From the IMG/VR virus record IMGVR_UViG_2706796186_000001, positions 160,001 through 224,000 of that record: a stretch of 64,000 bases of DNA. The stretch is one strand, 5' to 3'. Within the stretch, counting starts at the first letter, position 1. Every line of letters begins with the position of its first letter. A model generated the notes under the pieces. That model made no database searches and was not told the DNA's origin. It saw only the letters and a program-made list of their open reading frames with translations. This document shows positions 1-64,000 of this stretch, in pieces. This DNA comes from a virus. Its lineage: Duplodnaviria > Caudoviricetes. Both the position numbers and the translations under genes were made by a program.

Positions 1-366
1 GGTAAGGTGACTGTCCATGTGTCAGATAGTAAGGACATGCCTGACTACGAACCCGTGATACATTTGGATTGTATTCGCGTCTCTGTAGTGGTTTATAACG
101 ACACTGATACCGTGTCTTTTAATACCATCATGCGGCCTGCGGAAGGTGTTGAAGTGACAACACGCGAACTGGAATGGGATCGTAAACCGTTCCCTTGTCC
201 GGGAGACGCCACCACTCAGCGCCCAGTTTTACTGTTAGAGCATCATGACCTCATCGCCATGACAACCACCGAAACCAGCTTTAATGAGTTCATCAAGACC
301 GCCGTGGATAAAGGTTGGCAAAACATCCAACGCTACGGTCAGCAAATTGTATTAATCAAACACTAG
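1..366 (+). CDS. Hypothetical protein, probably 5'-truncated by the window; paralogue of the next ORF
   Basis: Frame is open from base 1. Shares FPC..D.T...P..LL and AV..GW......Q..LI with the C-terminus of 384..989. Confidence 0.7.
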   Translation, partial: GKVTVHVSDSKDMPDYEPVIHLDCIRVSVVVYNDTDTVSFNTIMRPAEGVEVTTRELEWDRKPFPCPGDATTQRPVLLLEHHDLIAMTTTETSFNEFIKTAVDKGWQNIQRYGQQIVLIKH

Positions 367-383
367 ACTATCGAGGATTAACC

Positions 384-989
384 ATGTGCCAATTTCCAGA
401 TGTAAACGATATTCTCAACGACCTTGAACGGGGTGCGGATGAAGTAGAGTACGCGGAGATTGCCCGCCTGCTTCCGAATGACACTTCCGATTTGTACGAG
501 GTGGTTGAGCCGCGTAACGTGTTGTCGGTGAAGATTATCCGTGCACAAAGCGCTGGGTTTTCAAAGAACCTGCTCGGTGGGTTGTACGAAGCGATAAGCC
601 GTAACAAACTTATCAGCAGTGCGCAGCTCAAAGTCGAAGCCACGACGATGCGCATTCGCCGTTACCGTCGTACTGTGCGGGTGCCGGGGGTGTCACTGTA
701 TTACAAACCCAACATCTTCCCGGATGATAAAGGGCCGATTGAGATTCACCTTGTGTTACGGGACGGGTGGGAAGATACGTGGTTGGCTGTGGAACATGAC
801 AAGTTCCCTTGTGCCGACGACGTAACACCTAACGAGCCGATGCGTCTGCTGGGAGCCAATGAACTACGTGCCATTTGCAGTGCGTTGATTCCTCGTGAAC
901 ACCACGCGAAAGTGGTGGCGGATTTAGCGGTACAGTACGGCTGGCGTCGCGGGGTTCCCGCGGGTAATCAAGTGTGCTTAATCGGATGA
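384..989 (+). CDS. Hypothetical protein
   Basis: ATG at 384 follows GAGGA; stop overlaps the next start (ATGA). Confidence 0.75.
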   Translation: MCQFPDVNDILNDLERGADEVEYAEIARLLPNDTSDLYEVVEPRNVLSVKIIRAQSAGFSKNLLGGLYEAISRNKLISSAQLKVEATTMRIRRYRRTVRVPGVSLYYKPNIFPDDKGPIEIHLVLRDGWEDTWLAVEHDKFPCADDVTPNEPMRLLGANELRAICSALIPREHHAKVVADLAVQYGWRRGVPAGNQVCLIG

Positions 990-1531
990 AAAATAAAATG
1001 ATTGTAAAACAAATGAACAGCGGCGAAGTCATGTTCAATTACGGCAAAGAATTTCCAGCCGTGCAGAAGTTACCTATCGCCGGGGAATATATCGTCTTTG
1101 AGGACGACTATAAACCGGCTGTTATCTTCAAACATGCCACGATGGCCGCCTCGCGGGTTTTCCTGCTGGAGGCTATCTTCACCACCAAAAATGAATTGCC
1201 CGTTCGTGACCTGCATGCGTTTTGTCCCGGTGGGCCAAAGCAATTCGCGGTTATCTTTGTTCTTCCTCTTTCACTTACGGTCGTGGATAGAGAACCGTCG
1301 GGTTCTATTTGTGCCCCCGATGGCGAGAACGGATACAAAGGGATTAGCGATGCGTTGATTTTGACTGATGCGCACCACTTCTCGAATGACGATATTGACA
1401 AGATACTGAAAGGCGCGGACGGCCGTAATGTGGTGGTCTGCTATTCCAGTGACGTTTTACGTACAAAAGCGCTTCGCCATCTGGCGGAGCAACACAACTA
1501 TTGTGTAGCAAAACACATCTATTCATTCTAA
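986..1531 (+). CDS. Hypothetical protein
   Basis: Long ORF, translationally coupled to the upstream gene. Confidence 0.7.
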   Translation: MKNKMIVKQMNSGEVMFNYGKEFPAVQKLPIAGEYIVFEDDYKPAVIFKHATMAASRVFLLEAIFTTKNELPVRDLHAFCPGGPKQFAVIFVLPLSLTVVDREPSGSICAPDGENGYKGISDALILTDAHHFSNDDIDKILKGADGRNVVVCYSSDVLRTKALRHLAEQHNYCVAKHIYSF

Positions 1532-1541
1532 GGAGCAAGAC

Positions 1542-2105
1542 ATGCGCTATGAAGCGTTTCACATCTGCAAACCTTCTACCTTTATTGAGTCACTGAAAGC
1601 AATGGAGGGCACCACCCTCGTTGAGATGCGCCCGACGTTCTACACAGCGACTCGTGAAGGGGCGCAAAAGATTGCCAAGCAGTACGGCAGCGTGACAATC
1701 ATCCCGGTCACACTCGCTTTGTCACGTCCGTTCATTAATGCACCGGATGCGTCACGAATCACACTCGACTGGTTCTATGAGTTTCTGCCAGGTTATAAGG
1801 TGCTTGCGATCGCAGGTCGTTTTGAGCACCTTTTAGTCAACACCAGCCGCTGGCAGGAACTTGAAGCCAGTTATGGGACACCACTCACGCTGTCTTCCCT
1901 TTACGACCGAAGCCTTCAGGACTTCCTGACGTTACCTTTAGAAATCTGTGCATTAGCCGAAGACGGCGCGATACGGAACATGGTCTCGTCAATGGGGTAC
2001 GATGGTTTCATCTATGGCGGCAGTGGCGATGCAGAAGGGGAAGTGATTTACTATCCCCTGAACACCGCCGGGATTCGCTATGGCAGTGAAGAAATGGTGA
2101 GTTAA
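1542..2105 (+). CDS. Putative ADP-ribosyltransferase-fold protein (ART-PolyVal-like)
   Basis: RBS AAGGAG. Motif order AFH ... FYT....A....YG..I.PV.L...RP ... GYDGFIY ... E.IYYP matches the ART-PolyVal pattern. Confidence 0.5.
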   Translation: MRYEAFHICKPSTFIESLKAMEGTTLVEMRPTFYTATREGAQKIAKQYGSVTIIPVTLALSRPFINAPDASRITLDWFYEFLPGYKVLAIAGRFEHLLVNTSRWQELEASYGTPLTLSSLYDRSLQDFLTLPLEICALAEDGAIRNMVSSMGYDGFIYGGSGDAEGEVIYYPLNTAGIRYGSEEMVS

Positions 2106-2109
2106 GTCG

Positions 2110-2133
2110 CGGGGACGTTGTCCCCGATTTTTT
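2110..2133 (+). terminator. Rho-independent terminator
   Basis: CGGGGAC-gtt-GTCCCCG followed by a T-tract. Confidence 0.75.
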
Positions 2134-2165
2134 ACAACAGCAATCTATATTTTTAGGATAACATC

Positions 2166-2738
2166 ATGCTACAAATGCACAGCTATTTTGATACAGCTGA
2201 ATTGGAACGCCTGCAACGTGAGGGGAAGCTTCCCGTCGGGCTAACGCTGGGCAGTATTCAGAAATGCATGAGCAAAGGGGACGGGGTATTAATGTTATTC
2301 CGTTGTGCACGGTCATGGGACGTGAAAGCAGCCCTTGTCTCGTTGCCGATCGGTGAAACCAAAAATACCCGCAAGGTGTTGACTGCGTTTTGCTCTGTCA
2401 GTGAACTGCCTTCCGAGACGCTCTATTATCACCTCGAGTCCAACCACTTTGCCAGTGCCGAAGTCCATATTCCATCCTCAGCCTGTCTGTCAGATGACTT
2501 CCCGGATTGGGTGGTCTACCGTCATGTTCGTCAAGCGCCGGGTGTGCCTGATGAGATGCGGATTCTGGAACCGGGAATGGTTGATGTGGCGTTGGGGAAT
2601 CTTGACGACAACGAACGCCCCGAACGCATGGAAATCTTTGTGGCCCGTAAAGCCATTAAAGATGTCGGCAACAACATGCGTGGGTTAATTAAGCGCGGGT
2701 TCATCTCACGCAAGTTCATTTACCAGATCTCGCAGTAA
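2166..2738 (+). CDS. Hypothetical protein
   Basis: 190-aa ORF, RBS AGGA. Confidence 0.75.
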   Translation: MLQMHSYFDTAELERLQREGKLPVGLTLGSIQKCMSKGDGVLMLFRCARSWDVKAALVSLPIGETKNTRKVLTAFCSVSELPSETLYYHLESNHFASAEVHIPSSACLSDDFPDWVVYRHVRQAPGVPDEMRILEPGMVDVALGNLDDNERPERMEIFVARKAIKDVGNNMRGLIKRGFISRKFIYQISQ

Positions 2739-2745
2739 AAATAAT

Positions 2746-2770
2746 CTCAGATATATATTACCTAGGTGAG
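2746..2770 (+). promoter_or_regulatory. Putative early (virion-RNAP) promoter
   Basis: GATATATATTACCTAGGTGA is identical to 62340-62359 and contains the TATATTAC core described for phiKZ early promoters. Confidence 0.7.
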
Positions 2771-2824
2771 AGTTAGCTATTAACTCTTGCCTTTCTTTCT
2801 TTTTATCACTTACAGGATAACATC

Positions 2825-3289
2825 ATGCACGATACAACGATCAACTCTACCCGTAAACTATTGGAACGCCGTAACGATATCGAGGCACATTTCAACAGCT
2901 TCAAAGACAAGCTGGGCGACCTGTGGAAAGTGGTACGTAGCGCAAACGGCGATGTGCGTAAGTATGACGAAACGTCCCCAGAAGTGGAGTTCGCGAGGAA
3001 CCTGCCAATGACGCTGCGTGTCCAATTCATGGACACCTTCGGCGACTGGGCAAACCGTTTCGCCGTTGATGTCATTGGCCAATTCAATTATGAAAAATTT
3101 GACATTGACATAGATGGCTGTATTCGTTCTGATGTGGGTCGTGTGGGTGATAGCGTGTACATTAACTTTACCGAAATCGCAAGCGGCATTTCGGTTCGCA
3201 TCGAACTGACCTACGTCGAAATCGCGGGCATGATCGCAGCCGGTTACAACTATAGCATCGAAGCTCCGCTGTTCTTTACTGTTTACTGA
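2825..3289 (+). CDS. Hypothetical protein (probably early)
   Basis: 154-aa ORF, RBS AGGA, directly downstream of the promoter motif. Confidence 0.75.
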   Translation: MHDTTINSTRKLLERRNDIEAHFNSFKDKLGDLWKVVRSANGDVRKYDETSPEVEFARNLPMTLRVQFMDTFGDWANRFAVDVIGQFNYEKFDIDIDGCIRSDVGRVGDSVYINFTEIASGISVRIELTYVEIAGMIAAGYNYSIEAPLFFTVY

Positions 3290-3347
3290 TTCCTTGTGGT
3301 GGCCCTCGCGGTCGCCGCATCCTTAACTTTTTTAAGAGAATGAAAAA

Positions 3348-3731
3348 ATGCGCAAGCTCCTCTCGACTATCGCGGTTGTATGTTTTGTACTGGCAGGTCT
3401 GTCTAAAGTAGTGGAAGCGAACGATACCACGTTCGACAAATTCAAGCCCGCGGATGATACCTATCCGATGGCTCCTGACGAACACGCGGAGTTGCTTCGA
3501 TTTCAAGGAAACATCTACGTGTACAAACTGGTGGGTGCAGATGGTAGCTGTCATGGAGTGGCCATTGCAAATGGTGATACCCGCTTCTACCAGCGTCTCG
3601 AAGATATCGGGTGTGACCCAGATGTCGACCATGTGTCCTTTGCCCCATCTGAACTAGATGGATACCAGATGTTGAACTTCTACAGTAAAACGGTCGCCGT
3701 AGGGCGGATCACAATTAAAGCTCAGGAGTAA
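3348..3731 (+). CDS. Secreted/periplasmic protein 1
   Basis: Signal-peptide-like N-terminus (MRKLLSTIAVVCFVLAG...VEA) and a Cys pair in the mature part. Confidence 0.7.
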   Translation: MRKLLSTIAVVCFVLAGLSKVVEANDTTFDKFKPADDTYPMAPDEHAELLRFQGNIYVYKLVGADGSCHGVAIANGDTRFYQRLEDIGCDPDVDHVSFAPSELDGYQMLNFYSKTVAVGRITIKAQE

Positions 3732-3735
3732 TATC

Positions 3736-4137
3736 ATGAAAGTTATCCTTACGCTGTTGGTTGCAACCCTGTTTAGTTTTGCCAATCTGTCTTACGCGAA
3801 CACCAAACCTCGGTACCCCGACCACATCACCTACGAAAAGACCAAGGTCTCCTTCTGGTGTCAGCGTGAGGATATCAAAGCCGGTGATTGCGACGTGGTC
3901 TCCATGACCCCGGACGAAGAGTGGGTGTCCGTCACCGGCACTCCGGGCACAGCGTGTGAAGATACCCCTATCGGTATCGTGAACCTGCGTACCGGCAAAG
4001 CACGCGATATCGATTACGACGGTGGGTGTAAAACTCAGACCCGTCCGCAGTTTGTACAGATGGCTGATGGCAAGATAGGCTTGCAGGTCGTCGATGTTAA
4101 AGCCAATTGGGCAATCACCACTGTTCCCCTGAACTAA
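3736..4137 (+). CDS. Secreted/periplasmic protein 2
   Basis: RBS AGGAG, signal peptide ending SYA, four Cys. Confidence 0.75.
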   Translation: MKVILTLLVATLFSFANLSYANTKPRYPDHITYEKTKVSFWCQREDIKAGDCDVVSMTPDEEWVSVTGTPGTACEDTPIGIVNLRTGKARDIDYDGGCKTQTRPQFVQMADGKIGLQVVDVKANWAITTVPLN

Positions 4138-4147
4138 GGAAAGTCAC

Positions 4148-4537
4148 ATGCGCCACGCAGTTGCAGTCATCACCGGTTTCGTTTTCGCTTTAGCCGTTTC
4201 GTTTGTCCCTACCGCTTCCGCGTCAACGGATATCGGTGCTATCTTGCAGGAGATTCAGTATCAGTACAACCCGCCGGATTTCGGCGTGTGTGAAAATGGT
4301 ACCGTGGCGTGTAAAGAAGTCGGCAAAAAGGACGAGTTCATTCTCGTCCATGCTGACGGTGGCACCCAATGCCCTGCGGGATATTACTTCATCCTGAATT
4401 CCAAAGAAGGAATCATTGAGCCGGTCATTGCACCGACCTGTGACCCGTCTTTAAAGATTGGTTTCGCACACAGCAGTCGTGCCATCGAACTCGCCTTGTT
4501 TGGTAAAGTCTCAGGTACAGTTCCGCTTGACCGCTAA
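4148..4537 (+). CDS. Secreted/periplasmic protein 3
   Basis: RBS AAGGA, signal peptide ending ASA, four Cys, GGTQCPAGYY motif. Confidence 0.75.
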   Translation: MRHAVAVITGFVFALAVSFVPTASASTDIGAILQEIQYQYNPPDFGVCENGTVACKEVGKKDEFILVHADGGTQCPAGYYFILNSKEGIIEPVIAPTCDPSLKIGFAHSSRAIELALFGKVSGTVPLDR

Positions 4538-4620
4538 CAGTTTGGCCCTGTAACGTTTTCCCCTAAGATGTTATCCTGGTTGCAGGGTCCTTTTTATTCT
4601 TGACTATCGAGGTTTATATC

Positions 4621-5166
4621 ATGATTACTTCTATTACCACAGCTGTCAATACCGCCCGTCGTTATTTCGAAGTGAAAACCGCGTACAACATTGATCGGTT
4701 CCGTTTCCAGTCAATGGTCTCCACTGCCCACAAACTGCTCACCCTGTCTGATGCGATTCGTCGTGACGGGGATGAGCAGGCGGTGGCGCTGGCAGAGAGT
4801 ATCAGCCATCACTGGTTTACCAAAACGCTGGGTTCTAGCCTGTTCGCCGAACACAAGGAAGCCTTCCTTGCAGTACAGTCGTGGATTTATGCGTCAGGCC
4901 ACCAGTTCGATGTGTCACAGAACCAGTACGCAACCGATGAGTATTGTCAACATATTCTGGTCTTACCACCTGCTACCTCGACGCCAAAGATTCTGAACAT
5001 GACCAATTCAGAAATGGCGTTACCGGATTTCGTGCGCTCGGAAATGCACAAAAAGGCAAACGGTGTGCTGCAAATTGGCAAGCGTCGTTTACCTATCTTC
5101 GATTTTACTCGCCGTGAGTGTGGACCGTCGTACAATATCGTGAGCGGATATTGGCCGACTGTCTAA
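4621..5166 (+). CDS. Hypothetical protein
   Basis: ATG follows GAGG; a terminator lies downstream. Confidence 0.7.
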   Translation: MITSITTAVNTARRYFEVKTAYNIDRFRFQSMVSTAHKLLTLSDAIRRDGDEQAVALAESISHHWFTKTLGSSLFAEHKEAFLAVQSWIYASGHQFDVSQNQYATDEYCQHILVLPPATSTPKILNMTNSEMALPDFVRSEMHKKANGVLQIGKRRLPIFDFTRRECGPSYNIVSGYWPTV

Positions 5167-5171
5167 GTCGC

Positions 5172-5205
5172 AGAGGGTGGGGGCTATTGCCCACCCTCTT
5201 TTTTT
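5172..5205 (+). terminator. Rho-independent terminator
   Basis: AGAGGGTGGG...CCCACCCTCT followed by a T-tract. Confidence 0.8.
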
Positions 5206-5224
5206 GCCCAAAAAAGGAACCATT

Positions 5225-5800
5225 ATGCTTGACCAACAACTGTTAACCGCTTTACGTGTACTGGAAATTCAAGAGTCCCTCAAGAACGGCACCAGTGCCT
5301 TTATGATGGGTTGTTCAAAAGAGACCTTTGATCTGTTCCGTCAACACCCGACGTTAGGTCCGTGGATGGAGCAGAAGTATCCGCATACGCTGGCCGCGAT
5401 TGATGCGTACTACGAAGAACCCGAAGACGAGCGGAACATACACGAAGACCCGTTCCGTTATCTGACCAATCAGGAAATGCCGGTGCGGGTGATGTTGGTG
5501 TCTAATACAGAGAACACCATCGAGTGTGAGTTCCCGGACTGGGGTAACGGTAAATCTCGTGTGGTGGTGATTCGTAATCCTGTCGGCCATCAGAAAGTCG
5601 GGGCACCGGGTACCCTTTATGATTTCCAAAATCCTTCCTCGCCGTATATCGTTCCGGTCTTCTTAGGCGATAAGGCACCGCTCTATACACACGACCTCGC
5701 CGTCATGATGACTCAGGTTACATTGGAACTATTACAGTCGGATGAAGGTGTTGCGTGGAGTAACATTTTGGCAACGCGTTCAAAAGACGTGAATGCCTGA
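5225..5800 (+). CDS. Hypothetical protein
   Basis: ATG follows AAGGA (MLDQQ...). Confidence 0.7.
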   Translation: MLDQQLLTALRVLEIQESLKNGTSAFMMGCSKETFDLFRQHPTLGPWMEQKYPHTLAAIDAYYEEPEDERNIHEDPFRYLTNQEMPVRVMLVSNTENTIECEFPDWGNGKSRVVVIRNPVGHQKVGAPGTLYDFQNPSSPYIVPVFLGDKAPLYTHDLAVMMTQVTLELLQSDEGVAWSNILATRSKDVNA

Positions 5801-5803
5801 CGT

Positions 5804-5836
5804 GGTGGCCTTCGGGCCACCTCTCTTAATTTTTTT
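5804..5836 (+). terminator. Rho-independent terminator (UUCG loop)
   Basis: GGTGGCC-TTCG-GGCCACC with a downstream T-tract. Confidence 0.7.
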
Positions 5837-5857
5837 ACGTGAGTATTAATGATTATG
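5833..5857 (+). promoter_or_regulatory. Putative middle/late promoter, TTTTAC-N15-TATG
   Basis: Same spacing at six intergenic sites in the window. Confidence 0.55.
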
Positions 5858-5890
5858 AAATAACTACAACTAATTCATTAGGACCTCGCG

Positions 5891-8404
5891 ATGCTGAAGG
5901 TTGAGCGCATTATTCTAAAAGGTTTTACGGGCATGGGATTGCACGAAATCGAAACTTTTGATTTCACTCTCATGTCCGACGTGACCATTATCTTAGGGGG
6001 TAATGGTTGCGGGAAAACAAGTCTGTTGAATGTCTTCTTCCCGATAGCCCCACCGAAAACCGATTTTGTTGACGGGGGGATGTACACCAATATCGCCCTG
6101 TGTGGCGATGACCGTTACGAGTTCAAAGTGAAACGTGATGGGAACAGTCTGGTTTGCTTTATTAAGAACCTGAGCAAAGATTTAGTGGTGTTGGATCACG
6201 CCAATGCCAAAGTGTATAATTCCCGTGTGTACGAATTGACCGGCATTGATAAAGAAGTCAAAGAACTCATCAACGGCGAATCGTTATTAACGAACGGGAA
6301 TACCGAACAACGTCGTAAATGGTTCACCCGGATGTCCACCTCGGATCTGAACTACGCGCTGGACTTCTACAAGAAGCTGCGCAAGCAAGCCAGTCTGATG
6401 AACGGGGCCATTGACCACACGGCGAAAAAGATAGCGGATTTGCAAGTGCGTGTATTGCACGACGATGAAGAACGCAAACTGCTCAGTGCTCGCTTGGTCG
6501 AGATGGAGTCCGAACTCCGTCAGCTCGATGATGCCATTGCAATCCTTCCAAACTTTGACGGATCATCGAACAAAGAGAAAATCGTTGCGTTCCTGAAGAG
6601 TCTGGAAAGCCAAGTCGCCAAGGTGTTGAACGAACGCACCTTACCAACCGATTTGGAAATCAGCGTGGCTGAACAGACCCTCTCCGTGTGGAAAGAGTCT
6701 GCTGCATCAGCAGATGCCACGACCGATGCGTATAGCCGTGAGTTGTCTATTCTAATGGATGAGGCAACGCGTCAGGAATACCTGATGAAAAACCACAGCG
6801 GACTCAAGGAAACGATTGAAAACCAATCGGCGGCATTAAATGAAATGGTTAAGCATATCACCGCTTGGCCTGATTTGATTGCCGAAGGGTCTATCACTAC
6901 GCAAATGCTGTTAAACGCGCAGAACGACCTCTCTCAGTGGTCTTACTCTTTATCCGGGTCGTTGGATGAAATTATTCATCCGTCACGTTTACGTGAGGCT
7001 GAGGGCCGTTTAACGGAGCATGACGCCATCTCTGCGGATTTGCGTGAGCAACTCCAACGCGCGGAGAATGTGTTGCGTGGGTTAGAACACGATCGTACGC
7101 ATTTTCTTGATACGCAGGAAGTCGCCTGTCCCCGCTGCACGCACGTCTTTCGTCCCGGTGTCAATGACAGCTTAGAGAATATCGAAGCGGCCATTGGACG
7201 TGAAGTCAGTGTATGTAAAGCGCTACGGGAAAGGATTGCGACACACCAATCAACGCGCGGTGACATTGAAACGGATGTAATGGCAAAACGTCGTATCCGT
7301 GACATTATCATGACGTACACAAAAGACCCGGTCGTGGGGTTGTTCTTCAAGCGGTTGATTGAAGAAGAAGTCTTCACCGTGAACCGTGACCGTTATGCGA
7401 TGTTGTCCGTCCAGTTCTTTGACGAACTGAAACAGGCGATTGAATACCGACGGGTGTTTGAAGACTTGGTGAAGTCCAAGAAGGATTGGGATGAAGCGGT
7501 AAACGCGGTGGGGAACATCGACGGGGCACTGAACTCAAAGATTGACCGTATTCGTGCGCTCTTAGCAGAGTCCTCTCAGAAGCGCTCAGACGCGCAACGT
7601 GAGGTTGTGAAGTGGCGTGAAGAGTTACACCGTTTGAACGATGTACGCACGACAGTGGAGTTCCTGAGCCGCGCATTTACGGTTCTCGACACCATGATTG
7701 AAACCTCAACCACCAACGTGATGGTAAACTGCTTACAAACCAAACGACAATCGTTGCTGGACACGTACTCTGTGGCCCGTGATCGTTTCCGTCAGATGGA
7801 CAGTGAGCTGAACGTGCTGGCGGCGTTGGAGGCTGAGCAGAAAGAACTGCAACACCGACAGAAAAACATTCGTCTCATGATTACCGCGTGGTCACCAGAG
7901 AAGGGTGTGCTGAAAAAGTACATCTACAACTCGATCGTGCGCATCACGGAGATGATGAACCGTTATATCGGGGCAGTGTGGCAGTACCCGATGAACGTTC
8001 TGCCGTGTGATGTCAGTGAAGGCGATTTGGATTACACGTTCCCGTACACGCTAAAAAACAACCCGGACCCTGTGGTCGATGTCATTAAAGGCTCCAAGGC
8101 ACAGAAGAACATCTTTAACCTGAGCTACCGCTTGACCGCCTACAAAGGGCTGAACTTACGTCAGTATCCTTTGCTATTGGACGAGCCGTCAGAAGGGATG
8201 GATGAAGAACACAAGCAAGCACTCGTGGCCTTTATCAAGATGTTGGCTGAATCGGGGGAATTCTCTCAGGTGATTGTGGTCTCCCACGAGCCAGAGGTGC
8301 ATTCCAAGTTGAACGAAGCGACGTACTGTGTTGTTGAACCAACGGGTGTGACGTTACCCCCGGTTTACAACGTGGGCGTGAAAATCAAATACGCAGGCCA
8401 GTAA
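5891..8404 (+). CDS. sbcC: SbcC/Rad50-like SMC ATPase
   Basis: Walker A GGNGCGKTS, long coiled coils with a central CPRC zinc hook, Walker B LLLDEP, H-loop VVSHE. Confidence 0.92.
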   Translation: MLKVERIILKGFTGMGLHEIETFDFTLMSDVTIILGGNGCGKTSLLNVFFPIAPPKTDFVDGGMYTNIALCGDDRYEFKVKRDGNSLVCFIKNLSKDLVVLDHANAKVYNSRVYELTGIDKEVKELINGESLLTNGNTEQRRKWFTRMSTSDLNYALDFYKKLRKQASLMNGAIDHTAKKIADLQVRVLHDDEERKLLSARLVEMESELRQLDDAIAILPNFDGSSNKEKIVAFLKSLESQVAKVLNERTLPTDLEISVAEQTLSVWKESAASADATTDAYSRELSILMDEATRQEYLMKNHSGLKETIENQSAALNEMVKHITAWPDLIAEGSITTQMLLNAQNDLSQWSYSLSGSLDEIIHPSRLREAEGRLTEHDAISADLREQLQRAENVLRGLEHDRTHFLDTQEVACPRCTHVFRPGVNDSLENIEAAIGREVSVCKALRERIATHQSTRGDIETDVMAKRRIRDIIMTYTKDPVVGLFFKRLIEEEVFTVNRDRYAMLSVQFFDELKQAIEYRRVFEDLVKSKKDWDEAVNAVGNIDGALNSKIDRIRALLAESSQKRSDAQREVVKWREELHRLNDVRTTVEFLSRAFTVLDTMIETSTTNVMVNCLQTKRQSLLDTYSVARDRFRQMDSELNVLAALEAEQKELQHRQKNIRLMITAWSPEKGVLKKYIYNSIVRITEMMNRYIGAVWQYPMNVLPCDVSEGDLDYTFPYTLKNNPDPVVDVIKGSKAQKNIFNLSYRLTAYKGLNLRQYPLLLDEPSEGMDEEHKQALVAFIKMLAESGEFSQVIVVSHEPEVHSKLNEATYCVVEPTGVTLPPVYNVGVKIKYAGQ

Positions 8405-8577
8405 TGTACAATGCAGCGGTATCGATAGTAGGTTGGGTTCTGACGGTGTTATACATCGTCTTTGGGGCAGGGTGGGCGGTCGGTATCGCGACCGCTTCAC
8501 TGTTCATGATTGCATGGCCAATGCCGTTGCGGTTTGCTAAGCGGGTAAAAGCAAAGTACAAAGGGGGTAGGTCATGA
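8404..8577 (+). CDS. Small membrane protein, 57 aa (not in the ORF track)
   Basis: MYNAAVSIVGWVLTVLYIVFGAGWAVGIATASLFMIAWP...; start overlaps the sbcC stop (TAATG). Confidence 0.6.
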   Translation: MYNAAVSIVGWVLTVLYIVFGAGWAVGIATASLFMIAWPMPLRFAKRVKAKYKGGRS

Positions 8578-8681
8578 TCTTCGATGTGTTGTTTACGTTA
8601 GGTTGTTTGTATCTTGTTGCACGTTCCCTGAACTGGGTGCTGAAACGTGCTAAATTTAAAGGAGCCTTTGATGAAATATAA
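8574..8681 (+). CDS. Small membrane protein, 35 aa (not in the ORF track)
   Basis: MIFDVLFTLGCLYLVARSLNWVLKRAKFKGAFDEI; ATGA overlap with the previous ORF. Confidence 0.5.
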   Translation: MIFDVLFTLGCLYLVARSLNWVLKRAKFKGAFDEI

Positions 8682-8868
8682 AAAGCCGATGTGTGAACAC
8701 ACCATCACCTGGTGGGATGGTTTGTGCATCGCCGTGATGTTGTCGATAGTCCTTTTTTTGAAGTGGGACTGGTTTACGATATTTATCGTTGCCCTTGACA
8801 TGTTTGTGCTGGGCATGCGCTTTGGGCGCAACACGTCGTACTTTAAACCGCTTCTGTTCTGGCGGTAA
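8671..8868 (+). CDS. Small membrane protein, two hydrophobic segments
   Basis: RBS AAGGAG, ATG at 8671. Confidence 0.6.
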   Translation: MKYKKPMCEHTITWWDGLCIAVMLSIVLFLKWDWFTIFIVALDMFVLGMRFGRNTSYFKPLLFWR

Positions 8869-8873
8869 CTATA

Positions 8874-8981
8874 ATGACTAAGATCTTCAAAGGTCTACTT
8901 TGCTCCATTCTTTACTTCGTTACTGGTACATGCGCATTCGCCTTTGGGGCGGTGTATTCCTTGTGCATGGGATTGTTCTGA
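8874..8981 (+). CDS. Small hydrophobic protein, 35 aa (not in the ORF track)
   Basis: MTKIFKGLLCSILYFVTGTCAFAFGAVYSLCMGLF fills the gap between neighbours. Confidence 0.45.
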   Translation: MTKIFKGLLCSILYFVTGTCAFAFGAVYSLCMGLF

Positions 8982-8995
8982 TATAGGACCAATTC

Positions 8996-9247
8996 ATGAA
9001 AAAAGAAAATCCATCTGAGAATGATGACATCGAGGACAGAGTGCGGAAGATAGTAGTAATCGGTCTGGGGATGACCGGTATCTCTACTGCACGCTCTATC
9101 GACGATTTTGCTCAGGAAGTAAAATTAGAGAATGTGAAGTTGGAGCGGCGTTTCGGGGAAGACTGGCGGGGAAACCAGACGAGCCACGAACGGCATGTGG
9201 GGAAGCATGCCGCAAAAACGCGACTTTGGAAAAGTCAACGACGATAA
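8996..9247 (+). CDS. Small protein with an isolated GxGxxG motif
   Basis: RBS AGGA; KIVVIGLGMTGISTAR. Confidence 0.65.
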   Translation: MKKENPSENDDIEDRVRKIVVIGLGMTGISTARSIDDFAQEVKLENVKLERRFGEDWRGNQTSHERHVGKHAAKTRLWKSQRR

Positions 9248-9322
9248 TAGCAACCATGCTATGCGTACTACGCAACCGATTTCACTAACCGTCTTTTAGG
9301 CGGTCTCACTCAGGATAATAAG

Positions 9323-9808
9323 ATGATTGAAGCAGCGATTCTTAAAGACTCGACTGAGCTGACAACAGATCAGCAGAAACAGTTGTTAGGTTTACATTAT
9401 GCTTTTTTGAATTACCAACGTAGCGTTTTAGGCGTCAAGATTGACGTGCCTGAGCTGGCCGTTGCCACACTGTTCCGCGGTAACCGCATTGCGGTTGCAC
9501 TCGAAGCAGGTCGTGTGGTGGGCTACTGCATTTACCGGGTTATTTCCGGGGTGCTAAAACTGCGTACGCTCTTTGTGGCTGAAGAACACCGTCGTTCCGG
9601 TAAGATGTCTGCCCTCATTGAGTTGATTAGCGCGCGTGAGGTCTATGCCAATGCACAACTGACCGTGCATCAAAAATGCCGACCTGCGTACAATTTCTTT
9701 ACACGTCTGGGGTACGTGGCCAGTGAGTTAGATGGCTGGTTAAACCTGTTCTTTGATAGACACACCAGTTTGGCCAATAACAAGACCACACAATCAGCCG
9801 TTGTTTAA
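9323..9808 (+). CDS. GNAT-family acetyltransferase
   Basis: VVGYC; motif A LFVAEEHRRSGKMSAL; motif B PAYNFFTRLGY. Confidence 0.85.
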   Translation: MIEAAILKDSTELTTDQQKQLLGLHYAFLNYQRSVLGVKIDVPELAVATLFRGNRIAVALEAGRVVGYCIYRVISGVLKLRTLFVAEEHRRSGKMSALIELISAREVYANAQLTVHQKCRPAYNFFTRLGYVASELDGWLNLFFDRHTSLANNKTTQSAVV

Positions 9809-9852
9809 AACTGTAGCTCTCCTTACGATTCACCTCACTATGAGTGAAGTGT

Positions 9853-9877
9853 TTTTACGTGAGGAGAGCTATTTATG
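9853..9877 (+). promoter_or_regulatory. Putative TTTTAC-N15-TATG element (overlaps an RBS and start codon)
   Basis: Spacing matches the other five sites, but the ATG is also an ORF start. Confidence 0.35.
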
Positions 9878-10207
9878 TTAAACCCTAAAATTTCGTTTAT
9901 CCCGGAAATCGTCTGTGCGCAAGAATACGCACGGGTGATACCGTTCTTAAAGGACACACTGATGGCTGAGCCAAAGCATGTGAATGTGGGGACGATTGGT
10001 CACGTTGATCATTCCCGTTCCGGTATCTCGGCGTGTATTTCTGGCGCACTGGGTACCTTACCAAAGACCACGACCCACTGGGATGTGATCGGTGTTAAAC
10101 CGCAGCAACCGTTGAACGCAATGAATGCGAGCATGGTGGAGCTGATTGAAGACGCGGTGCTTAACGGCCGAGACGTTTACGTTGCGCACGTTCACCCGAA
10201 GGTGTAG
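9875..10207 (+). CDS. Small protein carrying an EF-Tu N-terminal motif (alternative start 9962)
   Basis: HVNVGTIGHVDH at 9977-10012. RBS-like sequences precede both 9875 and 9962. Confidence 0.7.
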   Translation: MLNPKISFIPEIVCAQEYARVIPFLKDTLMAEPKHVNVGTIGHVDHSRSGISACISGALGTLPKTTTHWDVIGVKPQQPLNAMNASMVELIEDAVLNGRDVYVAHVHPKV

Positions 10208-10209
10208 CA

Positions 10210-10722
10210 ATGAGTCAGGTAGACATCTACGGTGAGGAGCACACGGTAGATGAGCGCAATCGGGTGGAATGGGCAATACTCGATAACCATCGTCGTAAGC
10301 CTTACCAGTTCCTGCTGTGCGAAGAACTGGGGCCGTATGCTTGGCATACCCCTAAAGAAATCGCACAGGCTATCAAAGACCGGATGTGGAGCATTTCACC
10401 ACGCGGGTTGGAACTGGCCTTAAAGCTCAAGATACCGGCCATCGGTATCGACCTTTGGGATGACGATGTTTATGCCAAAGACATCAAAGATAAAAACGGC
10501 TTTGCGGTCAATGTAAGCCGGAGTTTCTTCTTACGTGAAACCAAGATGGTAGACACGATAGAGGAGTACCGACAGAAAGGTCGGTTGGCCGTCATGTTAG
10601 GTGACGCGCATTTACGTACCGTTGCGACAAAAGAGCTGGGTGAACCTTCTTTGCTGTGGCAGCGGTTTCGAAAAGACAAACAAGTGGTTATTTACCGTAG
10701 CCCTTGTAAAGAAATTGACTAA
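10210..10722 (+). CDS. EreA/ChaN/TraB-superfamily-like protein
   Basis: YGEEH, LLCEE, GID, RE..M and LGDAH occur in the superfamily order. Confidence 0.5.
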   Translation: MSQVDIYGEEHTVDERNRVEWAILDNHRRKPYQFLLCEELGPYAWHTPKEIAQAIKDRMWSISPRGLELALKLKIPAIGIDLWDDDVYAKDIKDKNGFAVNVSRSFFLRETKMVDTIEEYRQKGRLAVMLGDAHLRTVATKELGEPSLLWQRFRKDKQVVIYRSPCKEID

Positions 10723-10734
10723 GGATAACAGGCC

Positions 10735-11127
10735 ATGACTTTTAGACCCGCCATTCAAACTGTTTACGAAGACGAAGCGAAAGTGCTACAAATTACACAA
10801 CTGGCGCACGAAATGATGCTGCGTTGGAAGTGCACCCAAATCGGCAACACCATGTTGACCCGCCTTAATTTCCTGCTGCGCATGGAGCCGGAGATTGAAA
10901 TGGCCAACATCACACCGAAGTACCTTCGTCCGTCTCTGTTCCGTGAAGTCAAAATGTTGACCCACATTGGTGTCGATGTGCGGAAGGTCTGGCCTGCTAT
11001 GATGAACCCGCAGAAATGCGAACAAATTACATCAACCATCAATCTTGTGTCTTGCCTTCGCCGTAGTGGAATCCACCACGAAGGGTTGGAAGCCGCATTT
11101 GCTTCCTGGGTAAGGAAAAATAAATGA
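10735..11127 (+). CDS. Hypothetical protein
   Basis: RBS AAGGA, coupled to the next ORF. Confidence 0.7.
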   Translation: MTFRPAIQTVYEDEAKVLQITQLAHEMMLRWKCTQIGNTMLTRLNFLLRMEPEIEMANITPKYLRPSLFREVKMLTHIGVDVRKVWPAMMNPQKCEQITSTINLVSCLRRSGIHHEGLEAAFASWVRKNK

Positions 11128-11390
11128 CCAAAGTTATACCGGAGCATGTCTCCGAAGCCTTAAAAGAGTTGTCGGGTGTTCACCGACCGCTCATCAGTAG
11201 CTGTACCGAGGCGGAGCGCACATACCTCCACTCGACGTTAGCCATTGCATTACGGTGGTACGAAAAGGATACCCGGCCGGTAGCGGAGGGTTACAAACGT
11301 ACCTTCTACTACACCCGTAAAGACGAGTTCCCCCACACCTACGTCTTTACGCATTCCGATGAGATTATCAACCATGCTCATCTTCCGTGA
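11124..11390 (+). CDS. Hypothetical protein
   Basis: ATGA overlap, RBS AAGGA. Confidence 0.65.
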   Translation: MTKVIPEHVSEALKELSGVHRPLISSCTEAERTYLHSTLAIALRWYEKDTRPVAEGYKRTFYYTRKDEFPHTYVFTHSDEIINHAHLP

Positions 11391-11859
11391 TGAACGCCAC
11401 GTTGAGGGCGATTTGTTTAATGCTCCAGAAACGTACAAAGTCATCACGATAAACTGCGTCGGAGCAATGGGCAAGGGTATTGCGCTTGCCTGTCGCGAAC
11501 GTTATCCCGATTTGTATGAAAACTATCGCACGCGTTGTCGTGCTGGTGAAATTACAATCGGGCACGTTTACCTCTACGAAGAGGAGAAGATTATTCTGCT
11601 GCCAACCAAGACCCACTTTAAGATGCGGTCTGAGTTGTCATTCGTCACGACAGGGATTGATGCGTTAGCCGACCTTGGGCGTGACCTGAACGAGTCCATT
11701 GCTATCCCGCCTTTGGGGATGGTAAATGGGTGGATGAAATGGAAAGAACGTGTAGAGGTTTATCATCACCTCTACAACCGGCTACAACCTGGAGAAACGA
11801 ACTATCGCGTATACTTGCCTTTAGCGTTAATCACAGAGGCAAAGAAAGCCTTAATCTAA
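11374..11859 (+). CDS. Macrodomain ADP-ribosylhydrolase (DarG/Poa1p-like)
   Basis: GDLF, TINCVGAMGKGIA, LPTK.HF, SIAIPPLG..NG. Confidence 0.88.
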   Translation: MLIFRDERHVEGDLFNAPETYKVITINCVGAMGKGIALACRERYPDLYENYRTRCRAGEITIGHVYLYEEEKIILLPTKTHFKMRSELSFVTTGIDALADLGRDLNESIAIPPLGMVNGWMKWKERVEVYHHLYNRLQPGETNYRVYLPLALITEAKKALI

Positions 11860-11868
11860 ACTTTCTTA

Positions 11869-11888
11869 AATAGATATTATCACATGGG
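11869..11888 (+). promoter_or_regulatory. Degenerate early-promoter-like motif
   Basis: ATAGATATTATC core as at 21404 and 30141. Confidence 0.45.
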
Positions 11889-11974
11889 CACGTACCAAGG
11901 AGTCATTGCTGTCCGCGCCGTTATTCATGTCGAGTAACGGAAAAGTATAAAGAACACCAACGGAGTATACGACG

Positions 11975-12739
11975 ATGTTACGTTTCATTCTTATTTGCTT
12001 GGCAACATTGCTGTCGTTTAACGCGGCTGCCATCACTTCGAGTCCAAAGAAGGACTACGCAACAGAGTTCAAGATGATTGAGGGCCGGTTTGAAAAGGTT
12101 CGCCCCCTCATCGTGAAAATCAGTAATGAGCAAGGCGTCCACAGTGGACTCATGACGACACTGATTTATAAGGAATCCACATTCAACCGCATGGCGGTGA
12201 ATAAACAGGGCAGTACGGCAAAAGGGCTCGTCGGTATGACTGACCCCACCAAGCGAGCGATGCTCAAAATGTACGGTAAGCAGCTTGGACTTGCCCGCAA
12301 TGCAGACATTCATAATTCGCGCGTGGCCATTAAATTAGCCTCGGCCTATCTTAACCATGTCGAAAACGCCATGACCAAACGCTTGAAGCGTCCTGTGTCT
12401 AACGGAGAAATTTATCTGGGCTACAAATTCGGCCCTGCGGGTGCTATCGCTATGCTCAAGAAGAAACCGTCTAAGGCGGCTCGTGAGCTTCGCTCCTATA
12501 AACGGGATGCGGCCTTTTATGGCGCGTTGGTTAAGCCTATCGATGCATCTGAACCAGTAAAACAAACTGCCGCAGTCAAACCTGACGACAGTGAGAAAGT
12601 CGCCGAACTCCAAGAGATTTGGCACACCTTGTACGGCACATATGCGCCGGTAACTCGCACCACGTTACTGGCCTCTACATTGACTATAGGAGCACCGCTT
12701 GAACATCGTCCAACAACCATGGTATCCCGCTTTATGTAA
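11975..12739 (+). CDS. SLT-family lytic transglycosylase with a signal peptide
   Basis: Signal peptide ending AAA; catalytic LIYKESTFN; STAKGL; YLGYKFGPAGA. Confidence 0.8.
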   Translation: MLRFILICLATLLSFNAAAITSSPKKDYATEFKMIEGRFEKVRPLIVKISNEQGVHSGLMTTLIYKESTFNRMAVNKQGSTAKGLVGMTDPTKRAMLKMYGKQLGLARNADIHNSRVAIKLASAYLNHVENAMTKRLKRPVSNGEIYLGYKFGPAGAIAMLKKKPSKAARELRSYKRDAAFYGALVKPIDASEPVKQTAAVKPDDSEKVAELQEIWHTLYGTYAPVTRTTLLASTLTIGAPLEHRPTTMVSRFM

Positions 12740-13211
12740 AGCGGCACAATTGACAGCCGGTGACATTCTGTCAATTGCGTTAGGGGCGGACACTATCGAC
12801 CCTGAAAAACCATTTACCCGAGAAGAGTTCTCGGAGCGCCACAACTTCTGGGATGCGTTTGAAAATGCGTTCGGTGATACCGAAGATGCAGAATTCGACT
12901 GGAACGCAAACCAAGCGGTCATGTGGATATGTGGCATGCGCCCGTATGTTGACGAAACCGAAGTCGGCCATGTCCTGACGTGGCGTCAAAGCCAAGCGTA
13001 CAATCGCGACCTGAGCTTCACCGAAGCGTATATGGAAGCGTCTGTTGCGTTGCAGAACATTTTCTGGGGTGAGTCAGCGTACGTTCAACGTTCGTTCCTG
13101 ACCATTCTGGAAAAGCTCAAGCAGACGCACAAAATCTGGCGCAGTGAAACGGCCCCAGAGCATCTGTTTGTGCTGGAGTACCAAGTGGTGCCTAACCAGC
13201 CGTTAGTGTAA
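12699..13211 (+). CDS. Hypothetical protein
   Basis: TTG start after AGGAG; followed by a terminator. Confidence 0.7.
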   Translation: MNIVQQPWYPALCKAAQLTAGDILSIALGADTIDPEKPFTREEFSERHNFWDAFENAFGDTEDAEFDWNANQAVMWICGMRPYVDETEVGHVLTWRQSQAYNRDLSFTEAYMEASVALQNIFWGESAYVQRSFLTILEKLKQTHKIWRSETAPEHLFVLEYQVVPNQPLV

Positions 13212-13215
13212 CCGA

Positions 13216-13247
13216 AAACACCAGACCTTTCGGGGTCTGGTTGTTTT
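13216..13247 (+). terminator. Rho-independent terminator
   Basis: ACCAGACC...GGTCTGGT followed by a T-rich tail. Confidence 0.7.
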
Positions 13248-13279
13248 AATTTATTTTGCCCCCTACAAGGAGATTCTTT

Positions 13280-13768
13280 ATGTTTGCACGTTATCAACGC
13301 TGGGGACACAACGATCCCTATGCCTACTTCATGTTAAACGCACTGGTTGTCTGCACCCTCTTTTACGCTTACGGGGTGTTCGTGCTCAATCAAGACCCGG
13401 CAGGAGCTTTTCTGTTTGTCTACATCGGCATGTGGGTATTTTGTTGCAGCATCATGGCAATCCTCTACCGACTGACCATGGTCGAATACTGGGTAGACCA
13501 CTCTGGTTACACGCTTGAAGAGTTGAACTGGCTGCAACGTCTTGCGGCAGAGGAAGTGCGTGGGTTGTACAAGACCGCTGATTGGATGGACTTGCGCAAT
13601 GCGGCAAAACGCGTTCAGCGTGAGTTGCCAAACTTTGACATGGATTACGCGATCATGGCCATTATTTGGGCGCAAGGCAAACGGAACAAACCGGTCAGGG
13701 TCTGTGAGGACGCCACCGATTTCATCGCGTTCAACCCAAAGATATGGCACATCGTCAATTACGTTTAA
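13280..13768 (+). CDS. Membrane protein (2 TM), paralogue A
   Basis: RBS AAGGAG, two hydrophobic helices. Confidence 0.75.
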   Translation: MFARYQRWGHNDPYAYFMLNALVVCTLFYAYGVFVLNQDPAGAFLFVYIGMWVFCCSIMAILYRLTMVEYWVDHSGYTLEELNWLQRLAAEEVRGLYKTADWMDLRNAAKRVQRELPNFDMDYAIMAIIWAQGKRNKPVRVCEDATDFIAFNPKIWHIVNYV

Positions 13769-13780
13769 GGAAAAATATTG

Positions 13781-14344
13781 ATGGCTAATACATCGCTCAT
13801 TAAGTTGGCAGAAATCAGAAAGCCGGTTCATCCGTTCCGGCTATACATTCTCACCCGTTGGCGTTTCCTCTCCACGTACTTGGTACTGGTGATGTTGTGT
13901 CTCATCTCCTCGGTCATTCTCTCACTGCTGACCAACTGGAGTGCGTTTGATCTGTTGGTGTTTGAATCCTTTGTCATTCCGGTACTCATCACACTCAGCG
14001 TGACGGGATACCTGAAACGACGTTGGATACAGAAATCTACACTGACCACGGATGATGTTTACGAACTGGTCGGCTATGGGAAGTGGCTGGTGCGCAAATA
14101 CGGCAAAAGGATGGAGTGGCCAACGATTTGCGCGGCCGCATCTAATCCTGAACCCAAAGTAGGGTCGCAGGCAGGATACTCAAGCCCGCCACGTTTCGAC
14201 CGTGAGTTTCCACAGGAGGCTGTGCTTGGTGGTATTCTTTGTGCCATGGTGAAAGAAGGCGGTTGGGATTCTTTACCGCAAGAAGCCATCAACGCCATGT
14301 TCTATTACCCGAACATCTACAAGCCGTTCTACGGCCACTATTAA
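13781..14344 (+). CDS. Membrane protein (2 TM), paralogue B
   Basis: RBS AAGGA, two hydrophobic helices, C-domain similar to paralogue A. Confidence 0.75.
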   Translation: MANTSLIKLAEIRKPVHPFRLYILTRWRFLSTYLVLVMLCLISSVILSLLTNWSAFDLLVFESFVIPVLITLSVTGYLKRRWIQKSTLTTDDVYELVGYGKWLVRKYGKRMEWPTICAAASNPEPKVGSQAGYSSPPRFDREFPQEAVLGGILCAMVKEGGWDSLPQEAINAMFYYPNIYKPFYGHY

Positions 14345-14369
14345 TTTTACGTAATCCACCCTTTTAATG
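14345..14369 (+). promoter_or_regulatory. Putative TTTTAC-N15-AATG promoter
   Basis: Conserved 15-nt spacing. Confidence 0.5.
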
Positions 14370-14396
14370 ACTATCTAAAACACAAGGAATAACAAC

Positions 14397-15278
14397 ATGT
14401 TTCATGCTTCCGTAATCAAAGCCCTCGTAGCCCGTATCCAATCTCGTGACTTCTCTTATCCGCTGAATGCACTGAATGCGCTCAGTAACCTCATCGTCAT
14501 GCGCAACGCCGGTCTGAACACGGTTACGGTTTCTGAACTCGAAACGCTGCTCGGGTGTGAGCTGGAAAAGGCATTCCCGCTGCCTGCCATTCAAATCGTC
14601 GTTGACGGCGTTGAAAACACCGTGGCCATCAACGGTCACAAATTCCACACGCCGGATGAAGAAGCGGCGAAGCTGACGTGGCGTCCACACCCAGCATGGG
14701 GCATTGTGGTCAAAGACGAAGCGGGTGTTTACCAGCTTATCGCCTCCGCTGACCCGTACCGTATTCCGCGTGGTGAACTGTCTATTCCGTTTGACTATGC
14801 CGAGTACGAAGAATCCCTCGGTGCTATCAAGCAGGACAACATGCTGATGTCCCGCGGCCAGGTTATCTGGGAAATCCGTAATTGGTCTGACGTGTCGAAG
14901 ATTCTCAACTCCTGCGAATATTTCGAAATGGGTATTCAGCGTCGTCATCCACAGTTTAAGGATGAAATCCCCACCCTACTCGGCAACGAAGACGATCTGA
15001 AAACCACCTTCGTTGATATCAACCTGCTGGAAGAACGTGGTCTGGAAATCGGGGCTTACGGCAACTCCGTGCTGGAACTGGTTGACCGTCTGATTAAAGT
15101 CGAAGGTGAAACCGTGAAGGTGGACATCGATGAAGAACAGATGGCTATCGTAGCGAAGATTCACAAAGAGCTGGGCATCGATGCAATCGTCGAGCAGCTC
15201 CAGCGTGTCCCGGCCAAGAAGCGTACCCGCAAAGAAGTGCGCGGTATTATGGCTGCGTTCCTCGCTCAAGACAAATAA
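14397..15278 (+). CDS. Hypothetical protein
   Basis: 293-aa ORF, RBS AAGGA. Confidence 0.8.
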   Translation: MFHASVIKALVARIQSRDFSYPLNALNALSNLIVMRNAGLNTVTVSELETLLGCELEKAFPLPAIQIVVDGVENTVAINGHKFHTPDEEAAKLTWRPHPAWGIVVKDEAGVYQLIASADPYRIPRGELSIPFDYAEYEESLGAIKQDNMLMSRGQVIWEIRNWSDVSKILNSCEYFEMGIQRRHPQFKDEIPTLLGNEDDLKTTFVDINLLEERGLEIGAYGNSVLELVDRLIKVEGETVKVDIDEEQMAIVAKIHKELGIDAIVEQLQRVPAKKRTRKEVRGIMAAFLAQDK

Positions 15279-15324
15279 ATAAAAAGCCTACCTACCCCGT
15301 CGGGGTAGGTAGCTTTATTTTTTT
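15276..15324. terminator. Conserved bidirectional terminator, copy 1
   Basis: A-tract, CTACCTACCCC-loop-GGGGTAGGTAG, CTTTATTTTTT, between convergent genes. Confidence 0.85.
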
Positions 15325-15940
15325 AATTTGTTAAGCCAGCATCTTTGATGATTTTCAACATGTTGTCGTTCATCACCTGCAACTCATTCGCACGCTGCGT
15401 TGCTGCTGCCAATTGCTCAGTCAGCGGAGCCGATTGACGAATGTTCGCTTTGCGTCGTGCTTCCATCTTGATATGGTCTTCCTCGGTGACAGTCCCCTCG
15501 TATTGCATGACGGTCAACTCACCGGTGGTTTCCACACCCACTTGCGATTTAATCAGCGCAATGATGTCATCATTCAGCTTACCCGCATCCACATAACTCG
15601 GCGTCAACCCCAAATCGAACACATACACATTACGGGTATACGAAATCGAGTTTTGTCCGGGGTAATCTGCCAAGAACGTGTTGGGCACATAACGGACTTC
15701 CCCATCGGTCGATTTGAACGTTAAGATTGCAGCCTTAACATCCGCATCGTCGAGATAGTCCTGCCGTGATAGCCCTTTTGGTTCGTAATACTTGAGATAA
15801 ACATCCTCACCATCACGTACCAGTTCGGGGAACGTACGAATGGCCTCGAGTTTGAAGACCACGTTGCTCGGAAACTCGTAGGGGTTATTCGCGGTGAACA
15901 ACCCGGCTAAGTTTACCTCTGGCGTTAAAGGTATCCGCAT
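15323..15940 (-). CDS. Probable virion structural protein
   Basis: RBS GGAG; same operon as 15951..17309; position resembles the virion gene pair near sbcC in phiKZ-like phages. Confidence 0.55.
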   Translation of the reverse strand: MRIPLTPEVNLAGLFTANNPYEFPSNVVFKLEAIRTFPELVRDGEDVYLKYYEPKGLSRQDYLDDADVKAAILTFKSTDGEVRYVPNTFLADYPGQNSISYTRNVYVFDLGLTPSYVDAGKLNDDIIALIKSQVGVETTGELTVMQYEGTVTEEDHIKMEARRKANIRQSAPLTEQLAAATQRANELQVMNDNMLKIIKDAGLTN

Positions 15941-15950
15941 TTACGACTCC

Positions 15951-17309
15951 TTATTGCCAAACAGCGCTACGTGCCAGAACACGGAACTCCACGTTCTCGA
16001 ACTCAAAGACCCAGAAGGTTAACCCGTCGTGATCTTCATCTTCCATTTTCACCACGTTCAGGGATGAGTTATATGGATGGTACTCCTCGGCCGCAATCAA
16101 TGCTTCGAGGTATAAGCTCAACCATTCTGTGGTCGGTTTTGAAACACGGGAGATGTCCGGGTTGCTGCTGCCAATCAACGCGTAGTCTGGAATGATGTCC
16201 ATCAAGGACGCTTTCTTCTTATCATTCTCAGGGCCAGCGATTGCGATAGCATTGAGCGACTTATAAATGCTCGGCAAGTCAGAAACTTCCGTGGTCGGTA
16301 ACGGGATAGTACCGTTATTTTTCTCAGCAGCGGTGAGCGCGCGCCATTCGCCGAATTTGGAAATGGCTTTTACCTGGAGATCATATGGGAACAGGGGCAA
16401 ATATAATGCTGCGACGTCTTCTTGGTTTGGAATCCCTCGGATAGACCAGCCAGGAATGATGGTGAATTTGGTAGTGGTGAAGATTTCCGGGAAGACCGGC
16501 ACCCAATCCTTATTCCCATAATCCGAGTTCGCCAGAATGTAATCGCGTAATGCTTGTTTCTGGCGAGTTGGGTTCAAACCTGCCCGACCGTAGATTATGA
16601 GGGTCATCGGAATGACCAATGTAGCCTCGTAGTCCTCGCGGTCGTGCCAGGTGTAGTTGTGCGTTAAACGCGCCGTAAATGGATAACCGTCAGCGAGCAC
16701 GTTGACTTTATCGTCGTGGTCGGGTAAGTTGAAAGATTCCATCGCTTTTGCGACAACCGTTTTGACAGCCTGGAAGGTGTCAACCGGCATGATGGGCATC
16801 TGCACTTCAATTTCCCAGCCAAGATAATCTTGATCAAAATCAGCGTCTGAGAACCAAACCATAATTTGGTTATCAACATCGGATGGACTTTCTACTTTGT
16901 CCACCGTGGTTTCGAATTTCCAGCTCACCCAGCGTGGGAACCAGTTACCGTTTGCCTGAATCATGGCACCCGTCTGCACATTGCTGATTGTGGTTTGGAA
17001 TTGTCCCACTAACAAACGCTGAAACTCTGACTCGTCATTTTTCGTGTTGCCCAGAATCGCTTGGTTGTAAATCCACTGGGTCAGCGCGAGGACATGGTCA
17101 GTAAAGAGTGCCGGTACTTTTATCTTCGTCTCATCGCGAAGATACGTGAACGCCACTAATTCAACCTGAAGGTTAGCCTTAGCGAATTTTTGTTTATTCT
17201 TCGCAAAAGACCAACTTTGATCGGATAACTCACCTACTGGAGCAACTGCACCTTCAGGAGCGTTATCGATTAGTGCCGGTATTTCGATGAAGCCTTGTAA
17301 ATTGAACAT
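15951..17309 (-). CDS. Probable virion structural protein
   Basis: Start MFNLQGF at 17309 with GGAG RBS; functional call rests on synteny. Confidence 0.6.
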   Translation of the reverse strand: MFNLQGFIEIPALIDNAPEGAVAPVGELSDQSWSFAKNKQKFAKANLQVELVAFTYLRDETKIKVPALFTDHVLALTQWIYNQAILGNTKNDESEFQRLLVGQFQTTISNVQTGAMIQANGNWFPRWVSWKFETTVDKVESPSDVDNQIMVWFSDADFDQDYLGWEIEVQMPIMPVDTFQAVKTVVAKAMESFNLPDHDDKVNVLADGYPFTARLTHNYTWHDREDYEATLVIPMTLIIYGRAGLNPTRQKQALRDYILANSDYGNKDWVPVFPEIFTTTKFTIIPGWSIRGIPNQEDVAALYLPLFPYDLQVKAISKFGEWRALTAAEKNNGTIPLPTTEVSDLPSIYKSLNAIAIAGPENDKKKASLMDIIPDYALIGSSNPDISRVSKPTTEWLSLYLEALIAAEEYHPYNSSLNVVKMEDEDHDGLTFWVFEFENVEFRVLARSAVWQ

Positions 17310-17331
17310 AAAAATAAACTCCGAGGTGAGC

Positions 17332-17820
17332 ATGATAGCTGCAATTATTAAACTGCTTCCTTTTCTCCAGTTGCTTCTAGAAGCATTCAAGCCGGGGGAT
17401 GGAGAAAAGGTAACCCGAGCCAATAAAATCACAGCACTCGCAATCGTTTTACTTCTGACGTATTCACTCTTTGTGTCGTACGCCTACGTTGACCAGTTTC
17501 ATAAATTGGTTCAGATTCGAGAACACGACCAGTACGTCGCTCGCCAGAACGACGAGCGTGGAGAGACCATCAAAACGCAGGCGGATGAGTTAAGAACGCT
17601 CTACAGCCGCATTTTCGAATGCTTGAGCAATCGACCATATGATGGCGCGAAGGGCGCAGCAAGTGTACCACCTCCTGCTCCAGTGGCGGTACCGCAAACA
17701 CCGGTTCACACCGAAACCAAAACCGCCGACAACAAGCGCGAGGCTGCTGCTAAGCCGGTAGGTGTAGTAGATATGAGTCAGTTCCGTCAAGAACTGCTCA
17801 AGAACTTAAACGAGGAGTGA
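17332..17820 (+). CDS. Putative inner-membrane spanin (Rz-like)
   Basis: One TM helix, coiled coil, Cys, Pro-rich linker and C-terminal helix; overlaps the lipoprotein gene. Confidence 0.7.
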   Translation: MIAAIIKLLPFLQLLLEAFKPGDGEKVTRANKITALAIVLLLTYSLFVSYAYVDQFHKLVQIREHDQYVARQNDERGETIKTQADELRTLYSRIFECLSNRPYDGAKGAASVPPPAPVAVPQTPVHTETKTADNKREAAAKPVGVVDMSQFRQELLKNLNEE

Positions 17821-18287
17821 AAATGAGGGTCATGCTAATTTGCTTATCGCTGTTGCTCACAGCGTGTAGCAGCTGGGCACCCGTCAAGACGACCACTGCA
17901 AACACTGAGTGGTCGGTTCGTGAACTTGGACCACCCCCTGTTTATCCACAAGGGGTAGTAAATCTGGATGACCCGCGATACCGTTCGTGGGTGGCAGATG
18001 TTAATGCGTATGCGTACTACGTGTTCGTGTACGCCCGTAATCTTAACGATTACGCCAGAGTTCATGGATGGCGGCCACCGCAAGTTGCACCCATTTGTGA
18101 GAAGTTTGATTTGTGGGTGGTTCATCCCATTCCACAACGCATTACCTTGGACGAACGTGCTCGCCGTCCTGAGGACATCTCACGCGATTTGGCAACGCAA
18201 CTCAAGCGCATTCTACTGAACTACCGTGAAGATCGTAAGTCTTTCCAGAAAGCATACGAAGCCCACCTTAGCACATGCCTTAACTAA
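17817..18287 (+). CDS. Putative outer-membrane lipoprotein spanin (Rz1-like)
   Basis: Lipobox LLTAC-SS, Pro-rich GPPPVYP, two further Cys. Confidence 0.72.
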   Translation: MKMRVMLICLSLLLTACSSWAPVKTTTANTEWSVRELGPPPVYPQGVVNLDDPRYRSWVADVNAYAYYVFVYARNLNDYARVHGWRPPQVAPICEKFDLWVVHPIPQRITLDERARRPEDISRDLATQLKRILLNYREDRKSFQKAYEAHLSTCLN

Positions 18288-18290
18288 AAC

Positions 18291-18331
18291 ACGACACCTA
18301 TTCCTTCGGGGGTAGGTGTCGCTTTATTTTT
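18291..18331 (+). terminator. Terminator, variant of the conserved family
   Basis: CGACACCTA..CC-TTCG-GG..TAGGTGTCG then CTTTATTTTT. Confidence 0.75.
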
Positions 18332-18352
18332 ACACAACCAACCCATCTAATG
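18328..18352 (+). promoter_or_regulatory. Putative TTTTAC-N15-AATG promoter
   Basis: Conserved 15-nt spacing. Confidence 0.5.
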
Positions 18353-18375
18353 TATACCCACAGGAGAGTTTAATC

Positions 18376-19131
18376 ATGACCGAAGTCACCCCAACCAAAC
18401 GCACGCCGAATATCTTCGATGCACCCGATATCCATATCCCAACCATCGTCATCGGTATCGACGCCGAGACTAAGTCAACCCGCGCCGATGCGTATCCGGT
18501 TGCCATTGGGGCAGGGGCATGGGACATCGCCACAATGCGTCTTATCGCGACGCATTACCAGACCATCGACCCGAACGATGAGAAGGCCAAAGCCATCTTC
18601 CATGAAGACCCATACACCATGGCGTGGTGGCGTGGGGAAGGGGATAACCCAGACTATGCTCCATCGCGTGAAGCGTATGCCGAAGCATTCTCCGGCACCA
18701 TGCCGATGCCAGAAGCGTTGTGGGGGATGTACAACTTCCTTGAGAAGTTCAAATCTCACAAGGTTGCACTGACTATGCGTGGCCCAGAGTTCGATCAACC
18801 GATTCTGATGAACGCCTTTGCCCAGTGTGATGTCCCGACGAGTCTCCTGAAACGTTTCTCAATGCTGGACTCTGACCGGACGGCTGAGCGTATTATGCAC
18901 GCTTTCAACCTGACGCCGGACTACCGTGCGGAATCACATAACTGGACGCGCGGTAAAGACGCTTATCTGCACCATGCCTGTTTTGATGCAGCGCGTGAAG
19001 GTTACATTACTGCCCGTATTTATCACTTAGCGCTGGTTGCGCGGTTGCACGGCTTTGACCGTATGCTTGAAGCGCACAACCAACTGATGACCGGTGAATA
19101 TACGGCTATGGATTATCTGAGAGAGGAATAA
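18376..19131 (+). CDS. DEDDh 3'-5' exonuclease
   Basis: ExoI IDAET, ExoII RGPEFD, ExoIII HHACFDA; RBS AGGAG. Confidence 0.82.
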   Translation: MTEVTPTKRTPNIFDAPDIHIPTIVIGIDAETKSTRADAYPVAIGAGAWDIATMRLIATHYQTIDPNDEKAKAIFHEDPYTMAWWRGEGDNPDYAPSREAYAEAFSGTMPMPEALWGMYNFLEKFKSHKVALTMRGPEFDQPILMNAFAQCDVPTSLLKRFSMLDSDRTAERIMHAFNLTPDYRAESHNWTRGKDAYLHHACFDAAREGYITARIYHLALVARLHGFDRMLEAHNQLMTGEYTAMDYLREE

Positions 19132-20651
19132 TGGACGTTAAAGAGTACGATCATGTCGTCGTCTATACGGACGGTAGTCGTGTAGGCCCTCCAAATGGTA
19201 CGGGGGGCGGTATCCACGGGTACGCTTTCAACAGTGGGGTGTTAAATGAAAACACCCCGTACAGCCTGCCGGACGTAGAGGAGTGTGTCACGACCAACGG
19301 GTACAAGAAGTTCCCGAAGGACATTAAGAAGCCCACGGTACCTGAAACAGTTGATTTCTTCGACTGTGTAATTCCCGTTCCGGCGGAGTTCTGGTCGGAC
19401 GTGGCAGAACTGATGGCATTTATCAGTCTCTTTGAAAACTCACCTATCCTTGCCAAGAACTACACCATCTATATCGATGCGTCTTACGTGGTCAACGCGT
19501 GGAACGATTGGATGGACGGATGGCGTAAGCGCGGTTGGACGAAGGCAGACGGTACCCCGATTGCTAACGTCAACCTTATCAAGAAGATTGATGAGATTAA
19601 GACCCGTTTGCGTCAAGAAGGCCGTTCTATCCGCGTGATCAAAATCAAAGGCCACGCAGGGTTCTACGGTAACGAGCGTGCAGACATGATGGCGCGTAAA
19701 GCCTCATCAATGGTTGCTGCGGGTCAAGGGGTTGAGTACCGTCCGTTGTGGAGCGTCTCCGGTGAGCTGCCTGTGGAACCCGAAGCTGAGGTCATGGGTA
19801 GCGACGGCAGTTTACTCAACATGCCAAAAATCACCAACACGAAGTTCTGCTATCCGTTAGTGAATGAGGAACACCCAACCTTGTCCATTAACGGTGAAAG
19901 CTGGAAATACATGTTCGGTGGGAACCACGCAAAGAACAAGGAAGATATCGTGTTCATCGGTAAGATGATACCCGATGCGCAGTTTGCGGTGTTCCTGAGT
20001 AAAGACGGTTGGGATAACATTTACCAGTTGGTCAACAAGCACAACGAATTGGCGTGGGATAATATCCCGCCGATGAAACGTTATGACCCAATTGCCATTG
20101 TGTACAACACGATGATTAAGCGCAAGAAGTTCCAAGACGCTGCGAAAGAAGGGTTGCCGGTTAATCTGATGAAATTCAGTGAAGACGGGAACCTGTGGAT
20201 GTACGATGACCTTGCAATTACGCGTGTCGTGCGCCCAGCGCTGCTCTCTTACCGTGCGTTGGAAATCCGTGATGAACTGGCTGCCTTTTTACGCGACGGC
20301 GTAGAAGACCGCTCAAGCGTTGTGCTGAACGATATCACCCATCTGCTATTTGATGAGAAAGACAAGCCGGTGAAGACCTTCTACCGTAATGTCGATGTCA
20401 GCTTCAACGTGAAGGTCAACTACCCTGAAAGTGACAAGCAGATTCCGATTATCCTGACCCGTAATATCGACATGCCGGATCGTACCGACATGAACCGTAT
20501 CATGGAGCCAGGCGGTAAATGGTACGTGGCTTGTCGTCGTCCCCAGAAACGTTGCGTGGAGTTTGCTGTAGTCTACATTGGTAAGGAATACCATGGACTG
20601 TGGTGTGGCTATTATGCCAACAAACGCATCCTGAGAGAAGAGGAAGTGTAA
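19131..20651 (+). CDS. rnhA: Ribonuclease HI with a long C-terminal extension
   Basis: YTDGS, AELMA, IDASYV, W...W..RGW...DG.PI.N, KIKGHAG..GNERAD. Confidence 0.92.
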   Translation: MDVKEYDHVVVYTDGSRVGPPNGTGGGIHGYAFNSGVLNENTPYSLPDVEECVTTNGYKKFPKDIKKPTVPETVDFFDCVIPVPAEFWSDVAELMAFISLFENSPILAKNYTIYIDASYVVNAWNDWMDGWRKRGWTKADGTPIANVNLIKKIDEIKTRLRQEGRSIRVIKIKGHAGFYGNERADMMARKASSMVAAGQGVEYRPLWSVSGELPVEPEAEVMGSDGSLLNMPKITNTKFCYPLVNEEHPTLSINGESWKYMFGGNHAKNKEDIVFIGKMIPDAQFAVFLSKDGWDNIYQLVNKHNELAWDNIPPMKRYDPIAIVYNTMIKRKKFQDAAKEGLPVNLMKFSEDGNLWMYDDLAITRVVRPALLSYRALEIRDELAAFLRDGVEDRSSVVLNDITHLLFDEKDKPVKTFYRNVDVSFNVKVNYPESDKQIPIILTRNIDMPDRTDMNRIMEPGGKWYVACRRPQKRCVEFAVVYIGKEYHGLWCGYYANKRILREEEV

Positions 20652-21403
20652 TGCAGAAGTTGCACAGCCAAACGCTTGTGATGCACACCGCGCAGTTGGT
20701 GGAGTCGATGGCGGACTACGCGTTTCTCACGTATGTGAAAGACCGTGCACGGTGTCAGGTGGAAGGGATTCCACCGTTTGATTGTCGTGAGATTGGGAAG
20801 CAGGCCATGGCGGAAGTCGTGGCTGAACTCCTGCTCGATGCGATCATGGGAATTAACGCCAACACCGGTTTCAGTTATCGCGGCGTCGTGAAGATGCCGG
20901 TTATCCACACTGAGAAGTATCAGAACTGGCGTGATTCAGGTAATTGTGGGATGTTCACCATCGAAGAGATGTTTGACGCCCATTGTCGCGAGTTACCACT
21001 GGGGCCACTCATCGAAGGCGCTATCCGCTGGTACACCAGTGAGTTTGTCAACGAGATCATGGCACTGATCAACAACGATTGGTACTGTGACCGAGAAAAT
21101 GAACTCGTTATCTTTACCAATCGTGAGTTGCTCGTGAAGCAGATTCTCAACGGGACGGTGGTGTTGCCATTGCTGGCGAAGGAAGATTACGAATTTGCCG
21201 CTGAGGCGGACAGCTTCGAAGCAATTCGTGACGAAGTCTTCCAATGGCCATACTCGTTTGTCACCCAAAACGAGATGAAGGTGTTGCACGAACGTATTCC
21301 GTCTTTCATCCTCTCGCCAGAAGACCAAGATTCCGATGAAGATCCTACGGTCGAACTCTACGTCTTGAAGCCAGAAGTGATTGATAGAATCAAAAAACTC
21401 TGA
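20651..21403 (+). CDS. Acidic hypothetical protein
   Basis: TAATG coupling, RBS GAGG. Confidence 0.75.
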   Translation: MQKLHSQTLVMHTAQLVESMADYAFLTYVKDRARCQVEGIPPFDCREIGKQAMAEVVAELLLDAIMGINANTGFSYRGVVKMPVIHTEKYQNWRDSGNCGMFTIEEMFDAHCRELPLGPLIEGAIRWYTSEFVNEIMALINNDWYCDRENELVIFTNRELLVKQILNGTVVLPLLAKEDYEFAAEADSFEAIRDEVFQWPYSFVTQNEMKVLHERIPSFILSPEDQDSDEDPTVELYVLKPEVIDRIKKL

Positions 21404-21424
21404 GATAGATATTATCTTGGTGAG
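21404..21424 (+). promoter_or_regulatory. Putative early promoter
   Basis: GATAGATATTATCTTGGTGAG, close to the 2750 and 62340 motif. Confidence 0.6.
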
Positions 21425-21445
21425 CAGTCTATAAGGAGTATCAAA

Positions 21446-22180
21446 ATGCTTCGTGTCAACACCCCCGAACTCCTTCTCTTTAACCCCTCGCTTGTCGAGG
21501 GGTTGTTCGACAAGATGTGGGAGCGATACTTTAGAGAGGAGATGAATTCTGACCCGTGGTGGGAACGCTACCGTGGTGACTTCTTTCTGGACTCTTCGCA
21601 GATTACGCTGGATGTGTTCAGCCGCTGTGTCGAAGAAGTAGTACAAGCTGCAAACCTGCGTCGTCCGATGGACTTCAATTACATCACGTTTGATTTTTCA
21701 TGGTACATGGACAATTACAACTACGAATGTGATTTGGGGATAGACGACCAAGAGAAGATTGAAAACAAGATGTTTGATTTCTTCCACTTTGCAATTAACC
21801 AATTGGTTTCACAGGAGTTCTTAGATGCGGCATGCAAACGACTAACCCCGACATGGGAATCCTTAACGGAACTCGTGGGGCAGCGTGGCATTGTGGGCTT
21901 CTGGTACGAACCCTGTCAAGGCCAGATGCACATGGACTCAGGACGTGACCACGTCTGGGCGGTGCAAGAAGGGGATTATGACGCTGAGCTGTATGCTGAG
22001 TGGCAAGGTGCGGTTGCAGGCACACTCTTTTACCACGCCACCATTGGCGATGGTAATGAGTTTTATTTATTTAATGGGTCGCTTATCCAAGACGGACAAA
22101 CACTTGACCACATCCCACTTGGGGAGATGGTGACACTGTGTCGTCTGACTGAACAAGCACAAACTATCATTGACCTTTAA
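21446..22180 (+). CDS. Acidic hypothetical protein
   Basis: RBS AAGGAG. Confidence 0.8.
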   Translation: MLRVNTPELLLFNPSLVEGLFDKMWERYFREEMNSDPWWERYRGDFFLDSSQITLDVFSRCVEEVVQAANLRRPMDFNYITFDFSWYMDNYNYECDLGIDDQEKIENKMFDFFHFAINQLVSQEFLDAACKRLTPTWESLTELVGQRGIVGFWYEPCQGQMHMDSGRDHVWAVQEGDYDAELYAEWQGAVAGTLFYHATIGDGNEFYLFNGSLIQDGQTLDHIPLGEMVTLCRLTEQAQTIIDL

Positions 22181-22192
22181 GGAGTATCTACC

Positions 22193-22561
22193 ATGAAACT
22201 TGATCAAGCTATCCAACAGTATGTTACCCAATTCGACCGACACGGCCTGTTCCTGCTGCGCTTCACTAACGAAACCCAACTGCTGGAGCACAACCCAAAA
22301 ACGTTTGCCGTGGTGTATGAAAACGACGGCATCGGTGAACCAGAGCGTATGACGCTGCGTAAGCTGCGTCAAGATGCCATTGAAGCCAAGGTCGTTCATG
22401 TTCAACCTGTCGTCTGTGCCCAAGGCTGGCCGGGTAAGCTCGATGTCGAAGCAGACGTGGTGTTAACTGTCGTGCAGGACGGTGACGTGCGTCGACTGGT
22501 GCCTGTAAAATGGCGTACCCTTGACACCCTGCCAGACGGCGTTGAATTCACGGAGTTGTAA
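22193..22561 (+). CDS. Hypothetical protein
   Basis: RBS AAGGAG. Confidence 0.75.
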   Translation: MKLDQAIQQYVTQFDRHGLFLLRFTNETQLLEHNPKTFAVVYENDGIGEPERMTLRKLRQDAIEAKVVHVQPVVCAQGWPGKLDVEADVVLTVVQDGDVRRLVPVKWRTLDTLPDGVEFTEL

Positions 22562-22563
22562 GT

Positions 22564-23301
22564 ATGGATATGCGTCCCGTCAGGTTATACCTGCTGACGG
22601 CGCTTCACGATCATTTGATGCGTCTCGGTGAGGCGCGTCATATCGCGAAGACAGCGTATCTGATGATTGCGCGAGAAATCGCGCGGTCTGACTTACGTGA
22701 CCGTCACAAATGGCTGTTAACGGATGTGTGCGAGCGTTTGAAAGCACGCGTCTATTCGGATGAACTTACCCGTGCCCTTTCCTACGTCTGGGTCTATGAT
22801 GACATTCGGGACGAATCCTTTCTCGACAACAGCGCACGGGTGGTTAAGTTAATCGAACGGGTGACCAACGATTACTACGCAACCACGGGTGGCCTCACAA
22901 CCGAAGTGAATATCCAAAGCTCCATCTTGGATTCGCTTCGTGAGACTGCCAATCATCTCGATGCGCCCATTCTTTTTTCTACCGACTATGACCTGTTGCG
23001 TTTTCGCATCTGGTTTACTGGGGAAATGGATGACGTCGACATGCACGAGCTGTGGTGTCATGACGTGCACAGCATGGATGAATGGACGTCCCTGCTTACG
23101 ACCTACCCATCGGAGAAATACTTGTGGCGTCAAGATCACGAGCCGCTGCTTCCAGAGAGATTAGATGAAGAAGGTTACGACATCGAAGCGTTCTGGAAAA
23201 ACATCACGATTCTCAGTTTGGACAAGCTCTACGTCGAAGCGAAGGAGCGTCTGTGCTCCGAGGATGAAGACCGATGCGAACTGTACACAGCTATGCACTG
23301 A
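22564..23301 (+). CDS. Acidic hypothetical protein
   Basis: RBS GGAG, tightly packed. Confidence 0.75.
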   Translation: MDMRPVRLYLLTALHDHLMRLGEARHIAKTAYLMIAREIARSDLRDRHKWLLTDVCERLKARVYSDELTRALSYVWVYDDIRDESFLDNSARVVKLIERVTNDYYATTGGLTTEVNIQSSILDSLRETANHLDAPILFSTDYDLLRFRIWFTGEMDDVDMHELWCHDVHSMDEWTSLLTTYPSEKYLWRQDHEPLLPERLDEEGYDIEAFWKNITILSLDKLYVEAKERLCSEDEDRCELYTAMH

Positions 23302-23690
23302 TGATGTTCCAAGCGTGGTGGCCAAAGCTCACGGAAGGGATTATTGGCGTGTCGGGGTGGGAATATGTGCTGGTGACCTCGTACCTGATAGAGTGTGCGA
23401 AGAACGGCCTTATCCTGCCCAGTGAACGTCGTCAGGCGATGCTGATGGAGAAACTTGACTCCATGTATCCCGCGGCGATGTTCCAACACCGTAAGCATTT
23501 GTTCCATGCTGCGCTTGTTGAGTTAGGTGATGAACGTACTGCGATTATCGTGAAGAAAATACGCGATGAGATGGTTAATGTGTCACGCGAACTTAATCTG
23601 GTTTGGGTCGGTGTGTCGTACACACCGTTAGATGTTGTTCGTTGTCGTTACCAAGTTAATTTCGCAGCCACAACCCGAGGTGTTGCATGA
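23301..23690 (+). CDS. Hypothetical protein
   Basis: TGATG coupling. Confidence 0.7.
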   Translation: MMFQAWWPKLTEGIIGVSGWEYVLVTSYLIECAKNGLILPSERRQAMLMEKLDSMYPAAMFQHRKHLFHAALVELGDERTAIIVKKIRDEMVNVSRELNLVWVGVSYTPLDVVRCRYQVNFAATTRGVA

Positions 23691-24226
23691 AAGTATTATT
23701 AGACTTCTCGTTATCAGAATCGCGGGCAAAGCTCGATGCGGTTTTGCTGGCGATGAAGAAGTCATTGGAGTTCGAAGTCCACAACGCGCTCGCGGAGTAT
23801 GAGCGTACGTTAAAAGTGGAAACGGGCGATACCTATTGTCTGGTCGATGCCGAGGGGATTGTCAAAACCACGGTCGATGGGATGATTGATAAAGTCCGTA
23901 ACGTCCTCAGTACCCCACTGCCAGTTATGGTGGCACACTGGGACGATGGGGCCGATGTACTTGACCTGATTCGCGATGCCTTTGAGAAAGGTGCAGCGAA
24001 CATGGAAAGTATGGCACTGGGTGATGCTACCGAAGTGTACGTGACCGTCCCGATGAAAGAGGGCGGTAACAACTTTGAGATGGTGTCTCTGCACGAGGTG
24101 CTGAACACGGCCAATTCGCAGGCGATTGATAAGATACTGAACGACGCGTGTGTTAAAGTGCGCGACATCTGTATCAAAGAGATTGTCTACATTCAGGAAA
24201 AACTCTTGAAGGGAGCTACCTGGTGA
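23687..24226 (+). CDS. Hypothetical protein
   Basis: ATGA overlap, RBS GAGG. Confidence 0.75.
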   Translation: MKVLLDFSLSESRAKLDAVLLAMKKSLEFEVHNALAEYERTLKVETGDTYCLVDAEGIVKTTVDGMIDKVRNVLSTPLPVMVAHWDDGADVLDLIRDAFEKGAANMESMALGDATEVYVTVPMKEGGNNFEMVSLHEVLNTANSQAIDKILNDACVKVRDICIKEIVYIQEKLLKGATW

Positions 24227-24825
24227 AACTCCACATTAACCTGACCCCCAGTAACTTTGAAAAGCACTGGCCGGAAATGATGATGCAAATCCGTGAGTCG
24301 ATGGATGCGTTCATGCATGAGTTTACCGGCTTGGCGGTAGAAGACAACAAACTTCTCACGCTGCCACTCTGGTCTGTTTTGTTTGATCCGATATCGCGGT
24401 TGTCTAACTCCATGCTGACGTTTGAATTTGACAAGACAGACATCGAAGATAAACGTATTGAGAAGAACATCGAGATTATCACCCTCGATACGAAACTCGA
24501 CAGCGTGCTGGAAGACATTCGCGATGCGGTGAACTACGAGTTGAATGAGTTCAAGACATCCACCACTGCGAATGAAGCACTCAACGAATGGTTAAAAGAG
24601 ATGTCTGACGAAACCCGTGGTAAGTTACGGGATGAGTTGGTTGGGTTGGTTCATCGACACATCTCGACACTACTCGATATCCTGTTCGCGCAACTGACAG
24701 CGGAAATCATCGAAATCTCGTTCCGCTTTCGCCCGCGTCCGGTGTTAGTGTCAACGGATGGTGGTACGAAGATGGTAGGACGTATATCGGATATGATTCA
24801 GGACGTCCCTGACGAACCGGCTTAA
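24223..24825 (+). CDS. Hypothetical protein
   Basis: GTGA overlap, RBS GGAG. Confidence 0.75.
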   Translation: MKLHINLTPSNFEKHWPEMMMQIRESMDAFMHEFTGLAVEDNKLLTLPLWSVLFDPISRLSNSMLTFEFDKTDIEDKRIEKNIEIITLDTKLDSVLEDIRDAVNYELNEFKTSTTANEALNEWLKEMSDETRGKLRDELVGLVHRHISTLLDILFAQLTAEIIEISFRFRPRPVLVSTDGGTKMVGRISDMIQDVPDEPA

Positions 24826-24827
24826 CC

Positions 24828-25307
24828 ATGAACGTGTATTTCGATTACGATGACTCGCATATCCGGCAGTTGTGGGTTGATGCGTTTGACAGTATTCGTA
24901 TCGATTTGCAAGAGTATCTGCGAAATCAGATGCGTGAGTGCTCGCACACGGAATCGGTTGTTCTGGCGCAAACGTTGTTACAGCCCACCTATCAGGTGTT
25001 TTACAAACAACACGACACTGTGTTTCGGACGGTCGTGGAAAAGGAAGACTTAGACGCATCGGAGTATTCGTTTGAGCTTGACGATGAAGCATACCGGAAA
25101 CTCATCACCCAGAGTATCGAGGTGTCGGTTGTGGCAACGAAGAAGACGTGGAATGTCAGGACGTTGCCGGTGTTATTCGACCGGGATATCGTCTGCCAAA
25201 AAATCGAGGCCATTCTCTTCGAGCATTTGGATGAGTTTGTCATTGAGTTGGTTGGGTACATGGAAGCCTTTGTCAACGAACTGATAGAGCAACGTCGAAA
25301 TAAATAA
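24828..25307 (+). CDS. Hypothetical protein
   Basis: Last gene of the run, ends at a terminator. Confidence 0.75.
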   Translation: MNVYFDYDDSHIRQLWVDAFDSIRIDLQEYLRNQMRECSHTESVVLAQTLLQPTYQVFYKQHDTVFRTVVEKEDLDASEYSFELDDEAYRKLITQSIEVSVVATKKTWNVRTLPVLFDRDIVCQKIEAILFEHLDEFVIELVGYMEAFVNELIEQRRNK

Positions 25308-25351
25308 AAAGCCTACCTACTCCATCGGGAGTAGGTAGCTTTATTTTTTTT
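25301..25351. terminator. Conserved bidirectional terminator, copy 2
   Basis: TAAATAAAAAGCCTACCTACTCC-ATCG-GGAGTAGGTAGCTTTATTTTTT at a convergent junction. Confidence 0.85.
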
Positions 25352-26105
25352 ATTTTGAATTGGCCTTTAAGGCTTTCAGTCTATCCCCGGTCTGGCTTAA
25401 TGCTTGAATCAGCTCGTTGTTCTGTTTCATGAACAGACCAAACAGCTCAACCCAATCGGATGCCATGTCCAGCATCTTGACGATTTCAGCAGCGCACTGC
25501 GGATGTACCGGCGTTTCTGCTAACTCATCTGTGCTGGCACCGATGCTGGCAATCAGCTTATCGATATTGCGCTTGAGCTTTTCAGTAACCTCTTTGCTCA
25601 GTGCTTTGCTGCGGTTGAACGCCACATCAATCTCACCGGCATTGTGGAAGACCTTCTCAATCGGACGTTGGTCGACCGACGTTGTGGTGTAAGACGCAGC
25701 CAATTTCTTGACGAGGTCTTTCGGGTCAACGTTTTTGAGCGGGTATTTCAAATCTTTGAAGCGGAAACCGACAGGAACGGTAAGCATTCCTTTGTCATGG
25801 GTAAACGCAGCCAGTTGGCGGTTCACCGGTTCCAGCACGCCATCAATCAGGTTGTCCAGTACAGACCACACCGATTCCAGACGCTGGATATGGTCAATCA
25901 TGTACACGTTCAGACCCGGTGGTACGGTGACAAGCATCCCGGAGAAATGCAGGAACTTCTCTTGCTGCATCCATTTGGACATTGCCGACATGTCATCGTA
26001 GTTTGCCGGTTTGATTTCTTGTTCGCTTCCGTTGAACGTCTTAGGAAGCACAGCCGACACTTTCGAGGCAAAAGTAGAAAGCGCGGCAATCGGGTTCAGG
26101 TTCAT
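25350..26105 (-). CDS. Probable virion (head) protein
   Basis: ATG at 26105 with GAGG RBS; reverse-strand gene beside uvsX as in phiKZ-like phages (synteny only). Confidence 0.55.
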   Translation of the reverse strand: MNLNPIAALSTFASKVSAVLPKTFNGSEQEIKPANYDDMSAMSKWMQQEKFLHFSGMLVTVPPGLNVYMIDHIQRLESVWSVLDNLIDGVLEPVNRQLAAFTHDKGMLTVPVGFRFKDLKYPLKNVDPKDLVKKLAASYTTTSVDQRPIEKVFHNAGEIDVAFNRSKALSKEVTEKLKRNIDKLIASIGASTDELAETPVHPQCAAEIVKMLDMASDWVELFGLFMKQNNELIQALSQTGDRLKALKANSK

Positions 26106-26143
26106 TTTCACCTCGGTGGAAGGGTAGGCTACATACTAAGTCT

Positions 26144-26168
26144 TTTTACGGTTAAGCCCTGTGTTATG
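26144..26168 (+). promoter_or_regulatory. Putative TTTTAC-N15-TATG promoter for the uvsX operon
   Basis: Conserved spacing inside a divergent intergenic region with no terminator hairpin. Confidence 0.6.
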
Positions 26169-26196
26169 TAGACGACTAACCCCTGAGGAATTGAAG

Positions 26197-26472
26197 ATGC
26201 AAATCAAAATGTTTACGCGTGCCTTGTCCGCGAAATTCGAACCTGAAATCTATTTCACCCCGCTGCGTAAGGATAATGAAGGCAATCGTGTTGTGGTTGG
26301 TCGTATCCTGAAATCAGAAACGCTGGCTGATGGTAAGCGTCAGTTGACCATCGAAATCGACGATCGTAACAAAAACCGTTTCAAAGACTTGGGCGAAGAA
26401 GCCTGGGTTGAGCAACACTTCGAACTGAATAACAAGCGTCGCCTGATGCTGCCTACCAAAAAACGCGCTTAA
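26197..26472 (+). CDS. Small basic hypothetical protein
   Basis: RBS GAGGA, start MQIKMF. Confidence 0.7.
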   Translation: MQIKMFTRALSAKFEPEIYFTPLRKDNEGNRVVVGRILKSETLADGKRQLTIEIDDRNKNRFKDLGEEAWVEQHFELNNKRRLMLPTKKRA

Positions 26473-26484
26473 CGGAGTTACGAC

Positions 26485-27984
26485 ATGGCAGGTCCAGCAA
26501 AACAAGTCATGGGTGAGGTGATTCGCCCACGCTTTAACGTCTACACCATTATGGATCATGCGCTTGGTACGTATGTGAAAGGTGAAGACGGCCTCTACTA
26601 CCTGAACGGTGGTTTTGCCCACATCATGGGCTTTGCGGGTCGCGGTAACACCTTTAAGTCGACGCTGATGGATTTCTGCATCTTCCAGATGCTTATCCGT
26701 TATCGTGCTGCGTGGGGGTCGAAGTTCGATACCGAAGTCTCAGCAGCACTCGACCGTCTGGAGCAGGGCTATATCTCTGCACAGAACGCCAACGGTATCC
26801 ACGATGGGTCTTCTGTACTGAGCCTCATTGAAGAAGAACGTTATAACCTCGTGGGTTCTGACGTCATGCCGGGCGAAGAGTATTACGCCAACTACATCCG
26901 TGATGAAGTGGAAGGCCGCTTTAAAGCGTACATGGGCGGCAAGGGTGTGCGTGAAACGCCGTTCCCTGATCCGGTACGCAAACGCAATAAGACCATGAAC
27001 GACCCATGGTATTACTCCATCGACTCCCTGTCTGAGTGGCACTCGTCTAAAATTGAAGACAAGCACTCTGAAACCAAAGTCGGTGATTCAGAGCAGAACG
27101 CCCTGAACATGCGTGACTCACTGGAGAAATCCAACATGATGTCACGTTGGCCGTCAGCGCTGGCTCGTGGTGGCTTCTTCTTAGCCTTCGTTGCGCAGCT
27201 GGCTGATGACTCCGGTAAAGCAATGTCGCAGGGCGGCAAAGGCGCGAAGCCTGCTAACGCCAAACTGCTGGATGATGCGGGCGATGATCTGAAATTCGCG
27301 GGCATCCCACGTCGTCAAATTTCCTTCCTGACCAACTCCCTGCTGGTTGCGACCAAGTCGGGTGAGCTGAAACATGAAGGTAGCTACGACGCGAAGACCG
27401 GCGTCAACGAAGAGTTGTACCCGACCAAACGTTCGAAGGCGATGAACGCCTCGGTGAACGACCTGAAAGAAATCGTCTTCACACAGTATCGTGCGAAGGG
27501 CGGCCATACCGGTGTGAAATTCCGTATGGTGTTCTCTCAGGAGATGGGTCTGCTGTATCACCTCTCACTGTGGCATTACCTCGATAAGGTACTGAAAACC
27601 GAATACGGTTACACCAGTGCTGGTTCAGGTGGCGCTATCAAAGAGCTGGCGATTCTGCCGGGTCTCAAGTTCGGCCGTACGACGATTCGTGACCTCTGCG
27701 ATGAGAACGTGCGTCTGCGTCGTGCACTGGAAATTACCGCTGCGCTGGCGTACATGCAGAACAACTACCACCGTCTGGAAATGAAGTATCACATCTCTCC
27801 TCAGGAATTGTATGAGAAGATCAACGAAAAGTGGGACTGGGACGAGATTCTGGATAACACCGTTGAGTATTGGATGTTCAAAGACCAGGAAGTCAAAGGT
27901 GGTAAACGCACACTGACAGCAATGAGTCTGCTGGCAATGGCGGTGGATGGTCTGGAACCGAAGTTCTTAACCAAGAAAAAGTAA
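26485..27984 (+). CDS. uvsX: UvsX/RecA-like recombinase
   Basis: Walker A GRGNTFKST, Walker B YSIDSLS, FVAQL; size and context typical of phiKZ-like UvsX. Confidence 0.85.
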   Translation: MAGPAKQVMGEVIRPRFNVYTIMDHALGTYVKGEDGLYYLNGGFAHIMGFAGRGNTFKSTLMDFCIFQMLIRYRAAWGSKFDTEVSAALDRLEQGYISAQNANGIHDGSSVLSLIEEERYNLVGSDVMPGEEYYANYIRDEVEGRFKAYMGGKGVRETPFPDPVRKRNKTMNDPWYYSIDSLSEWHSSKIEDKHSETKVGDSEQNALNMRDSLEKSNMMSRWPSALARGGFFLAFVAQLADDSGKAMSQGGKGAKPANAKLLDDAGDDLKFAGIPRRQISFLTNSLLVATKSGELKHEGSYDAKTGVNEELYPTKRSKAMNASVNDLKEIVFTQYRAKGGHTGVKFRMVFSQEMGLLYHLSLWHYLDKVLKTEYGYTSAGSGGAIKELAILPGLKFGRTTIRDLCDENVRLRRALEITAALAYMQNNYHRLEMKYHISPQELYEKINEKWDWDEILDNTVEYWMFKDQEVKGGKRTLTAMSLLAMAVDGLEPKFLTKKK

Positions 27985-28024
27985 TCTGTTGTGGCGGGGC
28001 AACCCGCCACTTGAGGAGCAACCC

Positions 28025-28306
28025 ATGCGTTATCAAAATGATATTGTCGAGCGGTTGCGTCAAGGTATTGCAGCAGTAAATCGTGAGGTGAGTGATCAGC
28101 TGGTTGTTGAGCTGAGTAAACCCCACCACAACCTCTCCGATTTTGCACAGTGTACGAATCAATTCTACACCAAGCTGCTCGGTACAAACGGCGCTAACCA
28201 AAACACGTTCAGTATTCCTGAGAATACGGATGCTATCCCTTTCTGGATTGAAGATCTGGAATCCGCAGTCTTGCCTGTCCTGCGTGTCGCGGGGGCAATG
28301 CAATGA
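28025..28306 (+). CDS. Hypothetical protein
   Basis: RBS GAGGAG, preceded by a GCAA-loop hairpin. Confidence 0.7.
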   Translation: MRYQNDIVERLRQGIAAVNREVSDQLVVELSKPHHNLSDFAQCTNQFYTKLLGTNGANQNTFSIPENTDAIPFWIEDLESAVLPVLRVAGAMQ

Positions 28307-28971
28307 AATTAGATCCTGCGCGCCGCAAGAAAGCCGAAGCGTTTATCTATCAGCTGTTAACACTCATCGACCCGTCAGGGATTAACACCGAAGCCGCGAA
28401 AGCGTCCCTACCGGGGTTAAGCGACGAAGACTTTAACAAGCTACGCCACGGCATTCCGATTTATAACCCGGCGGGCAGTAAGGTGCAAATCGACCACATG
28501 CGCAACGTAGAAATCTGTCGTGCGTTGGGGTTAGAGTTGTGCCAGCGTCTGTACTTTACGGAACCGAAGACGGGCTTAGTGCACCGAACTCGTTGGCCGC
28601 ATATTGTCGTACCCTTACCGGTGCGCCGACAGACGCAGATGCGAGAAAAGAAAATTGCTGTTGCGAAGAACGACCGTGTTCGCGACAAACTCTCTGGCCA
28701 AGTGGTCGGCCCATCCAAAGCGTCTGGGGTATCCTTCCCTGAGTCGTACATTATGTTCTCGGATGGTCTGGACAATAGCTTGGAAGAGTTCTTGCATGCG
28801 CGTGGAGGGAATGAAGCACTACAACGTGCGTTCTACCAATCCATCCGACAAACTGGCCAAGGCCGTATCAAGATACCCGGTGCCGAACGCACCTCCAGTA
28901 AAGCCACTCGTACGTGGAGTGCCTATTACAAAGCCATGGGTATCGGTAACAACATAGGTTCCCCGCAATGA
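28303..28971 (+). CDS. rpoB: Virion RNA polymerase beta subunit, C-terminal part (phiKZ gp149-like)
   Basis: RRQTQ..EKK, RDKLSGQV.G.SK...S.PE and LEEFLHARGG resemble the beta C-terminal segment; synteny with uvsX. Confidence 0.78.
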   Translation: MKLDPARRKKAEAFIYQLLTLIDPSGINTEAAKASLPGLSDEDFNKLRHGIPIYNPAGSKVQIDHMRNVEICRALGLELCQRLYFTEPKTGLVHRTRWPHIVVPLPVRRQTQMREKKIAVAKNDRVRDKLSGQVVGPSKASGVSFPESYIMFSDGLDNSLEEFLHARGGNEALQRAFYQSIRQTGQGRIKIPGAERTSSKATRTWSAYYKAMGIGNNIGSPQ

Positions 28972-29696
28972 GAACAGGACGTCGCTATCTGGTAGATATA
29001 GATACACTTTTCGACACCCGCTTAGGTTGGGCGAAGGTCATTGCACCCGAGGCGTTAGAGAAGCTCGAGTTAGATGCTTTTCGTAAACGTCACACCGATA
29101 TCTGGGCAGAAGCGATTGGTATCCAAAACTGGTCCGAACAACTCAAACAACGTGACAAGCGCGCGTTGTTCCTGTCAGACCCGACAGAGTTTCTGTTAGG
29201 TTTGAAGAATCAGGTGCTCGTTGACTTGACCACATTAGTAATGTCGTCGCCTATTGACCGACCGACTGTTACGATTAACATGTGGCCTTACACCGACCTC
29301 ACGGCTGAACAATCGGATGCGTTCTTGCAGAACTTCCGTCAGCTGTACAACGAGGTTAAGGTGGACATGGTCTATATCGATCACAAAGATCTTTCACCTG
29401 GACGTCTCGACAGCATGTGGGACATCTGGTACATGTTCGACTGGTTTAATTGGGTCACTGTCCACGCGGGAAATTTTGCGAAAAAAATACCCCAGTTTAA
29501 AATCCACCCGCCAGCGTTGCTGACGGACGGACTTACGACTGAGGCGATTGAAGCGATAGAGCGCGACGGGGTCAATCCGTTCAGTGCCTTGACACGGTTC
29601 ATGGAAGAACTGGTCACTATCGATCCGGTGGATGCCCGGCTGTATTCTATTCTTCGTCCCCTGAATTCCCCGGACGAGCAAACGCCACAGCCATAA
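28968..29696 (+). CDS. Conserved hypothetical protein (HAD-like N-terminus)
   Basis: LVDIDTLFDTR motif, ATGA coupling. Confidence 0.7.
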   Translation: MRTGRRYLVDIDTLFDTRLGWAKVIAPEALEKLELDAFRKRHTDIWAEAIGIQNWSEQLKQRDKRALFLSDPTEFLLGLKNQVLVDLTTLVMSSPIDRPTVTINMWPYTDLTAEQSDAFLQNFRQLYNEVKVDMVYIDHKDLSPGRLDSMWDIWYMFDWFNWVTVHAGNFAKKIPQFKIHPPALLTDGLTTEAIEAIERDGVNPFSALTRFMEELVTIDPVDARLYSILRPLNSPDEQTPQP

Positions 29697-30111
29697 TGGC
29701 ATTCACGTCAATCTTTTCGCCAACGGGTGCCAGCTCGCCTTCTTTGTGTTCCTGTTTGGGGACGTTAGGAAGCGCGGGTTGGTACCCGGTGTTTTCTTCG
29801 CTGTTATCGTCGTGACGTTGGATACGCACACCCGGACGACCAAGCACGACCGAGTTCAGTGCATTGGCCACGTCTTGTGCAGCTCCGGCTGTTTTCTGGG
29901 CAGCGTCGGCACGACGTTTACCGAGGATTTGTCTGTCGACACCCGACAGCATTTTCTCAAGGGAGTTGACGAGGTCTTTGTCCTTGTGGACACTCTCGTC
30001 TTCCATGATGAGGTTAGCCACGCGAATACGGGCTTGACGGGTTTGGCGGAGAAGCGACTCTTCGTCATCAACATCTCCGTCGAAGGCTTGGTACTTCACT
30101 TCTTCGCTCAT
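29647..30111 (-). CDS. Hypothetical protein
   Basis: RBS GAGGA; 3' end overlaps the convergent gene by 50 nt. Confidence 0.7.
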   Translation of the reverse strand: MSEEVKYQAFDGDVDDEESLLRQTRQARIRVANLIMEDESVHKDKDLVNSLEKMLSGVDRQILGKRRADAAQKTAGAAQDVANALNSVVLGRPGVRIQRHDDNSEENTGYQPALPNVPKQEHKEGELAPVGEKIDVNAIMAVAFARPGNSGDEE

Positions 30112-30140
30112 GGGTATTCCTCTTTTTAAAAAAGAACTCA

Positions 30141-30161
30141 GACAGATATTATCTTGATGAG
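30141..30161 (+). promoter_or_regulatory. Putative early promoter
   Basis: GACAGATATTATCTTGATGAG. Confidence 0.6.
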
Positions 30162-30185
30162 ATTATCTCAACTAAGGATCAACTT

Positions 30186-30719
30186 ATGTTGTTCGAATGG
30201 CTCACGTTTCCTTTAAAGCGATACGCCCATAAGCGGCGTAGAAGCTATTTAGAGGCCGAGTTCCATAAGAATACCCAGAATACTTATCAGAGGGTCCTAA
30301 TAGGCTTAGCGTTGCTTACAGAACCTCTGGAGTATAACGGTAATACTTACCGTAGTATTGACCTGATGGGTAATCTGGAACTCCGGTGTAAAAGCTTCGA
30401 TATTGTTCATCAGCGGTTTGCCTTTCTGCTGCGTGAATACGATCGGGTGCTAAACACCACTGGACGCAATCCAGACTGGAGTCCCTATCCTGCGGTGATT
30501 GACACCCAACAGGATAAACCGATGTTGCGTTGGTTCGATGAGTATTTCGGAACAAGCAGCACGGATGTCGTACGGCAGAAGTTACGTCGAACGTACGAAT
30601 TGTTAGAGACTTATCGAGACGTATACAGCAGTAAAACCAATCCAGAACAAGATGTGCTGTTTAACCTGACGCGCCATCTCGTTCGTGAGTTAGAGACCAT
30701 AGTGGAACACTACCTCTAA
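30186..30719 (+). CDS. Hypothetical protein
   Basis: RBS AAGGA. Confidence 0.75.
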   Translation: MLFEWLTFPLKRYAHKRRRSYLEAEFHKNTQNTYQRVLIGLALLTEPLEYNGNTYRSIDLMGNLELRCKSFDIVHQRFAFLLREYDRVLNTTGRNPDWSPYPAVIDTQQDKPMLRWFDEYFGTSSTDVVRQKLRRTYELLETYRDVYSSKTNPEQDVLFNLTRHLVRELETIVEHYL

Positions 30720-30750
30720 TCCGTTCATCTCCTTGGAACAAGGGCGAACT

Positions 30751-31593
30751 ATGAGTAAGAAAAATAGCAAGTTGAAAAAGTTGCTGGCAGAAGGCGTCCC
30801 AGACGATACCCCCATTGGGATATACCTTCGTACAGCATACTGGAATCTCGTGAAACACGAAATGCGTTTAGCTCCGGTGGACTGGATGGTGTTGTTGAAA
30901 GCGTACGTGGCGGATGAACGCTTCGTGGGTCGTTCAACAGCAGAGCCAAAGGAGCGTGAAAGTCGGCTGATTAACGCCTTAACCGGTGGCTCGGTAAGGG
31001 GTGTCAGTGTGGACTTCACTTGGGTGCGGTTCATTGAAAGTTTGGTGATGTTGCGCATCGAAACGTTAACGTTAACTGCGAAAGCAACCCGTGGTAAGTT
31101 TGGGGCAGCGAAGATCGTGCACGCTTCCTGTAATCCCAAACAAGAACTGCTGCGGATTGTGGACGGGGAAATGGACGAAGACCTGAAAGGGTCGGCGAGT
31201 CAAACGTTAAACGCGTTCTTCAAAGACCGGCAGCGTACAGCGTCGCAGGTCATGGAGCACATCTTACTCAAAGTCTTATGGAGCTTCTTTGTTGAATACA
31301 ACATCGACTCTGAGATGTGGCGCAAACTGTCAACGGCTTATGTTAATAACCCGAAGAACTGTCCGGCGCTGTCTAACCGGCGCAACGACAAACGACACAA
31401 TCTGCAATCGGCTATTCGTTACACGAAGAAGATTTCTTGGAAGAAGTTCCTTGAAGCGCTGAAAGCGATTGATGTTCGTGAGTTTCGTTGTGCGTTCTTG
31501 TGTACCAACGACAAGAACCAGTCCTTCGAGACAGAAATCGTCGTTGACCTAACCCAACTCGTTTTCTGGAGTAACCGCAATGAGTCTGAATAA
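30751..31593 (+). CDS. Hypothetical protein with an internal domain duplication
   Basis: Two copies of W..L..AYV ... L..A ... (T/S)W..F.E.L. Confidence 0.75.
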   Translation: MSKKNSKLKKLLAEGVPDDTPIGIYLRTAYWNLVKHEMRLAPVDWMVLLKAYVADERFVGRSTAEPKERESRLINALTGGSVRGVSVDFTWVRFIESLVMLRIETLTLTAKATRGKFGAAKIVHASCNPKQELLRIVDGEMDEDLKGSASQTLNAFFKDRQRTASQVMEHILLKVLWSFFVEYNIDSEMWRKLSTAYVNNPKNCPALSNRRNDKRHNLQSAIRYTKKISWKKFLEALKAIDVREFRCAFLCTNDKNQSFETEIVVDLTQLVFWSNRNESE

Positions 31594-32908
31594 ACTGGGC
31601 GGGTTTTCTAACTCGCTTGAAAGCAAAGCGAGCGGTGCGATCGACCGGGTCAACAATGTCCAAAACGCGGCGGTGAATACTGTCAATAATGTACAGAACG
31701 GGGTGAACAACGCCGTTAACACTGTACAGAACACCGTAGACAGTGCAGAGCGGGGGATTCAATCCGCTCAGAACCTCTACAACGACAGTGTGGAAAAAGC
31801 CGGGAAAGCCTACGACAGTCTGACCAGTGGGGCCAGCACTATCAAGGAGAAACTCGGCAACCTGTTTGGAGGTAGCGACTTAGCCACTTCTAACGCGGTC
31901 AAGGCACCGGGATCGGCAGCATCGGGGACATCGCCCGGTAGCCGTATCGCAGGCTTTTCAACCGATCCGAAAGAAACGCTTCCGAGCATCAACCCATTAA
32001 ACCGTGAAGTGGCTGAACCTTTCAAGCCTAAGAACGAAGCCGCTAACGGGGTGCTCGATTACCTGAAACCCGGTAAGGCAGGCAGTCTGCTGTCACAAGG
32101 GTTCAGTAAGCTTACCGCGTTACGTGACAGTGCGCTGAGTGCGGTTGGTACCGACTATGCTTCCGTCAAGAAGCGCATTGAGTCGACCATGCAAGTCGCC
32201 GGTCAGTTAGCCCGTCTGCCGGGTGAGGTGCAGCAAGAGATTAACTCGTACGTCTCTGCGGTCAACCAAACCCGTAACGAAATCACCGCGGTAATTGATG
32301 GGGCAACCCAAACCTTTAAGTCCTTCAAAGACTTCGATGATTATCTGGCAATCGACAGTTTCATTGAAAGCTTCAAGGGCAGTAACAGTCTGGCCAATTT
32401 TGATATTGGTACAACCTCTGGTCTCATCTACGGCTTATCCAGTAAACTGTCTGAGTACGGTCTGCCGGGGAAAACCGTGTCCATGGTCGATGCCATTACT
32501 GACCCGGTTGCCAAACGCGCCATGTACGGCGAGTTACTGGTGCAAGCGGCAAGTGTCGGGAACATTGACACCGTGGAGTTCTACCTGACCAAACTCGAAC
32601 CCGGCCAAGGGTTGGAGCTGGCGAATGATGTTATCCAGAAATTGTTCGGGAGCCTGCAAGTCGACACTGGCGTAGGATTGAAATCTTACGGCACCCGCTT
32701 GCTGAGCATCTGTAATTCACTCGATCCGAAATGGGACAAGACGAAAGTCGCCCCAGTGCGTACCGAGTTGCTGAATTACACGTACTGCAATATCAATGCA
32801 TTGCAGGCACTGTTAACGACTGACAAACGCAAGTATGTGTGTGCGGCAGGTAGCCGTCGCCTACAACGTGCAGATGTGTTGGTCAACCAGTTCTTCCCGG
32901 CAGCCTGA
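31580..32908 (+). CDS. Probable virion structural protein with N-terminal Asn/Val repeats
   Basis: RBS GGAG; VNNVQN-type 11-mer repeats. Confidence 0.6.
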   Translation: MSLNKLGGFSNSLESKASGAIDRVNNVQNAAVNTVNNVQNGVNNAVNTVQNTVDSAERGIQSAQNLYNDSVEKAGKAYDSLTSGASTIKEKLGNLFGGSDLATSNAVKAPGSAASGTSPGSRIAGFSTDPKETLPSINPLNREVAEPFKPKNEAANGVLDYLKPGKAGSLLSQGFSKLTALRDSALSAVGTDYASVKKRIESTMQVAGQLARLPGEVQQEINSYVSAVNQTRNEITAVIDGATQTFKSFKDFDDYLAIDSFIESFKGSNSLANFDIGTTSGLIYGLSSKLSEYGLPGKTVSMVDAITDPVAKRAMYGELLVQAASVGNIDTVEFYLTKLEPGQGLELANDVIQKLFGSLQVDTGVGLKSYGTRLLSICNSLDPKWDKTKVAPVRTELLNYTYCNINALQALLTTDKRKYVCAAGSRRLQRADVLVNQFFPAA

Positions 32909-32920
32909 AGGTAAAAGATT

Positions 32921-33955
32921 ATGACAAACGTTGAAATGAGAGAACTGCGTGACCTGATTGCTCTGGTACGCGGTTCGGACTGGGAACCCGAAGTACGCGA
33001 TCGCATTGCTGCCCGGTTAATACTGGCTCAACTTCAGGGGCCAAACTGGACACATGCGTTCAACAAATCACTGCCACTCGAACAACGGGTGATGGGGTTT
33101 GATTCATCAGCAATGGATAGAACGTTAGCGAGCAGACTGGCGACATCGCTGGGCTTGTCGTTGGTCGAGCAAATCGGCCAGTTCGATCCACGCTGGTTTG
33201 ATGGGGAACTTTCCTACCTGTCTGCGAACCCCCAGTTCCGTGAGAAGATTGTGCGTCGTTTACGCTCGGTCGGTTACCGGAGTCTGGCCACAGACAAGAT
33301 TCCGTCTACGGACGGACTCAACCATTACAACATTTATTCGCAGTCTCGCAACCCGGTAGGTCAATTGGCAAGTAACTTTGCCTCCAGTCCTGATGGGTCG
33401 TACTTCGACACGCCACATGGCCCGTATCGTACGCTGGAAGGGTATTACCATGTCCTGCGCGTACTGGATTACTTTCTGTACATTGATGCTGAGGAGAAGA
33501 TTTCTGATTACCCCCTCTATCAGTTCAATGGCAATCCTATCGAACGTGATCTGTTCATCCTCGAATGCTTCAGCATGAAGTTTCCTGAGATTGACAGAAT
33601 GCGGGAGGTTGATGGGGCAGAAGGGATACGGACAGGGCGGGTGTTGAAGAAGGCTGTTTACGGTGGGTCACGTTACCGTCCGGGTGCATTCTCTGAGCAT
33701 GTCGAACGCTGTTTTATGAAGGCGGTCGTGCACAAGCTGCATAAACTTAAACTGGATGGCGTGTGTCTTGGGAATATCATGGCGGAGATTCATCAGCAGG
33801 GTATTCCGTTTGAGCACTACTACGTGATGAACGGGAAGATTCACATTCCAAACCATGCGGATTGGTTACCCGGTCTGTATACGCGGATTGTGGAAAACAT
33901 CGACCCGTATGCCGTGGACTTCGACCCAGAGGACGTCATCAAACAACTGGGGTAA
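32921..33955 (+). CDS. NADAR-like domain protein (T4 gp30.3-like) with an extra N-terminal region
   Basis: HYNIYSQSRNPVGQLASNF ... GPYRTLEGYY ... F.HYY. Confidence 0.6.
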   Translation: MTNVEMRELRDLIALVRGSDWEPEVRDRIAARLILAQLQGPNWTHAFNKSLPLEQRVMGFDSSAMDRTLASRLATSLGLSLVEQIGQFDPRWFDGELSYLSANPQFREKIVRRLRSVGYRSLATDKIPSTDGLNHYNIYSQSRNPVGQLASNFASSPDGSYFDTPHGPYRTLEGYYHVLRVLDYFLYIDAEEKISDYPLYQFNGNPIERDLFILECFSMKFPEIDRMREVDGAEGIRTGRVLKKAVYGGSRYRPGAFSEHVERCFMKAVVHKLHKLKLDGVCLGNIMAEIHQQGIPFEHYYVMNGKIHIPNHADWLPGLYTRIVENIDPYAVDFDPEDVIKQLG

Positions 33956-33961
33956 ATCGAT

Positions 33962-34621
33962 ATGTCATTTCTTGACACCATTGATGAACTGGAACGGGGT
34001 GAAGAAGAAGGTGTCATGAAAGTGGCACGGGAATCTATCTCGACCGAAACTGAGAAAGAGTATTGTCTTTGGGTGAAGCCCACTGCGGAAGGCTGGGAGT
34101 GGCTACGTGAGCAACAGGCGTCGATGTACATTGACACCCTGATGCCCATTAACCGTGGCAAGCGCCGTGTGCGGTTAACCGAAGACCATAAAGCCGTGCT
34201 GACCGTGAAGCGTTTTGCTGACGAAGGGTGTATCGAAGAGAACTCCGATATCGGGTTTGATACGGCACTCACCTTCTATCAGGACGACTTCGTGTCGCAT
34301 TTGGTCAAACGCATCCATCTACCCGCGGGTGAGTTAGAAGCCAAAGGCGGTAAGCATTGGGACATTGACGTGTTCTACCGTGCCGGTGGTCATCCACAAC
34401 TGCTGAACGCAGACGACTACGACGCTTTGCTCAACACCATGAAGCAGGGCAGCTCGTACGGCGAGTGGGTGAAGGTGGAGTTGGAAGTAGAACGGTTTGA
34501 AATGGAATCGATTCGCGAACACATTCCGTTTGCGGTTGAAGACGTCATTCCGTCGCGCCCAACCAAGCCCGAAGACCAGGAGTTCATTCGCAACTACTGG
34601 GACGTGGACACACGTCTGTAA
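33962..34621 (+). CDS. CYTH (triphosphate tunnel metalloenzyme) protein with an acidic leader
   Basis: ETEKE, RRVR, LTVK, EE...I, KR, WDIDVF and VELEV in CYTH order. Confidence 0.7.
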   Translation: MSFLDTIDELERGEEEGVMKVARESISTETEKEYCLWVKPTAEGWEWLREQQASMYIDTLMPINRGKRRVRLTEDHKAVLTVKRFADEGCIEENSDIGFDTALTFYQDDFVSHLVKRIHLPAGELEAKGGKHWDIDVFYRAGGHPQLLNADDYDALLNTMKQGSSYGEWVKVELEVERFEMESIREHIPFAVEDVIPSRPTKPEDQEFIRNYWDVDTRL

Positions 34622-34627
34622 CAGATG

Positions 34628-34663
34628 ACCACTCCTTCGGGAGTGGTTTTCTTTTTTCTTTTT
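34628..34663 (+). terminator. Rho-independent terminator (UUCG loop)
   Basis: ACCACTCC-TTCG-GGAGTGGT followed by a T-tract. Confidence 0.85.
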
Positions 34664-34684
34664 ACACCATGTTGGCTAACTATG
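34660..34684 (+). promoter_or_regulatory. Putative TTTTAC-N15-TATG promoter for the thyA operon
   Basis: Conserved 15-nt spacing. Confidence 0.55.
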
Positions 34685-34708
34685 TAGAAATCCTAGGGAA
34701 TAACTAAA

Positions 34709-35137
34709 ATGAATACACTGTCTTTCGAAGCGGGTAAAGGGTTAAGCGTTAACGGACATCTGGTACCGGACACCAACAACCACCATTTTGAAAAGCTCTA
34801 CCGCCGTATCGGGGTAGGGCGTAAGGTCAACCTGAAAATCACCAACGAGATTGCCCTCAATGGCAACGTGGCGGCTTTAGGTCCGATGTATGGCTTCCGT
34901 CCAAGCCAAGACGCTGCTGCTGCCCTGTTGCAGCACGGTGAGTTTAGCAGCGGTGTGTACGCATTCCGTTTACTCGGTTCGCTACGTCGGGTGTCGAACA
35001 AACACGTTGGTCAGGGCATGACGCCAACCGTTTTACAAAGCGGTGAGATTATTGTCCTCGTACATTCCAATCACGAATATAAGTCGGGTTTGGATTTCAT
35101 GATTAGCTATTCCGAAGTGGAGAATGCAGATGTCTGA
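34709..35137 (+). CDS. Hypothetical protein
   Basis: 142-aa ORF, first in the operon. Confidence 0.7.
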   Translation: MNTLSFEAGKGLSVNGHLVPDTNNHHFEKLYRRIGVGRKVNLKITNEIALNGNVAALGPMYGFRPSQDAAAALLQHGEFSSGVYAFRLLGSLRRVSNKHVGQGMTPTVLQSGEIIVLVHSNHEYKSGLDFMISYSEVENADV

Positions 35138-36014
35138 TAAAGCTTACCCCGTCTTAAAGAACTTTGAACGTGTCGATACGTGGAACACCAATTCAGACAT
35201 TTATCGTCATGGTAATGTGCATCAGCAGTCGCTGAAAATGTATCGCCATCTTGGTGATCTGTGTGAAGGCGTCCAGAAAATGAAACAGCTGGATGTGGCC
35301 TCCGCGATGGGTAAGTTTGTGGTGGCGTTGGTCGGCGTGGCTTCCTTCGCAGGGGTCGATGCAGAGGAGCTGGATGAGCTTTACAGCTACGCAGGCAGAA
35401 AGGCTACGGCATGTACCCCAGCGCAAGCTGCGTGCAATCTGGTGCGTTCTACGACGTCTATGGTCAACGATATCAACCAGTGGTTGTCTCCGGCGGGTAC
35501 GCAGATGGCCAGAGCGATTGCAACGTCCTCTATCTGCGAAGTTTTCTGTTTGCTCAAGCAGAATGCTTCCTTGAATGCGGTGGTGTTAGACCGCACGATT
35601 GAGAACGCCACGAACTGTCTTCTGAAAAAGACCGGTAAGATGGACGAGTTCGGCATCTTCCATCCCGAGGCAGCTGAGCCTACCCGCTTCGGCGGTGAAG
35701 TAACGGCTCGGGGCGAAGCGCTGTGGGCTAAACAGTTTATCCTCAACGGGTTGAAAGGACGGTTCGCCGAATTGACCGTTCGCTTCCAGTTTGAAGTCGT
35801 GGGTGATGACATCTCCGAGGTGATTGAGCAGGACATGAATGTCAAACTCAAGGAGCTGTTAGAGAAACATGTCTTGCGCAAGCCTGAGTACCGCCATCTC
35901 ATGAACGACCGTAAGCCCGCAATCGTCGCGGTGAAGAACCATGATCAACTTGAGGTTCTCCCGAACGACGATCTCAAGGAACTGCTTAACGAATTAGAAA
36001 AGGTAACTGGCTGA
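35124..36014 (+). CDS. Degenerate MazG-like protein with a C-terminal extension
   Basis: Aligns by eye with 39151..39984, but the metal-binding acidic residues are replaced. Confidence 0.55.
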
Positions 36015-37069
36015 TGAAACAGTATTTGGAATTGATGCACACCGTGTTGAACGAAGGTCACGAGAAAGCTGACCGTACCGGCACGGGCACCATCTCTATT
36101 TTCGGGTATCAGATGCGTTTTGACCTGCGCAAAGGGTTCCCGCTGGTCACCACCAAAAAGTTGCACCTGCGATCTATCATCCACGAACTGTTGTGGTTCC
36201 TGAACGGCGACACCAACATCCAGTATCTGAAAGACAACAACGTCAGTATCTGGGATGAGTGGGCAGATGAAGATGGCGATCTTGGCCCCGTCTACGGTAA
36301 GCAGTGGCGTGCATGGGTTGCTGACAAAATGGTGTCTATTGATGACATGAACCTACGCCAGCATTTGGAAGACGAAGGGTATATCGAGCGTGACATGATG
36401 TCTATCGAAGGGGAGCATTATTTCCTTTACAGCAAAACCATCGATCAGATTCAGACTATCATCGACCAACTGCGTAACGATCCTGACAGCCGTCGCATCA
36501 TCGTCAGTGCGTGGAATGTGGGTGAACTTGACCAGATGGCGTTAGCGCCCTGCCATTCGTTTTTCCAGTTCTACTCTCGCCCGATGATGGGCAAAGAGCT
36601 GGATGCGTATTTGGCGGAGTACCTTAAAACCGATGCGCAGTTAGCCGAAAAACACGCCGAGCAAGTTGCCCTTTGTGAGGCTGACCCGGAAGGGGATCAC
36701 GTTAGCACGCACATGTTCTGCCTGACCAACGATATACCGACGCGTGTACTGTCCTGTCAGCTTTACCAGCGCAGTGCAGACGTCTTCCTCGGTGTCCCGT
36801 TCAACATCGCTTCGTACGCTCTGTTGGTTCACATGGTGGCACAGCAGGTCAATATGGTGGCGGGTGATTTCGTCTGGACGGGCGGCGATACCCATCTGTA
36901 CTCTAACCATCTGGAACAGGCCACGTTGCAGCTCTCCCGTGTACCGCATGATCTGCCTAAGCTCGTTATCAAACGTAAACCGGATTCCATTTTCGACTAT
37001 AAGTTCGAAGATTTTGAAATCGTGGGTTACGAAAGCCACCCACCCATTAAGGCACCGGTTGCCATCTAA
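36014..37069 (+). CDS. thyA: Thymidylate synthase
   Basis: [50 protein letters not shown]; two in-frame insertions. Confidence 0.98.
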
Positions 37070-37078
37070 GGAACACGT

Positions 37079-37579
37079 ATGTCCGACAACGTACTGAAGT
37101 TTCCAGGTAAACCTAATGCACATCCAGTCGTTGTCGCGCCCCGCGAGCATCGCGCACACTTTCCTATCCACACTCGTGATGGGAAGGTGGACGCGTTTAC
37201 AGTACCGGCGTGTGATATGTATTGGTGGGCGGCGATTTACGAACAGGTGGCGGCCACCAACCCGTATTTCGAAAACGTCTTTTACTTTTACTCCGAACCT
37301 TACGGCTGGCAGAATCAATCCTTTACGAAACGTAAAGTGTCGTGTGAATTGACGATTGACCGCCGAACCCTGATAGAGATATTGAAAGCGGTGTCCTATA
37401 CGCACATTCTGTCTCTTGACGGTTACCTGAACGATAACGATTACGAGATAGTCCATGACAATGCCATCATGGTGTTGGCTGACGATTTAGAAATCGATTA
37501 TGCGATGGGGATCTTCATGTCCCCGACAACGAACCCCGACCGGTTCATCATTAATTTCGTGGAATGCCATAATGACTGA
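37079..37579 (+). CDS. Hypothetical protein
   Basis: RBS AAGGA. Confidence 0.75.
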   Translation: MSDNVLKFPGKPNAHPVVVAPREHRAHFPIHTRDGKVDAFTVPACDMYWWAAIYEQVAATNPYFENVFYFYSEPYGWQNQSFTKRKVSCELTIDRRTLIEILKAVSYTHILSLDGYLNDNDYEIVHDNAIMVLADDLEIDYAMGIFMSPTTNPDRFIINFVECHND

Positions 37580-38447
37580 CAAACTCAATAACCTGTATTT
37601 CTTCTCTGACCGTTTCTACACCATGCCGGGTGACAACTACTCCTTCGGTATTGTTGCTGCGAAAGACACGGCCGAAGCCAAACTGATGCTGGGCACCGAA
37701 CTGGTTGATGGCCTGCCGCTGGCCACCACGAACGCAACCGGCCAGATTCTGTGTGCGGAAGAAATCCGTCACATCGAACCGCGTGCCGACAGCGTAGCGA
37801 AAACCGTGGTTGCTGACCTGTGGAAACTGAATGACGGCGTGGATGTTTCCGAGCGTGTGAAATACCTGCGCGAAACCATTTCGAAAATGCAGGGTATTGA
37901 CTGTAGCGTACTGGAAGTGGACTTCACCCGTTGTCTGCGTATTCCGGGCGGCTGTACCAGCACCGGCAGTGACCTGTGGCGCATCATGGTGAAACACCCA
38001 GACTTCCCGAACACCGTACCGATCATGCTGTCTGCGCAGGGCGACGGTTCAATCACCGGTAACGATGATGTGAACTTCACCAAACTCGGTGAAACCGAAG
38101 AGTACACCTACCACGAAAATGTGGATCGTGTGCTGACGCCTGAATGGCTCCTGCTGGACTTGTTGGAACAGCACGGCCTGACCCCAGAAGACTGGTACGT
38201 GATTGCCGGTACGGCGCGTGCAGCAGCCTATAGCGCTGCCCCGGTAGACGGCTGGGAAGAAGTGAACGAAGTGTATGGTCAGAATGAAAGTGCGCACGTT
38301 ATCCGCTTCTGGCTGAACCCAGACTGGCAGAACCTGATTGTGGCGGCTGTGGCGAAAGTGGTTGAGTCCATGCCAAAAGAGCCGCTGCCAGAAAACCTCG
38401 CCGACGAACTGGCGGGTTCCGAATCTGCGGACGAAGCCGCAGAGTAA
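37572..38447 (+). CDS. Acidic hypothetical protein
   Basis: Start MTDKLN, overlaps the upstream stop. Confidence 0.75.
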   Translation: MTDKLNNLYFFSDRFYTMPGDNYSFGIVAAKDTAEAKLMLGTELVDGLPLATTNATGQILCAEEIRHIEPRADSVAKTVVADLWKLNDGVDVSERVKYLRETISKMQGIDCSVLEVDFTRCLRIPGGCTSTGSDLWRIMVKHPDFPNTVPIMLSAQGDGSITGNDDVNFTKLGETEEYTYHENVDRVLTPEWLLLDLLEQHGLTPEDWYVIAGTARAAAYSAAPVDGWEEVNEVYGQNESAHVIRFWLNPDWQNLIVAAVAKVVESMPKEPLPENLADELAGSESADEAAE

Positions 38448-38469
38448 CTTAACTGAAAAGGTGAATAAA

Positions 38470-38922
38470 GTGTCTACGACTCTAATCAATTACGATTTAG
38501 TAGTGCAAGAACTTTCCAAGGGGTTGGTTGCCCTCGACAGCGAAACGGCGTTGCGTTGCAATATGCTTCCCCATATCGCGCTCAGTGAGTTCCGCACCAT
38601 TCGTTATGGTGCCGGACGCCAGAACGGGGTAACCGAACATGCTTCAAAATTAGCTGCGGAGCATAATGGCCCAGCACTGGTTCTTACGCATGCGGTGTCG
38701 TTACGGGACGATTTCATGTTTCGTGTCGAAGGTAACTTTCCGGGTAAGGGCAACATCACTTCGTTATGTGGGTACTTCCCCGACAATTGGCGAGTTGAGA
38801 AGTTCAGTCTCGTTATTGTTGATGAAGCCGGTTTCTTCTTTAAGAAATTTGGCTACGATAAAATCTATCGCAGTCTGGCAACACAAACGACTGACGATGT
38901 TGTGATTCACCTGATTAACTGA
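38470..38922 (+). CDS. Small degenerate P-loop protein (terminase/helicase-ATPase-like)
   Basis: GRQNGVT (Walker A lacking Lys) and LVIVDEAGF (Walker B). Start is uncertain (38461 or 38470). Confidence 0.6.
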   Translation: MSTTLINYDLVVQELSKGLVALDSETALRCNMLPHIALSEFRTIRYGAGRQNGVTEHASKLAAEHNGPALVLTHAVSLRDDFMFRVEGNFPGKGNITSLCGYFPDNWRVEKFSLVIVDEAGFFFKKFGYDKIYRSLATQTTDDVVIHLIN

Positions 38923-38930
38923 GGTTTGTA

Positions 38931-39095
38931 ATGTCCCAAGTAGAAAAAGAAGTCATCGCACAAGCAGATACCACCACACTGGACGATTTGTTCGGGGGTG
39001 ATATTCCGGGCGTGGATGAGAATGCAGTAGTTGAAGGTGGTGTTGATGCGGCCGCTGAAGACGACAACTGTGCAGGCGGTGCCTGCAAAATTTAA
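38931..39095 (+). CDS. 54-aa acidic peptide ending in an RNR-alpha-like redox tail (not in the ORF track)
   Basis: RBS GAGG at 38921; MSQVEKEVIAQADTTTLDDLFGGDIPGVDENAVVEGGVDAAAEDDNCAGGACKI. Confidence 0.8.
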   Translation: MSQVEKEVIAQADTTTLDDLFGGDIPGVDENAVVEGGVDAAAEDDNCAGGACKI

Positions 39096-39101
39096 CAAGA
39101 G

Positions 39102-39136
39102 CGGGTGTCCTTATGGACACCCCTATTTCATTTTTT
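39102..39136 (+). terminator. Probable terminator
   Basis: GGGTGTCC-TTAT-GGACACCC followed by a T-rich tail. Confidence 0.7.
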
Positions 39137-39150
39137 AAGGACTATCAGAA

Positions 39151-39984
39151 ATGCAACAGACTTTTGAGTTACCGATTGAACACAAAGCCATCATCCTGAA
39201 TAGCGCTATCTTAGATTTCGTCATGCCTCAGTTGGCGGCTGCCGGTAAACGGATGTCTCGCATTACGCGTCTGGCACTCAGCAGTGAAGGCCCACAGACG
39301 CTGGTTAACGGTTTTACCTTTGAAGGTGAACCGGCAGAATTCCACGCGATGTTGCGTTATCACACCGCGCTCGACTTCCACAAAGAGCCGGTCTACCATA
39401 ACCGCATCGTCCCGCTGTACCGTGTGTCACAATGTGTGGCCAAAGTCATTGGCTGGTCAACTGACCGCGGTATTCTGGAAAACGGCCGTTGGGACTCACA
39501 GGGTACCAAGCTGTATGAAGAAGACGGTGAAGCCGCAACTGGCGTGGGTAAAAACAAAAAGCGTCTGATCATCGACGGTATCGGTGATGCGCTGGTTGTA
39601 CTGGTCAACGTACTGGAACTGACCAGCATCGATGCGGCAGAAATTGCGCACATCTATCAGCTGGTTCGTGACACCAAAACGGTGGTGGATAACCCACACT
39701 ACCATTTCCACAAGATGCGTAAGAACCTGACCGAAGTGGTCGATGTGGTTTACGAATGCGAAGCCATCGATTCGCCGAAGAAAGTGGAAATCGGTCGCTT
39801 AACGCACGACGAGCGTCAGCAGATGTTGGGCCATGCGCAGCAGGCAATCCATCATGCCAACCAACTGGCACGCCGTTACGATTACTCGCTGGATGAGTGC
39901 TTCTCTCTGGCGTGGGATGAAATCAAAGACCGTAAAGGTTTCCTGAACGCTGACGGTGTGTTCATCAAAGAAGCCGACGCTTAA
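39151..39984 (+). CDS. MazG-like nucleotide pyrophosphohydrolase
   Basis: W..DRGI, KLYEEDGE, DGIGDALVVL, ECF..AWDEIKDRKG....GVFIKE. Confidence 0.85.
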   Translation: MQQTFELPIEHKAIILNSAILDFVMPQLAAAGKRMSRITRLALSSEGPQTLVNGFTFEGEPAEFHAMLRYHTALDFHKEPVYHNRIVPLYRVSQCVAKVIGWSTDRGILENGRWDSQGTKLYEEDGEAATGVGKNKKRLIIDGIGDALVVLVNVLELTSIDAAEIAHIYQLVRDTKTVVDNPHYHFHKMRKNLTEVVDVVYECEAIDSPKKVEIGRLTHDERQQMLGHAQQAIHHANQLARRYDYSLDECFSLAWDEIKDRKGFLNADGVFIKEADA

Positions 39985-40016
39985 TTCACGTCCACTAACA
40001 ATGCAGGAGTAGGACA

Positions 40017-40871
40017 ATGGAATACCAATTATTTCTCATCACGAACGACTTTACCAAATCCTTTGTGGACGAGTCGTTTCATGCCACGGTAGTTGCGCCG
40101 ACAGAGGCCGCTGCTCGTTGGATTGTTGCCCAGCAATGTACTGACCTTCCGATGAATGAAGTGCAGGCTGCGGTAGCTTTTGCAGTGGGTAAGATTGACG
40201 CCCCTGCCGAGGGAATAATTTCTTTTGAGTTCGGGAAACGTAATCGGTTCCCGCTTGTTAACCTCGACGCCTACAAGCGCCGTGAAGAGTTCGTTGAAGT
40301 TGAGCTGCATGGCGGAATACAACCGACACACGATATTCATCCGCCGGTGCCGGGTGCGGTGGTCAAATGTTTCGCGAGCAAAGAGCATCCGCGAATCGTG
40401 TTGATCCGCAGCACACTCAAAACCAGCACGCCGACCCTCATTGAAGAAGTGGGTGTGACGAACGAAGCCACATCGGTTCAGCTTTACACTGTTCATTCGC
40501 CGTCGGCGTATGCCGAGGTGGCAAAAGGTGAAGTCTTCACCACTGAGTACATCAATCTGTTTGGTTGTGAAGATGTCCTGCTGTTCCGCACGCTCATCAT
40601 TCGCAACACCGAGCTGGCTTATCAGGACAAACGCACGGAAGGGTTATTGCAGGAACTGCAATCGTTCTTCACCGAAGGGGGCGATCGTAACAGCATGGAA
40701 GTGGGCATCAGCTACTATCCGGGCCAGAAGTTGACCATTGCTGATCCCACCAAGGTGGTGCTGTGGGTCATGTCGTTACCGCAGGTCATCACCCTCGACC
40801 GGACGATTACGGAAGAGAGCCTCAAGCCGATTGCAGGCACTAACTGCCACACCCTGAACGCGGGAGAGTAA
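40017..40871 (+). CDS. Hypothetical protein
   Basis: RBS AGGAG. Confidence 0.75.
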   Translation: MEYQLFLITNDFTKSFVDESFHATVVAPTEAAARWIVAQQCTDLPMNEVQAAVAFAVGKIDAPAEGIISFEFGKRNRFPLVNLDAYKRREEFVEVELHGGIQPTHDIHPPVPGAVVKCFASKEHPRIVLIRSTLKTSTPTLIEEVGVTNEATSVQLYTVHSPSAYAEVAKGEVFTTEYINLFGCEDVLLFRTLIIRNTELAYQDKRTEGLLQELQSFFTEGGDRNSMEVGISYYPGQKLTIADPTKVVLWVMSLPQVITLDRTITEESLKPIAGTNCHTLNAGE

Positions 40872-40872
40872 T

Positions 40873-41373
40873 ATGTTTGATGTGGACGTCGTCCCCCAAG
40901 GGGACGAGTTCGCAGTACAGATAAACGGCGTCACCATCTGTGTCTGCGACGAACAACGGGCTAACTTCTGGCGTTGCTGTACGGGAGCAGATAAAGTCTT
41001 CGTCAGCTGTGACGTCGGTGTGTCGTTTGGTGAAGAACCACTGCGGTTGTGTAAGTTCCGTATCACTGAAACGGAAATGCGCACGTTCCTCGGACAGGTA
41101 GTCTACACCTACGACCATCTCGACCATGAGAACCGTGTGGGTTGGGTAGAAATTGACCCGACCATCATGCGGACGTTACGTCAGGACGCTGAGGAGATTG
41201 TTGAGTCACAAAGCATGTGGCTTGATGAGGATGACGTGTACCCGAAAGGGGTACCGTTTATCCTTATCCATCCCGAACGCAACAGCCGTACTGGGGAAGC
41301 CTTTATTGAGCTGATGTTTATCGAAATGCCGGAGAACGATGATGTCGAAGAAAAAGAACCAGCTGACTTTTAA
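40873..41373 (+). CDS. Hypothetical protein
   Basis: RBS GGAG. Confidence 0.75.
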   Translation: MFDVDVVPQGDEFAVQINGVTICVCDEQRANFWRCCTGADKVFVSCDVGVSFGEEPLRLCKFRITETEMRTFLGQVVYTYDHLDHENRVGWVEIDPTIMRTLRQDAEEIVESQSMWLDEDDVYPKGVPFILIHPERNSRTGEAFIELMFIEMPENDDVEEKEPADF

Positions 41374-41785
41374 TGCTGATAGTCAGACCATCAGCGTAAA
41401 CGGAAAGAACTGGGGTAACCTCGGATTGGCAGCATGGGTGCTGGAACGTCTGGCGAACCGCTCTACCCGTTTCGGGGGTCTCGACTTTGTCATCATCGAC
41501 GAACCGCTCAAGTACGAACCGTGGCAGAATTTTCATGCCGTCGAAATGTACAGTGCGATTCCGAACATGGTAATCTCAAAGGTGCTGGCAGAACAGAACT
41601 ACCGTGGTGGTTTTACCAACCCGCATTGGGCACTGACCTCGAGTCAGAAGTACGGCATTGAAGTGCCGTTGCTGAACAAAGTCCCACCGGACATTGGTGA
41701 AGATGCATTGGTGTTCTTCTTCTCCTACGACCACGCTGAACCAAACAGCGAGTTCCAGTGGACGATGCTGCATCAGATGCGTTAA
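41339..41785 (+). CDS. Hypothetical protein
   Basis: RBS GGAG; ends at a terminator. Confidence 0.7.
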   Translation: MMSKKKNQLTFNADSQTISVNGKNWGNLGLAAWVLERLANRSTRFGGLDFVIIDEPLKYEPWQNFHAVEMYSAIPNMVISKVLAEQNYRGGFTNPHWALTSSQKYGIEVPLLNKVPPDIGEDALVFFFSYDHAEPNSEFQWTMLHQMR

Positions 41786-41833
41786 ATAAAAAGACTACCT
41801 ACTCCCGAAGGAGTAGGTAGCTTTATTTTTTTT
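41783..41833. terminator. Conserved bidirectional terminator, copy 3
   Basis: TAAATAAAAAGACTACCTACTCC-CGAA-GGAGTAGGTAGCTTTATTTTTT at a convergent junction. Confidence 0.85.
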
Positions 41834-41835
41834 GC

Positions 41836-44025
41836 TTACAGGTCACCACGCGCCGTACCGGTGAACGCCGTGAAGACGTTGGCCACCATACGGGCAGGAG
41901 GGAGGTCGAAGAACTTGTTCATAATCGCACCCTGCGAGAAGGCAGATTTCCATGACTGGAACTGCACGTTCGCATTCTGCGTGGCTTTCGCCCAACCACT
42001 GGTACGTTGGTGTAAGGTTGCGGAACCCAGCACCGCCATGAAGTCGGAGAACTTGTTATCGTCATCCCACACGCCGGTATCGGTTACGATAGGCATGTAC
42101 ATGGTGCGTGACATGTCACGGATGGTCACGTTGATGTCACAAGACAGTGGCACACCGTCAGTACGCCAGCCCAGACCACCGACACCGAAGTTCAGACTCA
42201 CGTTCGTCACCATGGCGTTACGCATCGAGTAGCGACCTCGAGAGTAGGCTTCCAGATAGAACGGGTGTGTGAACGACTGCTTACCGGTGGCTAACGGGCA
42301 GACTGCGGCTAACCAGAAGGCCACGGGGAGAATCAGGTCTTGGAAGACGTCTAAGTCCCCACCTGACCAACAGCGACACGGAATGGTAAAGGAGATGTCA
42401 TCACCGGACGTGTCTGACGAATCCCACACTTCTGGGAAGTCAATCACCGACGAGTTATAGAGTGACATAATCCCGGATAAGTGGAGGAAGTCCAATGCCC
42501 CTGCAAAGGCTGACTTCAATCCGGTGATTAACCCATCCACACCGTCAATACCGGTTTTCCCGCCTGCCAGACTCACTTCCAGCGAACGGGCCTTTTGGGT
42601 GGCAGAGTTGACCGTACCGGAAATCTCTGGTTCCTTGGTCGAGTTACTGAACGTGCGGGTCGTGGTGTCACGTCCGTTAATCTTCCAAGTTACCCACTGT
42701 GAACCGTTACTGAGTTCGTCCCCAGCCTGTTGCACAATCCCATCGGTAATCTTCGAGAATTCCCCGAACATGGTACCGAAGGTACTCTTCTCCCCTTCGC
42801 GCATCCAGTTCTCAATTTTACCGGTGTCTTTTGCCAACGCTTCGCCGTTGTCGTCCGCCCCATTGTTGTTCGCCATGGTTTGGGCTTGGAGTTGCTGTTG
42901 GGCAACGTCTGCCGATTTTAAGAACTGCTGCTCACCACCACCCGCACTGTCAGCGTCTGCAAACTTCGCGGTCATGTTATCCAACACTTGGTCTTCACTC
43001 ATGTCCGGGTTCTCAACACCTTTATAACCGGCACTGGTACGTGCAAGTTGTTCAAGGGTTGACAGCGAGACTTCAAACGAAGCAGCCTTGTCCAGATACT
43101 GGCGACTGTACGTCATGGTCTTGTAGAACGACTGAATCTTCGTGGCCATCTCTGCTTCGGTTTTGGAGGTGGCTTTGATTTCTTCAATCGTCTTCGCTTG
43201 GAAGTTTGCAAGCGTCTGGTAACGGTTAATCATTCGATAGATGTCGAACTCCCCGTTAGACTTCCAGATATCCGGCAGGCCCGCGTAGATGTCTTCCTTG
43301 TTCGCGGTGAAGTTTTTGTTTTTGTCCTCATCGTTCTTGGCAAGCCCGAATGAGGAGAGTATCCCCGTTGGCACCAGACGACGATAAAGCAACTGCGTGT
43401 TGACGATGTTCTGCACAGCACGTAAGTACAGGTGCATGGTCGGCTTCACGTAGTAATACTTCGAAGACTGTTTGTCGAGGACGGCTTTCATGATTCGTGG
43501 GGTAATCAGGATAAGCGCGAACGCGACCGTACCCACGGTGGCCCAGATAGCGGCCGCAGCGGTGTACGAGGCCAGTGAACGAATGACACCCGGATAGTCA
43601 CCTGTACGGGCGAGATATGCGAGCTTCGAGTCGTACATGTTGGCAAAGAAGGCAGCGACACCGAGATAGCGTGGCTTACCAAAACGGCAGTGCAGATAGA
43701 AGGCGTTCTGCTCAATGGATTCGTAATAGTACGCACCTAAGCGATACGACCCTTGGGCGGAGAACGACTCAAACCACCGGCGGTTACTCTGCGGGCCGGG
43801 GGCTTCTTTGGGTACCGCTAACGCACCGGTAATCGGTGGGTCAGCAAAGAACGTAAATTGGGGTGGTGCATTTAACGCGGCGTTACCGCCCACTGTGGTG
43901 TCACTGAATGACAGCAGAGCATCGGAGTACGTACGCGTGTTGTAGAAACGGGTATCCCGTGGCAACTTCATACTGCCAAACAATCCGTTCACCCACGTTG
44001 TGTCGTTGAGCGATCGTGTATCCAC
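41836..44025 (-). CDS. Virion baseplate/tail-associated protein (phiKZ gp182-like position)
   Basis: 729 aa, directly downstream of the large tail protein; C-terminal tube/hub-like motif (VTNVSL.FG....W...G.PL..DI.VTI.D). Confidence 0.65.
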   Translation of the reverse strand: MDTRSLNDTTWVNGLFGSMKLPRDTRFYNTRTYSDALLSFSDTTVGGNAALNAPPQFTFFADPPITGALAVPKEAPGPQSNRRWFESFSAQGSYRLGAYYYESIEQNAFYLHCRFGKPRYLGVAAFFANMYDSKLAYLARTGDYPGVIRSLASYTAAAAIWATVGTVAFALILITPRIMKAVLDKQSSKYYYVKPTMHLYLRAVQNIVNTQLLYRRLVPTGILSSFGLAKNDEDKNKNFTANKEDIYAGLPDIWKSNGEFDIYRMINRYQTLANFQAKTIEEIKATSKTEAEMATKIQSFYKTMTYSRQYLDKAASFEVSLSTLEQLARTSAGYKGVENPDMSEDQVLDNMTAKFADADSAGGGEQQFLKSADVAQQQLQAQTMANNNGADDNGEALAKDTGKIENWMREGEKSTFGTMFGEFSKITDGIVQQAGDELSNGSQWVTWKINGRDTTTRTFSNSTKEPEISGTVNSATQKARSLEVSLAGGKTGIDGVDGLITGLKSAFAGALDFLHLSGIMSLYNSSVIDFPEVWDSSDTSGDDISFTIPCRCWSGGDLDVFQDLILPVAFWLAAVCPLATGKQSFTHPFYLEAYSRGRYSMRNAMVTNVSLNFGVGGLGWRTDGVPLSCDINVTIRDMSRTMYMPIVTDTGVWDDDNKFSDFMAVLGSATLHQRTSGWAKATQNANVQFQSWKSAFSQGAIMNKFFDLPPARMVANVFTAFTGTARGDL

Positions 44026-44070
44026 GTTAACCTCACTTATGGAAATGGGGGAGGTTTCCCTCCCCCGTTG

Positions 44071-47000
44071 TTAGCCCGTCTTACGTGAGACGTTCAGACT
44101 TGGGGCTGGTTGTGGGTATGTCTGCGTTGACTTCGGTGCAGGGCCACTCGGTGGGCTGGATGGCCCCATCGGTGCACCCGACTGCATCAGTTTCCGCATG
44201 TCCTCCAGAATCGCTTTGATATCCTTCGTGACTTGCAGTTGCTGATCCGCAACCGTGGCGTTCGAGAACCCGCCAGCGGCTGGAGACATATCTGAAGACA
44301 ATGGTGCTTGACCTCCGCCTCCAGTCTGCGCAGCGCGCTGTGCCGCGCCTGCTTTGACCTTCTCCACATCCTTCGGAGAGAGACCATCCGCAGCCGCTTG
44401 TTTCGCAACCTCGTCGGCAACGTTTGACATATCGGAACTGCCTGACGCCGTACCACCCGGCAGTGCGGGGCCGTTCGACATAGTGGCGACTGCATTGTCT
44501 GCGGCCATTGCCCCTTTTGTCTCCATTGCCCCGTCTCGGCGGTTTTCGTTATCGGCGGGCAGGTTTTGGCCTGCACCGGCCGCAGTACCTTCCATGGACG
44601 GGTCGTTTGCAGCAGCACCCGAGGAAACCGCAGGACTTGATGACGTTGGCGCGCCCGGAGACAACCCATTAATAGCTTGTTTTGTCTTCGACGGATCAGC
44701 CGTCATTTCGTTCGCAGTTACCGCACCCATACGGCCATTCAATTCACGAATGACCTCATCCAACGTACGAAGTCTTCCTTGTTTGGTGTAGAACACACTC
44801 TGGTTCCCAGCCAACACTTTGCGGGTAACCGGCGGTGCCGCAGTGGCTGGTGCGTTCGGGTTCTTCGCCCATGCTTGCATGAACTGACGCCCACCACCCG
44901 GACCTAAGAAGTGGTAGAGGTATGCCACCGCAGGCGGTGGTGCCTTACCACCCAAGTCTTTCTGGGCTTTCATGATGTTATCACGAATGAACTGCACACC
45001 CAGAATGGTGTTCGCGTGTGGGTCGAATTGCCCCCCTGAACTGGCCATCAGCTGTCCAGGAATACCAAACTGTCGTCCATATTGCCCCAGTTGTGAATCC
45101 CAAGTGGAGTTAATGAACTGGAAGAGACCAGCGGCAGACGCATACGGGTTTTTCGCCTTGTAGTTAAACTTCGACTCGGCATACGCCATCCCCAATGCCA
45201 CACTCGGTGGTACCCCCATGGAACGCGCAACATCGGATATCATCTGTTTGACGCGCTCCTCACTGTTCAGTGAGCCAACCGGGTACTTCTCTGCCAACTG
45301 CTTATAACTACCCGGTTCCACATCCCCGAGCTTGATACCGACACTGCCCGTGGAAATAGCCGCATAGTTCTTCGCACCCCCCATCGCATCCACAGCTTGA
45401 TTGATGTCCGTTGGTGTACCGGTGAAAGTACCGCCCCCGAACCCACCTGCTGCTTTTGCGGCCTTCTGGTCTTCTGCCGTAAAGAACGTCGACTCACCGT
45501 CGTCCTTGGTCTGGTAGAAGCTCGTGTTGGTGTTCTTGTCTGCCCACTTCGCACGTTTGCCCATCGGCTTTTTGTCGTTGAGTAAGTTGCGCACCGCAAG
45601 GTCAGCCTCTTTCGAGAGCACCTTCAAGGTTTCCAGTTCTTTCGAGACCGAACCGGGGTCCATGTTCGGGTCTTGACCAAACGGGTTAATCGCCACTTCC
45701 CAGACTGACTGTCGGATATCCGCTTTCATGTTGTAAGCACGGCTGGTCAGTAAGCCCAGCTCAAACAGATAACCCCCGGTCAGTTTCACATTCAACGGAT
45801 CACCCGTTGGCACGAACCGATGGTAACCACAGACGTAGAACATAAAGGTCGGCAGGAAACGACTGGTGAACCACAGACGCAACTTCTCAGACCGGTTCGG
45901 GTCTTTCCACCCTTGCGGTTCGATAACGTCCATCGCTTCTGTCCATTTCCCTTTGTACGATGCGTTCTTGATGTCGATGTTCGGCAACACGAAGCGTTCC
46001 AGCATTTTCAGCTGACCTACAATCGCAGGGTCGAGTTCCTTCAAACCGTACGTTTTGAAACGAATCGATTCAAGGGCATCCACATCTTTCTGATTCAAGA
46101 CCGCGAACTGATCGACCTGAATCTGAATTTGCTCCGTACCGTCCTCCCACCCGTTTGGACGTGGGGCGTTCTCGCGGGTTTCTTTGTCGGTGGCGGCAAG
46201 TGCGCTGAAGGCTTCTTTCACACCGGACTCTTCAATGCCTCGGGCTTCCAGTGCGCCTTTGTTGAACTTCCGGTTCTTCTTGTCTTCCATACGGCGGTTA
46301 ATGCCACGGAGCACGTCTTCCTGCACGTCCATGACATCATCGGCGTCGAGTAAGTCAGGCGAGGTGAAGGTCACCGCGTCCTTAAACTTCTGCCACAAAC
46401 TCCGGTCAACATTCCGAGGGTCAGTCAGCGCACGCAGATGTGGGGCATCTTTGGTGAGCTGGACTTTGTTGAAGATAGACTTCATCTCGGACTTGCTGAC
46501 TTTGTTTGCGTTCCCGACATCCGCTAACTGGATATCACGCTCTTGGGCATAGAGCGCAGACAACCAACGCAGATAAATCGGAATGAAACGCTGGAGCATC
46601 ATCGCTTGGAAGGCGAGCATCCCGGACTTGTCATCCTCGGCCACACCAAACCCAACGGCTAACTCCTGCACTTCTTTCGCGCCTAAACCACGACAAGTGG
46701 CTTGTCCCGTTTCATTGAAGCTCACGTACTGCTTCAACTGTTTCTCGAGGTAGCGGGCTTTAGCACCGTCGTCCGACGACCACTTATCGTAGTCTTGGAA
46801 ACCGTACTGTGCCAGACGTAAAGTATCGAGGTATTCGGTGTAAGTCGTGGTCGCAATCTTAAAGGCAGCCCATGTCAGGCCAACCACTGCACCCACGGCC
46901 AGAATCACCGGCCAACCGACCGCGGTGACTACCGCACCCGCCGCTGTCGCAACTGGCATGATAAGCCCACGCATCGCGGCACCCCCGAGCATACGTGCAC

Positions 47001-50000
47001 CCCCGCTCGCCAACCACCATGCACCTTGGCCTAACAGTTTTGCCGGTTTCAGGATGCCCCATTTTGCAATGGTTCCCATGACTGACGCAACCGTACCCAA
47101 AATGCTCACCAATGGCCCAATGACCGGGATGGACTTGAACATGTCCATAATCCCTTTGGCCTTTCCACCGGAACGACCACCAGAGCCCGCAGAGGCCCCT
47201 TCGTGGTCAGCACGCTTACGGCGGAAGAATTGGAGGTAGTCGCGTTTTTCACCCCCCTCTTTGAACTTCATACGTCGCGAGAACTTGGCATACATGCCGC
47301 GGATGAACCCTTCCTGAGCACCGTTCTCTTCCAACGACGAACGCATGGTGTTAAACCAGCTCACTTCTTGCAGGTTCACCATCCGGTTCATACGGTCTAA
47401 GAGTTTCGACCCGATAGACTGGGCTTTCCCTTTGGCCGCATTGATCGCTTCTGAACCGGCTTCACCGGCTGCGGTGATATCGTCGTGGATCGCATCTTTG
47501 AACTTGTTCCGGCTGAACTTGCCTTTACGGTGAAGTCGACTGCGATAGAAATCGGCGGTCTCATCATCACGGCCCGCTAAGCGGCGTTCCACATCGTAGC
47601 GTGTACCGATGTCAAATTCAGACTCGCGCATGGAATCGCTGAAGTTGTTAAAGCGGTCACGAACACCACCTGCCCAACCCATGAGGCCGTCACGTTTGCC
47701 CCGGAACCAATCGGACACACCGGCACGGCCGTTACGGAAACGACGACCCCAACGACGGTTCAGACGGGCTCTTACCCCACGACCAAAACGCTGCGCGGAT
47801 TTGAATGCATCCTTCACACCCTTTCCACCCCCGGCACCCTTTTCCATTTCCTCAGTCCAACCTTCATCCTCTGGTTCCCCCGGCATACGGCGGTTCAAGA
47901 GTTTGTAGATACGGATAAGGATGTGGTTGGTTTTCTTGCCGGTGGTGTTCAGACCACCGAACAGGGAGTTGTTGCTGAAGAAGTCGCCTCCTCCTTTCCC
48001 TTTAAACCAGTTGGCAATCGGGTTGTTGGTTGCCAGATGCTTGAGTCGCCCGGCCCCTTTACGGAGCATATCCGGGATACCCATCACAAGGTCTTTGCCG
48101 CGAGACAACAGACTACCTACCCGACCGATGATACGCTGAAGCGGTGACTTGATGTCACGTCCCCATTTGTCCACCAGTTTGAAGTCCGGGTTCTGCATCT
48201 CTTGTGCGGTAATAATGTCATTACCGGCATCGTCCACGATTGGCCCTGTGATGTCCTTCACAGAGAAGACCGGGGTCTTCGTGGCTTTGAGCAGGTACTT
48301 GCCTTGACGCATCAGCATAGACGTCATACGCGGGAAGGTTTCCCCTTTCACGTAGATGTCCGGTGCCGTGGTGAACCACTCTTTGATGCTCTTGGCTTTC
48401 GGGGATAAGCGGTCGAGTACCTTCTTCGGTGCCTCGATGACTTTCCGCAGGAAGTTACCGGATTTGTGGGACATCGCTTTGAACAGCGACTGGAGTTTCC
48501 CGCCTTTGTAGTAACTGAGTTTACCCGCTGCCGCTAAATCAGCCGCAGAGAGAATCACGTTACCGGCGTTGTCAAGGATGTCCATCCCCAACTGAATCTC
48601 ATCCAACGTCTTCGGATTGTGAAGGTGGTTGCCGTCTTCGCTCAGCTGCCAGTATTCCCCAGCTTCTAAACGTTTCCCTTGCAAGACCACTTTGCCCCGC
48701 TCGTCGTACACATCACGCACGCCAAGCAAACCCTTCCCGAATTCCAGCGCGGAACCAAAGGCACCCGAGATGCTACCGGACGCTAAGCCTTTGAGTTTGG
48801 AGAAGATACCCGGACCGTCGCCAGCGGAAAACTTGCCCCTTGCCCAACTGCCGAATTTCCCTAAGCGGTCTTTGGCACCCAAGACACCGCGCTTGGCCAG
48901 ATTGAACCCACTGCCAGCCGTATCGAACAGAATACCGCCCCAGCGACGCAGCAAACCTGACTCACCGAGTATGATACGTCGACGACGTGGACCACCCCCG
49001 CGTGGGGCCGGACCATCACCATCACCACCGCCAGTACCGGCACCGTCAGGACCACTACCACCTTCCAGTGATGCTAATAACACACCCTCTTCATCCATGT
49101 TCTTCACATGTTTGAGGATTTCCTGGACGTAGGTGGTTACGTTCGTTGCACGGATAGCCTCTATAAGCCTGTCAGTCTCTCCTGACGCGTTTTTACGGTC
49201 TTGACCACCTAACAGGTCGACTAAGTTCGTCTCGGTCTCTCCGTAGAGCACACGCGCCATTTGACGGGCTGTAATGCCACCACCGTAACGTCCCTTACCT
49301 CCAGCCACATCATTCAATGCGGAACCGGCTGATAAGGTGTCTTCGATCCCAGCATCTTCCCCGAACTTACGACGGATGTAATCCGCAGTAGCAGAACCGT
49401 TTTGCAATTTGCGTTGCAGTTCTTGCTCACGGGTCAATGCACGACCGGTACGGGTCTTACCCATGCGGGTGTCATTGAACATCGTGTACGGGTCAACGAA
49501 ATCTTTATCTGCGGCAAAGACGTTGTTCTTCTTGTCGTAGTTAAAGATACCGGCGTCACGGAGGATACGTTCCCCGTAAATGGTCGCGGCTTGGTCAACA
49601 GCTTCCTGACGGCGTTTGTAATGCACCTGCACTGACGAGATACGATCGTGCAACTCATTCGACAGGCCCCAGTTCTCACCCGCGGTTCCGGCCGCGACAT
49701 GTTTCAGGGCATCGACAACCTTACGGGCTGTGTTACCGCCCATGTAACGGAAGAGTTGGGTTTGGTCTTTGATGATGGCATCGACGTCCATGGACTTGCC
49801 GGTCGCAGCACGCGACTCGATATAGTCCGCCAGTTGTTGACGCTCTTTCGGTTCAAGCGTTTTCTTCTGGTCGATGTAATCAACGACACCGTTAATAGAC
49901 TCCTGCGTCTTCTGACGCCCTTTATCATCCGCCAGTCCTTTACGGACACGGTCAGCTAAATCGCGGCGACTGGTGATGCCGCGGGTTGTCATGTCGTATT

Positions 50001-51462
50001 CAACGTCAGCGTGTTCGCCGTAACCACGACGAATCGATTTGTTGATTTCAGACAGCAACGCAGGAAGTGATTCGACCACGGTGAGATAGAACTTGCGGTC
50101 AAACTTCGCCGCACGGTTTAGGTTCTCGACGTTACGCTCATCGAGGAACACGTTCTCCCGTTTCATGGGGTCGACGATACCGAGGGTGTTCCCCATGCGG
50201 AACAGGTTAGCTAAGAACCCTTCGCTTTCTCCCGCAATCGCGGAGTTGGAAATTGTCCCGTCGGTGGCACCACGCGCAAGGAACTTTGCACGCTCAATCG
50301 CGGACATCGCCTGCGGGTTATCTTCTAACCACGCCTTGGATTTCCCTTGGCCTTTTTCAACCAGTGGCCCCAACAGCTTCTTGGCAAGAAACTTGGTGGC
50401 CCAACCGGTGGCCTTGTCACGGCCGTTCTTCTTACGGGCATCCGGTGACAGGGAGGAACTGTCTTCCATCCCAAAGTCATCTTCAACACCCATCCCCATT
50501 ATTGTCTCAAGAATCCCACGACCATCAGAGAAGGCACCCGAGATTTTCTTCGTGGCTTTCTGACGAATGGAGTCCATGAACCCTTCGGCGTATTTCAGGG
50601 GGTTCATCCACTCAGCTGCTTGACGACGAACGTGTGCCCAGCGAACTTCTGAGAAGTCCTCTTTGGCATAGTCCGGCAGCGCGGTGTTTTTGACGATGGC
50701 TTCCAGCGCCGGGGTGTTACGGTCAAACTCGGTCTGTTTGAGTTTGGATAAATCTTGCAACGCAAACAAGGTACGGTAACCCAGTTCGAGTTGCTTACGT
50801 TCAACGTTGAGCAACACCCCACGGGTTAAGGCTGCTGTGGAGTTCGTGTCACGGGCAATACTCAGTACGGCATTGAGCATCGCATCGGACTTCATGTCCT
50901 TCACGCCATCACGAATACGATTTTCGGTGGCTTGTTGCTGCGCATCGCGTTGTTCTTGCGCGCTCATCGGGGCTTCACTGCCCCCACCACCCTGACCGTT
51001 AAAGACTTCCGCCATCATGCGGTCTAAGCCAGCCTGTTCAGGATCGTATTTACCGCCCTGAATCTCGTCACTGCGCGCCCATTTATCTACACGACGCGTA
51101 ATCGCATCGGGTAAATATTTTTTCATTGTTGGGCCAAGCTGACGGGCTTGGTTCTTAATTACACGCTCTGTCTTGACCAGCTCGTCTTTGGTATGAGCGT
51201 AAACATCTTTTGCGACCGATTTGGCGTCTTGGTAGCCCTTGTACGCATCGGTGGCAGAATCAGGCATACCCTTTAAAATGACCTGGTCGCGTTTGCCTTC
51301 TGGCCAAATTGCTGACAGCGCGGAACGCTTAATCGTGCGGCCGGTCTCCATGATTGGGTTACGTTTTTTGTCTTTGTTCCGAGGCGGCTCGTCAAAGTCA
51401 TTCCAATCAAGATCAAGGTTGTCGAAGTTAAAATCATCGACACCATTTTTCTTTTTTGCCAT
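44071..51462 (-). CDS. Tail tape-measure/cell-puncturing protein with a C-terminal lytic transglycosylase (phiKZ gp181-like)
   Basis: About 2460 aa; SLT motifs AYAESKFN, AAGLFQFINSTW, YLYHFLGPGG; TM-like segment; divergent from the RNAP genes. Confidence 0.88.
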   Translation of the reverse strand: MAKKKNGVDDFNFDNLDLDWNDFDEPPRNKDKKRNPIMETGRTIKRSALSAIWPEGKRDQVILKGMPDSATDAYKGYQDAKSVAKDVYAHTKDELVKTERVIKNQARQLGPTMKKYLPDAITRRVDKWARSDEIQGGKYDPEQAGLDRMMAEVFNGQGGGGSEAPMSAQEQRDAQQQATENRIRDGVKDMKSDAMLNAVLSIARDTNSTAALTRGVLLNVERKQLELGYRTLFALQDLSKLKQTEFDRNTPALEAIVKNTALPDYAKEDFSEVRWAHVRRQAAEWMNPLKYAEGFMDSIRQKATKKISGAFSDGRGILETIMGMGVEDDFGMEDSSSLSPDARKKNGRDKATGWATKFLAKKLLGPLVEKGQGKSKAWLEDNPQAMSAIERAKFLARGATDGTISNSAIAGESEGFLANLFRMGNTLGIVDPMKRENVFLDERNVENLNRAAKFDRKFYLTVVESLPALLSEINKSIRRGYGEHADVEYDMTTRGITSRRDLADRVRKGLADDKGRQKTQESINGVVDYIDQKKTLEPKERQQLADYIESRAATGKSMDVDAIIKDQTQLFRYMGGNTARKVVDALKHVAAGTAGENWGLSNELHDRISSVQVHYKRRQEAVDQAATIYGERILRDAGIFNYDKKNNVFAADKDFVDPYTMFNDTRMGKTRTGRALTREQELQRKLQNGSATADYIRRKFGEDAGIEDTLSAGSALNDVAGGKGRYGGGITARQMARVLYGETETNLVDLLGGQDRKNASGETDRLIEAIRATNVTTYVQEILKHVKNMDEEGVLLASLEGGSGPDGAGTGGGDGDGPAPRGGGPRRRRIILGESGLLRRWGGILFDTAGSGFNLAKRGVLGAKDRLGKFGSWARGKFSAGDGPGIFSKLKGLASGSISGAFGSALEFGKGLLGVRDVYDERGKVVLQGKRLEAGEYWQLSEDGNHLHNPKTLDEIQLGMDILDNAGNVILSAADLAAAGKLSYYKGGKLQSLFKAMSHKSGNFLRKVIEAPKKVLDRLSPKAKSIKEWFTTAPDIYVKGETFPRMTSMLMRQGKYLLKATKTPVFSVKDITGPIVDDAGNDIITAQEMQNPDFKLVDKWGRDIKSPLQRIIGRVGSLLSRGKDLVMGIPDMLRKGAGRLKHLATNNPIANWFKGKGGGDFFSNNSLFGGLNTTGKKTNHILIRIYKLLNRRMPGEPEDEGWTEEMEKGAGGGKGVKDAFKSAQRFGRGVRARLNRRWGRRFRNGRAGVSDWFRGKRDGLMGWAGGVRDRFNNFSDSMRESEFDIGTRYDVERRLAGRDDETADFYRSRLHRKGKFSRNKFKDAIHDDITAAGEAGSEAINAAKGKAQSIGSKLLDRMNRMVNLQEVSWFNTMRSSLEENGAQEGFIRGMYAKFSRRMKFKEGGEKRDYLQFFRRKRADHEGASAGSGGRSGGKAKGIMDMFKSIPVIGPLVSILGTVASVMGTIAKWGILKPAKLLGQGAWWLASGGARMLGGAAMRGLIMPVATAAGAVVTAVGWPVILAVGAVVGLTWAAFKIATTTYTEYLDTLRLAQYGFQDYDKWSSDDGAKARYLEKQLKQYVSFNETGQATCRGLGAKEVQELAVGFGVAEDDKSGMLAFQAMMLQRFIPIYLRWLSALYAQERDIQLADVGNANKVSKSEMKSIFNKVQLTKDAPHLRALTDPRNVDRSLWQKFKDAVTFTSPDLLDADDVMDVQEDVLRGINRRMEDKKNRKFNKGALEARGIEESGVKEAFSALAATDKETRENAPRPNGWEDGTEQIQIQVDQFAVLNQKDVDALESIRFKTYGLKELDPAIVGQLKMLERFVLPNIDIKNASYKGKWTEAMDVIEPQGWKDPNRSEKLRLWFTSRFLPTFMFYVCGYHRFVPTGDPLNVKLTGGYLFELGLLTSRAYNMKADIRQSVWEVAINPFGQDPNMDPGSVSKELETLKVLSKEADLAVRNLLNDKKPMGKRAKWADKNTNTSFYQTKDDGESTFFTAEDQKAAKAAGGFGGGTFTGTPTDINQAVDAMGGAKNYAAISTGSVGIKLGDVEPGSYKQLAEKYPVGSLNSEERVKQMISDVARSMGVPPSVALGMAYAESKFNYKAKNPYASAAGLFQFINSTWDSQLGQYGRQFGIPGQLMASSGGQFDPHANTILGVQFIRDNIMKAQKDLGGKAPPPAVAYLYHFLGPGGGRQFMQAWAKNPNAPATAAPPVTRKVLAGNQSVFYTKQGRLRTLDEVIRELNGRMGAVTANEMTADPSKTKQAINGLSPGAPTSSSPAVSSGAAANDPSMEGTAAGAGQNLPADNENRRDGAMETKGAMAADNAVATMSNGPALPGGTASGSSDMSNVADEVAKQAAADGLSPKDVEKVKAGAAQRAAQTGGGGQAPLSSDMSPAAGGFSNATVADQQLQVTKDIKAILEDMRKLMQSGAPMGPSSPPSGPAPKSTQTYPQPAPSLNVSRKTG

Positions 51463-51491
51463 TGTATTTACTTCCAATTCAGGAGCTTAAC

Positions 51492-53105
51492 GTGAAGAAG
51501 CTAAACTGGGTTGACATTTACTTGTTAAACGTCAACAAGTCCCTGGTGTCTCAGCTAAGACAAATTACTACTACCGACACGTTCCAGGGCATGACGAAAA
51601 ACTTCCACCCGGAAGGACTTTACTCAACCGAAATCTTCGGCCTGACAGGTAGCGAGCAACGTGACGCAAGCTGGGCATACATCGATGTTAAATTAGACAT
51701 CATTTCTCCAACGGTTTGCTTAGGGCTGTTTGGCCTAAAGAAACTTTATGAGGACATTTGCGCAGGCAAACGCTTTGCGGTGTGGAATGAGAAAGAAAAA
51801 GATTTTGAACCGGCCCTGCCCAGTGATAAAGGCGCAGACACCGGTTATAATTTCTTCTTGTCCCATTATAAGGAACTGGCCCCCGCCCGTAACGATTCGT
51901 TACGCCGTGATGACTCACTCGACTTCTTCTTCAAATTCCGCGACGTCAGCCTCAGCCGCTATGTGCTGGTTCTGCCCGCAGGTCTGCGTGACCTGATTGT
52001 GCGCGAAGACGGCCGTGACCAAGAAGAAGAAATTGGGGGGATGTATCGGCGACTCATTTCGTTGGCGCGTGCAGTGCCTGACCGCAACGTCCGTACCGAA
52101 TTGACTGACCCGGTTCGCTGGAAACTCCAGCAAGCGTACAACGACATCTGGATGTACTTCTTTAACATCCTCGATGGAAAAGGCGGCTTTGCACGACGCA
52201 AGGTCACCTCTCGTAAGTTGCAGAACGGCACACGTAACGTGTTGTCCTCGTTCTCGACCGGGTCGAAGGTCATGGGTCGTGAAGACCAAGTGCGTGCCAC
52301 AGACACCCGTATCGGTTTATACCAGGGTTTGAAATCACTCTTGCCGGTGGCGCAGTATAACATTCGCGAACGTTATCTGTCCCAAATCCGTGCCGGTGAT
52401 GGCAACCTCTATGGTATCAACACCAAAACGCTCAAACGCGAACTCCTCGAAGTACGCGGGAAGGTCTATGACCTGTTTACCACCGATGACGGTATTGAGC
52501 GGTTGATTAACCGATTGGAAGTGACTGAGGCGCGCCACCAACCGTTGATGATTGACAAAGACCACTTCGTTGCGCTGATTTATCAGGACAACAAACATTT
52601 TAAAGTGTTCTTCGACATCGACGATTTGCCAGAAGCCTTCGACCGTAAAAACGTTCGGGGCATCAGTTTAGGTGAACTGCTATACCTGTCAGGGTATGAC
52701 CTCTGGAATGACTACTTCATGTTCGTGACGCGCTATCCGATTATCGGGCGCGGTTCGACGTACTCCTCGACCATAAGATTGGAGACCACCATCTCTTCCC
52801 TCTATATTCACGAGCTGGAAGATGACTGGTTAACGCCCAAGAAGAAAGGGGCGATCTCCTTCCCCGACAACCGCGTTGCGACGTGGGTCGAATCTATGGC
52901 ACCGCACCCTTCACGACTGAAAGGGTTGAACGGGGACTACGACGGCGATATGGGTTCAGGCAACGTGCCGTTCTCAATTGAAGCATTAGAGGAAAACCGT
53001 CGTTGGGTAAACTCCAAGAACTACTGGTTCACGACGGATGGCAGTTTCAAAGTGCAGCCTATAAATGACGTGATAGAACGGTCGATTAACGCGCTGTTAT
53101 TGTAA
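51492..53105 (+). CDS. rpoC: Virion RNA polymerase beta' subunit, catalytic part (phiKZ gp180-like)
   Basis: GLYSTEIFG, VLPAGLRD, GKGGF, TRYP and catalytic NGDYDGD; GTG start after AGGAG. Confidence 0.92.
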   Translation: MKKLNWVDIYLLNVNKSLVSQLRQITTTDTFQGMTKNFHPEGLYSTEIFGLTGSEQRDASWAYIDVKLDIISPTVCLGLFGLKKLYEDICAGKRFAVWNEKEKDFEPALPSDKGADTGYNFFLSHYKELAPARNDSLRRDDSLDFFFKFRDVSLSRYVLVLPAGLRDLIVREDGRDQEEEIGGMYRRLISLARAVPDRNVRTELTDPVRWKLQQAYNDIWMYFFNILDGKGGFARRKVTSRKLQNGTRNVLSSFSTGSKVMGREDQVRATDTRIGLYQGLKSLLPVAQYNIRERYLSQIRAGDGNLYGINTKTLKRELLEVRGKVYDLFTTDDGIERLINRLEVTEARHQPLMIDKDHFVALIYQDNKHFKVFFDIDDLPEAFDRKNVRGISLGELLYLSGYDLWNDYFMFVTRYPIIGRGSTYSSTIRLETTISSLYIHELEDDWLTPKKKGAISFPDNRVATWVESMAPHPSRLKGLNGDYDGDMGSGNVPFSIEALEENRRWVNSKNYWFTTDGSFKVQPINDVIERSINALLL

Positions 53106-53125
53106 CGTCTCTTTAAGGACTACCA

Positions 53126-56100
53126 ATGCTTCTCATTAAACAATTCAACCAGCGTTTCTCAGTGCGACGCACAGATGAGTTCGGGAAACCGCGCATCATC
53201 CCGCTTGAGAAACTCCAGATCCCGCGTGGGTCTGTTTTCCACACGGTCGACCTTGACCAAGTGGTGCTGGCTCCGCCGGTGAACACACCGTATTTCCAAG
53301 AGCTGGAGAAGCCCGCTCAGATTCGCCACCATTATCGTCTGCCGGAGGACGGGATTTCGGGTAAGCCGATTCCGGTACCGGTACAAGGTCAGGAACGTCA
53401 GATTCTGGCCTACCACCGTGCGAACCGTCGCTTCCGTCGTCTGACGGATGACACCTTAGTCCGCCGCGATCCGAAGGTGCTGCTCATCGAGAACTACACC
53501 CCGATGCTGCCGCACTACCGTTATCCTGACACGTTGATGTCATGGTACGATCGCCTGCGTAACATTCAGGTGTTAATCGCGAACCAATTTAAGTACGACA
53601 CCGCGGAGTATCTGCGTCAGAACTACATCATCGTTAACCTCGGTTCCACCCTGCCGTCGTTTGATAAGTTCAAAACCACCTACAACAACCGTATCAAGAA
53701 CAAACTGGAACACTTCCAGTCTATCGAGCTGCTGTGGCTGCTCGACCTGTTCGGTTGGGCGCGTGGTGACCAGAAGGAGACTCTGTTTGCAGGCATGGAC
53801 ATGACCCAACTGTCCCGCATGAACTTCATTTTCACCCACAACAGCGGCTTTACGTCGATGAACATGGGTGTGGTGGAGCGTATGCGTAAATCTGCCGGTG
53901 GCCGTTTAACCGATGATGTCATGTCACGTCACTTCTATCGTACTCTGATTCAAGTGATGACCACCCAACCGTCTGACAAGTTCGAAACCGAATTTGTGAC
54001 ACCGGAAGGGGAAGAACAGACTGTCATGCACGATGTTGAAAATGACGACATCGTTGAAGGCTCTGATGACATCACCGATGAAGATATCGTCAATGACGAA
54101 CCGGTTGTGAATGACGACGACGTGGACTTTGACACCAACGAAGATTTGGTGATTGAAGCGCCGAAAGAAGACGTCAAGCCGACCACCATCGTTGTTGAGA
54201 AAACTATTGATCACGCGGCAGTGATTAAGCAAGAAGTCGAGAAGCTGGCCGAGGCCGGACGTGTCACTGCGAAAGCATACAAGTTCCTGAACGAATCCAA
54301 CCAACGCTTCAACCAATTGCCGAACCCGTACAATCCAAAAGAGACGTACGAGCAAGCGTTAACCTATTCGGTGAAAGACATTGAAGTCAAGCCGAAGAAA
54401 ACGCTGGTTAAACCCCTTGTCACAACCGAAGACTGGACGCAGTCAACTGTTGATGCCATGGACAAGCAGTACAACAGCGTCGTGTTGCCGAAAGACATCC
54501 TGTCTGCTGTTGCGTCGTCCCAGCGTTTGGGGATGGCGATTCATGACCACAAAGTGGAGAAAGAGATTTCCGTTACCGGGAATATCGAACACCACACGCT
54601 TCGTCTTCAACCAATCGGCGGGGAGCCAGTAACGGTCCGTTTCCAGACTCCTGCATTGACCGAAGATGGAACGTGGATGGCAAATGGTACTGAGTACACC
54701 ATGCGTCGTCAGCGTGTTGATTTACCGATTCGTAAAGTCGATTTCGACACGGTCGCTTTAACCACTGCCTACGGTAAAAACTTTGTAAGGCGCAGCGATA
54801 AGGTAGCGAACGACTACGGTCGTTGGTTAACGAACGCAATTATCGTGCAGGCGGTTGACCCGAAGAACACCAACGTCACCGATGCCAAACTGGCAAACGT
54901 GTTCGACCCACTCAATACCCTACCGCGGCAATACACCATGGTGGCGCGTCGAGTATCAGGCTTCAACGCCATGGGTTATCAGTGGAACTTTGATTCGAAG
55001 AAACTCAACGAGTTCTTCGGTGAAGAGGGCGTGAAGAACCTTGAAGCGAAAGAGCTGTTGCCGGTTGCGAAAATGCGTGGGAACAAGTTCATCGGGATGG
55101 ATGAAAACTCGCAAATCTATAAAGTCGACGGTGACAAGATGGAACCGCAGGGTGACCTGGCCGACTTCTTAGGTGTGGATGCAACCAAGTCTCCACGCGA
55201 GATGACCGAGCTGTCATTGATGGGCACATCGCTGACGCTGGGCTTCATTTTCTCCTATTACCTCGGCCTTACCGGGATGCTCAAACACTTCGGGATTCGC
55301 TACGAGGTGTTGCCTCCGGGTAACCGCATCGATAAAACGCTGTACGATTCTGTTATTCGTTTAGCAGACTCGAAAATTGTAGTAATTTGTGACAACGACA
55401 AACAACGGATGATTGTCAACGGTCTGGATAAGTATCTGAAACTCCTGACCACTTACACGGAATCGGAAGTCGATCGTGAAGACATTTACCTGAACTTGAT
55501 TCGGGATGCAGATGGCCTGACACCACGGTACATCAATGAGCTTCGATTAATGCGGACCGCGTTCGTCGATGACATGCACGCTCGTATCCTCAGGAAGATG
55601 GGGGAACCGGAAACCTTTATCGGGTTGTTAGAACGCGCGAACGAAATGCTGCTGACTGACTACACGAAACCGGAAATCAACGGCGATGAAATGATGTTCG
55701 TCGGCAACCAACGTATTGCGTATCACGTCTACACGGCGATGGTGCGTGCAATGCGTAACTATCAAAACGCACCGGGCAGTAACCGTCGCTTTGAATTGAG
55801 TCAGGATATGGTGTGGGGCGCTATTAACTCTGACCCAAGTGTGCTGCTGGCACCGGGTGCAAACCCGATTCAGTGCACCAAAGAAAAAGACGTGATTACC
55901 ATGGGCGGGACGGGCGGGCGTAACCGTAAGACAATGGTGTACCATACGCGTGAGTTCCAGGAATCTGACCTGGGTATCGTGTCGGGTAACACGGTCGATA
56001 ACGGGGACGTAGGTATTACTGCCTTCCTGACCAACAATCCACGTTTTGATACGGTTGACGGCACCACCTTCATTCGCAGTAAAGAAGGTGAGGAGCACAA

Positions 56101-57313
56101 GCCGGGTGAAGTGCTGTCGTTTATCGACGGACTGGTACCGGACACGCTGATGGATGATGCGAAGCGTCAAAACTTCGTGGGTATCCAGTACGGTTCGACC
56201 ACAACGGTCGTAGGGGCAATGGTACCGCCTTATCGGACTGAGTTAGAGAAGGGCGTTGCACATCGCACATCGGTGAAACACGCACGCGGTATCGATAAGC
56301 CGGGCAAAATCGTCATGAAGACGGATGAGTTTATCCGTATCAAGTACGACGACGGTGAAGAAGAAACGTTTGAACTGGGGCGCTGGTACGGAGCACATGA
56401 GGGGACGTATTACCCACACACCGTTATCAGTAAATGGAAGCAGGGCGACAAACTGCCTGCGGGGTCTATCATCACCTTTAACGGTGATCACTTCGAACCG
56501 GATCTCTACGATCCAACACAGGTTTGCTTGAAAGAATCCATTCTGGCTAATGTCGCGTTGATTGAAGCGGAAGAGGTTATTGAAGACTCGAATGCAATTA
56601 GTGAGCGGTTCGCTGCGAAAGCACAGTCTGATGTGACCAAAATCAAAGAAGTCACGATTGGCTTTAACCAGAACATGTTGGAAATGGTGAAAGAAGGCGA
56701 CCATGTAGATGTGGAGTCAATTCTATGCACCTTCAGCGACAACCTGAACGACGATATGAGCGGCTTCAGTAAAGAAGCAGCCCAAACCCTGTACGAACTC
56801 AGTTCGTTCTCACCGCAAGCCGGTGTGCGGGGACACATCGATAAAATCGAAGTGGTTTACCATGGTGACCCAGAAGACCTGACTCCATCGCTGAAAACGT
56901 TGGTGAATGGGAAAGACCGTCAACGTCGTAAACTGGCAAACGCGCTGGGCAAGGACATTCCAACGTCCGGTAGCGTAAACGGGGATTACCGTGTAGACGG
57001 TGTGCCGCTGGCGTACAACACGATGTGTGTGAAGTTCTATATCACGCACCGTGTGGACATGGCGGCTGCTGACAAAATGGTTATCGCTAACCAGTTGAAA
57101 ACCACGGTACAAGAATTGATGCGTGGCGAGAACTACACTGAACGTGGAGAGGAGCTGGACATCATCTTTGGCCGTAACTCGGTGGATGCCCGTATCGTAG
57201 GTTCACTGATGCGTATCGGAACATGTAATGCCGCCGGTTTCCATGGCGGTCTTTGTGTCGGGAAGATTTTAGACGGTGAGGCCGTTCCTGAACTCCCTGC
57301 TAAAATCAAATAA
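53126..57313 (+). CDS. rpoB: Virion RNA polymerase beta subunit, main part (phiKZ gp178-like)
   Basis: NG.EY..R.QR, GGTGGR, TVDNGDVG, DDAKR.NF, EDSNAIS, DKM..ANQLK, DIIFG..SV.AR. Confidence 0.92.
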   Translation: MLLIKQFNQRFSVRRTDEFGKPRIIPLEKLQIPRGSVFHTVDLDQVVLAPPVNTPYFQELEKPAQIRHHYRLPEDGISGKPIPVPVQGQERQILAYHRANRRFRRLTDDTLVRRDPKVLLIENYTPMLPHYRYPDTLMSWYDRLRNIQVLIANQFKYDTAEYLRQNYIIVNLGSTLPSFDKFKTTYNNRIKNKLEHFQSIELLWLLDLFGWARGDQKETLFAGMDMTQLSRMNFIFTHNSGFTSMNMGVVERMRKSAGGRLTDDVMSRHFYRTLIQVMTTQPSDKFETEFVTPEGEEQTVMHDVENDDIVEGSDDITDEDIVNDEPVVNDDDVDFDTNEDLVIEAPKEDVKPTTIVVEKTIDHAAVIKQEVEKLAEAGRVTAKAYKFLNESNQRFNQLPNPYNPKETYEQALTYSVKDIEVKPKKTLVKPLVTTEDWTQSTVDAMDKQYNSVVLPKDILSAVASSQRLGMAIHDHKVEKEISVTGNIEHHTLRLQPIGGEPVTVRFQTPALTEDGTWMANGTEYTMRRQRVDLPIRKVDFDTVALTTAYGKNFVRRSDKVANDYGRWLTNAIIVQAVDPKNTNVTDAKLANVFDPLNTLPRQYTMVARRVSGFNAMGYQWNFDSKKLNEFFGEEGVKNLEAKELLPVAKMRGNKFIGMDENSQIYKVDGDKMEPQGDLADFLGVDATKSPREMTELSLMGTSLTLGFIFSYYLGLTGMLKHFGIRYEVLPPGNRIDKTLYDSVIRLADSKIVVICDNDKQRMIVNGLDKYLKLLTTYTESEVDREDIYLNLIRDADGLTPRYINELRLMRTAFVDDMHARILRKMGEPETFIGLLERANEMLLTDYTKPEINGDEMMFVGNQRIAYHVYTAMVRAMRNYQNAPGSNRRFELSQDMVWGAINSDPSVLLAPGANPIQCTKEKDVITMGGTGGRNRKTMVYHTREFQESDLGIVSGNTVDNGDVGITAFLTNNPRFDTVDGTTFIRSKEGEEHKPGEVLSFIDGLVPDTLMDDAKRQNFVGIQYGSTTTVVGAMVPPYRTELEKGVAHRTSVKHARGIDKPGKIVMKTDEFIRIKYDDGEEETFELGRWYGAHEGTYYPHTVISKWKQGDKLPAGSIITFNGDHFEPDLYDPTQVCLKESILANVALIEAEEVIEDSNAISERFAAKAQSDVTKIKEVTIGFNQNMLEMVKEGDHVDVESILCTFSDNLNDDMSGFSKEAAQTLYELSSFSPQAGVRGHIDKIEVVYHGDPEDLTPSLKTLVNGKDRQRRKLANALGKDIPTSGSVNGDYRVDGVPLAYNTMCVKFYITHRVDMAAADKMVIANQLKTTVQELMRGENYTERGEELDIIFGRNSVDARIVGSLMRIGTCNAAGFHGGLCVGKILDGEAVPELPAKIK

Positions 57314-57359
57314 CACTCTGGGCGGGTCGCTACCGCCCAGTCAAACTCCGGAGTAAGGT

Positions 57360-57653
57360 ATGTCAATTTTAGAACAAATCCGTATGCGCCACAATTTGCC
57401 GGTCGCCGACAATGTGCAGTCGCAAGAGACGGACAGCTTTTCACCGGTGCAACGCATGAATGCGATTACACTGGCAAACGCCGTGGAACTGACCACGGAA
57501 GTTATCCACGGGTTAATGCGTGGGAATAACGGCCTCGATGGTCGCATGGGTGAACAACGTTTGCTCAAGCGTGATATTGCCGACATGGTCGGTGGTCGTC
57601 TGGCAGGTCGTGTGCAGGATGTTATCAGCACCGTGAAGGGGAACAACCAATGA
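57360..57653 (+). CDS. Small conserved (probable virion) protein
   Basis: RBS GGAG/AAGG; lies in the RNAP-protease operon. Confidence 0.65.
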   Translation: MSILEQIRMRHNLPVADNVQSQETDSFSPVQRMNAITLANAVELTTEVIHGLMRGNNGLDGRMGEQRLLKRDIADMVGGRLAGRVQDVISTVKGNNQ

Positions 57654-59113
57654 TCAATCTGTACTCTGTTAACGCTACTACGAATGCCATGCGTTTGCTG
57701 AAACAGGCAAGCCTGCGTTTAAGTGCGGATGAAGGTTCTCCGATTGCGCTGCTGAACAAAGCCACAAACCAAGGGTCTGTGTTTGACTCTGCCATCACTG
57801 ACGAGCAATTCTTCCAAACCCTGCCGCAAATCACGGCACTGCGCCAGCCTGCGCATGGTACTGGCGAAGACAACGTGATTGTTGATACGGCTGCCGGTGC
57901 AGAGTCCATTCGTGTGGAAGACCACGAACCGACTCTGTATGAACTGAAGCGTATGATCAGCCAGCGTTGTGCGGGGATGCTGGACTTCTCCCGTAACGTG
58001 ATTCAGCCGTTCGTGCAGGACGTGTTGAAGAACAACCAGATTGCCCCGGTGCAGGAAGTCAAAGAAGACTGGCAACTGGTTCCGGTGGATACCGATCCGT
58101 GTATCAACGAACCGATTGTACAAGCGCTGATTAACAAACTCGACAACCCGACCGGCATGGGCTTCTCCCACGAAGCGCTGGACGTGAGTGTGCCGGATGT
58201 TATCGATGTGCCGGAAACCGGCCGTAAGACCTTTGACCAGTTGGTGAACAAACTGCTGACTGAACTGGGTCTGTCCATGTCCGAAGCGATGCGTACGCTG
58301 TGCGCGGGTAACGCGGTTGTGCCGAACTCTACACAGGCTCCGCATTACATGAAGCAGAACGTACTGTTCCTGCTGCTCAGTGCGTACTTCCTGGAGAACC
58401 CGTGGGCAAACTCTGGCGTCAGTGTTGACCGTTGGAAAGCCCAGTTCACCAAAGCCCACTACAGCTATTGTGGTTGGGTGTACCTGTACGCCGAAGCTGT
58501 CGTGGTGCGCACCAAACTCGGCAACATCGTTTACTCTTACGATGCCAACGACAAGAAAGTGTACATCTGTCAGGAAGCGCTGGACAGCTACCTGAACGAC
58601 AATGGCACGGTTGAAGCCCTGCTGGGTGCTCTCTATCTGCTGGACGACGGTGACACCACTGCGTCAACCAACAAGCAATCGCTGTTGGATAAGCAAGATG
58701 CGTACGTGGCCGCGTGGGATCGTCGCAGTTCCATTCGCCGTATGGCAGCCGATACCGATTGGCTGACCACGAACCGTCAGGCGCTGAAGACGGCATTTAA
58801 TCTGTCCATCGATACCCTCGATCCGGATTACCTGTCCACTGTCGGCGAAAACAAAAAGCTGACCCCGGCGGAAGCGAAACTGGCATGTGCGTCGTCCATC
58901 GACCACCTGTTCAACCGCAGCACCACCGACATCACCGCATTCATTATTCGTACTGCGTGCTGTGAAGTGTTTGGCGAGTATGAGCTGTCCAATCTGATGC
59001 TTTCTATCCATGAAGGTATGATTGAAGGTCAGAAGCCGGATGCCGTTGCCTCAACGTGGATCACCAACTACGTTCTGGATTGGCTGTTGCAGGGTGTGCT
59101 GATCGAAGAATAA
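57650..59113 (+). CDS. Probable head protein
   Basis: 487 aa; synteny between betaN and the protease as in SPN3US-like phages. Confidence 0.6.
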   Translation: MINLYSVNATTNAMRLLKQASLRLSADEGSPIALLNKATNQGSVFDSAITDEQFFQTLPQITALRQPAHGTGEDNVIVDTAAGAESIRVEDHEPTLYELKRMISQRCAGMLDFSRNVIQPFVQDVLKNNQIAPVQEVKEDWQLVPVDTDPCINEPIVQALINKLDNPTGMGFSHEALDVSVPDVIDVPETGRKTFDQLVNKLLTELGLSMSEAMRTLCAGNAVVPNSTQAPHYMKQNVLFLLLSAYFLENPWANSGVSVDRWKAQFTKAHYSYCGWVYLYAEAVVVRTKLGNIVYSYDANDKKVYICQEALDSYLNDNGTVEALLGALYLLDDGDTTASTNKQSLLDKQDAYVAAWDRRSSIRRMAADTDWLTTNRQALKTAFNLSIDTLDPDYLSTVGENKKLTPAEAKLACASSIDHLFNRSTTDITAFIIRTACCEVFGEYELSNLMLSIHEGMIEGQKPDAVASTWITNYVLDWLLQGVLIEE

Positions 59114-59126
59114 CGGAGGGTGTGGC

Positions 59127-59849
59127 ATGAGTGCCATTGAAACCGCACGCCGCGATCCGCGAAAGATCCATGCTGACTTGGTCGACGAGGGCACTGCCAC
59201 TATTACCAAAGGGGGGTGTTACCTTTACATCCCTGTTGGGTATACCTCGAAAGAACTGGCGTTCATTTCTTCAACGATTGAAATCGTGGGGATGTTCGCC
59301 ATTTCGACTGACCGTAAGACGTACGGTGTCTCGAACGTCACGACGTTTATTGAGATTACACCGTCTTCGTTTGAAGAGGTGGATGTTGCAGGCGAGCCTT
59401 ACTACGAGTTCCGCTTTGACCCCGGTACGGTTGTGTTCCCGAACCGTATGTTACAAGTGGTTTCCAACCCGGTGTATAACATCGCCTCCTACGTGTACGA
59501 CTTTGGTAACCGACCGTTTTGGTTTACCATCGTAGACGATGCTGAGCTGTTGTCCGAAGCACCGTTGTGGAATGGTTTTCGGGTCTTTGCTGACCAGATT
59601 ACCGCAGACTGTTACGCGGCACACACCCAACGCAAGAAAGGTGACCCACGTACGTTCTTCCGTTACACGCTGAAAAAAGACAGCGATATGTTTGGTCCCG
59701 TCCAGTACATCCCTCTTCGAGATGGTTCGCTTAACAAAACCTCTCGACTGGCGAAGCTTGCTGACGTCGAGCTGAAACGCGGGATTCGTTCTGCGCTCAG
59801 TGTCGATCCGATTCGTGCTGAACCGCTTGAGGATCTCTTCATGAGATAA
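59127..59849 (+). CDS. Probable virion RNA polymerase beta' C-terminal subunit (phiKZ gp176/SPN3US gp244-like)
   Basis: 240 aa, directly upstream of the protease; C-terminal S.LAKL....L.RGI.SAL......EPLE resembles the end of beta'. Confidence 0.65.
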   Translation: MSAIETARRDPRKIHADLVDEGTATITKGGCYLYIPVGYTSKELAFISSTIEIVGMFAISTDRKTYGVSNVTTFIEITPSSFEEVDVAGEPYYEFRFDPGTVVFPNRMLQVVSNPVYNIASYVYDFGNRPFWFTIVDDAELLSEAPLWNGFRVFADQITADCYAAHTQRKKGDPRTFFRYTLKKDSDMFGPVQYIPLRDGSLNKTSRLAKLADVELKRGIRSALSVDPIRAEPLEDLFMR

Positions 59850-59906
59850 TGGGTAGCGGCATCGTCGCCGGTGCCGTTATTCACTGACAATTAACTGGGG
59901 TAAACA

Positions 59907-60713
59907 ATGGATTCGAATTTAACCATGCGTTACAACTGCGTAGCGCTTGCGGGGATAAACAAAGGGCAGACGCTCCAGAAGGACGCGGACGGATACTACT
60001 ACGTTCTGCTGGGTGCGTTGAACATTTTCAACTCGGAAGGTATCTTCTACGCGTTTAATGAATCGAAGCATGTCTTCGACCGTTCAAGCGTGTTCATGCG
60101 CAAGGTACAGGCCGGTAACCTGTTTGGTGAAGAAGACCACCCGCCGTTTGAGCCGGGTATGTCAGAAGCCCAATGGATTGAACGCAACGAATGGATTGAA
60201 ACCAAGAACGTTGCCATGCACATTCGTGAAGTCGAATTAAAACCGACTGACCAAGTGTGTAACGGTATGCCAGTGGTGGAAATCTGGGGCTGGATTAAAC
60301 CGAACCGCGATCGTGGTCCGTATCTGGCTGAGGCATTAGAGAACCCACATCAAAACGTGTGCTTCTCTCTGCGTGCCATCGTTCGCGAAGGCCGTATCGG
60401 TGGTACCCTGTGTCGTCGTATTGACCGTATGGTCACTTTCGACTGGGTTATCGAAGACGGCTTGCAAATCTGCAACAAATACTCTGCGATTGAACGCGGC
60501 AGTAAAGTTGCCCGTGAAAGTACCCGTACGTTTGTTGACCGTCCTATCCACCGTCGCACGTTGGAAGAGATGGCCTTCAACCCGCAAGCGACGTCTAAGA
60601 TTGCGACAGAGTCACGTCGCGGCGCAGCACGTCAGATTGCACGCGAGTACCTGAACTATTCCGAGGCCCGTCCTCATACGCGTGTTGTGGGGTTAGGGAA
60701 GGGGAGCTGGTAA
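59907..60713 (+). CDS. Prohead serine protease (phiKZ gp175/SPN3US gp245-like)
   Basis: N..G.FY, GEEDHP (His), CFSLR (Ser), TFDWV; C-terminal A-x-E sites. Confidence 0.85.
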   Translation: MDSNLTMRYNCVALAGINKGQTLQKDADGYYYVLLGALNIFNSEGIFYAFNESKHVFDRSSVFMRKVQAGNLFGEEDHPPFEPGMSEAQWIERNEWIETKNVAMHIREVELKPTDQVCNGMPVVEIWGWIKPNRDRGPYLAEALENPHQNVCFSLRAIVREGRIGGTLCRRIDRMVTFDWVIEDGLQICNKYSAIERGSKVARESTRTFVDRPIHRRTLEEMAFNPQATSKIATESRRGAARQIAREYLNYSEARPHTRVVGLGKGSW

Positions 60714-61328
60714 ATGGCTGAATACGATGCTTCCTTAGATAAGTGGTTTGAAAACCAACTACCTCGTGTCGCGAAGAAACTCACGATAAAAGGGATAGAG
60801 GTGCCACCTTTACACATCGGCGGTAAGGTGCGTGTCTTTACACCGCGGTTGCCCAACAGCCCGGCACCTGGGGAAGATCAGACCATTCCACGCGTTTGCT
60901 GCTCATTAACAATCAAGAACTGTTGTGTGGGTGCACGCCACAACTTTCAGTTCGCAAACGAGAACCCACGGTTGTTCATCTATGCGTTCGATGAACGCAG
61001 CGTTGTGCAACCCTCCGTTGAGGTCACAAAGGAACCGAACCGGGCGGGGGAAGTTTGGATTGTTCCACACCGTATGGCTAACTGGGAAATCAAGCCTCGT
61101 GTGATTGGTGAGATGCGCCTGGCCAATATGGCGAAGGATTACACCGAACTGGACTATGTCCTGTTGGTGTCCGAACCCACGGTATGGGAAAACGGCACAA
61201 CGTTGAAACCCGACACGGCCTATCACTTCAAAGTGACGTGGTCGCCAGAGTTTCGTTTCACGGAACCTAAAGTGGTGCCAGTTGATGTCTATCACGATGC
61301 CCTGAATGCGTATACCGTCACCCGTTAA
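60714..61328 (+). CDS. Conserved hypothetical (probable virion) protein
   Basis: FTPR.P....GED.TIPRVC.S ... GEVWI; directly follows the protease. Confidence 0.65.
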   Translation: MAEYDASLDKWFENQLPRVAKKLTIKGIEVPPLHIGGKVRVFTPRLPNSPAPGEDQTIPRVCCSLTIKNCCVGARHNFQFANENPRLFIYAFDERSVVQPSVEVTKEPNRAGEVWIVPHRMANWEIKPRVIGEMRLANMAKDYTELDYVLLVSEPTVWENGTTLKPDTAYHFKVTWSPEFRFTEPKVVPVDVYHDALNAYTVTR

Positions 61329-61376
61329 GTAAGTTCGTGGTCTGCAAATCACACTTACTACACTGGAGGCAGTAAC

Positions 61377-61673
61377 ATGAAAGCGGTAAACATTGTGATA
61401 CCTCCTAGCCTTAACATGTTTTCCCCAGAAGAGTTGAAAGCCGTTGGTTTTCATGCGATTCAGGGAAGGGTGGGTAAAAACGTCTTAGCCGAAGTGTTGT
61501 CTGAACGGTTGGATACAAAGCGAAAGATCAATAATGTCATCGCGGCGATTCCACAGCAAGACCTCACGAAATTCTATCTCGACCTGCAAGCAGCCGGTGC
61601 GACGATTGACTATAGCCGGACGTTCTTCTTACAAACCGAGCTATACCGCCGTATTGTTACTGTGAAGCAGTAA
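61377..61673 (+). CDS. Hypothetical protein
   Basis: RBS GGAGG. Confidence 0.7.
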   Translation: MKAVNIVIPPSLNMFSPEELKAVGFHAIQGRVGKNVLAEVLSERLDTKRKINNVIAAIPQQDLTKFYLDLQAAGATIDYSRTFFLQTELYRRIVTVKQ

Positions 61674-61729
61674 TAAAAAAATACAGCATTACATGTTTTT
61701 GTGCGGGGACTTTTTAAGGATAACATGAA

Positions 61730-62287
61730 ATGATTTATTTGGATAGCGATGGCGTGTTCGCCGGTTGGCGATTGTACGCACTGCCCAAATACTTTCCGAC
61801 GATGACTTCACACGAGTTTAACAAACTACCAGAACTGAAGCGCCGGGGGTTGATGCGGGACATGTATCAACAGGAGCCTAACCTCTTCTATAACCTTCCA
61901 CCCAATAACGCAATGATTCAAGTTCTTGAATTCATTGAGAAAGAATGCTTACCGTGGTCTATTCTTACCTCCGGGTCAGAAGATCACTATGATCATGATT
62001 TGGTGGTAGATTGCAAAGAGCGCTGGTTTGATAAACACTTTGGTGTTCCAGCAGACAAAATCATCGTGACTGAAAACTCAGGAGCGAAGGCGGCGTATGC
62101 GGGACGAGGGAAACTGCTTGTTGACGATTTCGGTCGCAATTGTCGCGAGTGGGCACTCAAAGGTGGTACCGCCTATTGGGTTCACACAGATGAGCCAAAC
62201 GTGCGGGATCTTATTCGCCATATTGGTGCTTTTGCAGAAGATCCTAATATGCTCTGTGGGTCTATCCTACAGATACAAGCAGGTTAG
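61730..62287 (+). CDS. HAD-family 5'(3')-deoxyribonucleotidase-like phosphatase
   Basis: IYLDSDGV, ILTS, K..WF, K, LLVDD...NC.EW...GG. Confidence 0.85.
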   Translation: MIYLDSDGVFAGWRLYALPKYFPTMTSHEFNKLPELKRRGLMRDMYQQEPNLFYNLPPNNAMIQVLEFIEKECLPWSILTSGSEDHYDHDLVVDCKERWFDKHFGVPADKIIVTENSGAKAAYAGRGKLLVDDFGRNCREWALKGGTAYWVHTDEPNVRDLIRHIGAFAEDPNMLCGSILQIQAG

Positions 62288-62339
62288 GTGTTAAGGTGGC
62301 CATCCCTCAAAAGGTGGCCACGTATTCTATATTTTTTTG

Positions 62340-62359
62340 GATATATATTACCTAGGTGA
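62340..62359 (+). promoter_or_regulatory. Putative early promoter
   Basis: Identical over 20 bp to 2750-2769. Confidence 0.7.
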
Positions 62360-62403
62360 ACTTGCATCTGTAAGTTTTTCAATCGACTATCGAGGAGTAA
62401 ACA

Positions 62404-62595
62404 ATGAGCGAATTATTACGCAGCTTTCTGAAACTGCACGACGGTTCTAAAGACGCCTGCAAAGCATTTGAAGCGCAGTCCACGATGGATGAGCGTGCGG
62501 TACTGGTCAGGAAACTGGCCGTCGCTGTCAATGACAAAGACACTGTACGTGAAGCTGAAATCCGTAAACAACTTTTTGGGACTGTAAACAAATGA
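62404..62595 (+). CDS. Small hypothetical protein
   Basis: RBS GAGGAG, ATGA coupling to the HD gene. Confidence 0.7.
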   Translation: MSELLRSFLKLHDGSKDACKAFEAQSTMDERAVLVRKLAVAVNDKDTVREAEIRKQLFGTVNK

Positions 62596-63269
62596 ATCCA
62601 CAAGACGTCCGTAAACTGACCGAGCAAGTTATCCGCCACTTCTACGACTTCTATCGTTACACAGACAGTGCGCACCGTATCGACCACATCCGTTCCGTTA
62701 TCAGTAACGTGATTCGCATCTGCTACACCAACGGCTGGCAGGAACATCTGAAGCTGGCCATTATCGCAGCGGGCGCTCACGACATCTTCTCAACCAAAGA
62801 GCTGAGAGCAGAACACCACATCAAAGGTTTTACGTGGGTGCTTGATAATAAGCCCCTACTGATGCGTAAATACAAACTCACCTCCGACGAGTGCTACACC
62901 ATCGCGTATGCGGTGATGGAACACCGGGGCAGTTTCAAAGGGAACTACAACAGCATCGTCTCCGAAATTGTGGCAGCGGCTGACCGTGGGATTCCGTCTA
63001 AGGATGATGTGACCAACTACATCGGCCGCAGCTACTTGTATGCGCGTGACAACTTAGAGAAAAGTATTTCGAATGCGAAGTTCCACGCTGTGGCTCACAT
63101 TCAGGATAAGTTTGGACGCAACGCTTATGCGAAGGTTCCAGACTGGTACCACGAAATGTTCGCCAGAGAACTGGCTGAACGACGTGACATTATCGACATG
63201 CTCGATACCGACTTCTTTACACCAGACTTGGTGGAAGATTTAGAACGTAAACTCAATAACAACCCGTAA
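62592..63269 (+). CDS. HD-domain phosphohydrolase
   Basis: H...H...V, AHDI, HH..G, EHR, AAAD. Confidence 0.85.
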   Translation: MNPQDVRKLTEQVIRHFYDFYRYTDSAHRIDHIRSVISNVIRICYTNGWQEHLKLAIIAAGAHDIFSTKELRAEHHIKGFTWVLDNKPLLMRKYKLTSDECYTIAYAVMEHRGSFKGNYNSIVSEIVAAADRGIPSKDDVTNYIGRSYLYARDNLEKSISNAKFHAVAHIQDKFGRNAYAKVPDWYHEMFARELAERRDIIDMLDTDFFTPDLVEDLERKLNNNP

Positions 63270-63281
63270 GGATTATCAAAG

Positions 63282-63782
63282 ATGGCCAAAATGACTTCTG
63301 TTAAAGACCTGATCGCTGACCTGAACGCTGGCGCTACCACCACACTGGCTGAGCGTCGCCTGACTGAAGAGTCCGTTACCAATCTGGTACGTGGCTTCGA
63401 AGCCGGTACACCGACCATCAAAGTCACCCCGAACGAAAAGGGTGAGCATAAGCTGACCATCGCGGACATGGACACCATGGACCAATACCGCGCCAACTTC
63501 CACGAAGCGTTCAGCAGCATCACCAAAGATCTGATTGGTGAAGAAGCGCGTAAAGACCCAGAGCTGGGTGCGATGGAAGTGACGCTGGATGTCGGTAAGA
63601 CCACCTTCTCCACTGCGTTCGCCCGCCCGACTGGCGACAACCCATCTCAGAAAGAGTGGGCTGCTTCCATCGGCTTCGGCTACAGCACCATCAAGAATAA
63701 GTCACTGGAAGGCGCGCTGCGTCGTGACTTCGCCAAGGGCTTCCTCGAAGTTGAAGAGGAAGACGAAGAAGACGAAGAGTAA
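63282..63782 (+). CDS. Hypothetical protein with a strongly acidic C-terminal tail
   Basis: RBS AAGGA; ends EVEEEDEEDEE. Confidence 0.8.
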   Translation: MAKMTSVKDLIADLNAGATTTLAERRLTEESVTNLVRGFEAGTPTIKVTPNEKGEHKLTIADMDTMDQYRANFHEAFSSITKDLIGEEARKDPELGAMEVTLDVGKTTFSTAFARPTGDNPSQKEWAASIGFGYSTIKNKSLEGALRRDFAKGFLEVEEEDEEDEE

Positions 63783-63955
63783 TGGTCAAGATAGTCATCG
63801 ACCATCACCCTGATGTTATTCCGTTCACGGCGATTCGAAAGGACGGCACGATTGCACCACCCGAGCAGTTGGGTATGACAATCCGTGTTGTTCCGTCTCT
63901 AACGCCTAAGCCACTGGACGGGGTAGCAAAACTCTATCACCGGAAACGGCGGTAG
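63782..63955 (+). CDS. Small hypothetical protein, 57 aa (not in the ORF track)
   Basis: TAATG coupling; MVKIVIDHHPDVIPF...HRKRR; followed by a terminator. Confidence 0.55.
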   Translation: MVKIVIDHHPDVIPFTAIRKDGTIAPPEQLGMTIRVVPSLTPKPLDGVAKLYHRKRR

Positions 63956-63965
63956 GGTTACAGAA

Positions 63966-63997
63966 GAGAGCTGTCTTATGACAGCTTTCTTTTTTTT
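63966..63997 (+). terminator. Rho-independent terminator
   Basis: AGCTGTC-TTAT-GACAGCT followed by a T-tract. Confidence 0.8.
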
Positions 63998-64000
63998 GAT

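Follow-up and report, generated by a model that had tools for sequence, protein, structure and literature searches.

Cells make DNA precursors de novo by ribonucleotide reductase (RNR) alone, and in every turnover the enzyme must be re-reduced through its C-terminal tail. In Aeromonas phage Aeh1, the large-subunit gene nrdA exists as genes in pieces, split by the mobE homing-endonuclease gene, and in yeast, small RNR regulators of the Sml1/Spd1 type inhibit the enzyme by binding R1. During each class I turnover the active-site cysteine pair is oxidised and then re-reduced by a flexible C-terminal cysteine pair, which is in turn reduced by thioredoxin or glutaredoxin (PMC11903788; PMC9669993). 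Work on mouse RNR showed that free dithiols can directly reduce the active-site disulfide, and that this route, operating beside the enzyme's own tail, makes activity up to about 3-fold higher because the enzyme's own tail must leave the site for recharging (PMC4078304). Components of the relay can also move between polypeptides, as in Facklamia ignava, where NrdB is reported to carry a fused glutaredoxin domain (PMC6187632).

The locus analyzed here lies in a 64,000-nucleotide stretch of viral DNA (the window; positions 160,001 to 224,000 of IMG/VR record IMGVR_UViG_2706796186_000001) and compares with each of these systems in a different way. As in Aeh1, a phage nucleotide-metabolism gene appears to have been cut by a spreading inserted gene, with both pieces kept and separately expressed, but what has been split is no RNR, the insert encodes a RecA-like P-loop domain with no recognisable homing endonuclease, and the detached piece is a putatively disordered tail alone. 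Like the Sml1/Spd1 regulators, the phage peptide is small, predicted to be disordered and would act at the interface used by the C-terminal tail of the large subunit; unlike them, and with no sequence likeness to them, it appears to copy the tail itself with both redox cysteines. The F. ignava protein offers a parallel in which an RNR electron-relay component is relocated as a module to another polypeptide, with the difference that there the reductant glutaredoxin moved onto the small subunit whereas here the acceptor tail would have moved off RNR and onto phage proteins or a free peptide. Literature searches returned general RNR papers only, and none of the papers covered describes a virus with an NrdA tail that stands free or has moved to another protein.

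Results

The microprotein gene that carries the NrdA-like tail stands in a string of forward-strand genes with the following features.

36014–37069, + strand: thymidylate synthase gene thyA, the first recognisable gene of the nucleotide-metabolism string
37572–38447, + strand: body gene (291 aa, PHROG 10453), whose product in relatives runs at its C-terminus into the tail
38470–38922, + strand: intervening gene (150 aa, PHROG 2586, GTG start), encoding a single RecA-like P-loop domain
38921–38924, + strand: Shine-Dalgarno sequence GAGG of the tail ORF, 6 nt 5′ of the ATG
38931–39095, + strand: tail microprotein gene (54 aa), an apparent mimic of the NrdA C-terminal redox tail
39103–39138, + strand: intrinsic-terminator-like hairpin and T-run, closing the thyA-to-tail gene string
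39151–39984, + strand: MazG-like nucleotide pyrophosphohydrolase gene (phrog_7855, E 5e-121), directly downstream of the tail

The tail open reading frame (ORF) runs from an ATG at 38931 to a TAA at 39093–39095 and comprises 54 codons. It encodes an acidic peptide (pI about 4; 13 Asp/Glu versus 2 Lys/Arg) with the C-terminal sequence EDDNCAGGACKI, in which the last residues are DDNCAGGACKI. A first, sequence-only reading of this DNA had described an ORF with its own GAGG ribosome-binding site and a downstream hairpin in thyA/MazG surroundings, and all of these elements are present as noted. The GAGG overlaps the stop codon of the upstream gene, suggesting translational coupling, and the hairpin at 39103–39122 has an 8-bp stem, 6 pairs of which are GC, and leads into a T-rich run. 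Weak matches to the small RNA MicX over the terminator (23 bits; gathering score 75) were taken as chance. Chance origin of the tail motif itself is excluded by its expectation, as DDxCxxGACKI at an ORF C-terminus should occur 2.5e-8 times in the whole phage genome, and no second ORF with an NrdA-like tail end is found elsewhere in that genome.

In relatives the tail ORF is already called as a gene and labelled a hypothetical protein. The window peptide is a member of PHROG 14561, which it matches across the full profile (phrog_14561, E 4.2e-31; residues 4–54 against profile positions 1–51 of 51). The tail family as a whole is distributed over four PHROG groups (14561, 24014, 38753 and 20277), all listed as of unknown function; the latter three are length variants within the tail family, and the entries record neither the NrdA likeness nor a fusion to PHROG 10453. 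A sequence search of PDB chains with the tail peptide returned no match at E up to 10.

The host record of the tail ORF is a 240,761-bp virus genome, complete according to CheckV, and its nearest GenBank relative is Salmonella phage pSal-SNUABM-04 (Machinavirus), with about 93% nucleotide identity over 36000–41000. We identified tail orthologs in three genera, Machinavirus, Seoulvirus and Erskinevirus, positioned directly upstream of the MazG-like gene in the annotated relatives. These include the orthologs of pSal-SNUABM-04, pEa_SNUABM_43/42 and pEa_SNUABM_10/6, the Seoulvirus ortholog SPN3US_0234, the Erskinevirus orthologs of phiEaH2 and Asesino (gp255), and further orthologs in Caitlin (gp246) and ChrisDB. 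A tblastn search with the window peptide alone reaches only 7 phage records, and the SPN3US-, phiEaH2-, Asesino- and ChrisDB-type tails were located through synteny. Across 1.84 billion representative sequences, an exhaustive HMMER search returned 12 proteins at E up to 1e-3, of which 10 are tail proteins (nine small stand-alone proteins of 40–92 aa and one of 120 aa). Gene products gp232–235 of SPN3US are not mentioned in the essential-gene paper on that phage.

Comparison of the orthologs reveals a conserved block, IPGLDPD..VEGGVD..(E/D)D(E/D)xCxxGACKI, in which both cysteines and the last five residues are invariant, behind N-termini that vary freely. The codons of the tail vary synonymously between phages while the encoded residues stay fixed. 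The last 21 codons give pS 0.59 and pN 0.11, the last 11 codons give a pN/pS of 0.12, and overall the values range from 0.12 to 0.19 for pN/pS, 0.5–0.6 for pS and 0.06–0.11 for pN. The expression signals are kept as well, with an SD-like purine run 6–9 nt 5′ of the ATG in 10/10 stand-alone orthologs examined and a terminator hairpin 3′ of the ORF in the relatives of all ten; the hairpins of phiEaH2 and Asesino have two arms that each differ from those of the window and are still complementary (GGTGTGTCC/GGACACACC against GGGTGTCC/GGACACCC). Judged by these substitution patterns, the tail ORF is a genuine gene under purifying selection, and the conserved stand-alone ORF that the sequence-only reading proposed to look for in related jumbo phages is borne out in the three genera.

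We next compared the peptide with the C-terminus of class Ia NrdA. E. coli NrdA does end as the sequence-only reading stated (K-12 nrdA in NC_000913 ends DDGCESGACKI), and the phage peptide has the hallmarks of such a tail, a CX4C dithiol, a GACKI end and a preceding acidic run. Profile alignment with hhalign pairs the phage tail with E. coli NrdA residues 739–761 at E 3e-4. We then searched 201 genomes from the host order, which contains Citrobacter and Escherichia, for the pattern C-x-x-G-A-C-K-I-stop and found it in 123 of them, once in each apart from one genome with two sites; the reversed pattern gave 0 sites in the same 201 genomes. We counted CAGGACKI, exactly the last 8 residues of the phage peptide, at about 70 of the 124 sites, with CEGGACKI and the E. 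coli form CESGACKI as rarer endings. Each of four sites sampled closes an ORF of about 770 aa, and Pfam analysis of two of the four detected an ATP-cone, an all-alpha domain and the RNR barrel, identifying class Ia NrdA. A named class Ia NrdA of Pseudidiomarina ends DDDCAGGACKI, and the E. coli-type tail occurs in at least 383 genomes. Most class I RNRs carry CXXC instead of CX4C according to one analysis (PMC9669993), so the match is to the tail version of the host group and not to RNRs generally.

The likeness lies at the protein level, since the phage tail and the 3′ end of E. coli nrdA share only 25/42 nt. This identity rules out a recent DNA capture from an E. coli-like host nrdA, though an older capture may have taken place. 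In position at the C-terminus, CX4C spacing, GACKI end, acidic run and predicted disorder, the phage tail is like the class Ia NrdA tail (Cys754/Cys759 in E. coli); it differs in having no RNR barrel, as it either stands alone or is carried by a MazG-type enzyme or a phage protein whose fold is not recognised. A further difference is the phage-specific IPGLDPD..VEGGVD stretch upstream of the cysteine pair, which has no NrdA counterpart. Together, these alignments support the view that the tail peptide copies the C-terminal dithiol tail of NrdA.

The phage itself encodes no reductase to which the tail could belong. The sequence-only reading had found no nrdA body in the window, and this absence extends to the 240,761-bp genome (PF02867, PF00268 and PF13597 negative). 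Six-frame profile searches of the whole genome detected no RNR large subunit, small subunit or class III RNR, and no thioredoxin or glutaredoxin, while the positive controls were matched in reference genomes. The RNR large subunit is likewise absent from four other near-complete tail-bearing genomes (G001, Caitlin, ChrisDB and SPN3US), and neither the peptide nor the body protein has any Pfam match, including to the class Ia NrdA domains (PF02867 barrel, all-alpha domain, ATP cone). Any RNR or redoxin partner of the peptide must therefore be the host's.

We identified the likely origin of the stand-alone tail through a search for longer proteins with the family alignment, which returned five proteins of 298–314 aa with the same tail end (E 1e-16 to 1e-10). 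The fused proteins P0018–P0022 come from at least four separate samples of uncultured relatives with identical synteny, and over the first ~270 residues each is a homolog of the product of window gene 37572–38447. Identity to the window body is 55% for P0022, along the full length as far as the linker, and 36% for P0019. The fused loci have the gene order thyA, a ~153-aa gene, a single body-plus-tail ORF and a ~303-aa gene in the place of the MazG-like gene, and the intervening gene is missing between body and tail in loci L010, L011, L012 and L015. The fused form is also present in G001, a complete 236.9-kb genome with terminal repeats, in which PHROG 2586 homologs are absent throughout. Cultured-type phages have the split form, with body and tail as separate ORFs in 10/10 loci read through, and none of the tblastn matches to 43 body-bearing GenBank phages covers both parts in one piece.

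The two arrangements are interleaved in phylogeny. Fused P0021 is 74% identical to split Caitlin, the fused/split label requires at least 4 changes on a maximum-likelihood tree of 15 bodies, and two well-supported sister pairs (P0026/P0022 and Caitlin/P0020) are of opposite state. With one-ORF body-plus-tail orthologs in the same gene order, the homology evidence indicates that the tail ORF is the detached end of a PHROG 10453 protein and not of a phage reductase. The earlier suggestion of a split phage NrdA is thus half right, in that the tail is detached but its parent is the 291-aa body protein encoded at 37572–38447 and not NrdA. The notion that the ORF is the scar of an nrdA deletion fails, as no relative examined has nrdA at the tail position.

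The body protein gives little sign of RNR or thiol chemistry of its own. A combined body-plus-tail profile aligns with E. coli NrdA in its last 23 columns only, and the alignment of bodies contains no invariant cysteine, which makes it unlikely that the body is a thiol-disulfide enzyme whose own catalysis depends on the tail. The fused protein P0022 was modelled with AF2 on a shallow alignment of 11 sequences; the model places body residues 1–270 at a pLDDT of about 90 and tail residues 271–314 below 40, undocked on the body; the tail is accordingly predicted by the model to be disordered, as expected for a flexible NrdA tail. Fold searches with the body found nothing below E 0.02 in the PDB with Foldseek, no usable match in the ESM Atlas, and in a wide VIA search a best Z of 4.7 to cystatins that covers a single sub-domain only. 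A BFVD search with the body model returned orthologs and, at E 1e-5 to 4e-7 but with low TM-scores, proteins of ~275–284 aa from related phages; the latter may belong to the family of gene 40017–40871 (PHROG 12042) and would then hint at a distant paralog. Direct comparison of the body with gene 40017–40871 by hhalign is not significant (E 0.45), and we do not claim paralogy.

The tail is also found on a second, unrelated carrier. Metagenomic protein P0024 joins a pyrophosphohydrolase (phrog_671, E 2e-30) to the tail (phrog_14561, E 3e-4), and the presence of the same tail on this MazG-type protein indicates that the tail module is portable. The pyrophosphohydrolase family of P0024 differs from that of the MazG-like gene in the window (phrog_7855).

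The gene between body and tail behaves as a dispensable and mobile element, being absent in G001, mosaic in identity and associated with the at least four state changes described above. In a structure model of moderate confidence (pLDDT 71), the PHROG 2586 product matches SF2 RecA1 domains with Z 9–11 over 114–132 aligned residues in the top rows. Its Walker-A-like motif reads GRQNGVT in the window, where the lysine is missing, and GRQKG(V/A/M)T in four relatives. Compared with Caitlin, the gene is 82% identical while the body (37%), upstream gene (43%), MazG-like gene (41%) and thyA (62%) are far more diverged; compared with pEa_SNUABM_10, it is 79% identical between flanks at 93–95%; and compared with L013, it is 63% identical beside a body at 93%. 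We read this identity out of step with the flanks, together with the patchy presence, as the mark of a cassette exchanged between phages at the linker. In the close relatives pEa_SNUABM_10 (L003, 3613–3942) and L004, an extra 109-aa ORF follows the ATPase gene and precedes the tail ORF, whose annotated N-terminus in both loci is longer and unrelated (66 aa). Gene insertion thus seems to favor the linker region as a hotspot.

Other ways of joining or producing the two pieces were considered and rejected. An intron was rejected, as an Rfam scan that does detect a group I intron in thyA of relative L010 finds no catalytic intron in 35000–40000, and an intein is incompatible with a body that ends with a stop codon and an intervening gene in a different frame. 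No significant DNA repeat marks a duplicated linker around the intervening gene, and the protein likeness between body end and peptide start is matched by 917/2000 shuffles, so linker duplication was rejected.

The wider neighborhood is rich in nucleotide metabolism. Gene 36014–37069 is annotated as thyA in relatives, and PF00303 is detected on the syntenic thyA genes of loci L010–L012. A second MazG-like gene lies at 35124–36014, just upstream of thyA, and its pSal-SNUABM-04 ortholog is annotated with an NTP-PPase SsMazG domain; the tail module thus stands in one string with thymidylate synthase and two pyrophosphohydrolases. The thyA gene is uninterrupted in the window. In the fused-form relative L010 it is split by a group I intron (RF00028) at 4559–4889 (57 bits; gathering score 50) into pieces of 316 aa and 95 aa, both of which match PF00303, an arrangement that recalls the td intron of phage T4.

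Discussion

We propose that the tail is a portable NrdA-tail module acting on the host relay from thioredoxin/glutaredoxin to NrdA, most likely as an extra, trans-acting tail with a stimulatory effect, a reading to which we give a probability of roughly 0.4. A phage ATPase gene (38470–38922) would have parted body and tail; the tail now has a ribosome-binding site and a start codon to itself, and in some relatives the two are one protein, either still or once more. Host Trx1 or Grx1 would then reduce the Cys47/Cys52 pair of the peptide, and the reduced peptide would enter the NrdA active site and re-reduce its disulfide in trans while NrdA's own tail is away for recharging. The outcome would be a raised turnover of host RNR for phages that build 240-kb genomes and have no RNR of their own. 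We infer both the partners (Trx/Grx and NrdA) and the direction (stimulation). A supernumerary trans-acting tail is favored by the combination of a 240-kb genome with the lack of an RNR, and the repeated flips between fused and split forms suggest that the tail can work attached or unattached.

Several observations weigh against an extra trans-acting tail. The tethered tail of NrdA has a very high local concentration, so that a free peptide may add little, and such a peptide might also compete and inhibit. The fusion partners fit docking or recruiting at least as well as electron shuttling, and the IPGLDPD..VEGGVD stretch has no place in the NrdA tail that is being copied.

The same mimicry would suit a decoy or inhibitor that competes with the NrdA tail, either for Trx1/Grx1 or for access to the active-site cleft of NrdA, throttling host RNR or diverting thiol-reducing power, for example in host replication shut-down or in reshaping dNTP pools. 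Competition would come naturally to a free peptide that copies a tethered tail, and yeast Sml1, a small disordered protein that interferes with the R1 tail, counts in favor of this explanation. We nonetheless regard it as unlikely, as RNR-less phages with thyA and MazG-type genes need deoxynucleotides and blocking their sole de novo source looks self-defeating, and because both cysteines are kept, though one would suffice for a trap.

We assign an equally low likelihood to a role as a docking tag, in which the tail would anchor the body or the MazG-type enzyme to host NrdA or a redoxin in a dNTP-synthesis complex and, in split genomes, the free peptide would re-bind the body through the IPGLDPD..VEGGVD stretch. 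This explanation accounts well for a tail carried by two unrelated folded partners in the same gene neighborhood, for the phage-specific nature of the conserved stretch upstream of the cysteine pair and for the fusion of body and tail in several lineages. It sits less easily with the separate ORFs of all ten cultured-type loci and the lack of a joined tblastn match in the 43 GenBank records. The differing state of close relatives suggests that covalent linkage is unneeded, and the AF2 model of the fused protein leaves the tail undocked (pLDDT below 40), though from a shallow alignment.

Quite improbable, in our estimate, is a CX4C function unrelated to RNR, such as metal binding, service as the substrate of another thiol enzyme or as the precursor of a modified peptide, with the NrdA likeness arising by convergence. 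The body has neither a recognisable fold nor a conserved cysteine, which leaves the protein without an independent tie to RNR chemistry. Convergence is opposed by the match of 8/8 terminal residues and the acidic run at the very C-terminus, the setting in a nucleotide-metabolism gene string, and the same NrdA ending in the hosts. No peptide-modifying enzyme family was detected either, as the five neighbors scanned (37079–40868) gave no Pfam match to RiPP-type modifying enzymes, three of them having no known fold or family. The weakest explanation, that a short ORF just 3′ of an inserted gene is the decaying leftover of the gene broken by that insertion, is contradicted by the selection data (pS 0.5–0.6 versus pN 0.06–0.11, with tail residues invariant despite synonymous change) and by an SD, ATG and terminator kept in three genera, and is very improbable.

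A virus that carries the tail of NrdA and no RNR points to an unreported manipulation of host nucleotide supply, and the NrdA likeness gives a starting point for the function of PHROG 10453 and of the four PHROG families of the tail. The locus is also a clean natural example of how a mobile gene can, time and again, separate a putatively disordered functional module from its carrier protein and unite the two. More tentatively, and with less confidence than we place in the module itself, RNR-less jumbo phages of Enterobacterales may carry a portable 'prosthetic tail' that speeds or re-routes host deoxynucleotide synthesis in trans. If true, this would be a new form of viral takeover, in which the virus supplies an extra copy of a host enzyme's own mobile part.
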